Shown: positions 1 to 64,000, numbered from the stretch's first letter. The stretch: DNA of 64,000 nucleotides from an uncultured Nitrososphaeraceae archaeon (GCA_963779615.1 CAVZZA010000004.1:32001-96000); one strand, 5' to 3'. The notes: a model not told the origin generated them from the letters alone. A program made the numbers and translations.

Positions 1-111
1 GTCCCTGCTTATGTCTGATTCTGGTTGCATGAATATAAAAAGTGCTGCAAGCATTTACTTTACCTATAAACTAAAAAGAATATAAATTATTACGTTCTAT
101 ACAAAATAAAC

Positions 112-255
112 ATGTGGGGAATTACGATTTACCTTATGCGTTTGGCAGATCATTTACAAATACGAAAAGATAAACGAACATGCAGAATTTGTAATTACGT
201 GGCCAAAAATGAAAACGCTATCAATGAACATATGCAAAAAGAACACCGAGTTTGA
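112..255 (+). CDS. C2H2 zinc-finger microprotein (47 aa; alternative ATG at 136)
   Basis: Hand-translated, absent from the ORF track: MWGITIYLMRLADHLQIRKDKRTCRICNYVAKNENAINEHMQKEHRV*, with a C-x2-C-x12-H-x4-H motif. Confidence 0.7.
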   Translation: MWGITIYLMRLADHLQIRKDKRTCRICNYVAKNENAINEHMQKEHRV

Positions 256-1256
256 TGCCCTTAATTTGTCGGGGGTCAAGGGAATAGCCAAGTTAATTAA
301 ATTTTGATCCATTTCTACACTAATGCATAACTAATCATTTTGAATTGGTTGGTGTCTCATATTGGTATCTAATAGGTTGGGTGGCTGGTTTTTTTTATTT
401 CAGCAATTCCAGTTGGACCACTATTCCTTTTTAGCATATTTGAAGCTTTTATCATTGTCACATGCATGTTGTGATCCAAAAACATATCATTTTCCCATCA
501 CCTTATTGTTTATTTTATAGTATCTTTTACCACTCCTGAAATACTTTACAGTCATTATTTTCACAGTACTGTCATTGCCTCGCTAATTTCGCATATTTGG
601 ATATCCTTAAGTCTACTGGCCGTCATTTGTAACATTGATAATAAACCACCTGGCTATTGCGGCTTTGCAAAGATCTTCCAACTTAGTTTGCCAGATGTGT
701 CAATTTGTTTATTTTTTTGTTGACCTGTGGAAGGCAAGAGGATGATTTGGAACATCATTTCAATAGGTTTTGATAATCCCTACTTCCCCTTTTTGCCTAT
801 GCTGTAGTTGGAATTTATTGTGAATGACCAATTACTAAATGGATGGACCTGAATACCCGTACTATAAATCATCTTCTTAATTTTCAATCCCTTTAGCAAA
901 ATCCATATGCCATAATTCTTTGTATCATAGGTAGGGAGAATTTTACTCCACCAAAAAAAGATTAGGTACAGAATGCCTCCATATGTAAAAAGATGCTTGG
1001 TATAATAAAACCTGAATGAATATTCATGCGACAAATCACCTCTGTTCAATTTGGCACCTTTAACAAATTACGAATTTCTCTTCATCAATGCTTTATCTTC
1101 AATCCCTTGATTATGGGTTAAAAATGTAATTCAGGTCTCTATTTGCCTACCTTTAATGATGAAAATAAAGCGGGATAACAGGATGACCCCTGCCTGTCTT
1201 CAAAATAATGAAATGTATTGTATTTGTGTTTTTGAAGTAAATTTCTTTTGTATTTA

Positions 1257-1532
1257 TTAAATTGCCTGTAATTTAGAGTTTCTTGATGAAGGAATAAGCA
1301 ACTCTTCTATCTCGCTATTCATTTTCAAGAAAGTCATACCTTTCTCAGTTGTTTTATATATTGGAGATCCCTCTAAATATTCTATTAGATCATTTTCTAT
1401 TAGAACTGAAAGATATTCTCTTAATTGGTTATAGCTTAAAAAAGCCTTGTACATGATTTTTGTCTTAGTTGTCCCACCGTTAGCTGCCTCAAGTATCATT
1501 GCTACTATTTCGGTTCTGCTTCTGTATTTCAT
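1257..1532 (-). CDS. Winged-helix transcriptional regulator (ArnR1-like/HTH_45 type)
   Basis: RSRTEIVAMILE...TKTKIMYKAFLSYNQLREYL...YKTTEKG matches this archaeal wHTH family. Confidence 0.9.
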   Translation of the reverse strand: MKYRSRTEIVAMILEAANGGTTKTKIMYKAFLSYNQLREYLSVLIENDLIEYLEGSPIYKTTEKGMTFLKMNSEIEELLIPSSRNSKLQAI

Positions 1533-1844
1533 TATAAGGTATTAATGCATTTCGAAGTATTTAAGTATCGTTATCGAATCATGCTGTACCATAAAATGTA
1601 AAATGCCCGTCAAGCCTTAATCCATAGCATGAACTAAAGGTTGTATTACATATTTAAAGGGAAGAAGGCAAATGGTTATCGTTGATTTTCCATTTTGATG
1701 TATTGAGATGCAAAGATCACAATCAGTTTATCCAGAATTCCATTATATCTAATTTTCAACTATTAATGTAATTTAGAACATTGCCAGCGTTACAAATTAT
1801 CAAGCAAGTGTATTTTCAAACTATCTATTTTTATAAATTATGTA

Positions 1845-2087
1845 TCAATAATTTAGGTCGTACTTAATAATTTTGTGCCATCTTGGTACAAACCATTTCA
1901 AACAAGTGTAAAGAAAGTAATTAAAGCCTAAAGCCATAACAGAAGCCTGCCATAGCCAAGTAATGTACTGTTCATTGCTTAGCCCAACCAAGAATAACAA
2001 CCAAGGTGTAAGGCAAACAACCGTCACTAAATGAATGAAAGCTGTCTGACCAAGATAGTCAAAGATTTTCTTTTTAATATCATCCAT
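1845..2087 (-). CDS. Small membrane protein (2 TM), unknown function
   Basis: 80-aa ATG ORF with two hydrophobic segments. Confidence 0.6.
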   Translation of the reverse strand: MDDIKKKIFDYLGQTAFIHLVTVVCLTPWLLFLVGLSNEQYITWLWQASVMALGFNYFLYTCLKWFVPRWHKIIKYDLNY

Positions 2088-2556
2088 AGTTATATTTCTG
2101 TATAATATTCATTTAATATCTTATTTTAAAATTATTATGTTGTGTTTTACAAATTAATGGATTTTTAGTTAACTTTCATCTCGTGTTTGTTACAGGTATG
2201 ATATAGGATTTGTTAAAACGTGACAATGGTTTTGCCTGGCTACCTTAAGCCGCCTGCCAATTCTTTTGTATCTTGGAAATCTTATGATTGAAATGCACAT
2301 TCGCAACAGAATTTGCCTCACCTTAATCCTCAATCCTTTTTTTTGGTCGGTGGCTTAATAATTAATGTAGTCAGTAAGGGTTGGAAAGTGGTTAGAGTTC
2401 AACTCAAAATATATTTACAGAAACACCCTATAGAAACATGTAATTAAAAACTCTAACTGATACTTTTAATAGCTTTAGGAAACCATATTTTCAAGGGATA
2501 AAAATTCATCATTTGTAAAGTGAAAAATTTAAATAATTAAGTATTATAAGAAAATT

Positions 2557-2945
2557 ATGAAATACATTACTGTATTACTACTATCGGTATTTTTAATACC
2601 CCTAACACAAACTGCTTATTCACAATCTATCATCGATCAGATCGGTGGAGCACTAGGCAATGCAACATCCGGTGCAGGCCAGGCATTAAGCAATGCAACA
2701 TCCGGTGCAGGCCGAGAGCATCAAGCAATGCAACATCCGGTGCAGGCGAAGCATCAAGCAATGCAACATCCGGTGCAGGCGAAGCATCAAGCAATGCAAC
2801 ATCCGGTGCCTCCAGTGCTATGAATAACACCGCAGAGAGCGGCGGCCAGGCAGCAAACAATGCAAGTGGTGCAGCACAGGGTGGATTAAATGAAGTAACA
2901 AAAACTATTGGTGATGTGATAGGAAAAATAATACCAAATAAATAA
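2557..2945 (+). CDS. Secreted Ala/Ser/Gly-rich repeat protein, frameshifted (+2) inside the repeat
   Basis: N-terminal signal peptide. Removing 2 extra nt in repeat unit 2 gives ...NATSGAGEASS repeats...NNTAESGGQAANNASGAAQGGLNEVTKTIGDVIGKIIPNK* (stop 2943-2945). Confidence 0.75.
2657..2809 (+). repeat. 33-bp coding tandem repeat, 5 copies
   Basis: Core gcaatgcaacatccggtgc starts at 2657, 2690, 2725, 2758 and 2791 (spacings 33, 35, 33, 33). Confidence 0.95.
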
Positions 2946-3494
2946 CCATACAGCAAATAATCATTTTATTGAGTATAATTAAGTAATGCATACGCATTAC
3001 TTTAATTTGAAATTATTCATCCATATCCAGATATTTAATTAATACTTGCTAATTTAGCAATTATCTGAAATAACGGTAGTATGCTGCTTCTTTTTATAAT
3101 GTACTTGTCCTGAATTAATGCAATTTATCCTATTCCGAAAGGGTATGGATGTGCAAAATTTTCTTTCACTTATTCTCAAATCTGGGCGCATTTTTTTTAC
3201 TTGACATTTGCCTGATAACCCAACTCAGTTTCAGCGTCTAATTGTCTCCATCTATTTATCACTGTTTAAGTCAAGTTATGTATCGATCCCTTCTTTGATA
3301 CTCCATATTAATTTTATAGGGGCATGGCATAACATATGCCTTTAAAATGAGATTATGATGAATTATTTTTAAATTTAGAATGCAAAGACTATAAAAATTA
3401 CATTAAACTATACATATACATTAATATAATACAATATGATAAACTCTTCATTAAATTACGGCTATCATTCACCAAAATATTTGGATATAGTAGG

Positions 3495-5183
3495 TTGACC
3501 ATCGATAAGAGCAGACAGCATGCTGAATCAATGGCAAATCCCCTTGCCCAGCCTTCTCCCTGGTGGAGTGAATTGTATCAAAGAATCAAATTGTTTCCTT
3601 GGTGGATTAGGTATAATGTAGGTTTGACAGAGGAATCTGACCTTAAGGATAAGATAATTGACCTTGCATCCGAGATGAATTTGGACAAGAGTTGGACAAA
3701 AAAGATAGTGAGGCACGCTATTTCAGAATTCTCAAAGAAGGGCCTTGGGCTTGATTATTATGGATACCACAACATAGACCATGAACTTGAAGCAACATAT
3801 TTTGCGTTGCTTTCAGCCTACGGCCACATCAGGCAAAACAGTGAAGTTAACGGCCTTTTCAATAACGAAGGTGTAAAATATCTTTTTCTTTCAGCCCTTT
3901 TTCATGATTATGATCCAGCAAAACAGTTCGATAAACCAAACGAAGAATCTGTGGAATGGTTTCTAAGAAGCGATCCGGAAATAAGGAAATTTATTGATTT
4001 GGTGGGACTTGACATTAATGTTATAATTGCTGTCATATACAGAACTGCCTATCCTTTTAAAGGTCCAATAGCTGAAAATGCGACAAAACGAATACATGAG
4101 CTACTGTCACTTAAAAGTCGGGTCACAGGTGATAACACCAACGAGGTTAGTGATGATTCAAAAAGAATAGAACATTATCAGCGACTTGGTTGGTTTTTAT
4201 CTGTATGCGAACGTATGGCTGGATACGCCCTGGGAGACTTTGAGCACGCAAACAAACTAGCTAGAAGTAACGCACATGCATTAGGATGGCATCCATCTGT
4301 GATAAATGAGGAGTCTGTAAAATATTTTGATGCTCTAAAACAGGAGGGCGAGATGTTGCAATTTGTACTGAAGGGAATACCAGACAATCTGAGAAAGAAT
4401 TATTTTGACAACATCGAAGCTTTTGAAAGTCTGTATGAAGAAGAGAAGGAAATAAGGACTTTGACGGCAAGAAAAGAAATTGGCTTTGAATGCAGGGTAG
4501 AAAAAATTGGAAATGGCAATGATGAAGACAGAATATCCGGTCTTGACCCTGAAGTAAGAGGTTGCGTTCTTAATATTTATAACAAGCTGCCAATCCCACT
4601 AAAGCGAGGGGAACGACATTTTTTCAAGTCTCTTTCCAGTCAGGATACAATTCTAATCACCCTTCGAATAAAAAAAGAGACAAAGCCAAATCAGGAAATT
4701 AATGGAAACAATAAGGAACATGAGTCAAAAAGCACTGTTAACCCAGCAGTAAAAGAAGGGGAAGGAAATGGGGAAGAAAACTGCGGTAATGCTCATAAAA
4801 ATGAGGCCATTGTTGGCTACGTGAAGGGAGGACCTTTGGAAAAATATGGACTCAGAAGGGGAACACTTGATGAAAATTTTGGTAAAAAAAATACTGCTTA
4901 CATGGAGTGGATATGTATAAAGCCAGGATACTGGGGGTCCGCTGGTGGCCACCTTCTTCGAATGAACTTTCTGATGGAAGCAAAGGAGAGGGGTTATAGC
5001 TTTCTAACAGGATATGTGCATCGTAATGTAATATCCACAAGAAAAAGCAAAGGGGAGATAATACAAATAGTGCAGAAATACGATCCAGATAAACTAGATT
5101 ACTATAGGATTGATTTGAGTAAAATATCAATCACCGATACCCTAGAAGAAGATTCGGAGTTTGCAACTGCAGTTTACCCCTAA
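3495..5183 (+). CDS. HD-superfamily phosphohydrolase fused to a C-terminal GNAT-like acetyltransferase domain
   Basis: YHNIDH...LFHDYD HD motifs; C-terminal IVGYV...AYMEWICIKPGYWGSAGGHLLR...EAKERGY resembles GNAT motif A. Confidence 0.75.
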   Translation: MTIDKSRQHAESMANPLAQPSPWWSELYQRIKLFPWWIRYNVGLTEESDLKDKIIDLASEMNLDKSWTKKIVRHAISEFSKKGLGLDYYGYHNIDHELEATYFALLSAYGHIRQNSEVNGLFNNEGVKYLFLSALFHDYDPAKQFDKPNEESVEWFLRSDPEIRKFIDLVGLDINVIIAVIYRTAYPFKGPIAENATKRIHELLSLKSRVTGDNTNEVSDDSKRIEHYQRLGWFLSVCERMAGYALGDFEHANKLARSNAHALGWHPSVINEESVKYFDALKQEGEMLQFVLKGIPDNLRKNYFDNIEAFESLYEEEKEIRTLTARKEIGFECRVEKIGNGNDEDRISGLDPEVRGCVLNIYNKLPIPLKRGERHFFKSLSSQDTILITLRIKKETKPNQEINGNNKEHESKSTVNPAVKEGEGNGEENCGNAHKNEAIVGYVKGGPLEKYGLRRGTLDENFGKKNTAYMEWICIKPGYWGSAGGHLLRMNFLMEAKERGYSFLTGYVHRNVISTRKSKGEIIQIVQKYDPDKLDYYRIDLSKISITDTLEEDSEFATAVYP

Positions 5184-5511
5184 ATTCGATATTTCATATC
5201 GATTGACAAAAGATTTTTTCATAAATAATTATTGGTGTCAATAACTATTGTAGTAATATGCAGTATTCTGTATTTCTATGATACTAGCATCCTAAACTTT
5301 CCTGAACCGGGAATTTATTTGGATTTGATTCTAGTTTAATTTTTTTTATATAAAGTAGAATCTATAACAAGGCTTGAAGTAATTGGTTAGTTATAGTAAC
5401 GAGATGGAGGTGGCGATTTGGACGGCTAAACCATATTGTTGTCAAAACATTGGTATGATCTGAAATAAACCAAACGCGATTGCTGGATGAAAAGCCACTT
5501 GAATTGCTTGT

Positions 5512-5673
5512 CTATTCCTTCCAATATATCCTATTGATTGATCCACACATTTCGCACTTTACACTACTTGGTATGGTGTTTCTATCTGGATATTTGGATG
5601 TTTTTCTATGAGTGTCGTTGGGTGGAAAGGCATTGTACGACTCACCGCACTTTTGGCAGGCAAAATGTCCCAT
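5512..5673 (-). CDS. Zn-ribbon microprotein (53 aa)
   Basis: Hand-translated: MGHFACQKCGESYNAFPPNDTHRKTSKYPDRNTIPSSVKCEMCGSINRIYWKE*; two CxxC motifs; paralogue at 60726. Confidence 0.8.
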   Translation of the reverse strand: MGHFACQKCGESYNAFPPNDTHRKTSKYPDRNTIPSSVKCEMCGSINRIYWKE

Positions 5674-6517
5674 TGTTTTAAGTGATTTGATTTAATATGT
5701 AAATGTTTATCTGCTCTTTTTAATTTTGTGTTATTTTAAGGATTGGTGGCCTATTAAGGAAAATCTGTCTTCTGTTGTTTGTGCATTGTTATGCAAAACA
5801 ACTGATATTATTCTAGTGGGCCCTCCCTTCAATTTATGGGTATTCTGGAGTGGATTGTGATTGGCTGTTACATTGCTCATTTGGTTCACTTTTTTTGCAT
5901 AAGCATTTTAATGGGGGGAAATGGGGGAAAACAAATAATTATGCCGCTTTAACCTTAGTCTCACTCGTTTTCAATACTCAGGGTCTCTAAACCTTAGTAG
6001 GCCAAATTCCAATTATTCTTCTAATGACTCTACACCGGAGAATTTATGCTGTGGAATAATCAAAAAACCCGGTACATTGGCATAAGTGGCAGTGGTGATC
6101 GTTGTTTTGTCCTGCAATGAATTTGTGTAACAACTTTAAATGGCCGCATTTTCTGCAGACATGGTAATTGCTAGAATTCATAACTTCAGTTCTTCTTGTT
6201 TCTTTATTGTCTTGCTAATTAATAAACCGTTTCTTTTAGCTATTTTGCAGGTTTAACATTAAGCATGGGCAAATCATACACAGTTTTACCATCATTACAT
6301 AACACAAGGAAAAATCCCTGGAAACATTAATTATTACTATCCCTAAATGATGTGATAGGGTATTTCTGAAGGTATCATTTACATGTTATACAATTCTTTA
6401 AAAACATCTGGTTCACCGGTATTGAGGTTTGCATTGGATTATCAGTTTGCATTAGTTTGTTTTTACAATGGTGTTTGCATATCATTGTAAATTATGCTTT
6501 AACCAAAGTTGTTGTAT

Positions 6518-6664
6518 TTAATCGATCTTTTGAATCTTTAAAAGTTTTTCACAACTAGGACAACTTAGGCCTAAAAACTTGAACAGTAAATCGCCGTCTT
6601 CAAACTCTTCCGTTTTCAGTAGACCAAGATCAATAACTTCACTACAATAAGGACATTTTGCCAT
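6518..6664 (-). CDS. CPxC-type Zn-finger microprotein (48 aa), downstream of the EboC-like gene
   Basis: MAKCPYCSE...SCPSCEKLL; ATG at 6664 preferred over the longer overlapping ORF start. Confidence 0.7.
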   Translation of the reverse strand: MAKCPYCSEVIDLGLLKTEEFEDGDLLFKFLGLSCPSCEKLLKIQKID

Positions 6665-6720
6665 ATTTATTATGAAATTGAGGTTCATCGTATTTAAAAC
6701 TAATGCTGTTTGTTGGTGAT

Positions 6721-7665
6721 TCAGGTCATTCTTACCTTTTTTCCGATAGCCATACACGGAATTATCATGCTTAATGATACTAATCCCATATAAAGTCCGC
6801 TAGAGCCTGCAATAAAACTTGCGTCAAGGGGTATCAGCAAAACAAGCATGCTTTTGACCAAAAACTGTATATCCACATGCCCATAGTTTTTCTTGCTTGC
6901 TTTTTTAAAAAAAATCATAGTACTTGAAGCCAGAAACAAAGCAGAAAAAGTTAAAAATAAAAACTTGTTAGGCAAAAATAAGGCGCCTAAAAAGGTCAAT
7001 ATAACAAACAAAAACAAATAATTTCTATAAATTTTCTTTAACTCTAGTGACTTGTTAAATTGTTTGTTTTCTACTTCAGTTTCTCTTTTACTCAATAGCG
7101 TTAATGTGAATACATGGATAAAAATTGCAGCGGTTAATATTAACAAGTTGATGAATGCATTGTAAACAAGACTAGTATCGGTACCATAATTTGGGATTTT
7201 TAAAAATTCAAAATTAGGGGATGCCCCATAAACAATATTTAGTGAACGGATGCCCCCCATAAAAAAAGGTCTCAGGAAGCCATTTTTGAATTTGAAATTG
7301 TACAACAGTATCATGACAACAAGAGAGATGGCTATCATTGTAGAGGTAAAGGTCAACAATAACGTCAAAAGTATGCCCGCCCCAAAAAAAAGGATTGACA
7401 GGGAAATTGCTATGGATTCCTTTATTTTTCCTGATGAAAGAGGCCTGTTTGGCCTTTCTATTTTATCTTTGTTTATGTCAAAAAGATCATTGGTAACCAT
7501 TCCCCCAACATAGAGAAAAATGGATGAAAATACAAGGAACGTTATGCTGTGATAACTTACTATGTCAATGTCAAATAGAGAAGCAACAAAGTAGCCTGCA
7601 AGGATATCTGAGGGAACGGTAAATATATTGGAGATGCGGAATAATTGAAGATAATGCTTTAACAA
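6721..7665 (-). CDS. eboC: UbiA-family prenyltransferase, EboC-like
   Basis: RISNIFTVPSDILAGY N-terminus, YVGGMVTNDLFD...DKIERPNRPL motif, MGGIRSLN, LIPLDA; multi-TM. Confidence 0.8.
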   Translation of the reverse strand: MLKHYLQLFRISNIFTVPSDILAGYFVASLFDIDIVSYHSITFLVFSSIFLYVGGMVTNDLFDINKDKIERPNRPLSSGKIKESIAISLSILFFGAGILLTLLLTFTSTMIAISLVVMILLYNFKFKNGFLRPFFMGGIRSLNIVYGASPNFEFLKIPNYGTDTSLVYNAFINLLILTAAIFIHVFTLTLLSKRETEVENKQFNKSLELKKIYRNYLFLFVILTFLGALFLPNKFLFLTFSALFLASSTMIFFKKASKKNYGHVDIQFLVKSMLVLLIPLDASFIAGSSGLYMGLVSLSMIIPCMAIGKKVRMT

Positions 7666-7689
7666 TTTATGTTAGTAACCTTAACACGA

Positions 7690-8514
7690 TCATGTTAAAA
7701 TTTCATTCAAATATTCAAGTGACTTTATAGCAGCCTCTGAGGGTTTGTCCTTGTATGGATACAGTTCAACCGTTACAAATCCGTCAAACCCTATATCGCT
7801 GATTGAACCTAGAATTTTTTTAAAGTCTATGGAGCCCAATCCTGGAATGAGGTGGTCGTGTATTCTATTGCTTATGTCTGCCAAATGAAAATGGTGGATA
7901 TAGTCTGCCAATTTAAATATCAATTGGGATGGGTCTTCATCGACACAAACAAAATGGCCGATATCAAAATTTATACCCATATAATTTGAATCAAAATTGC
8001 TTATAAATTGTAAAAACTCATTGGAATTCTCTAGCAGCAGACCAGGTTCTGGTTCAACAAGAATTTTTACTTTTTCTTCTTCCGCGATGGGTAGAACTTC
8101 ATTAATGCCATCTATAAACATCTTCAAGTACCCTTCCCTATTGAGGGATCTGTCAATTGGACCTCCAGGTTCGACTGAAATATTTTTGGCACCTAATTGA
8201 TTGGCCAATTTCAAACAATTAATTGTGTGTTCTATTCGTATTTTTCTATAACTAGAGTTATCCTCAATCCACGAAGGATGGTATGTATCGCCTACCCCAA
8301 AGAGTGTGAAGGCATTGAGGTTTGAAATTTCAATATTGTTCCTCGCTAGGTCATCCTTTATTTCATTTATCCTATAGCTATTCAAAGGCAATGGATACGC
8401 GTGGGGAACATCACACAAAATTTCTATTCCTTTGTAGCCAGTTTTGGATATCTCAACAATTGATTCTGTAAGCGAATAATTTGTGTATGCATTAGAGCTA
8501 AAGGCAAATTTCAT
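7690..8514 (-). CDS. Sugar-phosphate isomerase/epimerase (xylose-isomerase-like TIM barrel)
   Basis: EPEPG, DIGH, HFHLAD, HLIPGLGSIDF and VELY metal-binding motifs. Confidence 0.9.
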   Translation of the reverse strand: MKFAFSSNAYTNYSLTESIVEISKTGYKGIEILCDVPHAYPLPLNSYRINEIKDDLARNNIEISNLNAFTLFGVGDTYHPSWIEDNSSYRKIRIEHTINCLKLANQLGAKNISVEPGGPIDRSLNREGYLKMFIDGINEVLPIAEEEKVKILVEPEPGLLLENSNEFLQFISNFDSNYMGINFDIGHFVCVDEDPSQLIFKLADYIHHFHLADISNRIHDHLIPGLGSIDFKKILGSISDIGFDGFVTVELYPYKDKPSEAAIKSLEYLNEILT

Positions 8515-8588
8515 AAAAAATTTTTGTTTTTTTTATTTAAATAGTTATGCAATTTTTTTATTTGATAGGATCATGTCACAGGTAAAAA

Positions 8589-9395
8589 CTATGGTGCCCA
8601 TGTAAATTTTTCAGATTGTTTGTAAAAGTCGTACGCATTGAAAAAGGTCACCCTGTCTATATCTTCTCTTTTGCAATTATTTTTCCTCATTTCCCTTGCG
8701 GTTAGGGGAACGCTGAGTGGATTGGATATTCCCCAATCAGCAGCGCTATTGACCATTATCTTATCACTTCCATGCTTATTCACGATGTCAATAACCCTCT
8801 CAGGCGATAATTTTGTATGGGGGTATACCGATAGACCGGCCCAAGCCCCTAACTCCAGGGTTTTCTGTATCGTTTCTTCGGTATTGTGGTCAATTAAAAT
8901 TTTTCTAAAATCATAGTTATTTTCATTGAAAATTCTTTCCATCCTATCCATTGCGCCAGGTTTGTTAAGGTGAGGTAAATGAATCATTGTCAAAAGGTTG
9001 TTCTTTCTGCACATCTCTAACTGTTTCACAAAAATCTCCTCTTCCAAATCATTAATCAAATTATAACCTATTTCACCTACAGCAACCACTCTCTCTCTAT
9101 TCAAAAATCCCTTCTCCAGCGCATCAAATGCCTCCAATGCTAGAGGCCTCATCATCGATTCTTTGGGATTGACTGATACGCACACAAAATGGTCTATTCC
9201 AAAGCCCTCTGCCCTTGTGGTTTCATACGAGATAATGTGTTCCCAATAATCAATAAAGGTTCCCACGCTTGTCCTGGGAGCTCCCAGCCAAAAAGAAGGC
9301 TGAACTATAACTTCAATTCCCGATACAGACATTTTTTCATAATCATCGGTAGTTCTTGAATACATGTGGATATGAGGATCGAAAAATCTAGTCAT
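8589..9395 (-). CDS. eboB: TatD-family hydrolase, EboB-like
   Basis: FDPHIHMYSRTTDDYE, FWLG, NPKE, GEIG, IDHN and NSAADWG are typical of the EboB subfamily. Confidence 0.85.
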   Translation of the reverse strand: MTRFFDPHIHMYSRTTDDYEKMSVSGIEVIVQPSFWLGAPRTSVGTFIDYWEHIISYETTRAEGFGIDHFVCVSVNPKESMMRPLALEAFDALEKGFLNRERVVAVGEIGYNLINDLEEEIFVKQLEMCRKNNLLTMIHLPHLNKPGAMDRMERIFNENNYDFRKILIDHNTEETIQKTLELGAWAGLSVYPHTKLSPERVIDIVNKHGSDKIMVNSAADWGISNPLSVPLTAREMRKNNCKREDIDRVTFFNAYDFYKQSEKFTWAP

Positions 9396-9862
9396 TACAT
9401 GATAAAAATAAATAATATATTTAATGTTTGATGTAAACGGCTCTTGGCTTTAGGAAAGTATGCAGCCTGAGTATGTCCTATTTCCTTTGAACTCTGGAAA
9501 GGAAAAACCCATCTACAGAGAATTTTGGTTAAGGCTTTAAATTTATTTTCTTTGCTGGTCTGTCCCTGTAAAAACCACAAAAGCGTATTTTTTTGCAAAT
9601 AGTTGGAAAAAAGGTAATGATTCCGTTTGGACGCGGGCATAACAATAGCACAGTTCAAAAACCGGAAAAAAAACTAGTATGTAACATTGAAGCGGCCATA
9701 GGCAAAATACCCTACTTTCCTTCCACCGAAGAAATGCGTCCCATTAGGAAAAAAATAGACAATATTAATATAATGTGTTATAACTAAATTGTTAGCTATG
9801 ATTTTGATTATCCATATATATTTGAGGACAACGCATACACAACTAACAATATAGTTATAAAA

Positions 9863-10954
9863 ATGTCTAAATTTATGAATGCAGCAATATTTTATGGGCC
9901 GAATAACATTCAAATTAAAGATATACACTTTAAAAAAAGAACCAGCGATGATTATCTTCTAAAAGTGTTGTCATGTTCTGTTTGCAGTTATGATGTAAGA
10001 ACGTTTAGAAATGGCCATTTTAAAGTTACACCCCCAATAATATTAGGCCATGAAATTTGTGCTGAAATAGTTGATGAGTACCAGGGAAAAAATGTAAGTA
10101 TTAGACCCAAAACCAGAGTATCCATATATCCCATTATACCTTGTTTTGAGTGTTGGTATTGCAATAATAAGAAATACAATATGTGCTTGAATCTGAAAGA
10201 AATAGGCTCTACTATCAATGGGGGTTTTGCAGAATATCTTTTAATTCCTAAACCGGTTTTTGAGATAGGGGGTATCGTGCCTGTATTGGATAATGTTACT
10301 AATGAAGAGGCTTCTTTAATCGAGCCTTTAGCCTGCTGTCTGAACAGCATCAATCAAATAAAAAACCTTGAATTTGACTCAGTAATAATTCTGGGGGATG
10401 GTCCAATTGGTCTAATGCAGTTAATGTTGATAAAGAGATTTTTTAAGGTAAATGTAACCTTAATTGGCAAAATACCACATAGAGTTGAATCAGCAAAAAA
10501 ATTGGGAGCGGATTTGGCAATAATTGTTGATGATGCTGACGGTTTCACTTTAGATGGCTATAAAAAAATAATAAGGAGCGTTAACAGTGAATTTTCACCA
10601 AATGTGATTTTTGTATCTAACAACAGTCCATTGTCTCTGAATTTAGCCGTAAATTTAGTCAACAAAAACGGGAAAATAGTCCTATTTTCCGGAATAAAAA
10701 ATAATGCTGGTGGAAATAACAACGCCATTAGCATAGATCCTAATTTTATCCATTATAATCAAGTATCTATTTTTGGTAGCTTTAGTTCCACACCTAATAA
10801 CATGATTGAAGCCATGAACCTTGTCAATTCAAAGGAGATAGATTTAAAGAGTTTGATAACCCAAACATTTCCCCTTGCTAGTGTAAAAGATGCCTTTCTC
10901 ACATCCGAGTCATACAAAGGGTTTAAATCAATAATCAATGAATTTGATTTATAA
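9863..10954 (+). CDS. Zn-dependent medium-chain (polyol/L-iditol-type) dehydrogenase
   Basis: CSYD, GHE, C-x2-C-x2-C-x7-C, EPLAC and GDGPIG motifs. Confidence 0.9.
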   Translation: MSKFMNAAIFYGPNNIQIKDIHFKKRTSDDYLLKVLSCSVCSYDVRTFRNGHFKVTPPIILGHEICAEIVDEYQGKNVSIRPKTRVSIYPIIPCFECWYCNNKKYNMCLNLKEIGSTINGGFAEYLLIPKPVFEIGGIVPVLDNVTNEEASLIEPLACCLNSINQIKNLEFDSVIILGDGPIGLMQLMLIKRFFKVNVTLIGKIPHRVESAKKLGADLAIIVDDADGFTLDGYKKIIRSVNSEFSPNVIFVSNNSPLSLNLAVNLVNKNGKIVLFSGIKNNAGGNNNAISIDPNFIHYNQVSIFGSFSSTPNNMIEAMNLVNSKEIDLKSLITQTFPLASVKDAFLTSESYKGFKSIINEFDL

Positions 10955-11446
10955 TTTAGATCCTAAACTGCTAAAAATACAAAAAATATCACGCATGGCA
11001 TTTGTTTTATAGCTTACTAGCGGGATTCACAAATCAGTGTTTTTTCATGCCTGATACCAATTCTAAACCCTTGTTTTACTTTCTTAACCTGTTTCTGAGC
11101 TTATCGCCCATTGTCATGCTTTTTTAATTTCGCAAATGATGGCAATCTGTGTGCTGTTTTGTTTTTGTTGATGCCGTAGCTCATTTTTGGCCTGCTTTTT
11201 GTTGTTTCTTTATCGCAAATGTTATTGAATCTATTGCTGTTGGGCCATTGGGTGATTTGAAAACGATTGGTTATTTGGGAAACCTGTATATGAAAGCAAA
11301 AGCAAAAGCAAAAAAAAGGAACATGATTTTGGTGGGCTAACGGTCGTAAAAAATCTTGGTCTACTTACGCAATTCTGCTTATCCTAGAGATCCTTTAGAC
11401 TATTTTTAAAAATAAAGTTATATTCTCTACACAAAATAACAAGCAA

Positions 11447-11821
11447 GTGGAAAGAATCAAGAAGAAAAAAACCCCTCTTGGTATTATCATTATCACAGTG
11501 CTGACAGTTATCAGTGGATTAATCTTATTTGCAATGTCATTTGCTTCTTTAATTATATTAGCTCCCTTAGATCCATTACGGCTAATGGGTTCAATGTTCT
11601 TGCTCGTCCTTGGTACTGCATCAATTGTTGTCTCCTTTGGACTGTATAAGGGAAAGGGTTGGTCATGGACCTTGCTTTTAATATTGTCGGGATTTGGAGC
11701 AGCAGGTTACCTTCTTAATATAGTAAATGGACAGACTTTTTCAGTTGTGGGACTTGTTATTAATGCAATAATTATATATTATCTATACAAACCTCAAATA
11801 AGGAAGTTTTTCGGGAAATAG
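11447..11821 (+). CDS. 4-TM membrane protein, unknown function
   Basis: PLGIIII...GLYKGKGWSW...IIIYYLYKPQIRKFF; four hydrophobic helices. Confidence 0.8.
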   Translation: MERIKKKKTPLGIIIITVLTVISGLILFAMSFASLIILAPLDPLRLMGSMFLLVLGTASIVVSFGLYKGKGWSWTLLLILSGFGAAGYLLNIVNGQTFSVVGLVINAIIIYYLYKPQIRKFFGK

Positions 11822-12440
11822 TATTCCATTGTGTCAAATGGTTTTAATAAAGTTATTTTAAGGCAATTTTGTTGATGCTCAATGCTTCGCCTAATCAGCA
11901 TAAGGATAACTCTGTGATTTCAACCACTATTGAGGGCCTAATGATGATATGCCTGTTGTACTGCTATACTGCATAAAAATAACCTTTTTTACCAAACTGG
12001 ACTAGATAAACCAACCTTGCTCTATTTAATAGATCTCTTAACTTTGCCAACATAAAATCTATAGAATCTGGTGAATGCAAACAATCCCATGGAGTTTGAC
12101 CTATAAAAAACCAAAATTGTGATCCACTGAGGCAAACAGCCGATTAACCAATCCCATAAATGGGAAGTTGTCTGCTTGTTCAGAATTGGTAAAGGAAATG
12201 GTGATAACCAGTGTTTTTTTTATCGTCCTTGAGCATTATGATGAGGCCGACAGTGTTTGCCATAACAAATCAGACAGGATAAACCAAAGGCACTGTGCTA
12301 TTTAACACAGCAATGTTGGTTGGCTTGCGTGAAAGCCGAGCGTATTATCACAGAACTGTTGGCAGGCAGACGAGTCAGCGAAATTAGTATTAACCACTTA
12401 AAAAATATAATCTTAAATAATCATTGGAATAAAGCCTTGT

Positions 12441-13199
12441 ATGGAACAGAATAAAAAAGCATTATGTTCTTTTTCTTTTGCCTTGTTTTTATTTGCAATT
12501 TTTGTTGTTTCTGTACAACCTGTTCAAGGCCAGAACATCATGCTTCCGGACGAAAAGCCTTCTTTATCTGTTGTAGGGGAAGCTGAAAAGGAAATCCCTG
12601 CAGACGAGGCAAAAATATCAATTGCAATTGAAAATGCCGCTAGTGATGCAAATACCGCGCGCAAAACTAATGCAGAAAAAATGGATAAAATAATTTCGGG
12701 CTTAAAGACAAGTGGGCTTACAAACGAAAACATGTCAACCACAAACTTTGAAATAAAGCCAAACTATGATATTGCAAACGATAACTACAACAAAATTATC
12801 TCCTATACAGCGACAAACAAAATGCTGTTAACAACTTCTGCCCATGCAAACATTTCCTTTTATGTAGACCTTGCAGTAAAAAATGGAGCTAACCGTGTAG
12901 AGCAAATCGAATTCACATCGTCTAAAAAAGTTTTAAATGAAAATATTAATGAATTGTTAAAAGAAGCATTCATCAACGGAAAGCAGAAAGCAGAAGCATT
13001 GTCGACCACGGCTGGATTTATAGTAAATGGAGTCAAAAGGATTGAAATTGCCCCGGATAACGGGCTTGTACCTCCAACATTCAAAATTGAACAAAATAGT
13101 TTAGATGCGCAAAAACCTTCAACTCCGATAATACCCCAAAATAACAAAATGACCATCACTTTACCCATAACATTCTTTATTGAAAACCAGGTTAGTTGA
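12441..13199 (+). CDS. SIMPL (DUF541) domain secreted protein
   Basis: Signal peptide; LSVVGEAE..PADEA, IKPNYD, GANRV, AFINGKQKAEAL. Confidence 0.85.
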   Translation: MEQNKKALCSFSFALFLFAIFVVSVQPVQGQNIMLPDEKPSLSVVGEAEKEIPADEAKISIAIENAASDANTARKTNAEKMDKIISGLKTSGLTNENMSTTNFEIKPNYDIANDNYNKIISYTATNKMLLTTSAHANISFYVDLAVKNGANRVEQIEFTSSKKVLNENINELLKEAFINGKQKAEALSTTAGFIVNGVKRIEIAPDNGLVPPTFKIEQNSLDAQKPSTPIIPQNNKMTITLPITFFIENQVS

Positions 13200-13454
13200 C
13201 ATGTGTTGGATTGACGCAAGGAAAAATACCAAAATTAAACCAGTTTTATAAGAAAGCAATCCTAGGATGCTAACAAAGACTTTAATTATGCACATACGGA
13301 AAAAGATTAAACCCGCAATCAGGCAGGGAAGAATTCTACAATCGTTTCACCTATATCTGTACAAATCGTTTTGGGCGGGAAGCACAAACAGGTGAACCTA
13401 ATTGTTGTGTCTATGAAACAGATACTTAATAAAATAACGATTAATCATGGGCAT

Positions 13455-14864
13455 TTATTTTTCAGCTACCTTTTCTATTATTTCAATAAAGCATTTTGTA
13501 GCTTTGTTTAATAAATCTATATTTGCAAATTCGTTAGGCGAATGTATCTTATTGGGTAAAACTGTACTTCCTATGCAGATCGAATCTACAGATAGGAGCT
13601 TCTTAAAGCTGTACATTGGACCCGTTCCAGGGGATGAAATATTTAAAACTACATCACTGTAAATTTTCTTTGCTGCCTCTATGACTAAATCAACATATTC
13701 GCTATCAAGTGCGGTTCTACATGCAGGCTCGCCACTTAAATATGATATTTGCAGTTCATCTTCAGAATAACCCTTTGCCCTGAGATGCGATACCAATTTT
13801 TTGAATTGAGTTTTTGGGTTCATATACGAGACCAACCTAAAATCTATCTTTGCGGATGCGTTTGAAGGAATGATTGTCTTTATGCCACTGTTTATGTATC
13901 CGGAGTATAGGCCTGATATATTACAGGTGGGATCCAGTGCCAGGGACTTTTTTATCGCAAAACCTGAAGCCTCATTGACAAATTTACTCACTCCGTATTC
14001 TTTTTTGAATTCCTCTTCATCAAAGAATTCCTTTGTTAATTGATAGAGTTCTTTGTCTGATAATTGTTTAATTTCGTCATACCATCCGTCAATCAGAATT
14101 TTGCCATGTTCATCATATATTGATGATAGTGCATGAATCAGCTTCCAAGCAGGGTTTTCGATGACCACGGCAAGGCTAGAATGCACATCCCTAGAGGGTC
14201 CTTTGACCTTTAATTCAACATTCAGGATACCTTTTTGACCAAGGGATATAATGGACCTTCCTTTATTGTCAATATATCCACTTTCCCAGATTATCAAATC
14301 ACATTTAAATCTGTCACCATATTTTAACAAATATTTGTTTAGATTGGGACTACCAATTTCTTCCTCACCCTCTATTAAAAATTTGACGTTGCAGGGAACG
14401 TCCCCAGTTTGCTTTAGAATGAATTCTACAGCTTTTAGCCTTGTTATTAATTCACCTTTATCGTCAGACGATCCTCTGCCATAAATCATATTGCCATCAA
14501 TTTTGCCACTAAATGGATTCTCGCTCCATTTTTCAACTGGATCAATAGGTTGGACATCATAGTGGTTGTAGAATAGAATTGTTTTGCCATAGGGATTCGA
14601 TTTTGACTTTACCTCTCCAAAAACCAGTGGGGGGATGTTTAAAACGCCCTCAGTGTTATTGCCATAATCAAACTGATCCAAATACAATCTTTCTGTATCG
14701 ATTCCTGCCTTGTTCATCATGTTTGATAAAAGCTCTGCACATTCTTCTAGCCCATAGTTTATTGCAGAAATGCTGGCTTGTCTGATTAGATCCTGCAGAT
14801 CTGAAATGAGGTCACCCATATTTTCGTCAACTAAAGACGGGGAGACCAGAACTTTTTCAGCCAT
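13455..14864 (-). CDS. M20 metallopeptidase, dipeptidase-like
   Basis: YNHYDVQP, GRGSSDDKG, EGEEEIGS, HSPNE. Confidence 0.92.
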   Translation of the reverse strand: MAEKVLVSPSLVDENMGDLISDLQDLIRQASISAINYGLEECAELLSNMMNKAGIDTERLYLDQFDYGNNTEGVLNIPPLVFGEVKSKSNPYGKTILFYNHYDVQPIDPVEKWSENPFSGKIDGNMIYGRGSSDDKGELITRLKAVEFILKQTGDVPCNVKFLIEGEEEIGSPNLNKYLLKYGDRFKCDLIIWESGYIDNKGRSIISLGQKGILNVELKVKGPSRDVHSSLAVVIENPAWKLIHALSSIYDEHGKILIDGWYDEIKQLSDKELYQLTKEFFDEEEFKKEYGVSKFVNEASGFAIKKSLALDPTCNISGLYSGYINSGIKTIIPSNASAKIDFRLVSYMNPKTQFKKLVSHLRAKGYSEDELQISYLSGEPACRTALDSEYVDLVIEAAKKIYSDVVLNISSPGTGPMYSFKKLLSVDSICIGSTVLPNKIHSPNEFANIDLLNKATKCFIEIIEKVAEK

Positions 14865-15041
14865 AATTTTCCATTGCCCCTGAATTCTTATCCAACATAA
14901 AAAAATTTAATCCCACATTTAATACTATACTACTGTTTTCTCTCAACTTATCTATTAAGATTTTTTTAAAAAAGTCACATATTTTTCTTTAGTAAACAAA
15001 TAAGGTAAAAATCATTTGTAATATACAAAGTGCAAATTCTA

Positions 15042-16286
15042 CTATAATAATGGGGAATTGTCCTTTGTTTTGTTCCAAACGTGTTGAATAATCTCTGAAA
15101 CAGTTTGGTTGACGTTGCCGTTGTATTTTGATTCCCATAATCTAGAAACATATAACCCAGGTGATGTTTTGTTATTCAACCTTGATTCCAAGATACCTAT
15201 AAACTCAGATCCAAGTCCTAGATCATATAACCCCTTTTTTGCAACATGTAATTGAGATCTGATTGTTTCTGAGATATCGAAATGTGTTTTTGCATTGTAT
15301 CCTGAATGAATTACGGCCATCCGCTCTTCGCGAATGGACGAAAGTGGTCTTAACGCCTTGCCTTCAAGGATTGATCTGTAAAGAAATCCAATAAAGAATT
15401 CTATCATTGCCACCATTTCCTTGGGTGTTGGCTGAACAGCCATTATTCTTGTTTCAACTCTGTAAAATTCAGAATTTAGTCTGATTCTCAGATCGTCATG
15501 TCTGTCTTTTTCCAACTGCAAGTAGTCATTTGATGTTGTTCCTGATCTTGACATAATGTAATCAATATAGTCTTCTAATTTGTCTAAATAACGTGGTATT
15601 GCGGGAAACCCCGAATTTTGTTGTTCAGAATGGTCATATAAATAAATCCTTGGTGCATATAATGAATATAGCTTTCCTGCAAATAATCTGCTGTTGGAGC
15701 CCAATAGAAGGGCTGAAGGAATTAAATTGAGCAAATAATTAAACATATTTGAAGTATAGACCGGGTTTTTTCCTTGAAGGTGCAGATGAAATCCCTGTAT
15801 GGCTGTTGCTATGTCACGGGCTTTGAAGACTTGCCCTTCAAGCTCTATGTCTGGTGTTTTGATTTGCGAATTATAGAGATTTTGATAACGCTCCTTTCTT
15901 GTGACAAATTTTCTTTTGAATATCTCTGGTGATGGGTTGCCCCCTAAAAAAACAGGGATAACATGCCTATTTTTGTAAACCTTGTTTATGGATGAGGAGA
16001 GAAAATCTAAAAATTCTTCAAAGAATGAATTTATAGTTGAAAGATTGTGCATCGATATAGGGTCTGTTATTACTTCAAACTGACATTTCCCATATTCTGA
16101 ATCAACCTTATATTTAGAACATAACTCTTTGATTAAAGGATGAGCATTTACAGGCAAAGCTTTATCGTCTAATAAACAGGCTTCAACCTCCACCCCTACC
16201 CTATAAACTTCATCAATTCGATGATGATCATCCTGAACTCTTTTTTTTAGTCCAATCGATTGGCTAGTTAGCATGTTATCCATCAT
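15042..16286 (-). CDS. Glutamate-cysteine ligase family 2 (GCS2/YbdK-like) carboxylate-amine ligase
   Basis: VGVEVE, QFEVITDP, GFHLHL, DLRIR, RVETRI. Confidence 0.8.
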   Translation of the reverse strand: MMDNMLTSQSIGLKKRVQDDHHRIDEVYRVGVEVEACLLDDKALPVNAHPLIKELCSKYKVDSEYGKCQFEVITDPISMHNLSTINSFFEEFLDFLSSSINKVYKNRHVIPVFLGGNPSPEIFKRKFVTRKERYQNLYNSQIKTPDIELEGQVFKARDIATAIQGFHLHLQGKNPVYTSNMFNYLLNLIPSALLLGSNSRLFAGKLYSLYAPRIYLYDHSEQQNSGFPAIPRYLDKLEDYIDYIMSRSGTTSNDYLQLEKDRHDDLRIRLNSEFYRVETRIMAVQPTPKEMVAMIEFFIGFLYRSILEGKALRPLSSIREERMAVIHSGYNAKTHFDISETIRSQLHVAKKGLYDLGLGSEFIGILESRLNNKTSPGLYVSRLWESKYNGNVNQTVSEIIQHVWNKTKDNSPLL

Positions 16287-16449
16287 CGATAATTCCTACA
16301 GTAGATTCATACTATAAATTTGTTTATAAAGATATATTTATCAAAAAACCTGCTAAGATGTTTAGTTAAAACAATCTGAAGATATCTTCTATATAGTTCT
16401 ATATGCTATAACATACCTTTCAATAATAACATTGATTGTCATCGGGCAG

Positions 16450-16947
16450 TCAATAATCATCGTTTATAAACAGCCTTTTTGTTTTCCTGTAGTCTATTGT
16501 TACCTGTTTATGGCATCTATAACATAATGTTCTCAGGTTGTCTTTATTGTGGAAAAACTCAATTATTGTTTTTATCTTATTTTCAAGTGTGTCAAAGCGA
16601 TAACCAAAGTTGTAATAGTTTGACTTGGGGATTAGGTGATCACACTCCAGCCAGTTTTGTATCTTCTTATTGTAACGTTTTCTTTTATGTAATCTTATCC
16701 CACAAATTTGGCAGGTGTAATTATCTCGCTTTAATACGCTGTTTCTAATCCTGCTCCAATAAAAATTTGAATTATACCATTTGGAAAATTCTTTACTGCA
16801 TTTTTTTGAACAGTATTTCCTGAAAGGTTTAGTTACTTTTAAATTACAATTATTGTTCCTACAAATAGATTCTTTTTTCTCATTGTATTTATCAAATTCA
16901 CTTATATACACTATAAACTTTTCAGTCTTGTCTTTTGGAGTAGTCAT
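16450..16947 (-). CDS. HNH endonuclease with N-terminal Zn finger
   Basis: C-x4-C...YCSKKC; WSRIRNSVLKRDNYTCQICG, ECDHLIP, DNLRTLCYRCH. Confidence 0.9.
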   Translation of the reverse strand: MTTPKDKTEKFIVYISEFDKYNEKKESICRNNNCNLKVTKPFRKYCSKKCSKEFSKWYNSNFYWSRIRNSVLKRDNYTCQICGIRLHKRKRYNKKIQNWLECDHLIPKSNYYNFGYRFDTLENKIKTIIEFFHNKDNLRTLCYRCHKQVTIDYRKTKRLFINDDY

Positions 16948-17174
16948 AACCTATCCAAAATATTCAAAAACAACTAAATAAAAAATTATTTTTTTGCCTC
17001 AACCCTGTGTATCATCTTGACGAATCCTCACTATAAAAACTTAATTACTTGTGTGCCTACTATGCAAACCCAAACGGTAATTAAGGAGTCACCCATTTTC
17101 CTGATGATTAAGCGAAGTCATTTTTTATCAAAATAGTTTGGGATAATTTAGTTTATGTCAAGCGGTTCCATTGG

Positions 17175-17261
17175 AAAATCGAATAACTCGGGAACTTGAT
17201 AGGTTTGCTGTTTTTCAATTTAAATAATTGAATTCTTTGCTTGGCATATTTTAAGTGTTTA
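17175..17261 (-). repeat. Left arm of a perfect 87-bp inverted repeat (copy of heme A synthase promoter and 5' end)
   Basis: Exact reverse complement of 17649-17735, checked base by base. Confidence 0.97.
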
Positions 17262-17648
17262 CTATTCATGCTCTGCCGAAAGAAATAAGGTTATTTTTTT
17301 AATAGTATTTGTTGTGTATGATCTTTTCATTAAAAACCGCTGAAATTCTTTGGTCATAAATGCTTAAGGTGTTTACACTATGTTGTATAGGCTATGCTGC
17401 TGCTTTTCAGTTACTGATTGTTAATGTTGGTAGAAGGTGCATCCTATTCGTTGCTATACTATTAATTCCATTAAGGTCCAAAAAAGGGGTTTAGGTGTTT
17501 TGTTTCTGTATGCTTTATTGTCCCTGTATTTAGTAAATGTAAAAACTAGGAGCCTTTGTGGTCATGACACAAATTGCTATTTCCCATGCTAGTTTACATT
17601 GATGTTAATTATCTACTTGGACTTTAAGGATCATAAGCAGCAAAATAA

Positions 17649-17735
17649 TAAACACTTAAAATATGCCAAGCAAAGAATTCAATTATTTAAATTGAAAAAC
17701 AGCAAACCTATCAAGTTCCCGAGTTATTCGATTTT
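17649..17735 (+). repeat. Right arm of the 87-bp inverted repeat, containing a TATA-like box, a TTCAATT-N5-AATTGAA palindrome and the probable TTG start
   Basis: taaacacttaaaatatg...gagttattcgatttt; palindrome at 17678-17696. Confidence 0.97.
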
Positions 17736-18165
17736 TGTCGTGTTATTTATTCTGTTAGGGTTAATTTTTTCGGTGATGTTGATAGGGGTTTTTATCACAT
17801 CTAGCCATCAGGGATTATCCTGTTTAACATGGCCTTTGTGTCCAAACGGGTTTGACTTTCCACCACCAAAGTATTTTTATGAGCATCTCCATAGATCCTT
17901 GATTTTAGTATTAGCCATAATCCTGTTTTCTTTCACCTTTTTTTCTCTAAAGAAAATCCGGAACAAAAAATTTCTAGCTAAACTAGCAATAGCATCAATA
18001 ATCTTAACTACCCAAATCGCACTGGGATGGCTTGTAATAAATTCAAAGTTACATCCCATTGTTGTCGCAACTCATCTCTCTACCGCCGTGGCATTATTTG
18101 GGATTGTTCTTATTGCCTTACTATCTGTGTATAACGAACTAAGGGGTGAAAAGGTAAAAATTTAA
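17692..18165 (+). CDS. ctaA: Short COX15/CtaA-family heme A synthase
   Basis: GLSCLTWPLCPNG...EHLHR, QIALG, HLSTA; TTG at 17692 is in frame and ~30 bp after a TATA-like box (ORF track starts at 17599). Confidence 0.82.
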   Translation: MKNSKPIKFPSYSIFVVLFILLGLIFSVMLIGVFITSSHQGLSCLTWPLCPNGFDFPPPKYFYEHLHRSLILVLAIILFSFTFFSLKKIRNKKFLAKLAIASIILTTQIALGWLVINSKLHPIVVATHLSTAVALFGIVLIALLSVYNELRGEKVKI

Positions 18166-18167
18166 AA

Positions 18168-19202
18168 TCAAATCTTTGTTAGTTTGAACATATTCGACAT
18201 GTTAATTTCCATGCCATATCTGTTTTCTTGCCTTTTCATATGGATATAGATTTTTAATAGATCTACAAAGTTTTTGAATATGCTAAAATTATTGGATATT
18301 TTCATCTTTATAAAATTGTACACAATTGTGTAAATTTTGAATTTTTTTAGGACTTCGTTGTAATACTCGGGTAAATTGTCCATATTTTTGACAAAAATAT
18401 CCGCACAAATTGTGGATGGTATTATACCCTCTCCCAGGAGAGGATAAACCGTTCCAATGGATTCACCAACACCAACAGTCTTTTTTCCGTCAGTAAATGG
18501 TATGCACTTTGAGGGGGGAGTTATTCTAACGGGTCTTCCCACCTTTTTAATTACATTACACTTGTATCTTTTTAAAAATGACTCAAGAAACTCATTTGTG
18601 TGTTTTCGCCTAAAATCCCCTGAACCGATATGGGCATAACCGTTACCTAGGGGGAAATACCAAAAATAACCAGATAGTGAGGGAAATGCTTTAAGATAAA
18701 AATCATCAAAAGGAACGCTATCGTCATATTTTACTTTATATTGTATGCATGGAATCCATAATTCATCCTTTAGTTTTGGTAGGTAATGTCTATGGAACCC
18801 AGTAGAATCAATAATCAAATCAAAATCATTTTCTAGGATGTTTTTTTCCGGAACCTTGTTAAATACAACATCAGTCCCTTTAATCATATCTTGAATAAGC
18901 CTCAATTTATCATAACTTACCATACCTTTTAAATTAATCTGAATGTTGCTATCGCTATCAATACCCTTTCCAATATCAACAGTCATTTTTTTCCCATCAT
19001 GTAAAACGTAATTTTCAAAATTAAGGCCACACCTGTTTGCATAATCTTTCATTTTATTGTCAACTGTTGCCCAGGCGCATACCGCATCATGGTTTTTTTC
19101 TTCCATACGCTCAAATCCCATTACATGAACATCATGAAGATTACTGAGCTGATTCATCAAGTATGCTCCTGCTACGCCTATTCCTACAACGGCAATCTTC
19201 AT
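18168..19202 (-). CDS. FAD-dependent oxidoreductase, geranylgeranyl-reductase family
   Basis: MKIAVVGIGVAG, GYFWYFP, VGESIGTVYPLLGEGI. Confidence 0.85.
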   Translation of the reverse strand: MKIAVVGIGVAGAYLMNQLSNLHDVHVMGFERMEEKNHDAVCAWATVDNKMKDYANRCGLNFENYVLHDGKKMTVDIGKGIDSDSNIQINLKGMVSYDKLRLIQDMIKGTDVVFNKVPEKNILENDFDLIIDSTGFHRHYLPKLKDELWIPCIQYKVKYDDSVPFDDFYLKAFPSLSGYFWYFPLGNGYAHIGSGDFRRKHTNEFLESFLKRYKCNVIKKVGRPVRITPPSKCIPFTDGKKTVGVGESIGTVYPLLGEGIIPSTICADIFVKNMDNLPEYYNEVLKKFKIYTIVYNFIKMKISNNFSIFKNFVDLLKIYIHMKRQENRYGMEINMSNMFKLTKI

Positions 19203-19253
19203 AATTATAATCATCTACAACAGTAGGACAAATAAATGATTTCATTGATAATT

Positions 19254-19922
19254 TGCACTGTTAACTTAGGATATTATTTCTTTGTTGTGATGATCAATGA
19301 ACAGATCAAACCTTTTCTTTATGTGCTTTAATTTACACCCGAGTTTCTTACACGAAAAGTAATCGTCAAAACTTTCGTTTCTCTCCTTCACATACTGCAT
19401 CGCCTTTCAAAGAGGATTTTTTCGTATGGGGGATGAATGTGATGCTCCAATTTCAGGAATTTACAGGCTTGCGGATACCAACTACCACCATCTGTTGAAA
19501 AAGGTTTATGGCCATGTTTTTCCACGAAATTCGAACTGGACCGCTCTGCAGCAATCATATTCCGTTCCTTTGATATACTTGTTGCAATCATCTCTTTATC
19601 TTTGGCTCGACAGCAATCCGCAACCAGATGTACTCAGAGCCAGCCCCGATGGCAGTTTCATAAATTATATATTCTGAAATGTTCTTTTTCTTCCTTGACG
19701 CTGTCTTTGGCCTGCATTTTTGTATACATTTCCAGACGGAAGCAATGGCTTATGCTCACCATATGCAAAAAAGACTATGCTTTTGCAGTGTTTCTAGATG
19801 ATAAGCCTAAAAGTACAAGTATAAACCATAACCAATAAACTGTGATGGTGTTCTTTTTTTGGAGTTCAGAAAGGGAATAGGGCATCTTCGAGCCATGGGT
19901 TTTTCCTTGAGTTAACAGGGCC
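19254..19922 (-). mobile_element. Degenerate IS6-family insertion sequence (transposase pseudogene)
   Basis: Broken frames give LGLSSRNTAKA, SVWKCIQK, YIWLRIAVEP, ISKERNMIAAE, STDGGSWYPQAC and ESFDDYF. Imperfect TIRs tgcactgttaactt / gagttaacagggcc; flanks gataattt / cataattt resemble an 8-bp target duplication. Confidence 0.88.
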
Positions 19923-19969
19923 CATAATTTAAGAATATGCATATAAACGTACTCGGATTTAGTGTGTAA

Positions 19970-20179
19970 ATGAAGAGAAAGAAAAACAGTAAAGTTCCTG
20001 GTCCTATACGAATAGGCATTGCCCTTCTTATTTTCGGTGCGATAGTTGTGGGTCTTGGTACTGTTTTAAATAAAGATGCCTTGTCCTTATATGGGTTTAT
20101 AGTTGTTGTGTGTGGTTTTTTTCTATATTTCGCATCTTCAATATACCTAAAAAAACAAGAAAAAAGCAAAATCAAGTAA
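19970..20179 (+). CDS. Small 2-TM membrane protein
   Basis: 69 aa, two hydrophobic helices with basic termini. Confidence 0.7.
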   Translation: MKRKKNSKVPGPIRIGIALLIFGAIVVGLGTVLNKDALSLYGFIVVVCGFFLYFASSIYLKKQEKSKIK

Positions 20180-23100
20180 CTATTGTATATAAATTGCAGG
20201 TTTAAATGGTCTTGAATGCTTTGATTTTTTGTGAGGATCTAGAATTCCATCCTGGTCTTCTTTGCATATTAATATATTGTCAGATGAAACATCATACTCG
20301 GTTGATAAGAGTGAAATAGCGTCAAGTAACGGTTTAGCCTCATCAAATTTGCCCATGTTGTGTCTTCTTTCTCTGTCTTTGGGAGTCAAAGAAAGAATGT
20401 CGTCAATTGTTTTTTTTATAAAGTCGGTATTGTTTTTTATGACGCCTCTTAAGTTATCATCATTATGTGAGTCAGCCAATAGCGCTTTCATTACTTCCCC
20501 AAAGTTTTTATTTTTATTTTGAGAATTTAAAAATAGCTTTAAAACCTTATAATATAAATAAATTTTATCCCCCGACGGTAAATATACATATATTTTGTTA
20601 ATCTTGGTGTTTTTTGTTATCTTTACTATTTTGTTTATATCATTTATTATATTTGAAATAAATTGTTCATTTTCGTCATAAACGTTATCGTTTCGTAAAT
20701 TGCTTTCGGGATATGGCCATGGACTGTTAAAAATTGAATCATTGTTACCAAATGTATGCCATAACTCTTCTGAAAGAAAAGGACAAAAAGGAGACAAAAT
20801 TTTGATTCTATTTATCAGGTATTTGTAAATTACAAGAATGTCTTTATTTTTTTTGTACAGTTTTCCGATTTTTGCAAATTTTCTTTTTTTATACCAATCA
20901 AAGTCTTTGTCCATCAAATATAGAGCAGCATTGAGAGCCTCTCTAATCTTTAATCTCTCAAAAGAATTTGTAATTTCAAATGTGTTAAGTTTTATCCTAC
21001 TTAACAACCATTCGTCCTCCATATCCAAGGTCTCAATTTTAGTAACTTTATTTAGGAAGTCGGTATCCAAAAAGCTATTAATTAAGTCTTTGTTGTCATT
21101 ATAGAATAAATTGCAAAAATGATATATTTCGTTTAATTTGGAATGTATTCCCTTAAGTGTTGAAAACGAAAAGTCAACATCCTGCAACAATTCGCCCAAA
21201 ACCAGCATCGCGACCCTTATTGAATCTGCGCCATATAGCTTGATTGCTTTTCTCAACGGTATTATATTTCCCATAGACTTGGACATTTTTTTCCCATCCA
21301 TCAAAACAGAGCCGTTTACGACAATTTGTTTAGGCCAATGTTTTTGAGGAAGCATGATGGAATGATTGAAAATAAAAAAGGAAAGGTGATTTGGAATAAG
21401 GTCTCTGCCCGAATGCCTGGAGTCCAACGGGTAGAAATACTCAAACTCTCTTTTTATCTCAAACGATAGGTTTAAAAAGTTCTTTAAATGGTCCATATCG
21501 AATGTTCCGTTCTCATTTTTTTGAAAATCCTCATTTGGGACTAAACTGCCATCTTCGTTTATTTTTTTAAAGTTTTTATCTCTTTTACTATATAAAACAT
21601 AATCGAAGAATGAGTCATCTATCAGGGTATCATATTTTTCCAAGTCTTTAGTGTTTACATATTTTGAAATAGTGTAGTAGATCATGTAAATTACTGAGTC
21701 AGACAAGCTTTCAATAATCCAATTCTTATCCCAGGGCAGCGGTGTTCCGAGTCCAGACTGCCTTGCGCACGCTCTCTCCCTTAACCAATTGAATACGTTC
21801 TCAAATTCCACTACGATTTCATCTGGTATCACCTCCATTTGCTTTAAGCATTTAAACGCTAATGCTTTCCACCTACTGTTGCCATAATTTATGAACCATT
21901 GATTATTGAGAACCTTTACATAACAAAGAGTACCGCATCTGCAATATACGGGTTTATTTGTTAACTCATAAAAAATTATTGAATTATTTGAGCTTAATAG
22001 TGTTCGTTTGACACTTTCTCTGGCTTTTGCAACAGCCATTCCTGTGTATGGTGTTTTATCATTCATAATTCCCTCATAAAATTCAAAACCGTATAAATCA
22101 GAGGTTGCCTTTTCCAAATTAGGATCAGATTGATCTTTGATAGAATATTTATTCAAGAAAAATAGTGATGGTGCAAAATCAAGGGTTCTACCATTAAAAC
22201 CTGGTTCCTTTGCTTGAGACTTTAGTCTATCAAAATCAAAATTAATTGTTTTTATAGGCTTTATGTTTTCAACAACTGTTTCTTTAAGCATAGGATCGCC
22301 TGATTTCTTAATGTCAAGCAACGCTTGCATGTCAAATGGTGCATGGGCTGGCACTGACATGACTATTCCACTTCCATCGTCCATACTAACAAAAGTTGCT
22401 GGCAGAACAGGTATGAGGGAATTGGTTATAGGGTTCTCAACCTCTCGATCGACTAGTCCCGAACCATTAATTTCACAAATAATTTCTGTTTCATAGTTTT
22501 GAAATTCCAATTTTTTTGCGGCAGTTTTACTTACAATCCACGTCTCATCATGATTTACTACAACCTTGAGATAGGGCTCCTGACTATTAACCCATAAATT
22601 AGTGGCACCAAAAATAGTCTCTGGTCGCAAAGTTGCCACAGGCAAAAATGTCTTTTCATCTGATAATTTAAACTTTATTAATGTGTATTCTGAAAATGAT
22701 GGCTCAATGTCTCCTAAAGTGTCATGTTGGCTTACAGGATTCCTGTCATTAGGACACCAACCGACAGGGTGAGACCCCTGTTCTATTACACCCAGATTTT
22801 GCAGTGTCTTGAACTGCCATGAGATAAACTTTTTGTATAAAGGATCAATTGTAGTAAATTCTCTTCTCCAATCAATAGAATAACCCATTTCAATCATTCC
22901 GGATTTGATTTCATTATGAAAATATTTCGCTATATTCATTGGATCAGCAAAGGAGTCAATTGTGTTCTGGTCAATCGAATATATTTTTTTAAAATTATCA
23001 ATTATTTCCTTGTCTTTAGATTGTACCCTTTTTGACATTCCCAGTATTGGGGTGCCCGTATAATGGAATCCCATCGGAAAAAGAACATTGTACCCTTTCA

Positions 23101-23350
23101 ATTTGTAGTATCGAGCATGGACATCTGCCAAAGTGTAGGTTCTTCCATGTCCAATGTGTTGAGGGGAATTTGGGTATGGATAAGCCACAGTAATGAAAAA
23201 CTTTTCCTTGGAATAATCAAGATCAGAATTATTTATTTTATTTTTAGCCCAATAGCCTATCCATTTTTCTTCAATTAGATTCCAAGTAACTTCACTATTT
23301 TTTTTAAAATTATCATTATGTTCAGAATCAGGAGATAATTTTGTGAGCAT
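20180..23350 (-). CDS. leuS: Leucine--tRNA ligase (archaeal type)
   Basis: AYPYPNSPQHIGH, ATLRPET editing domain, KMSKS. Confidence 0.97.
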   Translation of the reverse strand: MLTKLSPDSEHNDNFKKNSEVTWNLIEEKWIGYWAKNKINNSDLDYSKEKFFITVAYPYPNSPQHIGHGRTYTLADVHARYYKLKGYNVLFPMGFHYTGTPILGMSKRVQSKDKEIIDNFKKIYSIDQNTIDSFADPMNIAKYFHNEIKSGMIEMGYSIDWRREFTTIDPLYKKFISWQFKTLQNLGVIEQGSHPVGWCPNDRNPVSQHDTLGDIEPSFSEYTLIKFKLSDEKTFLPVATLRPETIFGATNLWVNSQEPYLKVVVNHDETWIVSKTAAKKLEFQNYETEIICEINGSGLVDREVENPITNSLIPVLPATFVSMDDGSGIVMSVPAHAPFDMQALLDIKKSGDPMLKETVVENIKPIKTINFDFDRLKSQAKEPGFNGRTLDFAPSLFFLNKYSIKDQSDPNLEKATSDLYGFEFYEGIMNDKTPYTGMAVAKARESVKRTLLSSNNSIIFYELTNKPVYCRCGTLCYVKVLNNQWFINYGNSRWKALAFKCLKQMEVIPDEIVVEFENVFNWLRERACARQSGLGTPLPWDKNWIIESLSDSVIYMIYYTISKYVNTKDLEKYDTLIDDSFFDYVLYSKRDKNFKKINEDGSLVPNEDFQKNENGTFDMDHLKNFLNLSFEIKREFEYFYPLDSRHSGRDLIPNHLSFFIFNHSIMLPQKHWPKQIVVNGSVLMDGKKMSKSMGNIIPLRKAIKLYGADSIRVAMLVLGELLQDVDFSFSTLKGIHSKLNEIYHFCNLFYNDNKDLINSFLDTDFLNKVTKIETLDMEDEWLLSRIKLNTFEITNSFERLKIREALNAALYLMDKDFDWYKKRKFAKIGKLYKKNKDILVIYKYLINRIKILSPFCPFLSEELWHTFGNNDSIFNSPWPYPESNLRNDNVYDENEQFISNIINDINKIVKITKNTKINKIYVYLPSGDKIYLYYKVLKLFLNSQNKNKNFGEVMKALLADSHNDDNLRGVIKNNTDFIKKTIDDILSLTPKDRERRHNMGKFDEAKPLLDAISLLSTEYDVSSDNILICKEDQDGILDPHKKSKHSRPFKPAIYIQ

Positions 23351-23463
23351 TAACTTTAAACAATTGATTATGGGCTATTATTTAGTTTATCCATCATTTT
23401 TTAAATTATGCATAGACATTCAAATAACATTTTTTCAGAAAGGATTGTCCGGTGAGACTCGCA

Positions 23464-24303
23464 TCAATAACTATATTTTATTTGTATGCTTTTATCTTTG
23501 TCTAAAATACCATTTATTTTTGCTAGTTCAAAGAGTTTGGAAATCGACCTTTTTCCCTCTAATTTCATTTCAATTGTAAAATCATTGACATACATTTGAA
23601 TGAACTTTGTGAGTATGCTTTTAGGGGCATTTCTGCCATATTTTGAAGAAAAATCTACAGCCTCATCTAAATGGTTTAAACTATATTTTATTGAACGCTT
23701 TAATAAATTGTCAAATTCAATTATCTGCATGGAACTTAAATGCTGAGAGCTGGCAACATTTATTCCCAGTGGAACCGGCAAACCCCCAGTTTTATCATTC
23801 CACCAATTTCCCAAATCAAATGTTTTGGTTAGATGCAAATCTGAATATGCAATTTGTGATTCATGAATAACCAAACCAAAATCAATTTCCCCGCGAATTA
23901 CAGCATTTGGAATTTCAGAAAAAAGCATCTCCTTACAGTCTAGTTTACCTAAAGCTATAGACATCAAAAGATATGCAGATGTCATTAATCCAGGTATGCC
24001 AATTACTCCTTCCTGTATTTGCCCAATAGAATTTTTTTTTGATACTATTATTGGACCGTAGCCTATTCCAAAACTTCCTCCGGTGTTTAAAATAACATAG
24101 TCTGAAGTATAGGCATAGGCATGTGCAGATATGGCAGTTATTTCTAATTCGTGATTTAAGGTCCTTTTATTTAATTTTTCTATGTCCTCAATCACATGCT
24201 CGATTAGGAAATCCCCAGTTGAAATTAATCCTGTTTCTAAGGCGTAAAACATGAAAGCATCATCCGAATCTGGTGTATGACCCACCTTTATTTTTAAAAC
24301 CAT
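23464..24303 (-). CDS. mqnD: 1,4-dihydroxy-6-naphthoate synthase (futalosine pathway)
   Basis: GHTPDSDDAFMFY, GYGP, IHESQ, DLGNWW, LPVPLG, MYVNDFT. Confidence 0.85.
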   Translation of the reverse strand: MVLKIKVGHTPDSDDAFMFYALETGLISTGDFLIEHVIEDIEKLNKRTLNHELEITAISAHAYAYTSDYVILNTGGSFGIGYGPIIVSKKNSIGQIQEGVIGIPGLMTSAYLLMSIALGKLDCKEMLFSEIPNAVIRGEIDFGLVIHESQIAYSDLHLTKTFDLGNWWNDKTGGLPVPLGINVASSQHLSSMQIIEFDNLLKRSIKYSLNHLDEAVDFSSKYGRNAPKSILTKFIQMYVNDFTIEMKLEGKRSISKLFELAKINGILDKDKSIQIKYSY

Positions 24304-24480
24304 AACGTGAACAATTTTTTAGTATTACTATGTTAATTATAAAAGTTAAAAATTCTTTCGAAAATCTGCTTAACATTACATCAAACGTTATATATAGAGT
24401 TGCAAAATCGGATATATCTGTCATAAACAATACAGCAAGGAACGTTTAATAACCCAAAAAAGTTTTTTTTGAATTGTACC

Positions 24481-26685
24481 ATGCCGAAGTTTAAATCGAC
24501 TCAAGATATCGTTAGAATTATAGGAAATAGAGACCAAGTAAGAAATTTTGGTGTAATTGCTCATGTAGACCATGGGAAAACTACTATGAGTGATAGTCTT
24601 TTAGCAGCATCTGGAATTATCTCTCCAAGTGTTGCAGGACAAGCCCTAGCCCTTGATTCTATGAAACTTGAACAAAACAGACAGATGACAATTAGAGGGG
24701 CAAATGTCACTTTATTTTATGAAAATGAAGATGGTAAAGAATATGTTATAAATATGATTGATACTCCCGGACACATTGATTTTACTGGGAGGGTAACAAG
24801 AGCTCTAAGGGCAATAGACGGCGTGGTTGTTGTTTCTGATTCAGTGGAGGGAATCATGACTCAGACAGAAACCGTAACTCGTCAGGCTTTAGAGGAAAGG
24901 GTCAGGCCTGTTCTATACATTAACAAAATTGACCGATTGGTAAAAGAGTTGAGACTAGATCCTGCAGCAATGCAGAAATGGTTGGCGAACATCATTGCTG
25001 AATTCAACAGACTTGTGGATTTGTACGCAGAACCTGAAATCAAAGACAAATGGAAGGTTAGTATTCAAGGGAATACCGTCGCTTTTGGTTCAGCAAAGGA
25101 TAGGTGGGGATTTAACTTCAATGTGGCGCAGAAAAAGGGAATAAGCTTCAAAGATGTCTATGACGCCTATACATCGACTGACTCTGGTGCCATAAAGAAA
25201 CTAGCTGAAAGGGCACCTTTGCACGATGCGGTACTGGGAATGGTTGTGCAACATCATCCGCCTCCCCACGTTGCCCAAAAATACAGAATACCAAAGATAT
25301 GGCCAGGTGACCTTGATTCTGACATTGGAAAATCTTTGTTAAATTGTGATGAAAAGGGTCCTGCCTTAATGATGGTAACCACAATAAATGTTGATCCGCA
25401 AGCGGGTAGGGTAGCTACCGGTAGACTATTCTCTGGTACTATCAAAGACGGTGATGAGGTATATTTGATAGATTCCAAAAGAACTGGAAAAGTACAGTCT
25501 GTCAATATTTACATGGGTAACACTCGGGAAGTGGTAAATGTTATACCTTGTGGAAACATTCCTGCTTTATTGGGGCTAGACTATGCAGTAGCTGGAGAAA
25601 CAATTTCCACGGTTAAAAACGTCAATCCTTTTGAATCCATTAAGTATGTTTCTGAACCTGTCGTTACAATTGCTGTTGAGCCTAAACACCCCAAAGATCT
25701 CCCTAAACTTGTCGAAGCATTGCGAAGGATAACCGTGGAAGATCCCAACCTGATCATCAAGATAAATGAAGAATCAGGAGAAACATTGATGGCTGGGATG
25801 GGAGTGTTACATCTTGAAATCGCCACCTCGTTGCTCCTAGAGGCGGGCTTAGATATCAAAACCACACAACCATTAATCAACTATAGAGAAACAATAAAAG
25901 GTAGAACAGGGCCACTGATGAGCAAATCGCCAAATAAACACAATAAAATTTTCATGAGGGCAGAACCCTTAAGCGAAGAGGTCATTGAAATGATAAAGAC
26001 AGGAAAGTTGCATGAGGACATGGATAAAAAGGAATTATCAAGGTTATTGAGAGAAAAGGGCTGGAGCACCGATGAGGCAAGAAGTGTAGTGACTGTGGAC
26101 CGCAGTGGCAATATGTTGTCGGATGAAACTAAAGGTGTTCAATTTATCCAAGAGTCTATGGATTCAATAAAGTCCGGATTTGATGATGTCATCCATTCTG
26201 GTCCTATAGCGCAAGAATCTGTGAGAGGATTGAGATTTGTATTACATCACTTTGTGCCCCATGAGGACCCTGCGCATAGAGGTCTTGCACAATTGTTGCC
26301 CGCCACAAGAAGAGCAATGCTCGGTACTATGTTAATGGCCGACCCTGTTCTGTTGGAACCCATATTGGGAATAGAGGTAAAATGCCCCCAGGAACAAATT
26401 GGAACAGTAGCAGGAATTCTGTCAAGCAAGAGGGGTAAATTGTTAAATGTTGACCAAAAAGGAATAATTGCAATTATTTTAGGTGAGGTTCCAGCCTCGG
26501 AAACATTTGATCTGTCCGAATTGATGAGGGGTGGAACCGCCGGAAAGGCTATGTGGAGCACGTATTTTAAAACATGGCAGCCAATACCACAATCAGTTAT
26601 CAAAACTACGGTTGCAGACATTAGGAAAAGAAAGGGATTAAATCCAGAAGCACCATCTGCTGACGAATTCATAGATAAGGAATAG
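24481..26685 (+). CDS. fusA: Elongation factor 2 (aEF-2)
   Basis: AHVDHGKTT, DTPGH, NKID, GMGVLHL, diphthamide loop HEDPAHRG. Confidence 0.98.
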   Translation: MPKFKSTQDIVRIIGNRDQVRNFGVIAHVDHGKTTMSDSLLAASGIISPSVAGQALALDSMKLEQNRQMTIRGANVTLFYENEDGKEYVINMIDTPGHIDFTGRVTRALRAIDGVVVVSDSVEGIMTQTETVTRQALEERVRPVLYINKIDRLVKELRLDPAAMQKWLANIIAEFNRLVDLYAEPEIKDKWKVSIQGNTVAFGSAKDRWGFNFNVAQKKGISFKDVYDAYTSTDSGAIKKLAERAPLHDAVLGMVVQHHPPPHVAQKYRIPKIWPGDLDSDIGKSLLNCDEKGPALMMVTTINVDPQAGRVATGRLFSGTIKDGDEVYLIDSKRTGKVQSVNIYMGNTREVVNVIPCGNIPALLGLDYAVAGETISTVKNVNPFESIKYVSEPVVTIAVEPKHPKDLPKLVEALRRITVEDPNLIIKINEESGETLMAGMGVLHLEIATSLLLEAGLDIKTTQPLINYRETIKGRTGPLMSKSPNKHNKIFMRAEPLSEEVIEMIKTGKLHEDMDKKELSRLLREKGWSTDEARSVVTVDRSGNMLSDETKGVQFIQESMDSIKSGFDDVIHSGPIAQESVRGLRFVLHHFVPHEDPAHRGLAQLLPATRRAMLGTMLMADPVLLEPILGIEVKCPQEQIGTVAGILSSKRGKLLNVDQKGIIAIILGEVPASETFDLSELMRGGTAGKAMWSTYFKTWQPIPQSVIKTTVADIRKRKGLNPEAPSADEFIDKE

Positions 26686-26696
26686 TTTTTCCCTTT

Positions 26697-27650
26697 TTAT
26701 TTTTTAACGCTGCACGATTCTACATATCTTTTCTTCAATACTTTAGCCATAATTACAATAGAAAGGGTCAATAGTGGTATACTGATAATAACAAATATTA
26801 TTTGGTATACGCTTAAATAAGAAAAAGTGATTATGGAGCTGAATCCTGCCAAAGAATAAAAGAAACTTCCTGCGCATGTAGGACAGCCAACAAATAAACC
26901 TGAAGACATTCCCAAAAAACTAAAAAAACTCCTTTTAGATAGTTTCAGCGATTTGATTTGCTTTAGTAAAAAAATATTAAAAGTTACGTTCATTCCGACT
27001 AGAACGGAAATTACAATACCCAGAAGAAAATTAATAGGAATTATCAGAAATGAGAAATTACTATTGACGGAAAGTATTATCATTGGGACATAACCTAGAG
27101 AATTGCAGCAAATTATCAAATTATATTTAGGGTAGTGGTGAACTACTGAATTCACTCCATCATTCTTATCGTTAGCATTGTGTTGGTGATTATGTAAAGT
27201 GGAGCTTGTATTATGTGGTTGTTGACTTTGTGTATTGAAAACAGAAAAAACTGTGCCATCATTGTTAAAAAAAATGAAGATGTTGGAAAGAAACCCGAAA
27301 AAAAGAAAATAAATTGTAGTTGTGACAATAAAAAGTGTTTTATAATTTTTTTTTTTAAAAGATGATTGAACGTAATAAATCAGTTTTGAAGGGTTTGATT
27401 CTTGGTATTTTTTTGAAAAAAAGGCCTTTTTTATCCCAATTATAATAAAAGAGACACAAACAAAAAAAGCCGACAAAACCATTACAGCAAATACATAAAG
27501 GGAGTGATTAATGAAAACCTCATTTTCTGGTGATGTGTTCCTGGAATAAACATACAGGATCAATAGTGAGGATAATCCACTTAATACTGAAAGTAAAATT
27601 CCTTTTCGGTAATTCAACGCACCTTTTTTATCTTTATCAGTCATCATCAA
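26697..27650 (-). CDS. Multi-TM membrane protein with His-rich loop, CC and GCPTC motifs
   Basis: About 6 hydrophobic helices; HNHQH, ICCN, GCPTCAG. Confidence 0.8.
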   Translation of the reverse strand: MMMTDKDKKGALNYRKGILLSVLSGLSSLLILYVYSRNTSPENEVFINHSLYVFAVMVLSAFFVCVSFIIIGIKKAFFSKKYQESNPSKLIYYVQSSFKKKNYKTLFIVTTTIYFLFFGFLSNIFIFFNNDGTVFSVFNTQSQQPHNTSSTLHNHQHNANDKNDGVNSVVHHYPKYNLIICCNSLGYVPMIILSVNSNFSFLIIPINFLLGIVISVLVGMNVTFNIFLLKQIKSLKLSKRSFFSFLGMSSGLFVGCPTCAGSFFYSLAGFSSIITFSYLSVYQIIFVIISIPLLTLSIVIMAKVLKKRYVESCSVKK

Positions 27651-27760
27651 AATAATTGAACTATAAAATAAGAGTTTTTAATAAATTTTTTTTTAATATG
27701 TGTCAATATTTGTAGTGATAATCAGAAGAAAAATGAGCATATGCTTTGATTTTGCATATT

Positions 27761-28855
27761 TCAATCAACAATGTTAAAAAATGTGTCTCTTTGTACAGGA
27801 TTTCTACCTATTTCTTTTACTAAAAATTTTAGTTCTGCTGAGGAAGTTTGATTGGATTTTCCAGCCGCCTTAAAAATCTCTTCAGAAAATGCAGTTCCAA
27901 CCAAATCATTTCCACCATAACAAAGTGCAACCTGAGCTAATTTCTTTCCCAAAGCCACCCAATAAACGGATATGTTTTTTAAACTTTTATAGAATAGTAG
28001 CCTTGACAATGCAATTATCCTTAGGTCATATGTAGATGGGCTCTCTGCTGTCAAAGTGTGTTGTTTTTCTAACTCCGTGTTTTCCAAACTAAATTTTAAG
28101 GGAATAAAAGTGGTAAAGCCATTGGTTTTTTTATTCAGCTCCCTTAGTTTTATTATGTGGTCTACTATGTCTTCAGGTTTTTCTATATGCCCAAACAGCA
28201 TTGTGCAATTACCTCTCAAGCCAATTGTGTGGGCTTGATAAGCGGTATCAAGCCATTCATCTCCAGAGCATTTGCCAAGAACTATTTTATCCCTGGTATG
28301 TTTGTTAAAAATTTCTGCACCCCCACCTGGAAGCGCATCAAGACCGGCAAGTTTTAATCTTTCAAGGACTTCTTTTACCGAATTTTTTGTAACTTTGGAA
28401 ATAAAGAATATTTCAGCAGGCGTCAAGGCTTTGATGATGGTTTTAGGAAACCTTTGCTTTATTGATTTGAACATGTTTTCATAGTAATCAAGGCCAAGTT
28501 TTGCATTAAAACCACCAACAATGTGTAGTTCGGTAGCACCTAAATCGTTAACTGCTATTTCAGCTCTTTTAACAATTTGCTCAGGAGACAGGGTATATGC
28601 GTCATCATCTTTTTCTTTTCTGTAAAATGCGCATAATTGGCAACTGGCTGCACAGATATTCGTATAGTTTAAGTAATATGATGAAACAAAACTTACGTTA
28701 TTTCCAGTCAAGTCTTTTCTTAACTTGTCTGCGGCGGCTCCCAATAGAAATAAATTTTCTTCATTTATCAATTCTAATCCATCACTAAAATCCAGTTCTT
28801 CACCAGCAAGAACTTTTTCAAGAGATGCGGTAGGTTTGATAGTAGTTTTAGACAA
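27761..28855 (-). CDS. mqnE: Radical SAM CofH/MqnE family, probable aminofutalosine synthase
   Basis: NYTNICAASCQLCAF, ELHIVGG, PGGGAEIF, TMLFGHIE, FIPLKF. Confidence 0.82.
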   Translation of the reverse strand: MSKTTIKPTASLEKVLAGEELDFSDGLELINEENLFLLGAAADKLRKDLTGNNVSFVSSYYLNYTNICAASCQLCAFYRKEKDDDAYTLSPEQIVKRAEIAVNDLGATELHIVGGFNAKLGLDYYENMFKSIKQRFPKTIIKALTPAEIFFISKVTKNSVKEVLERLKLAGLDALPGGGAEIFNKHTRDKIVLGKCSGDEWLDTAYQAHTIGLRGNCTMLFGHIEKPEDIVDHIIKLRELNKKTNGFTTFIPLKFSLENTELEKQHTLTAESPSTYDLRIIALSRLLFYKSLKNISVYWVALGKKLAQVALCYGGNDLVGTAFSEEIFKAAGKSNQTSSAELKFLVKEIGRNPVQRDTFFNIVD

Positions 28856-28980
28856 TTTATTATTATTATTGTTTAAAAAATATAAGTGCTTTTAAATCCG
28901 ATCTGGATCTATGGTTGTTGGGCCAAAAATACTAGATCAAAAAAAGATTAAATTATAGCAAGGTTAAGTGTAATTGTTTC

Positions 28981-30109
28981 TTGCAAAACATCCAACTTGT
29001 AGATAGCTATTTAAAAAATTCTGATCTCGATAATACAATAAATAATGTATTTAAAAATAATGACATAAAAATAAATGATTTAATTGAACTTTTAGAAACA
29101 AAAGACATACAGCATCTGGGGTTAGTAGGTAACTATCTTAGAAATAGTCTATATGGAAACACGGTTACCTTCATTAATAATTTAATTCTTAACTATACCA
29201 ATGTATGTATCACATACTGCAAATTTTGTGCCTTTTATAGGCCACCAAATCATGAAGAGTCATATACAGTGTCTTTGGAAGAAATATTAAATAGAATCGT
29301 TTTTGCAAAATCAAATTATAACATAAAACAAGTGTTATTTCAGGGGGGACATAACCCAAAGCTAAATATTGAGTACTTTGAAGATGTTTTCAAAGCAATA
29401 AAAGAAAAGTGTCCTGATGTGGCCATTCATGGGTTATCAGCATCAGAAATAGATATGATTTCAAAGGTAAACAGATCAAGTTACAATGGAAGTTTTGCAG
29501 AGATTAAAAAAAGCAGGATTAGACAGTCTTCCAGGTGCCGGAGCAGAAATCCTGGATGATGAGGTTAAAAAAGTTATCAGTCCATTAAAAATATCCAGTG
29601 ATACTTGGTTAAGAATAATGGAAGAGGCTCATAGCTTGAATATTAAGTCTTCTGCTACAATGATGTATGGAACCGTTGAAACCATTGAACACAGAGCGCG
29701 TCATCTAATAAAAATACTAAATTTGCAAAGAAAAACAAGGGGCTTTATGGCCTTTATCCCTTGGAGCTTTGAACCCAATAGAACAGAGATACAGGATAAA
29801 GGATTAGTTTCACATGCTCTAGGTGGTTTTGAATTATTGAAAATGATATCTGTATCAAGGATAATTTTTAATGGGTTGATAGACCATTTGCAATCCTCAT
29901 GGCTTACCAATGGTGTTGGAATGGCGCAACTAGCAATATTTCACGGCTCGGATGATTTTGGTGGAACATTGATTGGGGAAGAGGTGGTTAGTGCTACAGG
30001 TGCTCGTTCGACGGAATTATTGTCTGGAAATATCATAAATTCGATTAAAGCAATGAACTTTATTCCGGCTGAAAGAAACAATAATTATGAAATAGTAAAA
30101 TACTACTAG
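28981..30109 (+). CDS. mqnC: Cyclic dehypoxanthine futalosine synthase, split by a +1 frameshift near 29481
   Basis: NYTNVCITYCKFCAF, QGGHNP, then PGAGAEIL, ATMMYG, AFIPWSF, QSSW. Deleting one t from agatcaagttacaatg joins the two ORFs. Confidence 0.88.
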
Positions 30110-30220
30110 TGTTTATGAATGTGATGCTTTTAGCAGATTTGTTGACAACTGCCTAAAAACAGAGTTATTGAACAACACTATAAATAGATTTATAAACGTA
30201 TTTGCCTAAAACTCATAACT

Positions 30221-31619
30221 GTGCCAGTAGGTATAGACGACCTGGCTATCTATATTCCGAAGCTTTATATCGATTACAAAGACTTTGCTGAAGCAAGAGG
30301 CATCGATCCCCAAAAACTAGAATACGGAATTGGAATAAAAAAGATGGCCTTGGTAGATGCTAATCAGGATCCAGCATGCATGGCTGCAAATGCATGTATA
30401 AGAGTGATGAAAAAAAATGATTTAAGTCCACAAGACATTGGCAGGATTTATGTAGCAACAGAGTCATCTTTAGACGAATCAAAAGCTATGAACTCGTTTG
30501 TAATTGGAATGCTAGAACAAGTCTATGGCGAAGATTCATTAGAGCATGCAGGTGGGATAGAGTGCAAGTTTGCATGTGTTAGTGGCTCTTACGCCCTTTA
30601 TGACAATGCAAATTGGATAAGAGCGGGTGAAAATGGAGATAAATCTGCAATAGTTATTGTTAGTGATATTGCAAAATATGACATTGGTTCTGCAGGTGAA
30701 TATACTCAGGGGGCTGGTGCTGTAGCTTTACTGATAAAAGATAATCCAAGATTGTTAGCATTTGATGACAAAGTGACATCAACAATAATAAAAAATGAAT
30801 ATGATTTCTATAGGCCGTTTGGAAAAGAAACACCACTTGTCAATGGAATGTACCTCTAACCTACTATACCTCATTCAGGTAAGAAAAGCGCTTGAAGCAT
30901 ATAAAGAAAAGGCATTAAAATCAGGATTTATAAACCTAAAAAAAGATGAGTCCATTATAGACTATATCGATTACATAAACGTACACTTACCATATAAAAA
31001 AATGGGTGAAAAAGCATTAGCTTACTTATTAAGGCATGAATGGAGAAATTTGTCAAAATGGAAAGATATGATCTCCCAAATAAAACAAAATGAGCCTGTG
31101 CCTAAAGACCCGAGGGGAACTATCGAATCAATATTGGCCGATACAGAATTTATGAAAGCAGATGAGAAGTTTAGAAAAGCCTTCATAAAAACAAATGATT
31201 TCAAGGAAACCTATGATAAAAAAATGTCATCCTCCTTAGAGGCATCAACCATAATAGGGAATCTTTACACAGCTTCGATGTATATGGGTTTTAGGAGTTT
31301 GGTAGAATTTGAATACATTAAAGGGATGGATCTTTATGGCAAACGAGTAGGGTTCGGATCATATGGGAGCGGATGCAGCGCAATGGTCTTCTCTGGAGTA
31401 TTTCAGGAAAATTATAAAGAAATAGCAAGCAGGATGGATTTGGATAAAGAAATAGGTCCGAGAACAAAAATATCAATAAGCGATTATGAAAAACTGCATA
31501 ACAATACCAAAAAATATAGTGAAGCATTTTCTAACGCAGAAAATGAATTCATTCTGGTAAGAATAGGTGGAAATACGGCAGACAGGGCTGGGTTCAGAGA
31601 ATATAGCTTTGCATCATAA
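30221..31619 (+). CDS. Hydroxymethylglutaryl-CoA synthase, split by a +1 frameshift near 30853
   Basis: ATES, KFACVSG, EYTQGAGA, YDFYRP, HLPY, GNLYTAS, SYGSG. Deleting one c from tacctctaac restores NGMYSNLLY. Confidence 0.93.
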
Positions 31620-31689
31620 CCGTATTGTAGAAATCGAATCCTTCAATTTTAACTAATACGGATAATACTTTATTTTTATCTTGTCTCTT

Positions 31690-32922
31690 TCATTCCACAA
31701 TTTTAAATTTTATTTTTTGCGTCTTGAATAATTCTATTAGTAAATTTGATTGGTCTCTATTTTCAAACTCTAAACTTAGATAAACACCTGCGGTTCCAGC
31801 GGGTATGTTTGCACTGAGCCTATCATGCACTACTTCTACTATATTCACATGCGCTTTTGAAATTTCATCCACAATTTTTTTAAGGGCCCCTGGTTTGTCT
31901 GGAAGTTCAATAAAAATTTTTAATAGCCTTCCTGTTTGTATCAATCCCTTTGCAACCACCTGCCCTAAAAGATACATATCGACATTACCGCCAGATATAA
32001 TGGAAACTATGTTTTTATCTCTTGATTTTCCATTCTCACCGGAAATAAGATATGCCAGGGAGGCAGCGCCGGCTGGTTCGGACACAATTTTGGCTCTTTC
32101 CATCAACAAAAACATTGTTTTAACAATTGACAGATCATCTACTAAAACAATATCATCCACATATTCTTTTACCAACTCAAAAGTAAGCTTTCCAGGGGTT
32201 TTAACCGAAATTCCATCTGCAATTGTATGCCCATTTTGAATTTTAGTTATTTTGTTTTCTTGTATGGACTTCCTCATGGTGGGAAAGGCGGCAGACTCTA
32301 CACCAATTATCTTCACGTCGGGTTTGAGGGACTTGAAAACCATGGCAATTCCTGATATTAAGCCACCTCCACCAACGGGAACGTAAATTTCGTCTATATG
32401 TTTCAAGTCTTCCAATATCTCTAAACCAATTGTCCCTTGCCCTGCGATAACGTTCGGATCCTCAAAAGCGGGTATAATTGTTTTTTTTTCTTTTTCTGCT
32501 ATTTCTTTTATGGAGGCTGATGATTCGTCGTAATCGTTTCCACATAATAGCACTTTTGCGCCATACGATTTGGTAGCGGATATTTTAGCGGGGGAGGCGG
32601 TTTTGGGCATCACAATGGTGCAGGGAATATTGTTCATCGAAGAAGCATAAGCCACTCCCTGCGCATGATTTCCTGCAGAGGCAGCGATCACCCCGTTTTT
32701 TTTTAAATCAGGGGGCAAATTGTTTATCTTTGTAATTGCCCCTCTTACCTTGAAGGAGCCGGTTTTTTGAAGACATTCAAGTTTTAGATAAATGTTGTTC
32801 CCAGAAATAGTGGAAAACGTATTGGATTTTACCATCTCAGTTTTTCTAATATGTGACTGTGATAATATTTTTTGAGCTTCTTTTATGCTGTTTAAATCTA
32901 TTTTGGAAATTTTTTTTCCCAA
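31690..32922 (-). CDS. ilvA: Threonine ammonia-lyase with C-terminal ACT domain
   Basis: QKTGSFKVRG, SAGNHAQG, GGGGL, SGGN, LPDKPGAL. Confidence 0.95.
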   Translation of the reverse strand: MGKKISKIDLNSIKEAQKILSQSHIRKTEMVKSNTFSTISGNNIYLKLECLQKTGSFKVRGAITKINNLPPDLKKNGVIAASAGNHAQGVAYASSMNNIPCTIVMPKTASPAKISATKSYGAKVLLCGNDYDESSASIKEIAEKEKKTIIPAFEDPNVIAGQGTIGLEILEDLKHIDEIYVPVGGGGLISGIAMVFKSLKPDVKIIGVESAAFPTMRKSIQENKITKIQNGHTIADGISVKTPGKLTFELVKEYVDDIVLVDDLSIVKTMFLLMERAKIVSEPAGAASLAYLISGENGKSRDKNIVSIISGGNVDMYLLGQVVAKGLIQTGRLLKIFIELPDKPGALKKIVDEISKAHVNIVEVVHDRLSANIPAGTAGVYLSLEFENRDQSNLLIELFKTQKIKFKIVE

Positions 32923-33158
32923 AATAAAAAAGATTTAAGGTTTATTTAAATATAGTTGTTCAATAGAATACTGATGCATTTTTTAAATCAAAATTTCAAG
33001 AATAGTGGAATCGGAATATCATACCTGTACTCATAGGAAAACAAAGGAAGGGTGAATAAAGGATAACCTGCCCACAAACCTGTTTATGAGGAATTGGACT
33101 TGGAAAATCAATAGATTAGGTTTAAAGAAAGATTGTTTTGTTCTAGTTGGCATTTTCT

Positions 33159-34037
33159 TTAAGAACTATTTTTAAAAAGATTGACAAGTTTTGTAAATAT
33201 TTGCCCGATTTTCAATATGTCCGGATTGTTAATCTTTTCAAAATTAATAACAGATGTTTTTTCCCGAGTTTTCTTGTTTTTTATCAACTCAAAATCCATA
33301 TTGAATGCTATCCCTTCTTCGCCAATCATCAGTTTATTAGAGTCAATTGATGCCTGGTTTATTTGATAAAGTTCGATTGTAAAGTTTTCCAAGTCTTTTT
33401 TTAAGGTTTCTATCAATTTAGAATTCTGTTCTAACTCGGGAAAGTTACTCTCTATTTTGGATGCTTTTTCAGACAGGTCTTTAGAAAGGTCCTGTTTGGT
33501 AAAAAGCTCCTCAAACAATTCAGTATTTCCTATGTCTTTATACCCCAGTTTTTCTAATTCTTGTTTTATTATTTGATCACCTTTTATTGAAACCTCATTT
33601 TTGATATTGATATTTTTTTCTTCTAGTTCCCTAATTTTTTTATTTAGAGTGATGATGTCTTTATCGAGTTTGTAGTATAAAAGAGAGCGAAATTGAATGC
33701 CCATATATACATAGAAGTAGTAATTTTCTATTTCTGTGCTCAGCTGAAAAAAGATTCTGTGCAAATCGTCCGTTTTTGTTGATTGTACGGGGACAACCTT
33801 CCAGGTTTTTAATAATGCAGCTTCCTTTTCTTTATTAAAAAAATAGTTTAATACTCTATTTGGATCAAATGTGTTTGTTTCTATTACAGAAAAATCAGCC
33901 AACATTACCTTTATCTTTGAGGTTTCAAGATTTTTTTTTATGGATTTTTCAAAGCTATCTTTAAGATCTTGGTTTACGTTATTTATAAAACTGATGAATT
34001 CAATATTTTTTCCTTCATCCTTAATGGGCAATCTCAT
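33159..34037 (-). CDS. Hypothetical protein with coiled-coil segments
   Basis: 292-aa ORF filling the gap, E/K-rich; no family recognised. Confidence 0.8.
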   Translation of the reverse strand: MRLPIKDEGKNIEFISFINNVNQDLKDSFEKSIKKNLETSKIKVMLADFSVIETNTFDPNRVLNYFFNKEKEAALLKTWKVVPVQSTKTDDLHRIFFQLSTEIENYYFYVYMGIQFRSLLYYKLDKDIITLNKKIRELEEKNINIKNEVSIKGDQIIKQELEKLGYKDIGNTELFEELFTKQDLSKDLSEKASKIESNFPELEQNSKLIETLKKDLENFTIELYQINQASIDSNKLMIGEEGIAFNMDFELIKNKKTREKTSVINFEKINNPDILKIGQIFTKLVNLFKNSS

Positions 34038-34214
34038 TAAAATTTATAATTGATTGATCAGATATATTATTTAAGTAATCCATTGTTGTGCATTGGCCCT
34101 TTTACCTATATTTTGCCTCTCTGACGCAATACTCAATGAATAGGCCTTTTCTTAAAACTGAGGCATGTAAACTCCAACAATAGATTAAAATATAATATTA
34201 TAAACTAATATGCA

Positions 34215-34463
34215 ATGCCTACGGCATATATTTTGATAAACAGTATTTTAGGAAAAGAAGAGGAGATAATAAAACAGATTTCGCAACTTAAACAAGTGAA
34301 AGAGGTTCGTGGTACTTATGGAGTTCATGATATCTTCGTCAAAATTCAAACCGAATCTGTAGATGAGATGAATAATACGATTACTTCAAACATCCGAAAA
34401 ATAAATGGCATAACGTCGACTGTAACACTTGTTTCCATACCAGAACAAGGCGGAAGAGATTAG
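34215..34463 (+). CDS. Stand-alone Lrp/AsnC ligand-binding (RAM) domain protein
   Basis: AYILIN...TYGVHDIFVKI...IRKINGITSTVTL; no HTH. Confidence 0.92.
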   Translation: MPTAYILINSILGKEEEIIKQISQLKQVKEVRGTYGVHDIFVKIQTESVDEMNNTITSNIRKINGITSTVTLVSIPEQGGRD

Positions 34464-34479
34464 GTCGGGTTACCTCCTA

Positions 34480-34656
34480 TTATTTTTTCAATACATTGAA
34501 AATCAAAAAAGTTGTTATACCTACGCCTATCCAACCTATAGAACCCACTATGAGAAATATAAAATAAATGGGGATTAAGAGAGCTGCTGCGGCTACTGCT
34601 GCCCCTATGCACCAAATTATAAGTAATGTTTGAACATTAATTTCTGAAATTTTCAT
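34480..34656 (-). CDS. Small 2-TM membrane protein (58 aa)
   Basis: Hand-translated: MKISEINVQTLLIIWCIGAAVAAAALLIPIYFIFLIVGSIGWIGVGITTFLIFNVLKK*. Confidence 0.7.
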   Translation of the reverse strand: MKISEINVQTLLIIWCIGAAVAAAALLIPIYFIFLIVGSIGWIGVGITTFLIFNVLKK

Positions 34657-34848
34657 TTTTTCATTCAGCCTCTGATATCTTCATCAAAACCTTTTAGAAC
34701 ATTCAGGATCGTTCCACAATTATCGCACATCTGGTACTCCACAAAATCGAAATCATTATATTTTCTATAAGAAAATACATTTTTGTGAAGGCAGAAAAAC
34801 TTTTTTATGTTTTTTATCATATTATACATTCCTATCTTAATATGTTAG

Positions 34849-34941
34849 TGCCGCCGGTGAGATTTGAGCTCACGACAGCTCGGTCTTCAGCTTCACCCTA
34901 TTTATATAGTCGAGTGCTCTTCCAGGCTGAGCTACGACGGC
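34849..34941 (-). tRNA. trnF: tRNA-Phe(GAA) with 19-nt non-canonical intron at position 30/31 (34892-34910)
   Basis: Acceptor stem GCCGTCG/CGGCGGC; after splicing the anticodon arm reads CTCGG-CT-GAA-GA-CCGAG; bulge-helix-bulge CACT/GGTG with CGA and AAG bulges. Confidence 0.93.
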
Positions 34942-35095
34942 ACAGAATATTTTGTTCAATTTTATAATATATATATTATTGCTTTGCTTCTATTTATACA
35001 AATACAAATTTTAGTTTAGATTTGTATAATTAATTGTATAGGAAAATTTAATCTAAATCCTAATTAATGAATTAGAGTATTTTAAAGAATTAGCT

Positions 35096-35281
35096 ATGAT
35101 AAATAAAGATGAATTAACCAGTTCAGCTAATGAATCATCATCTATATTGGAAAGTCCCGAGGAAAAAAAAAGAAGATTTCTCATAGAGTTTGAAAATCCT
35201 TTTAAATGTGATAAATGCAATGAACGGTTTAAGAAGAAAAAATATTTGAGGGAACACAAGTCTGAGGTGCATGCATATTAA
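35096..35281 (+). CDS. C2H2 zinc-finger small protein
   Basis: PFKCDKCNERFKKKKYLREHKSEVH. Confidence 0.85.
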   Translation: MINKDELTSSANESSSILESPEEKKRRFLIEFENPFKCDKCNERFKKKKYLREHKSEVHAY

Positions 35282-35374
35282 ATTTTTTGCCTGATGAGAT
35301 AAACACAAAACATCTTGTGGTTTATCCCTACTGTGTAAACTTAATAATAAAACATTTTAGAATAATATTTGAAC

Positions 35375-35930
35375 ATGAAGATTTACACCAAGACGGGCGA
35401 CTATGGTGAAACTAGTCTTTTTAATGGTACACGTGTTAAAAAAAATGATTTGCGAATAATAACATATGGAACTGTTGATGAGGTTAATAGCAATATTGGG
35501 TTGTTGCTATATTACTTGCACCAGGATGAAGAATTAAGAGATCTTACAGGTCCTGTTGTCAAGGATTCAAAATCAACTGTTTATTTTGGGTAGTGATTTG
35601 GCCAATCCCGATACAACAGTAAAGGGCTACCCAAGAATTAATGAGGATGATATACTTTACATTGAAAACTCCATAGATAAATTTGAAAATAGCCTTGATC
35701 CATTGAAATCCTTTATTCTACCGGGTGGGTCAATCGAATCTTCATACTGTCACATAATTAGGACAATAATTAGGAGAGCCGAAGTGAACCTTGCTAGTTT
35801 ATTTCTGAACAATGAGGTAAATAAACACTGTTTAATTTTTTTAAACAGGCTGTCAGATCTTTTTTTTATTCTTTCAAGAGTCATTAATAAGCTCAAAGGC
35901 ATCGATGATATTCCATGGAAACCTCATTAA
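35375..35930 (+). CDS. PduO-type cob(I)alamin adenosyltransferase, split by a +1 frameshift near 35552
   Basis: [22 protein letters not shown], then [32 protein letters not shown]. Confidence 0.92.
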
Positions 35931-36182
35931 GACTTGTTTTAGCTTTTGCAAAGAATTAAATTGATTTTAACTTTTGATCAATGAGTGTAATGACCCAAAC
36001 CACTAACGTATTGCTTATTTTAATGGTTACTGTTGTTTTCTCTATTGTTGCATCTTTTTTAACAGTTTTTCTTGACAGGGTATTGGATATACGATCTATT
36101 ATAACAAGTATTCCAAGATTTATTTTCTACAATCACTTGATGTTTGACATTTAATAAAAAGCACAACCGATGATAAGTATGT

Positions 36183-36812
36183 ATGAACAAAAAAAAGTTT
36201 AGCATACAAGAAATTTCACCATTTTTGAATCATTTTTACAAACTTAAAGAGGTAGAAAGATCGGGTTGGAAAACAAAACTACACATAAACAACCCCGAAT
36301 CAGTTGCAGAACACACTCTGACTATGATCGTTTTGGTCATGATTATTGCAGAGTACAACAAATACCCATCTGCAAAAATCATAAAAATGATTAAAATGAC
36401 ATTAATCCATGACTTGGGAGAATCTATTATCGGTGATTATGTGCCAAACGCAATCAAAATTGAAAAGAAAAAGCAATTGGAAGATAATGCAATTAACAAT
36501 ATAATTTCAAAAATTCCATGGGTTGTGTTAAGAAGTAATTATATAAAATTATGGCTAGAATTTAGTGAAAACAAAACCGGCACCTCCAGGTTAATTCACC
36601 TGATCGATAAACTAGAAATGGCAATCCAAGCCAATTATTACCTGGAGAGTAACAAAAATATAAAAAAAAATGATGTAAAACCATTTTTTGCATCGGCATT
36701 AAGATATGTAGTTGATAATTCCAAATCCAAAAAAAATAAGTCATTCTCAAATAATGATAAAAAACAAAATCTTGATGAAATAGAACAAATATTGCTTTAT
36801 TTAAACAACTAG
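36183..36812 (+). CDS. HD-domain 5'-deoxynucleotidase-like protein (HDDC2/YfbR-like)
   Basis: LKEVERSGW, ESVAEH, IHDLGESIIGD, DKLEM. Confidence 0.9.
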   Translation: MNKKKFSIQEISPFLNHFYKLKEVERSGWKTKLHINNPESVAEHTLTMIVLVMIIAEYNKYPSAKIIKMIKMTLIHDLGESIIGDYVPNAIKIEKKKQLEDNAINNIISKIPWVVLRSNYIKLWLEFSENKTGTSRLIHLIDKLEMAIQANYYLESNKNIKKNDVKPFFASALRYVVDNSKSKKNKSFSNNDKKQNLDEIEQILLYLNN

Positions 36813-36816
36813 ACAT

Positions 36817-37152
36817 ATGCAATATTTTGTGGCCCTAAAAATTGGGGAAAAAAGGGTAAAAGATGCCCAAGAATTTTTATCAAAATTCATCGATAGCAGC
36901 CAAAATCAAGCAATGCCTGCACTTGCTCTCAAAGACAACAAAACTAACATTTGGGAACCTGTTGGAGAGGAAAACTATTATGCTGTCGTAAGAGGGGAGC
37001 AAGGGTATCTTATTGCAATTTGTGATAAAAACGGGATAGCCAAGTCTATAGCAAATTGGTTTTCAGAGGAAAAAAAAATGGAAATAGAGAATAATTTAAA
37101 ATCAAAGGCAGGGCTGGAGCAATATCTAGGGAAAGTTTCGTTACCTGTTTAA
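36817..37152 (+). CDS. Conserved hypothetical protein, paralogue of 48846-49166
   Basis: Shares MxY..A..IG.K..KDAQ, PVGE and D..G.AK motifs with the other copy. Confidence 0.82.
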   Translation: MQYFVALKIGEKRVKDAQEFLSKFIDSSQNQAMPALALKDNKTNIWEPVGEENYYAVVRGEQGYLIAICDKNGIAKSIANWFSEEKKMEIENNLKSKAGLEQYLGKVSLPV

Positions 37153-37208
37153 CACCTTTTAATAAGGTGGAGAAGAAATTTAAAAAGCATTTGCATAAAT
37201 GATCAAAA

Positions 37209-38447
37209 TTGGAAAAACTTGAACAAGAGGTGGAAGTTAAAGGGCATTTAGTAGATTCATCTATCCTTACTCGCATATTTGACAAGATTATGGATTTAAA
37301 GGGAGACTTTACAGTTACGGAGTTTTCCATCGGAAAGAGGAAACAAGATTACAGCTACGCCCGGCTACTTGTTAAAGGAAAAAATAAAGAGCACCTGGAA
37401 AATATGTTGGAATTTATTTTTCGAGAAGGGGCAACTACAATTTCACTAGATGAGGTGAAATGTACCGCATCACCAAATGACATGGTGTTGCCTGATGATT
37501 TCTATAGCACCACCAACAACACAACACAAATTTTTTTTCATGGTGAATGGATAAATGTTGAAAACATGATGATGGACAAATGTATTGTATTAGATCCTTA
37601 TAACAAATTTGCTCAATGCAAAATCAATAGGGATGTAAAAAAAGGGGAATTGGTGGTTACCGGGGAAAGAGGAGTTAAAATTACTCCACAAGAACGACCT
37701 AGAGAAGGGGTTGACATGTTCCAGTTTATGAGCAGTACAAGTTCAAGTGAGCGCCCATCACAGCAAATAGCAAAAAAAGTTGCAAATGATCTCTACAAGA
37801 CTAAACAGGAAGGGGGAAAAATTGTTGTTGTTTCAGGACCGGTGATTGTTCATTCGGGTTCCTCAGACATTTTAGCAAAATTGATTAGATGTGGTTACGT
37901 GAATGGAATCCTAGCCGGAAACGCATTGGCTGTGCATGATATTGAGAATTCGTTGTTGGGTACATCGTTAGGAATGCATGTTGAAGATGGCACCTTGGCG
38001 GTTCGGGGACATCGCAATCACATGATGATAGTAAATGAGGTTTTCAAAGCCGGTTCAATAAAATCCATGGTGGAAAAAAAAATTCTAAAAAGTGGGATCA
38101 TGTATGAGTGTGTAGCTAACAATGTTCCTTTTGTTTTGTGTGGTTCAATACGGGACGATGGCCCAATACCCGATGTTATCACCGATATTGTTGAAGCCCA
38201 AAGGCAATATAAGGAATTGTTAAAAGACGCAAAATTGGTTTTGATGTTGTCATCTATGCTTCATTCAATAGCGGTTGGTAATATGATACCTGCTTCCGTA
38301 AAGGTAATAGCAGTTGACATAAACCAGCCTGTTGTAACAAAACTGCTTGATAGGGGAACCACCCAAGCTATTGGCATCGTAACAGATATCGGCTCTTTCT
38401 TACCATTAATAATGAAGCATCTGGATTCTTTAATTGATTCTAAATAA
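37209..38447 (+). CDS. TIGR00300/LOR-SDH-domain protein (ornithine cyclodeaminase, AgrE/ArgZ C-terminal type)
   Basis: GHLVDS, PDDFYSTTN, FQFMSSTSSSE, GNALAVHDIE, GSIRDDGP, STMLHSIA-like motif. Confidence 0.88.
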   Translation: MEKLEQEVEVKGHLVDSSILTRIFDKIMDLKGDFTVTEFSIGKRKQDYSYARLLVKGKNKEHLENMLEFIFREGATTISLDEVKCTASPNDMVLPDDFYSTTNNTTQIFFHGEWINVENMMMDKCIVLDPYNKFAQCKINRDVKKGELVVTGERGVKITPQERPREGVDMFQFMSSTSSSERPSQQIAKKVANDLYKTKQEGGKIVVVSGPVIVHSGSSDILAKLIRCGYVNGILAGNALAVHDIENSLLGTSLGMHVEDGTLAVRGHRNHMMIVNEVFKAGSIKSMVEKKILKSGIMYECVANNVPFVLCGSIRDDGPIPDVITDIVEAQRQYKELLKDAKLVLMLSSMLHSIAVGNMIPASVKVIAVDINQPVVTKLLDRGTTQAIGIVTDIGSFLPLIMKHLDSLIDSK

Positions 38448-38498
38448 AAATTAAATTAATTAATTTAATTAATTTAAAAAAATATTGTTTGTATTGAA

Positions 38499-40136
38499 TT
38501 AAATTGCTGGTTTTTTATTTTTTTTTATTAAGGATTCCCTGATCAGTTTTAATGTTAGTTGCGGATCAGCCCTTCCGTTTGTTTTTTTCATTATCTTCCC
38601 TAAAATGAAATTATAAACATTTGGATTTGTATTGGATTGCTCAATTAAATGTTTTTCGTCACCCAAAACATTATCAATATGCATGTTTATGACACTTGGA
38701 TCTAAAATTTTCTCTATTTTTGTCTTTTCAATTAACTTAAAGGGGCTTTCTCCAGTCTTGATACTTTTATAAAAGATGTCCTTGGCGGTGTTTCTATTTA
38801 TGGAATTTTCTTCGACCAATTTTGCGATATCTGCAATTTGTTGAGGGGTAACCTGGGTACTCAAAAGCCTGTTTTTATCACCCCGTATGCTATTGAGCCT
38901 GTCTTTGTCTTTTTCACCACCAGCTACTTCACTTTTCCCTTCACCTTCATTGGTTTTAGAAAGAAGTTCATTTATAATCCAGTTTGATATTTCCTTTGGG
39001 GAATTGTATATCTCTAGAGACTCCTCAAAAAAGTCACAAATTTTTTTGTTATTTATTAAAATATTAGAGATGTGGTCTGAAAGTTTATAAATTTCGCGGT
39101 ATCTCTTTAACCTTTCAATTGGCAGTTCAGGCATTTTTTCTTTGATTTTTTCCTTAAAGTCGGTGCCTAAAATAATTCTTGGAATGTCGGGCTCTGGAAA
39201 ATATTTGTACTCGTCTTCTTCTTCCTTTGTCCTTGCTGGAATAGTTATCTTTCTTTTTTCATCCCAGTGACGGGTTTCTGATTTTACGTTTATCTCATGT
39301 AGCGACAGAGTTTTTTGTCGTGTTATTTCATAAAATATTGACCTTTCTACATCTTTGAAGGAGCTAATATTTTTTATTTCTACCTTTTTTCCTCCTTTAA
39401 CAGACACATTTACGTCGCATCTTACGGCACCCTCCAAATCTGGATCAGATACGCCCAAATATTCAAAAACATTGGTTATTTTGTTAAGAAATGACCTTAC
39501 ACCAGTAGCATTGCCAAAATCAGGCTCAGTAACAATTTCGACTAATGCTACCCCTGCCCTATTATAATCTATCAGGCAATAGTTATTTTGCTTTGAATTG
39601 TTATCTTCGTAAATAATTTTTCCTGGATCTTCTTCTAGTTGTATTCTTTTGATGCGTGCTATTTTGTCTGGATGATTCTCTTTTACTTGGATTTCTTCAT
39701 TATTATCAAAATACGACAAAAATCCATCATATCCGATGCTGCTTAGCTCGTATGAATTATATTGGGTTAACTGAAAGTTCTTTGGCAAGTCCGGATAAAA
39801 ATAGTTTTTCCTATAAAATGTAATTTTTTGAGGAATATTACAGTTTAAAGATAAACACACCATTGATGCATACTCAACTGCTTTTTTATTTAACATCGGT
39901 AAGGACCCCGGAAGGCCCAAACAAACTGAACAGGTGTTTTCGTTTGGACTAAAATTCCTGTAATTAGAAAAGCACCCGCAAAACAGCTTTGTCTTCAATC
40001 TTGTTAGTTGGCAATGAATCTCTAGCCCGATCTTTACACTGTCATCCGCCGCCGTGGATGAGTGATCATTGGCGGCAACATCATTATCTAAATGTTGAGA
40101 TTTTGCTTTGATTTGGTTCATATCTTTGGTGTCCAC
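38499..40136 (-). CDS. gatB: Asp/Glu-tRNA amidotransferase subunit B
   Basis: IGLEIHCQL, RKNYFYPDLPK, LEEDPG, DYNRAG, RCDVNVS, YFPEPD. Confidence 0.97.
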   Translation of the reverse strand: MDTKDMNQIKAKSQHLDNDVAANDHSSTAADDSVKIGLEIHCQLTRLKTKLFCGCFSNYRNFSPNENTCSVCLGLPGSLPMLNKKAVEYASMVCLSLNCNIPQKITFYRKNYFYPDLPKNFQLTQYNSYELSSIGYDGFLSYFDNNEEIQVKENHPDKIARIKRIQLEEDPGKIIYEDNNSKQNNYCLIDYNRAGVALVEIVTEPDFGNATGVRSFLNKITNVFEYLGVSDPDLEGAVRCDVNVSVKGGKKVEIKNISSFKDVERSIFYEITRQKTLSLHEINVKSETRHWDEKRKITIPARTKEEEDEYKYFPEPDIPRIILGTDFKEKIKEKMPELPIERLKRYREIYKLSDHISNILINNKKICDFFEESLEIYNSPKEISNWIINELLSKTNEGEGKSEVAGGEKDKDRLNSIRGDKNRLLSTQVTPQQIADIAKLVEENSINRNTAKDIFYKSIKTGESPFKLIEKTKIEKILDPSVINMHIDNVLGDEKHLIEQSNTNPNVYNFILGKIMKKTNGRADPQLTLKLIRESLIKKNKKPAI

Positions 40137-41581
40137 TCGGTGAACTTGTCGTTTATTTCAAAAAAAGTCGCAATATCTATCAACGCTTGTTCGTTGAATT
40201 CATTGGACAATAGTTGCAAACCAATAGGCAACCCTTCTTTACTAAAGCCTGCGGGTATAGATATAGCAGGCAATCCAGCCAAATTAGCCAGGATGGTGTA
40301 AATGTCTAAATTGTACAGATCTAGGGGTTTGGAGCCTTTTTCCCCTATTTTAAATGGTAGTATAGGCATTGTCGGTAATATCAAAACATCAAAAAACTTG
40401 AATAGTTTATTAAACTCGTTTTTTAACATGTTTCTTATTTTTTGGGCTTTCAAATAATATTTGCCATAATACCCTGCAGACAAAACAAAAGAGCCAATCA
40501 ATATCCTTCTTTTTACTTCATCTCCAAAATTTGACCTTGCCTTGGAAAAATAACTGTTCCATTCATATCCTTCTGGGTTAAACCTAAAACCATACCTTAT
40601 ATTGTCAAATCTGGATAAATTACTGCTGGCCTCTGCCATTGCAATAACATAATAGGCAGCCAATGCAAAATCTGAGTGGTCTATTTTGGCTTCTTGAGTA
40701 TCAAAGCCGTATTCTTGCAACGTCGCAATTTTTTTGTACGTTGTTTCAACAACCTGTTTTTCCGAACTATCAATCAAATCATTTATTACACCGATTTTAT
40801 GGTTTGCAGATAAAATGTTATCCATATCATTTATTTTAAATTCCAGTTGTTTATCTACGGTAGTATCGTCATGGGAGTCTTTACCGGTGATGGTATTTAA
40901 GATCATAACAGCGTCTCTAATTGTTCTGGAAATAGGGCCTATCTGCTCAAGTGAATTTGAATAGGATATCAAGCCGTACCTGCTCACTGTACCATAGGTG
41001 GGTTTCATACCCACAACGGAACAAAAACTAGAGGGGCACCGGATAGAGCCACCAGTATCCGAGCCTAATGATATGGGTACCTGAAGGGAGGATACCGCTG
41101 CTGCACTTCCACCCGATGAACCCCCTGCCACATATTCTGTGTTCCAAGGGTTATGGACTGCCCCATAGTGGGAAAACTCGGAAGTGGTACCCATCCCAAA
41201 CTCATCCATGTTCAATTTTCCAATTATTATGGCATCCTGTTTTTCCAGTAGGTCAATTACTGTTGCATTGTAGGGGGGGTTATATTCTTGCAGAATCTTT
41301 GATGCGCATGTGGCTTTTACGCCTAAAACAGAAATGTTGTCCTTGATTCCAATAGGTATTCCTATCAATTTCCCGGTTTTTTCATCATTTTTAATTTTAC
41401 TGTCGAGTTCTTTTGCTTTTACCCGGGACGATTCATAATTTTTTGTTATAAAAGAGTTGATTTTCAAGTCTACCTTGTCAATTCTTTCAAACAATGTATC
41501 AATGTAGTCCACTGCAGATATTTCTTGATTTTTAATTTTTTGAGAAACCTGATAACCTGACAGTTTGTGAAAATCAGACAT
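40118..41581 (-). CDS. gatA: Asp/Glu-tRNA amidotransferase subunit A
   Basis: KDN, NMDEFGMG, GGSSGGS, GSDTGGSIR, EVKRRI. Confidence 0.97.
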   Translation of the reverse strand: MSDFHKLSGYQVSQKIKNQEISAVDYIDTLFERIDKVDLKINSFITKNYESSRVKAKELDSKIKNDEKTGKLIGIPIGIKDNISVLGVKATCASKILQEYNPPYNATVIDLLEKQDAIIIGKLNMDEFGMGTTSEFSHYGAVHNPWNTEYVAGGSSGGSAAAVSSLQVPISLGSDTGGSIRCPSSFCSVVGMKPTYGTVSRYGLISYSNSLEQIGPISRTIRDAVMILNTITGKDSHDDTTVDKQLEFKINDMDNILSANHKIGVINDLIDSSEKQVVETTYKKIATLQEYGFDTQEAKIDHSDFALAAYYVIAMAEASSNLSRFDNIRYGFRFNPEGYEWNSYFSKARSNFGDEVKRRILIGSFVLSAGYYGKYYLKAQKIRNMLKNEFNKLFKFFDVLILPTMPILPFKIGEKGSKPLDLYNLDIYTILANLAGLPAISIPAGFSKEGLPIGLQLLSNEFNEQALIDIATFFEINDKFTEWTPKI

Positions 41582-41585
41582 GTTG

Positions 41586-41894
41586 CTAAATCCTCGGACC
41601 TATTGCATATCCATTTTTTTTATTCAGAAAATTAAACGGCAAATTGTTACCTGTATCCGTCACTTTTTCGTTCAATTTTGGTACATCGTCTCTTAAATCG
41701 TCAATGCTTTTTTCCATTTTTATGTAGTTATCAGGGATTTCATGATTATCGTCCGTCACTGTGTCAAATTCATCCAATTTATTAAAAAAAGTTATAACTT
41801 CCTTAATCTTGTCAGCGGTTTTTTGAAACTCTGATTCTCCAATTTCTAGCCTGGAGAGACTGCACAATTTTTTTACTTCATAATAATCAGACAT
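41586..41894 (-). CDS. gatC: Asp/Glu-tRNA amidotransferase subunit C
   Basis: VKKLCSLSRLE...LRDD...GY..PRI; lies directly upstream of gatA. Confidence 0.85.
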   Translation of the reverse strand: MSDYYEVKKLCSLSRLEIGESEFQKTADKIKEVITFFNKLDEFDTVTDDNHEIPDNYIKMEKSIDDLRDDVPKLNEKVTDTGNNLPFNFLNKKNGYAIGPRI

Positions 41895-42069
41895 TTTTTG
41901 GTATAATTAAAATTGTTCTTTACCTTTGGTATATAATTTTTTGTACTCGCTGTAAAAAGGCAATATAGATGAAAAATGACATGATGAAAACAATTCATGT
42001 CTACATGTCGACTTCAAAAGAAAAATCAAGGTCGTCTATACATGATTTATTCCTTTAAATTGGTATTGA

Positions 42070-43452
42070 TTACGGTGTCAGTCTGTCAATGTCCCTTGGA
42101 TAGAATGTGGCATCCCGTATGTTTTCAATTTTTAGCAATGCCATGATAAGCCTTTCGAGACCCAGTCCAAAACCGGCATGCGGTGGGACACCATAATCAA
42201 ATACGCGCAAATGGTAGTCAAAGGCAGCAAAATTTAATCCCTTTTTTTTCATATTCTCCAATAAAGTATTTTTGTTGTTAATACGGGTGCTTCCGGAAGA
42301 TAACTCCAAGGCGCCATACATCAGATCAAAAGATTCGCTTATACTCCTGTGACTTTCTTTCTCTTCTGAATCTGAAGAATCATACTCTGAAGGGGTTGCA
42401 TCAGGATTGAGTTTGGATTTTACGTAAAACGGTTTGGTAGATGAGGGCCAGTCCACAATATAATAAAAATCATCTACAATCACATCCCTTAAAATCTTTG
42501 GTGAAATGTCGTCTCCCCATCTGATGTATTTGTGATTTTTTTGCAATTTATCCACCAAATCCGTATACGCGTATCTTGGAAAAGGAGGGTTAACGTGTGG
42601 CAACTCTATTTCCAAGTTTTTTAATTCATTTGCATTTTCCTCTTGTATTCTTAAAATGATGTGTGCGATAAGGCCATCGAGTAATTCCATCACATCATTG
42701 TAATCGACAAATGCTTTTTCAATATCTACAGAAATTGCCTCAGAAAGGTGTCTGTTTGTTCTGGAAGGTTCCGCTCTAAATATTGGCGCGATTTCAAAAA
42801 CATTTTCAAATGCCATTGTTAATTGTTCTTTATACAACTGAGGGCTTTGAGCTAAAAACGCCTCTCTGTCGTAATAGAAGATTGGAAAAAGGGCCGCCCC
42901 ACCCTCTGTGGCAGTTGCAATCATTTTTGGCGTATTTACCTCAATAAAATAATTCTTGGTTAGAAATTCTCTTATGGAGTTTAAGGCTGTAAATCTTATT
43001 TTGAAAACATTTTGCAGGTAATTTCTTCTTAAATCAAGTGCCCTCAACTCCAATCTTGTATCAATTCCTATGGTTGAAACTGCTTGAGTCAAAAATGGGG
43101 CAGCTTTAGTAGAAACGGACAATACTTTGATTTCAAGTGGAATCACCTCAACGTTGTTTGAAGAATGTTTCTGTTCAACAACTTTTCCTTTTACCCCAAC
43201 TGAAGAGTGCTCTTTCAAATTTTTTAAAACTTCAAAAATTCCTCTTTCTGAATCTTTTTTTTTCACGACAATCTGGATGTCTCCAAATTTATCTCTTAAC
43301 TGGATAAATAAAACATTGCCATGATCACGTTTGGATGATATCCATCCCATTATTATGACCAATTGATTTATCTGAGAACTATTTACCTGAAAAGAATAGT
43401 GTGTTCTTCGCCAATTGTCAATGTCTTGTTCAATAACTGTTTTTTCTTCCAA
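42070..43452 (-). CDS. aspS: Aspartate--tRNA(Asp/Asn) ligase
   Basis: OB-fold FIQLRD, LAQSPQLYK, FRAE, ELSSG, PPHAGFGLGLER; adjacent to gatCAB. Confidence 0.96.
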   Translation of the reverse strand: MEEKTVIEQDIDNWRRTHYSFQVNSSQINQLVIIMGWISSKRDHGNVLFIQLRDKFGDIQIVVKKKDSERGIFEVLKNLKEHSSVGVKGKVVEQKHSSNNVEVIPLEIKVLSVSTKAAPFLTQAVSTIGIDTRLELRALDLRRNYLQNVFKIRFTALNSIREFLTKNYFIEVNTPKMIATATEGGAALFPIFYYDREAFLAQSPQLYKEQLTMAFENVFEIAPIFRAEPSRTNRHLSEAISVDIEKAFVDYNDVMELLDGLIAHIILRIQEENANELKNLEIELPHVNPPFPRYAYTDLVDKLQKNHKYIRWGDDISPKILRDVIVDDFYYIVDWPSSTKPFYVKSKLNPDATPSEYDSSDSEEKESHRSISESFDLMYGALELSSGSTRINNKNTLLENMKKKGLNFAAFDYHLRVFDYGVPPHAGFGLGLERLIMALLKIENIRDATFYPRDIDRLTP

Positions 43453-43633
43453 CCTAATACAATGAAATCAAAATTTCATTAAAATATAACCTTTTTTGAA
43501 AGGCGATTTTTTATTTGTTTCTGTTTATTGCTCCCCAACTATTCACCAAACTCCTTTCGCGCAAGCCATATAAACCAATTTTTTATAACAATCTCTACAA
43601 ATATTCAAATATGTTGCATTGGAATTATTAGTT

Positions 43634-43969
43634 ATGGGAAATGAAAACGTACTTCATGTAAATTCCAATAACTGGGAGTCGGAAGTTCTTAAATCAGAAA
43701 AACCTGTATTCGTAGACTTTTGGGCAGAATGGTGTGGTCCATGCAGAATGGTAGGTCCAGTAGTAGAGCAAATAGCACAATCTCATTCGGATAAAATAAA
43801 GGTTGTCAAACTCAATGTGGATGAAAGTCAAGACATCGCCATGAAATATGGCATTCAGTCAATTCCGTCATTAATGGTTTTCAATAAGGGTAAAGAGGTA
43901 AACAGAACCGTTGGCGCAGCACCTAAAGAAACATATTTAAGATTCATAAACGATTCCATATCCAAATAA
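43634..43969 (+). CDS. trxA: Thioredoxin
   Basis: VDFWAEWCGPC, SIPSL. Confidence 0.96.
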   Translation: MGNENVLHVNSNNWESEVLKSEKPVFVDFWAEWCGPCRMVGPVVEQIAQSHSDKIKVVKLNVDESQDIAMKYGIQSIPSLMVFNKGKEVNRTVGAAPKETYLRFINDSISK

Positions 43970-44038
43970 CATTATTTGAAGTATTGGGTAATTATTGGAT
44001 TAAAAGCATTAATTACCTTAATTATCAGATAATTTCAA

Positions 44039-46828
44039 TTGAATAAAACGGAGATTCTTAACATTTTTTCTTCAGATTATGAAAAGTTTTATAAAGTATC
44101 GCTTTTTGATAGGTTAGGATTTATAAGGCAATCATGCAGTATTTGTGGAAAATTTTACTGGTCTCTTTCTCAACGGTTGTGCTGTCCAGATCATGAAAAT
44201 TATTCGTTTATCGGGAATCCGCCAACCTCACAAAGATTAAGTTATGTTCAATCATGGGAAGAAACCAAAAAATATTTTGAAAAAAATGGACATACTACGG
44301 TAAACCGATATCCTGTTGTATGCAGATGGAGAGAGGACCTCTATTACACAATCGCTTCGATAGTTGACTTTCAGCGAATTATGGAAAACAAGGTTGTCTT
44401 TGAACTGCCCCACAATCCTCTGGTAGTACCTCAAATGTGCCTCAGGTTTAACGACATTGAGAATGTGGGAGTTAGCGGTCGTCATTATACCTCATTTTGC
44501 ATGATAGGCCAAACATGCAATGCCGATAAAGAAGGGGGATATTGGAAAGACCGGTGCATTGATTTGGACTTTGGACTGCTCGTGGACGTTCTAGGCATTT
44601 CCCCAAACGAAATAACTTTTGTAGAAGACGTTTGGTTGGGAGCTGGTGCATTTGGCTGTTCCTTGGAATACTTTGTGAGGGGTTTGGAGTTGGGAAATGC
44701 AGTTTTTACAGAATTTGAGGGTAACGAAAAAAATTACCATACAATGAAAAACAAAATTATTGATATGGGTGCGGGTTTAGAAAGGTTTTCATGGATAACA
44801 AATGGAACACCCACAAGTTACGATTGTACATTTGAGCCTGTATTGAAAAATATTTACAATGCCCTAGGTTTAGAACATTTTTCATCCAAAGATGAAAATA
44901 ATTTCGAAACAACTCTTCTCGCAAATTATTTTGGTAGGGTGTCATCAAAACTCAACTCTAATGCCGACACAAAAATCATAAAGAAACAAATTGCTCAAGA
45001 ATTAAAAGTGGATTTTGAAAAATTGCAAAAGACCGTTGTCCCATATGAATCCCTATACACTATAGTTGACCATGCAAGGACATTAATTTTTGCCATAAGC
45101 GATGGTTCATTGCCATCAAACGTGGGAGGCGGATACAATCTCAGAGTGTTGCTTAGACGTTCTTTATCATTGCTAAAAAAGTTAGGGTTCAGCTTAAAAA
45201 TTTCAGACATTGTGGAAATGCATATAGATCAATTACAAAAATTGTATCCGGAACTGAATGACTTTAAAAATGACATTTTTACCATTTTGGATATAGAGTC
45301 CAAAAGGTTCTATGACACAGAAAATAGGATTAGCACCATTTCTGATAAGATAAAGAAGGAAAACATTAAACCGAACATGGATAATTTGATAAGGCTTTAT
45401 GAATCAGATGGCATCACGCCTGATTATCTTGTCGATGCGGGATTGATAGATTCGGTACCCCAAAATTTTTATACAAAACTCTCAGAATTGCACTCTTCAA
45501 TTAATTTAACTAAAAAAGACAAAAGTGAAATAAACATAGGCGAAGACCTGGATTTAGACTCTATAGCAAAAACTGAATTACTTTATTATGAGTATCCCGC
45601 CAAAAACATTTTTGAAGCCAAAGTGATAAAACGGATTGATGAGGACATCATAATCTTGGATAAAACCTGTTTTTATCCAAGAGGGGGAGGTCAAGAACCT
45701 GATTTTGGATATGTTGGGGCACACAGGATAGACAACGTTATCAAAGTTAAAGACATTGTTTTTCATCATACATCCGAAAAGAATAACTTGAGGGAAGGCG
45801 AAGCGGTTAACTGTATTGTAGAAAAAGAGCGTAGAGATTCGATTACAAAAAACCACACATCCACGCATATTATAAACCACTCATCCAGAAATATTTTAGG
45901 CTCTTGGGTTTGGCAAAATTCAGCATTTAAAGAGGAGAATTACGCACGCCTAGATATAACCCATCACTCGGCATTAAACAAACATGAAATTCAGGAAATA
46001 GAGATAAAGGCAAATGAAGTGATTAGAAAAAACCTGCCGGTTTATATTAATACCTTTGACAGGGGGGTAGCAGAACAAAACTATGGTTTTAGAATTTATC
46101 AGGGAGGGGTGGTTCCATCCAATAATGTTAGAATAGTAAACATAGGGGGTTTAGACATAGAGGCATGCGGGGGCACACACGTTTTCAACACCGGAGAAAT
46201 TGGATTGGTAAAAATCCTAAAAACTGAAAGAATTCAAGATGGTGTAGTTAGACTTGAGTTTGTTTCGGGACAAAATGCATTAAAATACATTCAGAAGCAG
46301 GAAGATCAAATACAGTTTATTGTAAACAGTCTTGGCACAAGTAAAGAAAAAGTCATAGATTCGTTTTCAAAAAATATGGATGACCTTGATAAATCCAAGA
46401 AAAAAATAAAAAGCATCATAAAAAGCATTTCAAGGGTATATTCTCAACATATTCTTAGTAACTCCGCAACAATTGAATCTGAAACCAATAGAGGCAAATT
46501 TGTTAAACTGTACTATGTGATAGAGGATGAACTCGATGAAGAGTTTCATTTGATTGTAGGGAAGAATGCAGTAGATGCGGATCCTGATCTGATTTATGTC
46601 TCTATAGTAGACAATAAAAATTCTGCCAGAGTGATAGTTTACTGCGGCAAAAACTCTTCAAGCATCATAAATGCAGGGGACCTTGCCAAATCCGCATCAC
46701 TAATTTTAAATGGTTCTGGAGGCGGTTCAAGGAATTTCGGTCAGGGGGGCGGAAAGTCAATAGAAGAGTTGAAAGAGATAAAACCATTAATGGAGAACAT
46801 TATAGCAGCAAAATTGGTTAGCCGATAG
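44039..46828 (+). CDS. alaS: Alanine--tRNA ligase (archaeal type)
   Basis: YPVVCRWR, DMGAGLER, DHART, NHTSTH...ACGGTH editing site, GGG C-terminus. Confidence 0.97.
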   Translation: MNKTEILNIFSSDYEKFYKVSLFDRLGFIRQSCSICGKFYWSLSQRLCCPDHENYSFIGNPPTSQRLSYVQSWEETKKYFEKNGHTTVNRYPVVCRWREDLYYTIASIVDFQRIMENKVVFELPHNPLVVPQMCLRFNDIENVGVSGRHYTSFCMIGQTCNADKEGGYWKDRCIDLDFGLLVDVLGISPNEITFVEDVWLGAGAFGCSLEYFVRGLELGNAVFTEFEGNEKNYHTMKNKIIDMGAGLERFSWITNGTPTSYDCTFEPVLKNIYNALGLEHFSSKDENNFETTLLANYFGRVSSKLNSNADTKIIKKQIAQELKVDFEKLQKTVVPYESLYTIVDHARTLIFAISDGSLPSNVGGGYNLRVLLRRSLSLLKKLGFSLKISDIVEMHIDQLQKLYPELNDFKNDIFTILDIESKRFYDTENRISTISDKIKKENIKPNMDNLIRLYESDGITPDYLVDAGLIDSVPQNFYTKLSELHSSINLTKKDKSEINIGEDLDLDSIAKTELLYYEYPAKNIFEAKVIKRIDEDIIILDKTCFYPRGGGQEPDFGYVGAHRIDNVIKVKDIVFHHTSEKNNLREGEAVNCIVEKERRDSITKNHTSTHIINHSSRNILGSWVWQNSAFKEENYARLDITHHSALNKHEIQEIEIKANEVIRKNLPVYINTFDRGVAEQNYGFRIYQGGVVPSNNVRIVNIGGLDIEACGGTHVFNTGEIGLVKILKTERIQDGVVRLEFVSGQNALKYIQKQEDQIQFIVNSLGTSKEKVIDSFSKNMDDLDKSKKKIKSIIKSISRVYSQHILSNSATIESETNRGKFVKLYYVIEDELDEEFHLIVGKNAVDADPDLIYVSIVDNKNSARVIVYCGKNSSSIINAGDLAKSASLILNGSGGGSRNFGQGGGKSIEELKEIKPLMENIIAAKLVSR

Positions 46829-47061
46829 GTTGCCAAGTTTACCTATAGTCAATTGGTGTCATAACAGCAATAAATGAACTTTTCAAATCCGTCGCTAAAT
46901 TTTGTTTGCTGTGTTTATGTTTTAAAAAATATGTGTGTAGCAAAAAAGTAATGATCACAAAATGCATGTGGGGATAAATAAAAAATGAAAAGAGAAAATA
47001 TTTGAAATCATATCGAGATTAAAGAATTGGATAGTGTACAATAACTCGATATCTGTTGGTA

Positions 47062-48210
47062 TTATGTCACTATCCTAATAACATCTTTGGGATTTGGTAT
47101 GGACTTTTTGATTTCCATTGCTATACGCCTTCCTACACCAAAAGTTTCACCGTGTTTGTATTTTGTATAAGGTGTGGTAGTGGCGAGTATGGGATTTCCA
47201 GGAACCCTTAAAGAGACATCATAAACAACCATGTTTAAATCAGGTGTAATTACGCTTTGCAATGAAAAGGGCCCAATAACTCCGGGTGGATATTCTTTTT
47301 TTGTGCTGCCTACAAATTGTTCCCCCATTTTAAACACGTTATCTAAAAGCGACTCACGAATGCTTGCAGGTGTATGGCCCACCTCTATATTCTGGAGTTC
47401 AATATCAATTTCAAGCTGATTTTTAGCTGGAATCGATGTTGTATAGTCATGAATGTTTGTTTGTAGTCTCCTCTCAATGCCTAAAAACTCGGTTTCATCC
47501 TCCAGGGGTGAATAAAAAAAATTAAAGTTGAAATATGTTCCTATCATGTATTGCTCTATTACGGAATTGCTTTTCAAGGACTCTGCGTCGATTATTCCTT
47601 TATCCATTTTAGCCTGGGATTTTTTTTTATAATCCTCAAAAGATGTAACAATAAAAAATGCCCGTTCCAATTTTCGCTTGGCCTCTTGAACTTTGACAAT
47701 TGCAGGCCCGTCAATTTCATCGGGATTAGTGTAAATTTTAGGATGGGGGATCTTTGCCTTTTCCAATAAATAGTATTGATTTCTCTCCAGGTTTCTTTCT
47801 TCGGCTTTTAACAACCACCGGTTGCCAAAAATAGGCAGGCAGAAATTATTCTCTATGTTGTCATATCCGATATATACCGAAAATGATCTGTGGGGAACCA
47901 TGATGGTGTTTAGGCTTAAAAGTTTTTCCTGATTTTCCTTAAAAAGGATGTCTGAAAACTTGTCTACAATTATCAACTCATCTGAGAGGCGTCTGTATCT
48001 TAAATACGGCAGCTCTCTTCCCTTTTGGCAAATGCAAACTGTTTTAAGGCTTTCCTCCTTTGCCCCATCCATTATTTCTAACGCAGAATGGCTACCTATC
48101 ACGCCCACCGATATGTTATTTAGGTCATAATCACTCTCTATGTGATTATTAATTGTGGTTTCAACATTTCCCTTACATTGTGAATTAAAGCTGTTAGGCA
48201 TTTCACACAC
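47062..48210 (-). CDS. purP: PurP-family formate--AICAR ligase (ATP-grasp)
   Basis: GSHSALEI, PHRSF, FGNR, ERAFF, GHTPASIRESLL, IGPFSLQ; exact start uncertain. Confidence 0.9.
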   Translation of the reverse strand: MCEMPNSFNSQCKGNVETTINNHIESDYDLNNISVGVIGSHSALEIMDGAKEESLKTVCICQKGRELPYLRYRRLSDELIIVDKFSDILFKENQEKLLSLNTIMVPHRSFSVYIGYDNIENNFCLPIFGNRWLLKAEERNLERNQYYLLEKAKIPHPKIYTNPDEIDGPAIVKVQEAKRKLERAFFIVTSFEDYKKKSQAKMDKGIIDAESLKSNSVIEQYMIGTYFNFNFFYSPLEDETEFLGIERRLQTNIHDYTTSIPAKNQLEIDIELQNIEVGHTPASIRESLLDNVFKMGEQFVGSTKKEYPPGVIGPFSLQSVITPDLNMVVYDVSLRVPGNPILATTTPYTKYKHGETFGVGRRIAMEIKKSIPNPKDVIRIVT

Positions 48211-48215
48211 TGTTG

Positions 48216-48521
48216 TTATTCATTATTTTGTTTTTTTAGTTCAGAATCAATAGCATTTTTCAAATCTTGATCATCTTTATTGGAGTAATCCACACCCAAG
48301 GTTTCAGCAATGGATTCCAACTTTTCTCTGTCCACATTTTTTTTGGTGGATGAATCCTTATCACTCTCAATAGTTTTTTTTGCTTCTATTCTTGCCTTTT
48401 GAAACTCAGACGATGCCTTTCCCAAAGACCTGGCTAACTCTGGGATTTTTTTTGCCCCAAAGAAAAGTATAACAATTATCAGAATAATAATAATCCACTC
48501 TGCACCATTTATAAAAGCCAT
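48216..48521 (-). CDS. tatA: Twin-arginine translocase TatA/E subunit
   Basis: EWIII...FFGAKKIPELARSLGKA..EF. Confidence 0.93.
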   Translation of the reverse strand: MAFINGAEWIIIILIIVILFFGAKKIPELARSLGKASSEFQKARIEAKKTIESDKDSSTKKNVDREKLESIAETLGVDYSNKDDQDLKNAIDSELKKQNNE

Positions 48522-48845
48522 AAAAAGTATCTTACAATCCCCATTTATAAACACTAATACTTGAGGATATGGATAATTTCCTCAAAGTGAGATGGCAATA
48601 ATATTTTTTTTTATAAGGGACTGTGGGTTGAATTGATCCTAAAGAAACAGCATGTTTCAAGGCGATTATCTGCAATAATGCCAAACACCCACACATCATC
48701 CTGTTCTTGTTGCTGTAAAAAGTTTTGAATGAAGGGAAAGGAAACGAAAGGAAAGGAAAAAATAATATGAGAAAAATGGGGTGTGAAAGGTGAAGAGAAA
48801 CATCAAGCTAAAATTATATTATTCGGCAAAAAGAGTTGTTTTATA

Positions 48846-49166
48846 ATGAGATATAATGAAGCCGCCTTTATCGGGCAAAAGAATTCAAAAGATGCCCAAA
48901 TAAGGCTGTTTAACTATACGGGTTTTGCAATGTTGACCTATACAATAAAGCAGTCCCCTGATGGAAAGGGATTCCTTCCGGTTGGAGAGAGGACATATGC
49001 AGGCAAGGCGGTTTTTGGTGATAAAATTATTTTGTACTTGACTGATGAAGATGGTTTTGCAAAAGCTCAATCAAAACCCATGAACATTGAAGAAGGGGAA
49101 AAGATATTCATTAAGATGTTGCAAGAGGGAATTGAAAATTATGATGGTCAGGTTAAAACTATATGA
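48846..49166 (+). CDS. Conserved hypothetical protein, paralogue of 36817-37152
   Basis: MRYNEAAFIGQKNSKDAQ...PVGE...DEDGFAK...YDGQV; ATG at 48846 aligns with the paralogue start. Confidence 0.82.
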   Translation: MRYNEAAFIGQKNSKDAQIRLFNYTGFAMLTYTIKQSPDGKGFLPVGERTYAGKAVFGDKIILYLTDEDGFAKAQSKPMNIEEGEKIFIKMLQEGIENYDGQVKTI

Positions 49167-49842
49167 TTATCTCTGTTCCCATTTTTGCATTTTCCATCAC
49201 GACCTTCTGAATGTTTTCCACAGATGACTTGAAAACAACTGTTGGTAAACACGAGCGCTCTATTACTTTTAAGCCGATTAAATCCATCAAATCATAGGTC
49301 CCCGCCATGGAGTTTTCCATTTTTAGGAGATTGATGCATTCTTTAACATCAATAGATTCAAACAATTTTGCATCTGGATTGTGTCGAGGATCGGAATCAA
49401 AAATTCCCTCCACGTCAGTCGCGTTGAAAAATTTTATTGCCTTTATCTTTTCAGCTATCAAAGCAGAAGTGGCGTTTGTGCTTTGTCCAGGGTACAGTCC
49501 ACCCGTAACTATAACCTTGTCTGTGAGGATTGCGGTGGAAATTTCATCCAAATTGCGAGGGGTTAATGGAAAGCATAAATCGCCAAGGCCTGCTATAAAC
49601 AACTTTGCATTGAGGCGAGAAACCTGTATGCCCATCAGGTCCAATCCCGATTCGTCAAAACCCAATTTTCGGGACAAATCGATATAAAACCTTGCTATTT
49701 TTCCACCACCCGTTATAATCACTGGTTGGTAAACCTCATTAATTTTTTTAATTAGGAGGGCGTAATCATGTAATATTTTATAATCTGTCGCAAAATTAAA
49801 GATACTTCCACTAAGTTTTATAACAATCCGTGGCTTGGTCAT
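49159..49842 (-). CDS. pyrH: UMP kinase
   Basis: VIKLSGS, TGGGKIARFYI, PGQSTNA, TDVEGIFDSDP. Confidence 0.95.
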   Translation of the reverse strand: MTKPRIVIKLSGSIFNFATDYKILHDYALLIKKINEVYQPVIITGGGKIARFYIDLSRKLGFDESGLDLMGIQVSRLNAKLFIAGLGDLCFPLTPRNLDEISTAILTDKVIVTGGLYPGQSTNATSALIAEKIKAIKFFNATDVEGIFDSDPRHNPDAKLFESIDVKECINLLKMENSMAGTYDLMDLIGLKVIERSCLPTVVFKSSVENIQKVVMENAKMGTEIII

Positions 49843-49895
49843 TTTATTTGCTTTTCTTTTTCCTTTTAACAATATAAATTTCGTTATGCAAAGGA

Positions 49896-51200
49896 TCAAT
49901 TAAGAAAGCCATTGAAGATATTTTCAAAAAACTTTCTTTTCTCCTTGGTTGTGTAAATCCTTATCATGTCCAGATACCCGGTAATGGCGTTGATTAAGGG
50001 AATTTGATCAAAAGATTTTTCATATTCTGATTTTTTATCCATTATCATTATTGATGTAACCTCCTCTTTTTTTGGAGCTAATGGAATGGAGGGGGCCCGA
50101 GACACATCCAAAAATATTGGGTATCCCAATTGCTGATACTCATCAACTATCTTCTTTATGTTGTCTATTTGGTGATCAAAATGTGAGTGAACATCAAAAA
50201 GGTTATTCTCCTCATTTTCCATTCTTACCTTATTACTTCTTTGGCTAGTGAGTAAAAAAAACTCATAGATGCATTTTAAGAGGTTTCGGTTTTGATAATC
50301 TTTTGCAAGTGTTATGGATATTTTCATGTTCTTGTTTTTTTCTTTATCGTTATCGTTTAATGCGGTAGATGTCAGTTTTTCTAAAACCATTTCGTCGTGT
50401 AAACCAAAAAAATCTTCCAAAGAGCGAAAATCGGTAAAATGCAATACCTCATCCTGAATTTTCATCGAGTGCAATAGCATTACCTCACCTGAGCGCACTG
50501 TTTTATGAAAGTACACTGCTTTAAACATTTGATACCTTGATATCAGCATTGACTCATACGAATATAATGCCGATTTGCTTATTCCCAAAACATCATTGGA
50601 TGAAACCTCTAAAGAATTTATAATCCTGTGATAGTCTATTTTTCCATATTCGGTACCAGAAAAATAGCTATCCCTTGGGAGGTAATCCATTAAATCTACG
50701 GACAATCCTCCTGAAATAATCTCATTCAGAAAATTTATTTTGTGCTTGCCAAAGCTTAGGGAAGCTATTTCCTGAGAGTTGTAACCATTTTTTGTGATGA
50801 TGTCAGAAACAATTGTTTTGGTAATAATGTCATGCCCTAGGCTCTCATGGGAAAACTTGTCATTGGTTTTTAAAACCTCCTCAAAAAGATGGGAAAAGGG
50901 GCCATGACCTATATCATGCAAGAGTGCTGCAATGCGAAGTTTTTGTATGTAGTCCTGATCCGTAAAGTAATCCTTGCTATATAGTGTTTGACCAGCCAAC
51001 CCCGCCAAAAACATGGAGCCAAGAGAGTGTTCAAAGCGTGAATGCAGCGCACCAGGGTAAACCAGGTGGGCACCGGCCAGTTGCCGTATTCTCCTTAACC
51101 TCTGAAAAACGAAGGTATCAATTAATTCTTTTTCAACGAGTGTAAATTTTATATTTTTATGAATGGGATCTGTAATTTCACCAATGAATCTCAAATTCAT
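49896..51200 (-). CDS. HD-domain dNTP triphosphohydrolase-like protein (SAMHD1-like family)
   Basis: DPIH, FQRLRRIRQL, HSRFEHSLG, LHDIGHGPFSH, DYLPRD, VYFHK. Confidence 0.92.
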   Translation of the reverse strand: MNLRFIGEITDPIHKNIKFTLVEKELIDTFVFQRLRRIRQLAGAHLVYPGALHSRFEHSLGSMFLAGLAGQTLYSKDYFTDQDYIQKLRIAALLHDIGHGPFSHLFEEVLKTNDKFSHESLGHDIITKTIVSDIITKNGYNSQEIASLSFGKHKINFLNEIISGGLSVDLMDYLPRDSYFSGTEYGKIDYHRIINSLEVSSNDVLGISKSALYSYESMLISRYQMFKAVYFHKTVRSGEVMLLHSMKIQDEVLHFTDFRSLEDFFGLHDEMVLEKLTSTALNDNDKEKNKNMKISITLAKDYQNRNLLKCIYEFFLLTSQRSNKVRMENEENNLFDVHSHFDHQIDNIKKIVDEYQQLGYPIFLDVSRAPSIPLAPKKEEVTSIMIMDKKSEYEKSFDQIPLINAITGYLDMIRIYTTKEKRKFFENIFNGFLN

Positions 51201-51290
51201 AAGATTTGATTACGGATATGTCTATATATATGATAATTATTGATAATAATGAAAAAAAACAATGCATATTGCTTTTGTTTCATATTGATT

Positions 51291-51941
51291 TTATCTCTCT
51301 ATCTCAATAACATTTGTAATTGAATCCAACAGGGAGTTTACATCAGAATCTGAGTCTATTACAGTCCAATTAAACCTTTTTGCCAGATCAAGATAATTTT
51401 CTCTTGCTTTTTCCAGAAAATCCCTGCTTTTTTCAAACTCATCGAGAACAAACCCGTTGTCAAAGCCCCTTTTGTACGAAATAACGGGCTCAATATCCAA
51501 TACAATAACAATATCTTCCTTTGGTAAACCGTAATCAAGGTTGACCAACCAATCAAAATCCATGCCGTTGGCCAATCCATAAGCCAGGTTTGATTGGTAA
51601 TACCTGTTTATGATGACAATGTTATCCTTTTCTCTTAAACCCTCTATCTCGGTTTTTTTTTCCCACCTGTTTGCAGATAACAACATGTGTTTCACTTCGT
51701 TGTTGTATTTGACCCTGCCTTCCAGAAACAACTTGATTTCCCTTCCTATTCTTGTTGAATAGTCGGGGAAACTCAATAGACTGACATTTCCCGGATAAAT
51801 CTTGTCATAAAAGTTAAAGAGCATCCTTGACTGGGTTGTTTTTCCGGATTTATCCAGACCCTCAATAACAATGAGTTTTCCTTTCGGTTTCCTTTCTTTC
51901 AACAAGCCACACTCCACTACAATATTTATAATTTTATGCAT
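51291..51941 (-). CDS. tmk: Thymidylate kinase
   Basis: IEGLDKSGKTTQ, FPDY, SANRWE, RYYQSN; start may be a few codons downstream. Confidence 0.95.
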   Translation of the reverse strand: MHKIINIVVECGLLKERKPKGKLIVIEGLDKSGKTTQSRMLFNFYDKIYPGNVSLLSFPDYSTRIGREIKLFLEGRVKYNNEVKHMLLSANRWEKKTEIEGLREKDNIVIINRYYQSNLAYGLANGMDFDWLVNLDYGLPKEDIVIVLDIEPVISYKRGFDNGFVLDEFEKSRDFLEKARENYLDLAKRFNWTVIDSDSDVNSLLDSITNVIEIER

Positions 51942-51984
51942 GGAAAAAAGTTTTAGTTTATAAATACTTCATAATTTAAAGAGT

Positions 51985-52317
51985 TTGTTGAAAATACGGG
52001 GTATTGGTTTAAACTTAATTTTGGCAAGCATTTACCTAATTGTTTTTTTTGCATTCACTGCTGGGCTAATTAATTCACTCATAGAGGGGCAAAGTTATAG
52101 TATAAGTGGATTCATTCCGTCTAGGGCTGTTCAAAATAACTATGAGACTGTAATTGGTGTTTTCACATTGATTTTTGGTTTTGTGGGGGCGTTGGTAATG
52201 CTCAAGGCATATAACGCTTCAAGGAGAAACGAGAAGTATGGTCTTTTGTCCATAGGGATTGTCATATTTTCAATATCTGTAGTCGCAATGTACAGAATAA
52301 TCGAGGCAAAATCCTGA
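51985..52317 (+). CDS. 3-TM membrane protein resembling the OSTC/OST3-OST6 membrane region
   Basis: FFAFTAGLINSLI...FIPSRAVQNNYE...FGFVG...LLSIGIV...K pattern; ORF secure, homology judged by eye. Confidence 0.6.
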   Translation: MLKIRGIGLNLILASIYLIVFFAFTAGLINSLIEGQSYSISGFIPSRAVQNNYETVIGVFTLIFGFVGALVMLKAYNASRRNEKYGLLSIGIVIFSISVVAMYRIIEAKS

Positions 52318-52332
52318 TCGTTCATTCTGTGA

Positions 52333-53013
52333 TTACGTGTTGACAAAGTTGTAGTGATGCCATGTTGAGTAGGGATGAAACGTCCCTACACTTTTTTCAG
52401 AAGATCCATCATTTTTGATGATTGTAAACCCGGTCTTTAAATGCTCTTCAATGAATTCCAAAAACAATATGGAACTGGATATCCTTACAAAATGATTTGC
52501 CTGCTCTTCATCTTCCTTGTTTGACAACAGCTCATGGATCATTTTCTTTGATATTTCAGTCGGTTGGTATACCGTAACCACTATTGGGGTGTTAGAACTT
52601 TCAATTTTTTTTAAGAGAAGAAACAAAATATTGAGACTCTGGTGCCCTGCCGACTTGTGTTTTGATGCCTTTTTTCCTTCTCCTTCTTCATTGGATTTTG
52701 AGTTTTTTTTTATCTTTGAGAGGTTTAGCATATTCAAAGAATCCATCAATCCATTCAATGAATCAATTATTACAATTGAATTGCAGGATATTGTACTCAG
52801 TATTTCTTTGAATGCTTTGGCAATGTTTTCCACCCGGGGCAGGATAATCGTAAAGTCGGGAAAATCACTGCTGTCGAACTTTAGTGTTTTGGTATGAAGG
52901 TATGACGAAAACACCGTATCAAAGTCTACAAAAGAGATTTGTTTTTCTTTGGAACCCAAAAGCAGAGAAGATAAAAAATTAATCTTTCCATTTATGTTGT
53001 TAAAGTAAGCCAA
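52333..53013 (-). CDS. Hypothetical protein with a degenerate RecA/KaiC-like fold
   Basis: FVDFD and IVIIDSLNGL (Walker-B-like), PIVVT; no Walker A seen. Confidence 0.65.
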   Translation of the reverse strand: MAYFNNINGKINFLSSLLLGSKEKQISFVDFDTVFSSYLHTKTLKFDSSDFPDFTIILPRVENIAKAFKEILSTISCNSIVIIDSLNGLMDSLNMLNLSKIKKNSKSNEEGEGKKASKHKSAGHQSLNILFLLLKKIESSNTPIVVTVYQPTEISKKMIHELLSNKEDEEQANHFVRISSSILFLEFIEEHLKTGFTIIKNDGSSEKSVGTFHPYSTWHHYNFVNT

Positions 53014-53144
53014 ATTTATGCCCTTTGAAATGAGTGCAGGAAAATAATACGGGGAAGGGGGAGATGTGGAGAGTGGGGAGGAGGTACTTGAAAAATTATT
53101 GAATTAAAGACACCTTAAATATTCAATAGTTAATCCAATATTTA

Positions 53145-54431
53145 TTGCTAAATAGGGAAACGGCTACGGCAACAACGGCAACAAAGGCTACGGAGTTTGA
53201 TGACACTGAATTGAATGCTAGCATCAAAGGGGATTTTTTGATAACCAAAAAAAAAATCTATTTAAACAATGGGTCCATTGGTCCGGTTCCAGTTTCCACC
53301 ATTAAATCTATTACTGATTTTTACCTGAGATATTCAGAGCAGGGCCCTGATTCAAAGGAATTCAATGACTATCTGGACGATTTAAAAGGAGAGACTAGGA
53401 AAAGAGTGGCTGACTTGATAAACTGTGGCGATGATGAGGTAATCTTTACTCAAAGCACCACAGAGGGAATCAACTTTGTCACCAATGGATTGGCCTGGAA
53501 TAAAGGCAACAGGATATTATTGAGAAACCAAAAAAATGAACACTTTTCAAACTATTTACCTTGGATTAAGGTAGCCAGGGACAAGAACTTGAAAATAGAC
53601 AAGTTCCCCCATACCAATGATAAGGATGGCTTAATTTTAGAGGATTTAAAAGAATCGTTGGAATCTAACGCCCACAGGATTGTGGCCACAAGCCATGTCA
53701 TGTACAACGATGGTTCCATCACCCCTGTAGAAGAAATTGGAAGAATCATCAAAAACAAAAACAGAAAAACATTATTTTTAATAGACGGGGCACAGAGTGT
53801 GGGCGCTGTGGATGTGGATGTAAAAAAAATAAATTGCGACTTTTTAGCCTTTCCGGCCTTCAAATGGATTTGTGGACCTTTGGGAATTGGGGTGTTATAT
53901 GTAAACAAAGAGGTTATGGATGAAATTGAACCAGTGTTTGTAGGGGCGGGATCTGCAAAGGTTGAATTGCATAAAGAAAACAAAACAGCACCGTCCTCCA
54001 AAACAAAGGAAGATCTAAAATATTACAATTACCCTGAAAAATACCACCCCACATTTAGAAATTTTCCGGGTTTGGCCGGGCTTGAATCCTCGATAAGGTA
54101 TTTGCTTCGAATAGGGATGCACAACATTATCCAAAAAAACAAAAAGGTTTCAAATATTTTTAGGGAGGAAATAGCCAAAGTAAAGGATATCGTCATCCAT
54201 GAATCCCCTGAGGAAAATCTGCGTTCATCCATGGTTTGTTTTTCTTTTAGGAGGAACAATAACAGCACAGTCAAGGCGTTGGTTGAAAGACTGCAGGAAA
54301 AGGGGATAATATTGGCTGAGAGGGAGATTGGTTTAAAAAAGATTGCGAGAGCTTCCCCTCACTTTTATAACACACAAGAGGAAATAATCAAAACAGTAAA
54401 TGAAATGAAGTCTATTCTAAACAAAATGTGA
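53145..54431 (+). CDS. PLP-dependent class-V aminotransferase / C-S lyase-like enzyme
   Basis: YLNNGSIG, STTEG, EHFSN, SHV, DGAQSVG, FKWICGP, RASPHFYNT. Confidence 0.88.
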   Translation: MLNRETATATTATKATEFDDTELNASIKGDFLITKKKIYLNNGSIGPVPVSTIKSITDFYLRYSEQGPDSKEFNDYLDDLKGETRKRVADLINCGDDEVIFTQSTTEGINFVTNGLAWNKGNRILLRNQKNEHFSNYLPWIKVARDKNLKIDKFPHTNDKDGLILEDLKESLESNAHRIVATSHVMYNDGSITPVEEIGRIIKNKNRKTLFLIDGAQSVGAVDVDVKKINCDFLAFPAFKWICGPLGIGVLYVNKEVMDEIEPVFVGAGSAKVELHKENKTAPSSKTKEDLKYYNYPEKYHPTFRNFPGLAGLESSIRYLLRIGMHNIIQKNKKVSNIFREEIAKVKDIVIHESPEENLRSSMVCFSFRRNNNSTVKALVERLQEKGIILAEREIGLKKIARASPHFYNTQEEIIKTVNEMKSILNKM

Positions 54432-54457
54432 CATTTGGGTCCATGTTATCTGGGTGA

Positions 54458-54706
54458 TCATTGCTTTTCCCCCTGTCCCTCTATTACAATCATTGTAAGC
54501 GTTGAACGGACTTTATCTATTTTTCTTATGTTCCATGTAATAATTTCCCTTAGTTTATCCATATCATCGGATGAGATTCTCACAATTATATCATAGACCC
54601 CAAAAACACCGTTCACTTCTACTACTTCAGGAACTTGCTTGATTTTTTTTATTATTTCGCTTTCAGAACCTAAATCACAGTTTAATAATACATAGGCAGT
54701 TGGCAT
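54458..54706 (-). CDS. Stand-alone Lrp/AsnC ligand-binding (RAM) domain protein
   Basis: MPTAYVLLNCDLG...VFGVYDIIVRI...IRKIDKVRSTLTMI. Confidence 0.93.
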   Translation of the reverse strand: MPTAYVLLNCDLGSESEIIKKIKQVPEVVEVNGVFGVYDIIVRISSDDMDKLREIITWNIRKIDKVRSTLTMIVIEGQGEKQ

Positions 54707-54896
54707 GAGGAATTTAGTTTAATTAAATTATTAAACTTTTAGAAGCCTTTTTATATATTTTTTTGTTCTTTTCCAAAATTTTATAAATTACAGATAAAAT
54801 AAGAATTATCTTGGAAAAGATCAGGGCCGGTATGCTTTTTAAAAATGGTGTGGTATGCAAATAATTAATAAACCCTTGTAAAAAAATAATTTTAAA

Positions 54897-54980
54897 GCGG
54901 GGGTCGCCTAGCCTGGTAGGGCGTGGGATTGCTAATCCCATGTTCGAAAGAACTCGTGGGTTCGAATCCCACTCCCCGCG
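54897..54980 (+). tRNA. trnS: tRNA-Ser(GCT)
   Basis: GCGGGGG/TCCCCGC acceptor stem, TGGGA-TT-GCT-AA-TCCCA anticodon arm, long variable arm, GTGGG-TTCGAAT-CCCAC T arm. Confidence 0.97.
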
Positions 54981-55216
54981 CTTATCTTGGGAACTATGCA
55001 ATAATGTTAAAAATAATAAAAGCCAAGTTTCTCTTAGAAAAAAAGGGTTGTCTCACAAGCAAGAATATAACGCAGAACAAGACGAAACAGAGCATGATAC
55101 AATATTTAGAAAGACAGATTCCGTAACAAAAACCTGCACCAAAGCCTACTTTAACAAAATTCTAAAAAACCTTGCACAAGAAAGTCCTGAAAATGCAACA
55201 TAATTTGCGATTATAG
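54940..55216 (+). pseudogene. Probable N-terminal relic of a tRNA-overlapping tyrosine integrase
   Basis: Frame runs out of the tRNA (GFESHSPR) into RKTDSVTKTCTKAYFNKILKNLAQESPENAT/ICDY, which recalls Nitrososphaeraceae integrase N-termini; no catalytic domain follows. Confidence 0.6.
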
Positions 55217-55233
55217 TTTACTCTAGTTGTCAT

Positions 55234-55829
55234 TTACTTTACTTTTGTATTTTGGCTTATAAAGAATCTGTCTGTTTCCTGATCTATAAAAGCAAATATT
55301 ACAAATGTAGTGAAGTCCTTACCAATATCATCTTTATCTGGTACTTTAAACTCAGAATCATATACCTGTTCAAATTCGATTCTATCATCTTCATCAAACT
55401 CCCCTCTTACGATATCTTATGCTTACATCCTTATCTATAAGGTAAATTTCTCTTACTCCTGGATCATCGTCACACTCCAAAACATCACATCTAAAGTCTA
55501 AGTTTATGACATCTCCCCTTTCAGGCGTATCTTGCTATCTGATTCTTCTGAATGTGCTGTTTACTTAAACCCTTCAATATCTCCCTCGTCTTTCACAATC
55601 GACTTCAATTCTGTAATCTTTATGGTTTTGTACAATTACCTTGTTAGGGGCATCAAATTCATCTTTCTCATCATCACTACATTTGTCATTATCGTGGTTT
55701 TCATTATTGCCAACACCATCTGCATATGACTTCACAAAATCAAAATCTATTGATACTGTTGGATAACCGAGATTATCAGTATAGCTATGATGTCGATACT
55801 TTTATTTTCAAGTCGTATTGGCTTTTCAT
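55234..55829 (-). pseudogene. Decayed gene for an acidic, probably secreted protein
   Basis: Broken D/E-rich frames (SYADGVGNNENHDNDKCSDDEKDEFDAPNKVIV..., EFDEDDRIEFEQVYDSEFKVPDKDDIGKDF...) with several stops. Confidence 0.5.
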
Positions 55830-55954
55830 AATATTCAATTATATTTTTCATAATATTTAAAATTATTTAAAATTATCGTAAGATAGTCACAAGATGTGGG
55901 TAAATTATGCATATAAAAGATAATATTTATATATTTTTTCACTATTATATCAAT

Positions 55955-56374
55955 ATGTTTAGCATTGTTTTAGCATTGTTAGGATTGTCGGTATTGATGA
56001 CACTGTTAAGCCCAACTATTGCCTTTTCTTCAGAAGATGGCAATGGTGATCATGGAAAAGGATCAGATGTAGATATTCATGTCAACGTAGATTTTTCTAG
56101 TGGTGAGGATAAAAACTGTCTTAACAACTATGTTACTGTTTTCACAATTGAAAATTCAAAAGTACGGTTCACAGATTTTTGTGACACAGAGGAAGAGAAC
56201 GGTGACTTATCATTTGATTTTCAGCTTGGATCAATAGAGAAAGGACAGGTAATCAATGCATGCGCATTTGATGGCAATATACTAGAAGAAGATGGCAATA
56301 ATTTCGGAGGGGTTTGTGATTCCAAAAAGTACCGTGGACAAGAAGAGGTTAAATTTGAATTAGAGTGGAAATAA
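55955..56374 (+). CDS. Acidic secreted hypothetical protein with 4 Cys
   Basis: Signal peptide MFSIVLALLGLSVLMTLLSPTIAFS, beta-rich acidic body. Confidence 0.75.
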   Translation: MFSIVLALLGLSVLMTLLSPTIAFSSEDGNGDHGKGSDVDIHVNVDFSSGEDKNCLNNYVTVFTIENSKVRFTDFCDTEEENGDLSFDFQLGSIEKGQVINACAFDGNILEEDGNNFGGVCDSKKYRGQEEVKFELEWK

Positions 56375-57144
56375 CGATCCATAAATAATTTTTTCTATAC
56401 GGGCGGCCAATTTAATCAATTGCTTATCTATCTTATCAATTGGCATAACAATAGGTTAAAGATTTAAAAATCGAAAATACAGCATTTTATTTATGACCAA
56501 CATTAGAATGATTTATTCTATTATATAATTTTCATTGAACTATACAATTTAGAGCACTTTCGATCTTTGAACTATGTTATACTCAGCTATTGTATGGGTG
56601 TTTTTTTGATATTGCTGATTTTTTCTTTGCAAAGTTGACTCTAACTTTATCTACTACAAGTATTACCTTACAACAGAAAATAAATTGGATAAAATTGGAA
56701 GTTCGCGTGAGCATTATGAAAAATTAATAGACAACATGAGTTTACATGAATAATAAATTTTTTGTACATATCCACTCTGTTGTTTTTTTGACACCTCAAA
56801 TTTTTATGTGATATTTGATTCTAATACAAAGTGATTGTTTGTTAAAAAATGCAATACAACCACTCTAGCTCAATGATTTCAATCCTTCTCAGTCCCTTGA
56901 AAGCACCGCGAGAAAAAATCCATATAAGTTTTAATCATGTTTCAAGAAAATAGTTAACCAGTTATTTTTTTAATATAAATTAACAAAACAAAATCAGGTG
57001 ACAGTTTTGTTGACCATCTAACAGATCTCTCGATGTTAGTTCTTTATGATAGTCAACTATCGAATCCCATAGTTGACTAGGTAACTTGTATGATCAACAA
57101 TATATTAATTATCTAGTGTTGGTTTATAACATAAAATTATATCG

Positions 57145-57471
57145 ATGAACAAAGGTGAAGACTTAGAGGAAAAGAAATTGTTAGGTTCAGGTGGCTATGC
57201 TTTTGCCAAACTAACAGAGGAAGAGGAAGTCAAAGCCAGTCTCGGGATTAATAAAATATTTTTAGGAAGTGTAGGTAGATTAAATGAAGATAGGTTTTCA
57301 AAGTATTATTGCAATAGATGTGGAAAAGAATATTCAGATTGCCCAATAATAAGTTATGAAAACCCAAATGAAGAGGTAATAGGAGAAGGTATCATTATTA
57401 TTGAAACAGGAGAATACAAATGCAGAATATGCAACAATATAATAGCAATCTATCGTCAATTCAGTAAATAG
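57145..57471 (+). CDS. Zn-ribbon hypothetical protein
   Basis: YYCNRCGKEY...GEYKCRICN. Confidence 0.85.
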   Translation: MNKGEDLEEKKLLGSGGYAFAKLTEEEEVKASLGINKIFLGSVGRLNEDRFSKYYCNRCGKEYSDCPIISYENPNEEVIGEGIIIIETGEYKCRICNNIIAIYRQFSK

Positions 57472-57735
57472 CAAATAACATGATGCATTAAATCTACAAA
57501 TCAACATCTGGACACATTTTCTTTCTCCTGTCGCTTAAGTAAATGAACTTATTAAATTATTTCCTATGGTTTATACTTTTACTTTTTATTTCTTATTTGG
57601 AAGTGCTGCCAAAGCACTATTCTGCAATATTTGTTAAATTATTGTCCTTGATATGCTATCAGATTCAATTAATTGGATGGTGTTGCGAATTAACCTAAAA
57701 TAAATTCGTCATAGATGTAGGGGATGTCACATTTG

Positions 57736-57827
57736 CCTGTACTGTTATTTTCCATGCTCTTTTTTTGATGCATTTACTATAGAATACAAGTGTTGTTAAT
57801 TTGAAGAGGCAGAAATAACAGTACAGG
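57736..57827. repeat. Perfect 15-bp inverted repeat with 62-bp spacer
   Basis: cctgtactgttattt (57736-57750) / aaataacagtacagg (57813-57827). Confidence 0.85.
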
Positions 57828-58165
57828 AAACCCTGATATCCATGATAACCCTGGCATAAAAAATAGGTTTAATTTTCTTTCAATGATAAATAGCATTTAT
57901 CAATTAGTAAAAAATATGCTCCATCAGAATCTATGAGTTATATGCTTCATTAGGTCTGGTAGATTTTTATCATATCTTGTTGTCAAACAATCAATTTTGC
58001 AGTTCAATACCAGTAGCCGATTGGAGTTGCCTAGCCCATTTGGGAGTGGTATTTGAAACAGTTTGACTTTAACAAGGATTTGTCCATAAGAATTAAGGGA
58101 CAAAAACCCTGCTTTGGACTAAGCCTCAAAGGGATTGCGCAAAGTAAAATATCTTGGGACCGTAT

Positions 58166-58799
58166 TTATTCTAGTGTTAGGTTTCCAACAGGCTGAATAT
58201 TTGTAACACACACTACCTCAACATTGTTTTCCGAGTCAAACTTGGGCTCTAGTTTAAATGTTACTACTTTATCTATATTTTTCCCCATTTCAAATGCTAT
58301 AGGTACTATTGCTTAAGCTGCTGGTTGAATTAAAGTTCGTAGGAATTCCAGATAATTCCATGCTTTGATTGGATATGGAAACATTGCCTGGAGATTGGAG
58401 TGTCAAGTCCTTGACCTGAGGATTATTACCGCATTTACTACCATTGCTGTTATCAGATACCAACTTCACAAAGTGATTATGCCAAACGGGGTCACTTGCA
58501 TCCTTTTGTTGCAGGCTATCATAAACACCCATATGAGTCGTAGCTGCAATTACTGACTCAAATCCCTTATCTGAAATAATTGCAACACCCAATGCACCAC
58601 TCGAACCATTCTGATTTATTTCTTTTTCAGATTGCATACTCGAGCTTATTGCCCTATCCATTTTTTTTATTTTAGCGTCAGATAGAGTAAAATTTTCTGA
58701 TGATGCAAATGCAGATATCATCTCTGTATTTTGAAAAGAGATGCACATGATGAGAGTCAATGCAACTCCTGTTGAGTGCATTAATATGCTTTGATACAT
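58166..58799 (-). CDS. Secreted protein with TTH...DS...PVWHNH motif, +1 frameshift near 58293
   Basis: Signal-like N-terminus. Deleting one base extends the ORF with EMGKNIDKVVTFKLEPKFDSENNVEVVCVTNIQPVGNLTLE*. Confidence 0.72.
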
Positions 58800-60112
58800 T
58801 TGAAAACTCTAGGTAAGAATGGATTTATTAACCATGTTTCAATTCTCTAAAGACATTCTCATTAAAGAGAATTGTGGATTTAGTGACCTGTCTCCAATTA
58901 TAATACAATACTTTTGTTGTCTAATGATAAATCCAAAACTTTAAACTTTCTTTTAATTATGAAAAATGGTTTTGATTATTATCAATAAATAAGGTAAAAA
59001 AATAAAATGTTTATCGTTACTCAATGACAGATATTAGTATCAAAGAGACAATAAAGGAGTGATGGTAAGAATGCCAATGTCATTCCCAATAACGGTTACT
59101 CCTTTATTACCGTAGATATGAGTCCCAGTTTACTAACGTTCCAGTGTTTATGACTTGTCCAGGATTTGGCTTGAGTTAGGCTGCGCTTATTTTCTTGTGT
59201 CTATTTGGTTATTTGATAGACATAGTTAGGTAAGCCTAACAATAATATAAAGTTAGCCACAAGTCTCCATTGTTATAATACTGATATAAACCAGAAAAAT
59301 CATACGAATAAAATCAATTCTATAAAGATTTTGTTTATTTGTATGGTTCTGTTCACCCGAGGAAATACTTTTTCTCTGGGTATGTGACAGTGTTATTAAA
59401 CGAAAAAAATATTGTACTTATTCAAAGGTTAGTTTGAGGGGCATTTGTGTTCCATTTAAAGCATCAGATGGTGATGGGGTGGGAGAATATGTCTATAACA
59501 GATTGTCTCCTTTACATATATCAATACCTCTAGAGAATACTATAATCCCTATTGGGAAGAGTGACACATTTTTATATTTTTTGCTCTATAAATTAATTTT
59601 GAAATAAATTATATAGTGAGTATGGCATGTGATCAACAAACAAATGGTTTAACCGATATTCTAAATTCATCAAATAAATAAACTATTTTCAAAAAAACGT
59701 ATTTCTATCAATAGAATCAAAAATGAGAATAGATAGATTATAAATACTGCATATAGTAAATAATAATAAAGATATTCAGACTCATTTGAGTAAATTGGTT
59801 ACTCAAACAATAAGTAATAGAGGTTACATCCGTAGTAATGACAAAAACCTTTATTACTTTTTTAGCTCTTGTACCTTACTGTTCTTTTTGAACAATTGAC
59901 TATAACTCAATTTCTTATTAATGTTTATTCAAATAAGAACTAATTTCCTGTTTAATCGTTGAAGGAGGATTCATTTAATCTGTCATGCTAATCTTTGGGA
60001 CAGTTATAATCAAAATCATTTCCCAAGGGTTGGCTTTAAGCTGTTGTGAATTATACCCAGATATAATTTGAATTATGACCATGCCTCAACTAATTAAATT
60101 GAAATCTAGAAA

Positions 60113-60331
60113 GGCTTGATTGGTGGACTAACCCTATTTCTATATGGAACAATCCCAACGATACACCCACCTAATTTTGGCAGATTATAACCAGCCTATG
60201 AACGAATATTCGTAGTAAGGGCAATAATCGGGGGCTTGGTAATTGATAAAAAAACCGACAAATATAAAATCATCGGTGGAATTACTGTTCTCATAGGCGT
60301 TTCAATAATAATTTACTTTTTCATATCCTAA
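60113..60331 (+). pseudogene. ynfA: YnfA/UPF0060 (SMR-like) membrane protein pseudogene
   Basis: GLIGGLTLFLYGTIPTIHPPNFGRL*PAYERIFVV...IDKK/DKYKIIGG..VLIGV..I matches the FGRVYAAYGG family with a stop and a frameshift. Confidence 0.75.
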
Positions 60332-60725
60332 CTATCGTTCTTTTTTGTGTGATTAATTTTAGTAACTTTGTAATTTTTTAAAAGGTTATTATGGCAATAG
60401 CCAGCAATTAGTATGGGTTTCTGACTAATATTATGCAAACAATTTTTGAAGTCATGACATTGACATTAGTAAACGCATTAGGCAAAGTCATAAGAAAACC
60501 GCATTATTTTTATCAGGATAGTTGTAATACCGGATACAAGTGCCTATATTGAAATGAGTATAGCGCAACCCAATACTAATAGGAATTCCGAAAAAGTGAA
60601 TTATATGACATTACATATTCATTTAAATTTAAGAATTATGATGAACAAGGTTATGTTAACTTAGTCAGGATGAAAACTAAAGACATAGAAAATATTTATT
60701 ATTCAAGGTGCCTTTATATCTTCTT

Positions 60726-60944
60726 ATGTCTAAAACTACTACAAGTATAGGATGTACTCATTGTGGCCAAATGATTACAATAGGTTCGCCTGACCATACC
60801 CACACAGTAGCTACTCGTACAATGAGATGGGGTTTTGATATGTTTGACTATATTCCTATGAACGTAAAATGTACCAAATGTAATCAGAATAACTTTGTTT
60901 TATGGTATAGGTCGTCGTCAAATCCTTGGTTTAGATTTAACTAG
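60726..60944 (+). CDS. Zn-ribbon microprotein, paralogue of 5512-5673
   Basis: CTHCG...SPDHTH...IPMNVKCTKCNQNNFVLW. Confidence 0.8.
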   Translation: MSKTTTSIGCTHCGQMITIGSPDHTHTVATRTMRWGFDMFDYIPMNVKCTKCNQNNFVLWYRSSSNPWFRFN

Positions 60945-61231
60945 TTTTCTGGTAAAACATCCATCACATTTTTCATCTGTTTAGTGAAATCATAAAGTAC
61001 CTTTTGGCTTTTTTCTGTAATACTTGCAGATGCTTTTAACCTCTTACCATTTAACTCTGAATGACTTTTGACATCGCTCTGTTTCAAGGTTCTTAGATGA
61101 CTTGCCAGGTTACCAGCAGATATTTCTAAAATACAATACAGTTCGGCAAATCGTAATTCTTCATTCCTAAGATGATTGTAACAAATCATACATGAAGTGA
61201 TTTTTTCAGAATTTGAGTGGATTTTAATCAT
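60941..61231 (-). pseudogene. Degenerate winged-helix (ArsR/HTH_34-like) regulator
   Basis: LRFAELYCILEISAGNLASHLRTL...ITEK; wing and N-terminus look eroded. Confidence 0.6.
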
Positions 61232-63212
61232 AAAACAGTAAAAGCGTCAGCAAATGGCGAAGCCAACATCGAATTTACAAACCATGTGTCAAAAGATGGT
61301 GAACAAATTAACTGGATATTCACTAGCAAAAGAATAATAATAAAAACTGTTTTCAAGGAAAAATCATTACTAGGGAATATTCCTGCAATAATATTTTACA
61401 GTAAAGCAAAAGGGTTCAATGACCAAAGTTCTTACTTCCCACTAAATCATCCTCAAATGGAACAGGAGCAAGAGCAGGAAACGGAACAAAACAATACCTC
61501 GTCTGTTTCCATGTCCAGGGCGATTGCAACATCCCTAAAATCTTGCCCACTTTGAACAGTTTGAAGGCTCAAGAGTTTATGGATATGCCTTTACCAGACT
61601 ATTCTGAGTTCTCTTCTTCTCCCAGATAGTTTCTGATTATTATCTCGATGTCTTTAGGTGAGAAGTGTGCCCATCTTGGCTGCTATGTCCAATGTATTCT
61701 TTCCCTCTTCGGAGTTTGATTACAAGGTCCGCTTTTTGTTGTGGCTTTAAATTCTTTAGACACCCATACACATAGCCAATAAATCTAAAAGGTTTTGATT
61801 CCTTGATTTTTAATGCCAATTTTATGACGCAGTTGATGGACCTAATAACCTCCAATGCCAGTGTGGAGTGATTTGTGTAAGTATGCAAGCCTCATTCAAG
61901 TAAACCCTTTCATATATAGAACTAGGGTGGTATCTCTGCCTTGCCAGCAGCCAAACTACCAGCAACAAAGATACCTTGGCGATAAAAGAGGTTGCTGAAG
62001 GCACTAAACAAGTACTCCTATGTTAGATTTCATTCACTTTTGAATCGCATCCCTAAGGACCCGTCATCCATCGGGTTCAAATAATTTTTCATTTCCAATT
62101 ACCATAGATGGGAAGGAAGGAGACATTTTTTACCTGGAGTTAACAACGAGCATCACAAACAGATAGAGGAGAAGTCAAAGAAACAAGTTGACCGAGAGCG
62201 ACACCGGAATTCTCATTGTCTGACCAGTGTTGACACGACAGAAGGCTACAAAATGGGCTGCCCAGGGTCTTGACAGAATATCCGGAATAGCCTTGTGGTC
62301 TTTTTTAGCCACTGAAAAACATGATGGAGCAGGGAGCTGCTGCTGCTGCTGCCTCCTTTCAGCAATTTGTTGCCAACAGCATGGTACTTTCCTCATCCTG
62401 TTTTATGTACACTATCACCATGCCTCCTCTCAATATGTACGCGCATGATGGTATTTCCTGCTGCCTACTCTTGGATTATGAATGACCGCTGTGTGAGGCA
62501 CCCGCCAAGTATGAGCATCGATCGTCAAAGCAAACGTGGATTGTCTAGATCTCACTCTTCCACGCGAACAAACACCTCCACTTGAATTCCAGGGTGAGGG
62601 GCCTTCGCTTTGGGGTTGCGACGTAACCGTTGTGGGCGTCAAAGGCAGAAAATGCCTCTGTGAGGCAGGGTATGCCTTTCAAAATAAAGGAAAACCCAAC
62701 CATTGCCAAAATGTTTATATATATAAGTATGGGAGGAAGTTGTGTATTTTTATACACCAATGCCCGAGTAATTACCTATTATATATCTATGACTAGAACA
62801 TATATAACGGAATACAGGGAATAGGGCAGGCTTTTGACAAAATCATTCGTTTAGGGATGGGGCGTTTTCTATTGCTACTCACATAGCCCCCTTCCCGGGG
62901 CTGACACAGCATTTTTGGACCTGGCATTCGAAATCCACTCGCCTTGGAGGCAGCAGCAGACCATGCCGCAACTGGTTTGGAGCTGTGATACAGTTATGGT
63001 TGTAAAACTGATCTTTCTGCAATGCACAACATCGACGATGCGGTGGCCGAGAATTTGCATTACTGCTGCAAAAACTTAGGCAAGGCAAGCCCCACTTGCA
63101 AAGATAGCCTGCCTTCAATCCCGGTGACTACCGTATGTGGGTCACTTTCATCGGTAGTGAGTATTATCCATAGCCCCGGCCAAGTGTCTGTCCGAAGATC
63201 CTTCTATTTACG

Positions 63213-63495
63213 TCATACTCTACCGACGAACATCTCAATGCTGGTGATGAGACTGCTGTCTTCTAAGGCGAGGAGTGTGGAGGCTTTGGGGACTTCATCA
63301 GGGATCCCCATCCACCCCAGCGGCGGCGCAGTGATAACGTTGTTTGCCTTTAACTGCTATCTTGGTTCCCCTTTGGATCCATACCGCCGGTCGTCGGTGT
63401 GTCTATCGAACCGGGGCTTAAGGCGTTGACGCGGATCCTGCGCTTGAACACTTCAAACGGGCCAACCGTCGGCACGGGGCGAGATAATGAAAGAA
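63213..63495 (-). pseudogene. C-terminal fragment of a short-chain dehydrogenase/reductase
   Basis: RRIRVNALSPGSIDTP, then after a frameshift PLGWMGIPDEVPKASTLLALEDSSLITSIEMFV. Confidence 0.8.
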
Positions 63496-64000
63496 TAGTG
63501 AAAGGTGGTTGTGGAAGGGAATGACAGCGTGGATTTTGGGACCTGCAATCTACAAGGCCTTGTGGTCTTGCCTCAAGCGGCATGCTCAGTGGTTTATATA
63601 TATATAAGTGAATGCATGCTAGATATACTTATGGGTAATTCATAATAAATTGGTGTCCTTAAAGACACTGCAATTGATTTTGATTTCGGCAGGTCAAAAG
63701 ATGTGGGGCGGTGTCGCGTGCCCTCCTCCACCATAGCCTCTCACTAATGTGCTAATAAGTAAATGGCCCACCGCTTTTGTGCCGCATCCAAAAAGGAAGA
63801 TGTCTCCACTACCAGTCTTTACCATCTGTTGGTTTTGAAATCCTTTTAAAACCATTTAATGGATCTTCTTCAAGGCATTTAAGCTGTTAAAAGTCTCATA
63901 ATAGTCTATCCTCTGAAAAGCCCTAGGCAACTGCTGAAGTGACCGCCTGTCATCACCGCGACACTTTATATTTGCAAAGACACATGAAAGTGCTGAACCA

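Follow-up and report, generated by a model that had tools for sequence, protein, structure and literature searches.

Inversions that arise from staggered breaks leave a recognizable signature: in the account of Ranz et al. 2007 (PMC1885836), a flanking sequence that is ancestrally unique is found twice, inverted, at both ends of the inverted segment. In the cases described there, such inverted duplications often involve one breakpoint only, as in 12 Drosophila inversions in which the sequence of just one breakpoint had been duplicated, and a repetitive element is not involved (PMC1885836). A comparable outcome is described for template-switch mutations and templated inverted insertions, in which a nearby stretch is copied from the opposite strand and inverted repeats are made or perfected; switching between nearby templates is reported to cause local rearrangements, homogenization of the arms and, in some cases, inversion of the spacer (PMC7954356, PMC8604942).

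MITEs and foldback elements have long inverted termini around a short non-coding core. Invertons, such as fim-type and Bacteroides switches, have inverted repeats that bracket a short intergenic segment by a promoter-driven gene, and their arms measure tens of bases. Work from the Roth laboratory on Salmonella reportedly traced tandem inversion duplications to snap-back or template switching at quasi-palindromes, with later remodeling by deletions; the products are said to be direct-inverted-direct triplications of large regions, under gene-dosage selection.

The locus examined here lies between a gene for an HNH endonuclease and the heme A synthase gene ctaA, in a 64,000-nt window (C4:32001-96000; this is the whole stretch of DNA that was analyzed, and positions are counted from its first letter). 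The genome, 3.17 Mb in five contigs, is that of a soil ammonia-oxidizing archaeon and encodes archaeal AmoA; the named relatives at the ctaA locus are Candidatus Nitrosocosmicus, in support of the family suggested in the preliminary description of this DNA, and the nearest species is ~77% identical. The locus resembles the inverted micro-duplications that template switches or staggered breaks produce, in that an ancestrally single-copy flank has an inverted second copy with sharp ends. With the Salmonella duplications it has an inverted-order duplication in common, one that may likewise stem from strand switching in replication, but it consists of a single 92-nt inverted copy. Whereas the Drosophila staggered-break inversions span kilobases to megabases (PMC1885836), the segment here measures 377 bp and lies within one intergenic region of an archaeon. 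The template-switch cases described so far in the sources cited are mostly short quasi-palindromes and multinucleotide changes (PMC7954356, PMC8604942), whereas here a 92-nt block would have been copied across 377 nt. The features of the locus are as follows.

16450..16947, minus strand: gene for a McrA-like HNH endonuclease, 165 aa, the divergent conserved neighbor of ctaA
16948..17000, minus strand: probable promoter region of the HNH gene itself, A/T-rich and TATA-like, as suggested by conservation
17001..17174: left flank, lineage-specific, without recognizable content
17153..17218, minus strand: mini-ORF with a TTG start and 21 codons, in translation 15 CtaA residues, then six new ones and a stop
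17175..17266, minus strand: left arm, which repeats the ctaA core promoter with TTG and 14.7 codons as a derived copy in inverted orientation
17214-17232, minus strand: mirrored palindrome of the left arm
17216-17218, minus strand: mirrored TTG of the left arm
17247-17254, minus strand: mirrored TATA-like box of the left arm
17267..17643: spacer, 377 nt, unique, non-coding by all tests
17644..17735, plus strand: right arm, the ancestral ctaA core promoter, palindrome, TTG and first codons
17656-17663, plus strand: TATA-like box TTAAAATA in an A-rich BRE-like block of the right arm
17678-17696: palindrome TTCAATT-N5-AATTGAA of the right arm, over the TTG start
17692-17694, plus strand: TTG start codon of ctaA
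17692..18165, plus strand: ctaA, short heme A synthase of 157 aa, archaeal single four-helix type

A repeat search found the two arms to be reverse complements over 92 nt (99% complementary) with a spacer of 377 nt, and base-by-base comparison placed the single mismatch at 17262, a C, against 17648. It follows that 17175-17261 is the exact reverse complement of 17649-17735, over 87 nt, just as the preliminary description of this DNA had claimed. Past both ends of the 92-nt arms, identity drops to chance level at once. When 15000-20000 was shuffled with its dinucleotides preserved (n = 30), the longest perfect inverted repeat within 1 kb measured 11-19 nt, compared to 87 nt in the real sequence; the arm repeat is thus far beyond chance, and its ends are sharp. 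Since four matches beyond the mismatch are unlikely by chance (an estimated ~1%), the copied unit was probably 92 nt long and acquired one later substitution at its unconstrained inner end. The "perfect identity" noted in the preliminary description therefore holds over 87 nt, but probably not over the whole unit that was copied. The rest of the anatomy given there was right as well: a second, inverted set of promoter, TTG start and ~15 codons points toward the HNH gene, which begins 227 nt from the left arm (at 16947; ~230 bp had been given); the palindrome lies over the TTG start; and translation confirmed that the 21-codon mini-ORF has its first 15 residues in common with CtaA. As single-stranded DNA, 17165-17745 folds into a full-length stem (-128.7 kcal/mol, z -16.9, DNA parameters). 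Across the five contigs, the arm sequence was found solely as these two arms.

We assessed whether the structure is real DNA using contigs of four public runs, built from 31-letter words and placed on 16400-18300; runs X1 and X3 belong to the same study and X2 to another. The parts without cover are 17205-17585 in X1, 17226-17416 in X3 and 17089-17651 in X2; X2 covers neither left junction. The left outer junction is crossed by one X3 contig (record 14, 17126-17212, depth 3.4), which extends 49 letters to one side of it and 38 to the other. An X1 contig (record 3, 17065-17204) stops 30 letters into the left arm, one letter below the 31-letter bridging rule, i.e., where a graph of 31-letter words would break if the arm were repeated. 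Another X1 contig (record 4, 17586-17735) ends exactly at 17735 with a depth ~2x that of its neighbors, which fits two copies of the arm and fits two co-occurring strains equally well. In X2, record 11 runs unbroken over 17652-17939, across the right outer edge, at a depth of 2.7; this could indicate either a strain that lacks the left arm or simply poor coverage.

At 17593 and 17595, both X1 and X3 depart from the assembly, as X3 does at four further spacer sites; the two runs therefore hold related strains and do not simply repeat the consensus. Since a short-read metagenome contig, X3 record 14, bridges the left outer junction, an artefact of assembly is unlikely. An assembly or library artefact, e.g., a fold-back chimera in the consensus, would be in keeping with the left inner junction (17266/17267), which has no contig cover in all four runs, and with the left outer junction, which by the 31-letter rule is bridged by one contig alone. 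However, the repeat sits 49 kb inside a 346-kb contig and encloses a unique spacer, unlike a fold-back end, and the bridging contig joins the left flank to the arm while carrying strain differences of its own. The exact stop of X1 record 3 and the differences at 17593 and 17595, which show that X1 and X3 are not copying the consensus, also argue for a real structure, and we regard an artefact as very unlikely.

The product of ctaA matched Pfam COX15-CtaA at 48.6 bits (cut-off 29.9), and orthologues were present in all 24 genus genomes searched. Type 1A denotes the archaeal single four-helix heme A synthase (PMC12808453), and the predicted protein fits this type (class A) by its domain, by its length of about half and by its Cys pair, which for this type belongs to the first external loop and which translation places within SCLTWPLC. 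Every Ca. Nitrosocosmicus relative compared has, at the promoter and 5′ end of ctaA, a sequence homologous to the right arm. When aligned with nine relatives from the genus, the upstream DNA was unalignable up to the block AAACAYTTAAAATA, an A-rich BRE-like element with the TATA-like box, after which the palindrome, the TTG and the first codons followed. This block was kept in 9 of the 11 aligned sequences, with slight departures in L020 and L022. In BLAST comparisons with 18 relatives, similarity began at 17602-17648 in 17 of them, that is, at the inner edge of the arm or at most ~45 nt upstream of it, and at 17710 in the remaining one (L019). Because the relatives share the block and conservation begins at the inner edge, the right arm is the ancestral ctaA core promoter with 14.7 codons.

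The TATA-like 8-mer lies at -36 from the TTG, and upstream of 1035 long ORFs of the same genome such 8-mers are enriched at -40 to -29. A conserved A-rich element with a TATA-like box at the usual distance makes this a putative archaeal core promoter (BRE/TATA), assigned by conservation and position, and the distance suggests that the ctaA mRNA is leaderless or has a very short leader. In a shorter form (TTCAA-N9-TTGAA), the start-site palindrome is kept in 9 of 11 aligned sequences, namely both arms of this genome and seven of the nine relatives, and may be a binding site for a regulator. A scan of the genome for AATTCAA-N7-9-TTGAA returned 15 sites with no coherent promoter context that would point to a regulon. 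A 28-nt look-alike of the palindrome was seen at one other locus in two relatives (G019:C185:4490-4517 and G005:C12:27073-27100).

In 14 of the 18 relatives, the left arm matched the ctaA promoter, and it did so in inverted orientation only. Since relatives match it solely as the inverted image of the ctaA block, the left arm is a derived, lineage-specific copy. This bears on whether the 561 bp from arm to arm could be a mobile element, of the MITE or foldback type, that had inserted at the 5′ end of ctaA and ends in inverted repeats of 92 bp. Long terminal inverted repeats around a short non-coding core would suit such an element, but what would be its right "terminal repeat" is host sequence, namely the ancestral promoter and the start of the coding region, and occurs in all relatives compared. 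Moreover, the unit is single-copy in its own genome, no copy was found in 33 genus genomes or among phages and plasmids, and there is no target-site duplication, as the flanks (...CCATTGG and TGTCGTG...) have no common direct repeat. We rejected a mobile-element origin on these grounds and give it hardly any credence.

To compare the locus among relatives, the intergenic region with 150-200 nt of each gene was compared against itself in this genome and in 18 relatives. None of the 18 relatives with the divergent HNH/ctaA pair has an inverted repeat there; in L033, a 16-nt palindrome was all that the intergenic self-comparison returned. This comparison had been proposed in the preliminary description, and its outcome is plain: the left arm is absent from all 18 relatives and the spacer from all 33 genus genomes. 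The start codons of the two genes are 105 to 1196 nt apart in the 18 relatives; the distance is 736 nt in G003, the closest species, and 741 nt in the present genome. In 6 of 12 relatives examined, an extra minus-strand ORF of 240-269 aa, rich in Ser, Thr and Asn, lies between HNH and ctaA. Given this range of lengths and the extra ORF, the intergenic region is structurally labile.

Together, these results make it probable, in our judgment, that a one-off error of replication or repair left a lineage-specific and likely neutral inverted micro-duplication. Under this account, a 92-nt piece with the ctaA core promoter (BRE/TATA) in full, the palindrome at the start site, the TTG and 14.7 codons would have been copied once, in reverse, and placed 377 nt further upstream, within intergenic DNA that evolves rapidly. 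Two routes may be envisaged. In the first, the polymerase would switch template to the opposite strand, copy 92 nt and return, leaving a templated inverted insertion. In the second, single-strand breaks staggered around the 92 nt and another break 377 nt upstream would be filled in and rejoined such that the segment is inverted, and the sequence between the staggered nicks would end up duplicated, inverted, at the far end. The product would be identical by either route, the one distinction being the orientation of the spacer, which only the second would have reversed from its ancestral state. Incidentally, the 92-bp arms would form a site prone to fold back, on which homologous exchange might occasionally flip the spacer. 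Among the possibilities that the preliminary description had listed, a scar of template switching or repair thus fits best: the copy is unique to the lineage, its ends are sharp and the intergenic region changes fast. It has the look of a recent scar rather than of a genetic switch. Set against a scar is the extent of the copy, which starts only a few bases from where the conserved block has its upstream edge and takes in the start codon; it thus amounts to a complete promoter module. Under a random error this is a coincidence, and it could be a hint of selection for a working second promoter.

The contigs also inform on the age of the duplication. In X3, the left arm carries an A>T change at 17182, and a contig of the right arm (record 17) is without it at the mirror position; the change could be an error, given the depth of 3.4. 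Between X3 and the assembly, 6 of 298 spacer sites differ. From the differences in arm and spacer, the duplication seems older than the split of these strains. At ~1-2% divergence, neutral drift predicts 0 or 1 differences in 87-92 nt, and neither conversion nor selection is needed to account for the likeness of the arms. The mismatch at the inner end and the X3 change at 17182 fit slow neutral decay better than homogenization, and the further left-arm difference in a second strain argues against ongoing homogenization in the strict sense, which the preliminary description had offered as one reading of the identity. The left copy itself is probably neutral, judging from its lack of conservation, a trait that a very young functional element would share.

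The protein encoded next to the left arm passed the Pfam HNH cut-off marginally (22.9 bits versus 21.4) and had 120 homologues at E<=1e-5, which are named McrA or HNH endonuclease at source and come from Ca. Nitrosocosmicus and other Nitrososphaerota; its motif makes it a predicted HNH endonuclease of the McrA-like kind. One homologue cluster (P0001) is 98% identical, which indicates that close strains exist. NCBIfam returned nothing above its cut-offs for four local proteins. In 19 of 20 genus loci examined (L016-L035, this locus included), the HNH gene adjoins ctaA, the exception being G011; so conserved a divergent neighbor is no stray mobile gene. Alignment with G003 and G010 extends to 16998 and 17000, respectively, ~50 nt upstream of the HNH start. 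Because this stretch is alignable with both genomes, and because relatives with a 105-nt intergenic region must house a promoter within it, the HNH gene seems to have its own promoter beside its start.

Since the left copy is identical to a working promoter, we expect it to fire on the minus strand, at ~17224. Over its 5′ ~50 nt, the RNA would be identical, in the sense direction, to the ctaA mRNA and would carry the 21-codon ORF. Between the copy and the HNH start, the minus strand has oligo-T tracts at 17039-17035, 16985-16980 and 16970-16966, and this orphan RNA would meet the first two of them before or at the HNH promoter.

The preliminary description had raised the idea that the HNH gene had captured this promoter. 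In its fuller form, the left copy would drive or co-regulate HNH, or act as a decoy that titrates a factor binding the palindrome, and would thereby couple HNH expression or ctaA dosage to the oxidase-heme program. The copy does, after all, comprise all of a core promoter module, matches the original over 87 nt without a difference and faces HNH, and its outer junction is present in a second strain. Shared control of HNH and ctaA is also conceivable in itself, because relatives with a 105-nt intergenic region place both promoters back to back. However, the ~50 nt upstream of HNH that can be aligned with the two closest relatives suggest that the gene has a promoter of its own, and together with its conserved position beside ctaA they leave capture without a need. 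Furthermore, the copy is absent from all 18 relatives, including G003, whose intergenic region is equally long; three oligo-T tracts stand between it and the HNH start; and the X3 change at 17182 is missing from the right arm. We therefore consider promoter capture or a decoy unlikely.

The spacer and the left flank were searched for content that might reveal a function or a source. GC and composition of the spacer are ordinary; its ORFs measure just 44 and 51 aa and have no Pfam match, and no Rfam match at E<=1 was found within 14000-21000. Neither strand of the spacer gave an unusually stable RNA fold (z +0.91 and -0.18), and tblastn detected no remnant of the 240-269-aa ORF of the relatives (E>=0.06). 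The spacer had no match in 33 other genus genomes or among phages and plasmids, and neither it nor the left flank has a second copy in its own genome. Neither spacer end aligned better than shuffles, whichever way round, to upstream DNA from nine relatives (all p>=0.09). Exact-pattern scans of metagenome contigs with a 27-nt word of the spacer and a 28-nt word of the arm gave no match, nor did a scan of genome contigs with the same 28-nt arm word.

The left flank had no match in the 33 genus genomes except for a 37-nt patch at 17115-17151. In four genus genomes (G047, G046, G022 and G004), the patch is matched with 84-86% identity, at corresponding sites, by an internal part of a methyltransferase-like ORF, which measures 297 aa as read in L041. 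The genome has its own methyltransferase-like orthologue at C1:126367-127230, and the match of the patch at the protein level is weak (E 0.26). We treat the patch as chance or as a tiny, untraceable filler. A patchwork of templated insertions was also considered as a source of the region and rejected: apart from the arm, 16948-17688 recurs in the genome merely as A/T-rich words of 15-24 nt.

A further possibility, which takes up the invertible segment of the preliminary description, is that the 92-bp arms invert the 377-nt spacer by homologous recombination or template switching, in a recombinase-independent flip-flop that would swap the DNA upstream of two identical promoters and create heterogeneity in the population. 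The arms exceed the tens of bases usual in invertons and are long enough for homologous exchange, and inverted repeats around a short intergenic segment are the geometry of an inverton. Template switching between the arms of inverted repeats is also reported to invert spacers (PMC8604942). Yet the resemblance to an inverton stops at geometry, as two testable defining features are lacking. First, the promoter is in the arms and not inside the flippable segment; with the promoters in the arms, a flip leaves both core promoters in place and alters distal upstream DNA only. Second, no serine or tyrosine recombinase is encoded nearby. A six-frame search of the whole genome with two families, PF00589 and PF00239, found none in the window, its matches lying at C1:517644, C4:213194-213766, C3:386804 and C5:94416, the nearest (C4:213194) ~164 kb away. 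In addition, the spacer contains no promoter, RNA or conserved element, and the structure at ctaA is conserved in none of the 18 relatives compared. As to orientation, the contigs showed no joints or strand changes, but both orientations of the spacer share all junction words shorter than the 92-nt arm, so that contigs built from 31-letter words would look alike in either case. Flipping of this kind appears decidedly improbable to us.

The same anatomy speaks to the suggestion, also made in the preliminary description, that the left copy is a source of antisense or fold-back RNA. Plus-strand transcription of the left arm would yield RNA antisense to the 5′ end of ctaA, and a transcript that ran through both arms would form a 92-bp hairpin, for which the full-length stem predicted for the strand provides the fold. 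However, RNA from the left copy's own promoter would have the sense sequence of the ctaA 5′ end, so that antisense would require read-through on the plus strand, and no plus-strand promoter was identified upstream of 17175. The ctaA transcript, for its part, starts inside the right arm and therefore lacks the left one. In RNA run X15, contigs at the locus cover 17723-17915 and 18207-18300 only, with 95-99% likeness. The antisense or hairpin reading accordingly strikes us as highly improbable.

A bolder version of these ideas would treat the duplicated module as a working second promoter and operator which, with its twin, forms a recombinase-free regulatory device, either coupling HNH to the heme A synthase program or flipping the 377-bp spacer and thereby varying the upstream context from cell to cell. 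We think the chances of this are slim; if true, it would be a case of archaeal promoter birth by inverted micro-duplication, caught within a species. As it stands, the locus is a small structural mutation, which by itself reveals no new system. As an inverted micro-duplication it is nonetheless a clean, datable example, in which a complete archaeal core promoter with its start codon would have gained, in a single step, a copy at another place and on the other strand. In a lineage of Ca. Nitrosocosmicus-like ammonia oxidizers for which genetics are unavailable, it amounts to a natural experiment on whether a minimal module of BRE/TATA and initiator suffices to fire out of context. It is also a fold-back-prone site of the sort that assemblers and inverton finders will flag.

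Several minor observations concern the genome and the sampled strains more broadly. A second short CtaA-like paralogue (~35% identity) is encoded at C1:114854-115273, and second CtaA-like matches are present in 23 of 24 other genus genomes. Heme A synthases of the single four-helix type are said to function as dimers (PMC12808453), which makes a heterodimer of CtaA and the paralogue conceivable. In X1, a contig over the 3′ part of ctaA (record 6, 17932-18270) is ~92% identical, with 26 differences in 339 nt, beside neighboring X1 contigs at 99-100%, so that several related strains co-occur in that sample.

Genome-wide, we counted 10 local inverted repeat pairs (>=45 nt, >=90% identity, <5 kb apart). 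Outside the window, a second perfect local inverted repeat was seen at C5:344354-344510 and C5:345114-345270, with 157-nt arms and a 603-nt spacer; the GC content of its spacer is 0.43 and that of its arms 0.35, and the surrounding region has short ORFs alone. Perfect arms over a sub-kilobase spacer are therefore rare in this genome, and the ctaA repeat is not unique, the C5 repeat (344354-345270) being one other; it may be another product of the same type of event as the inverted copy at ctaA.
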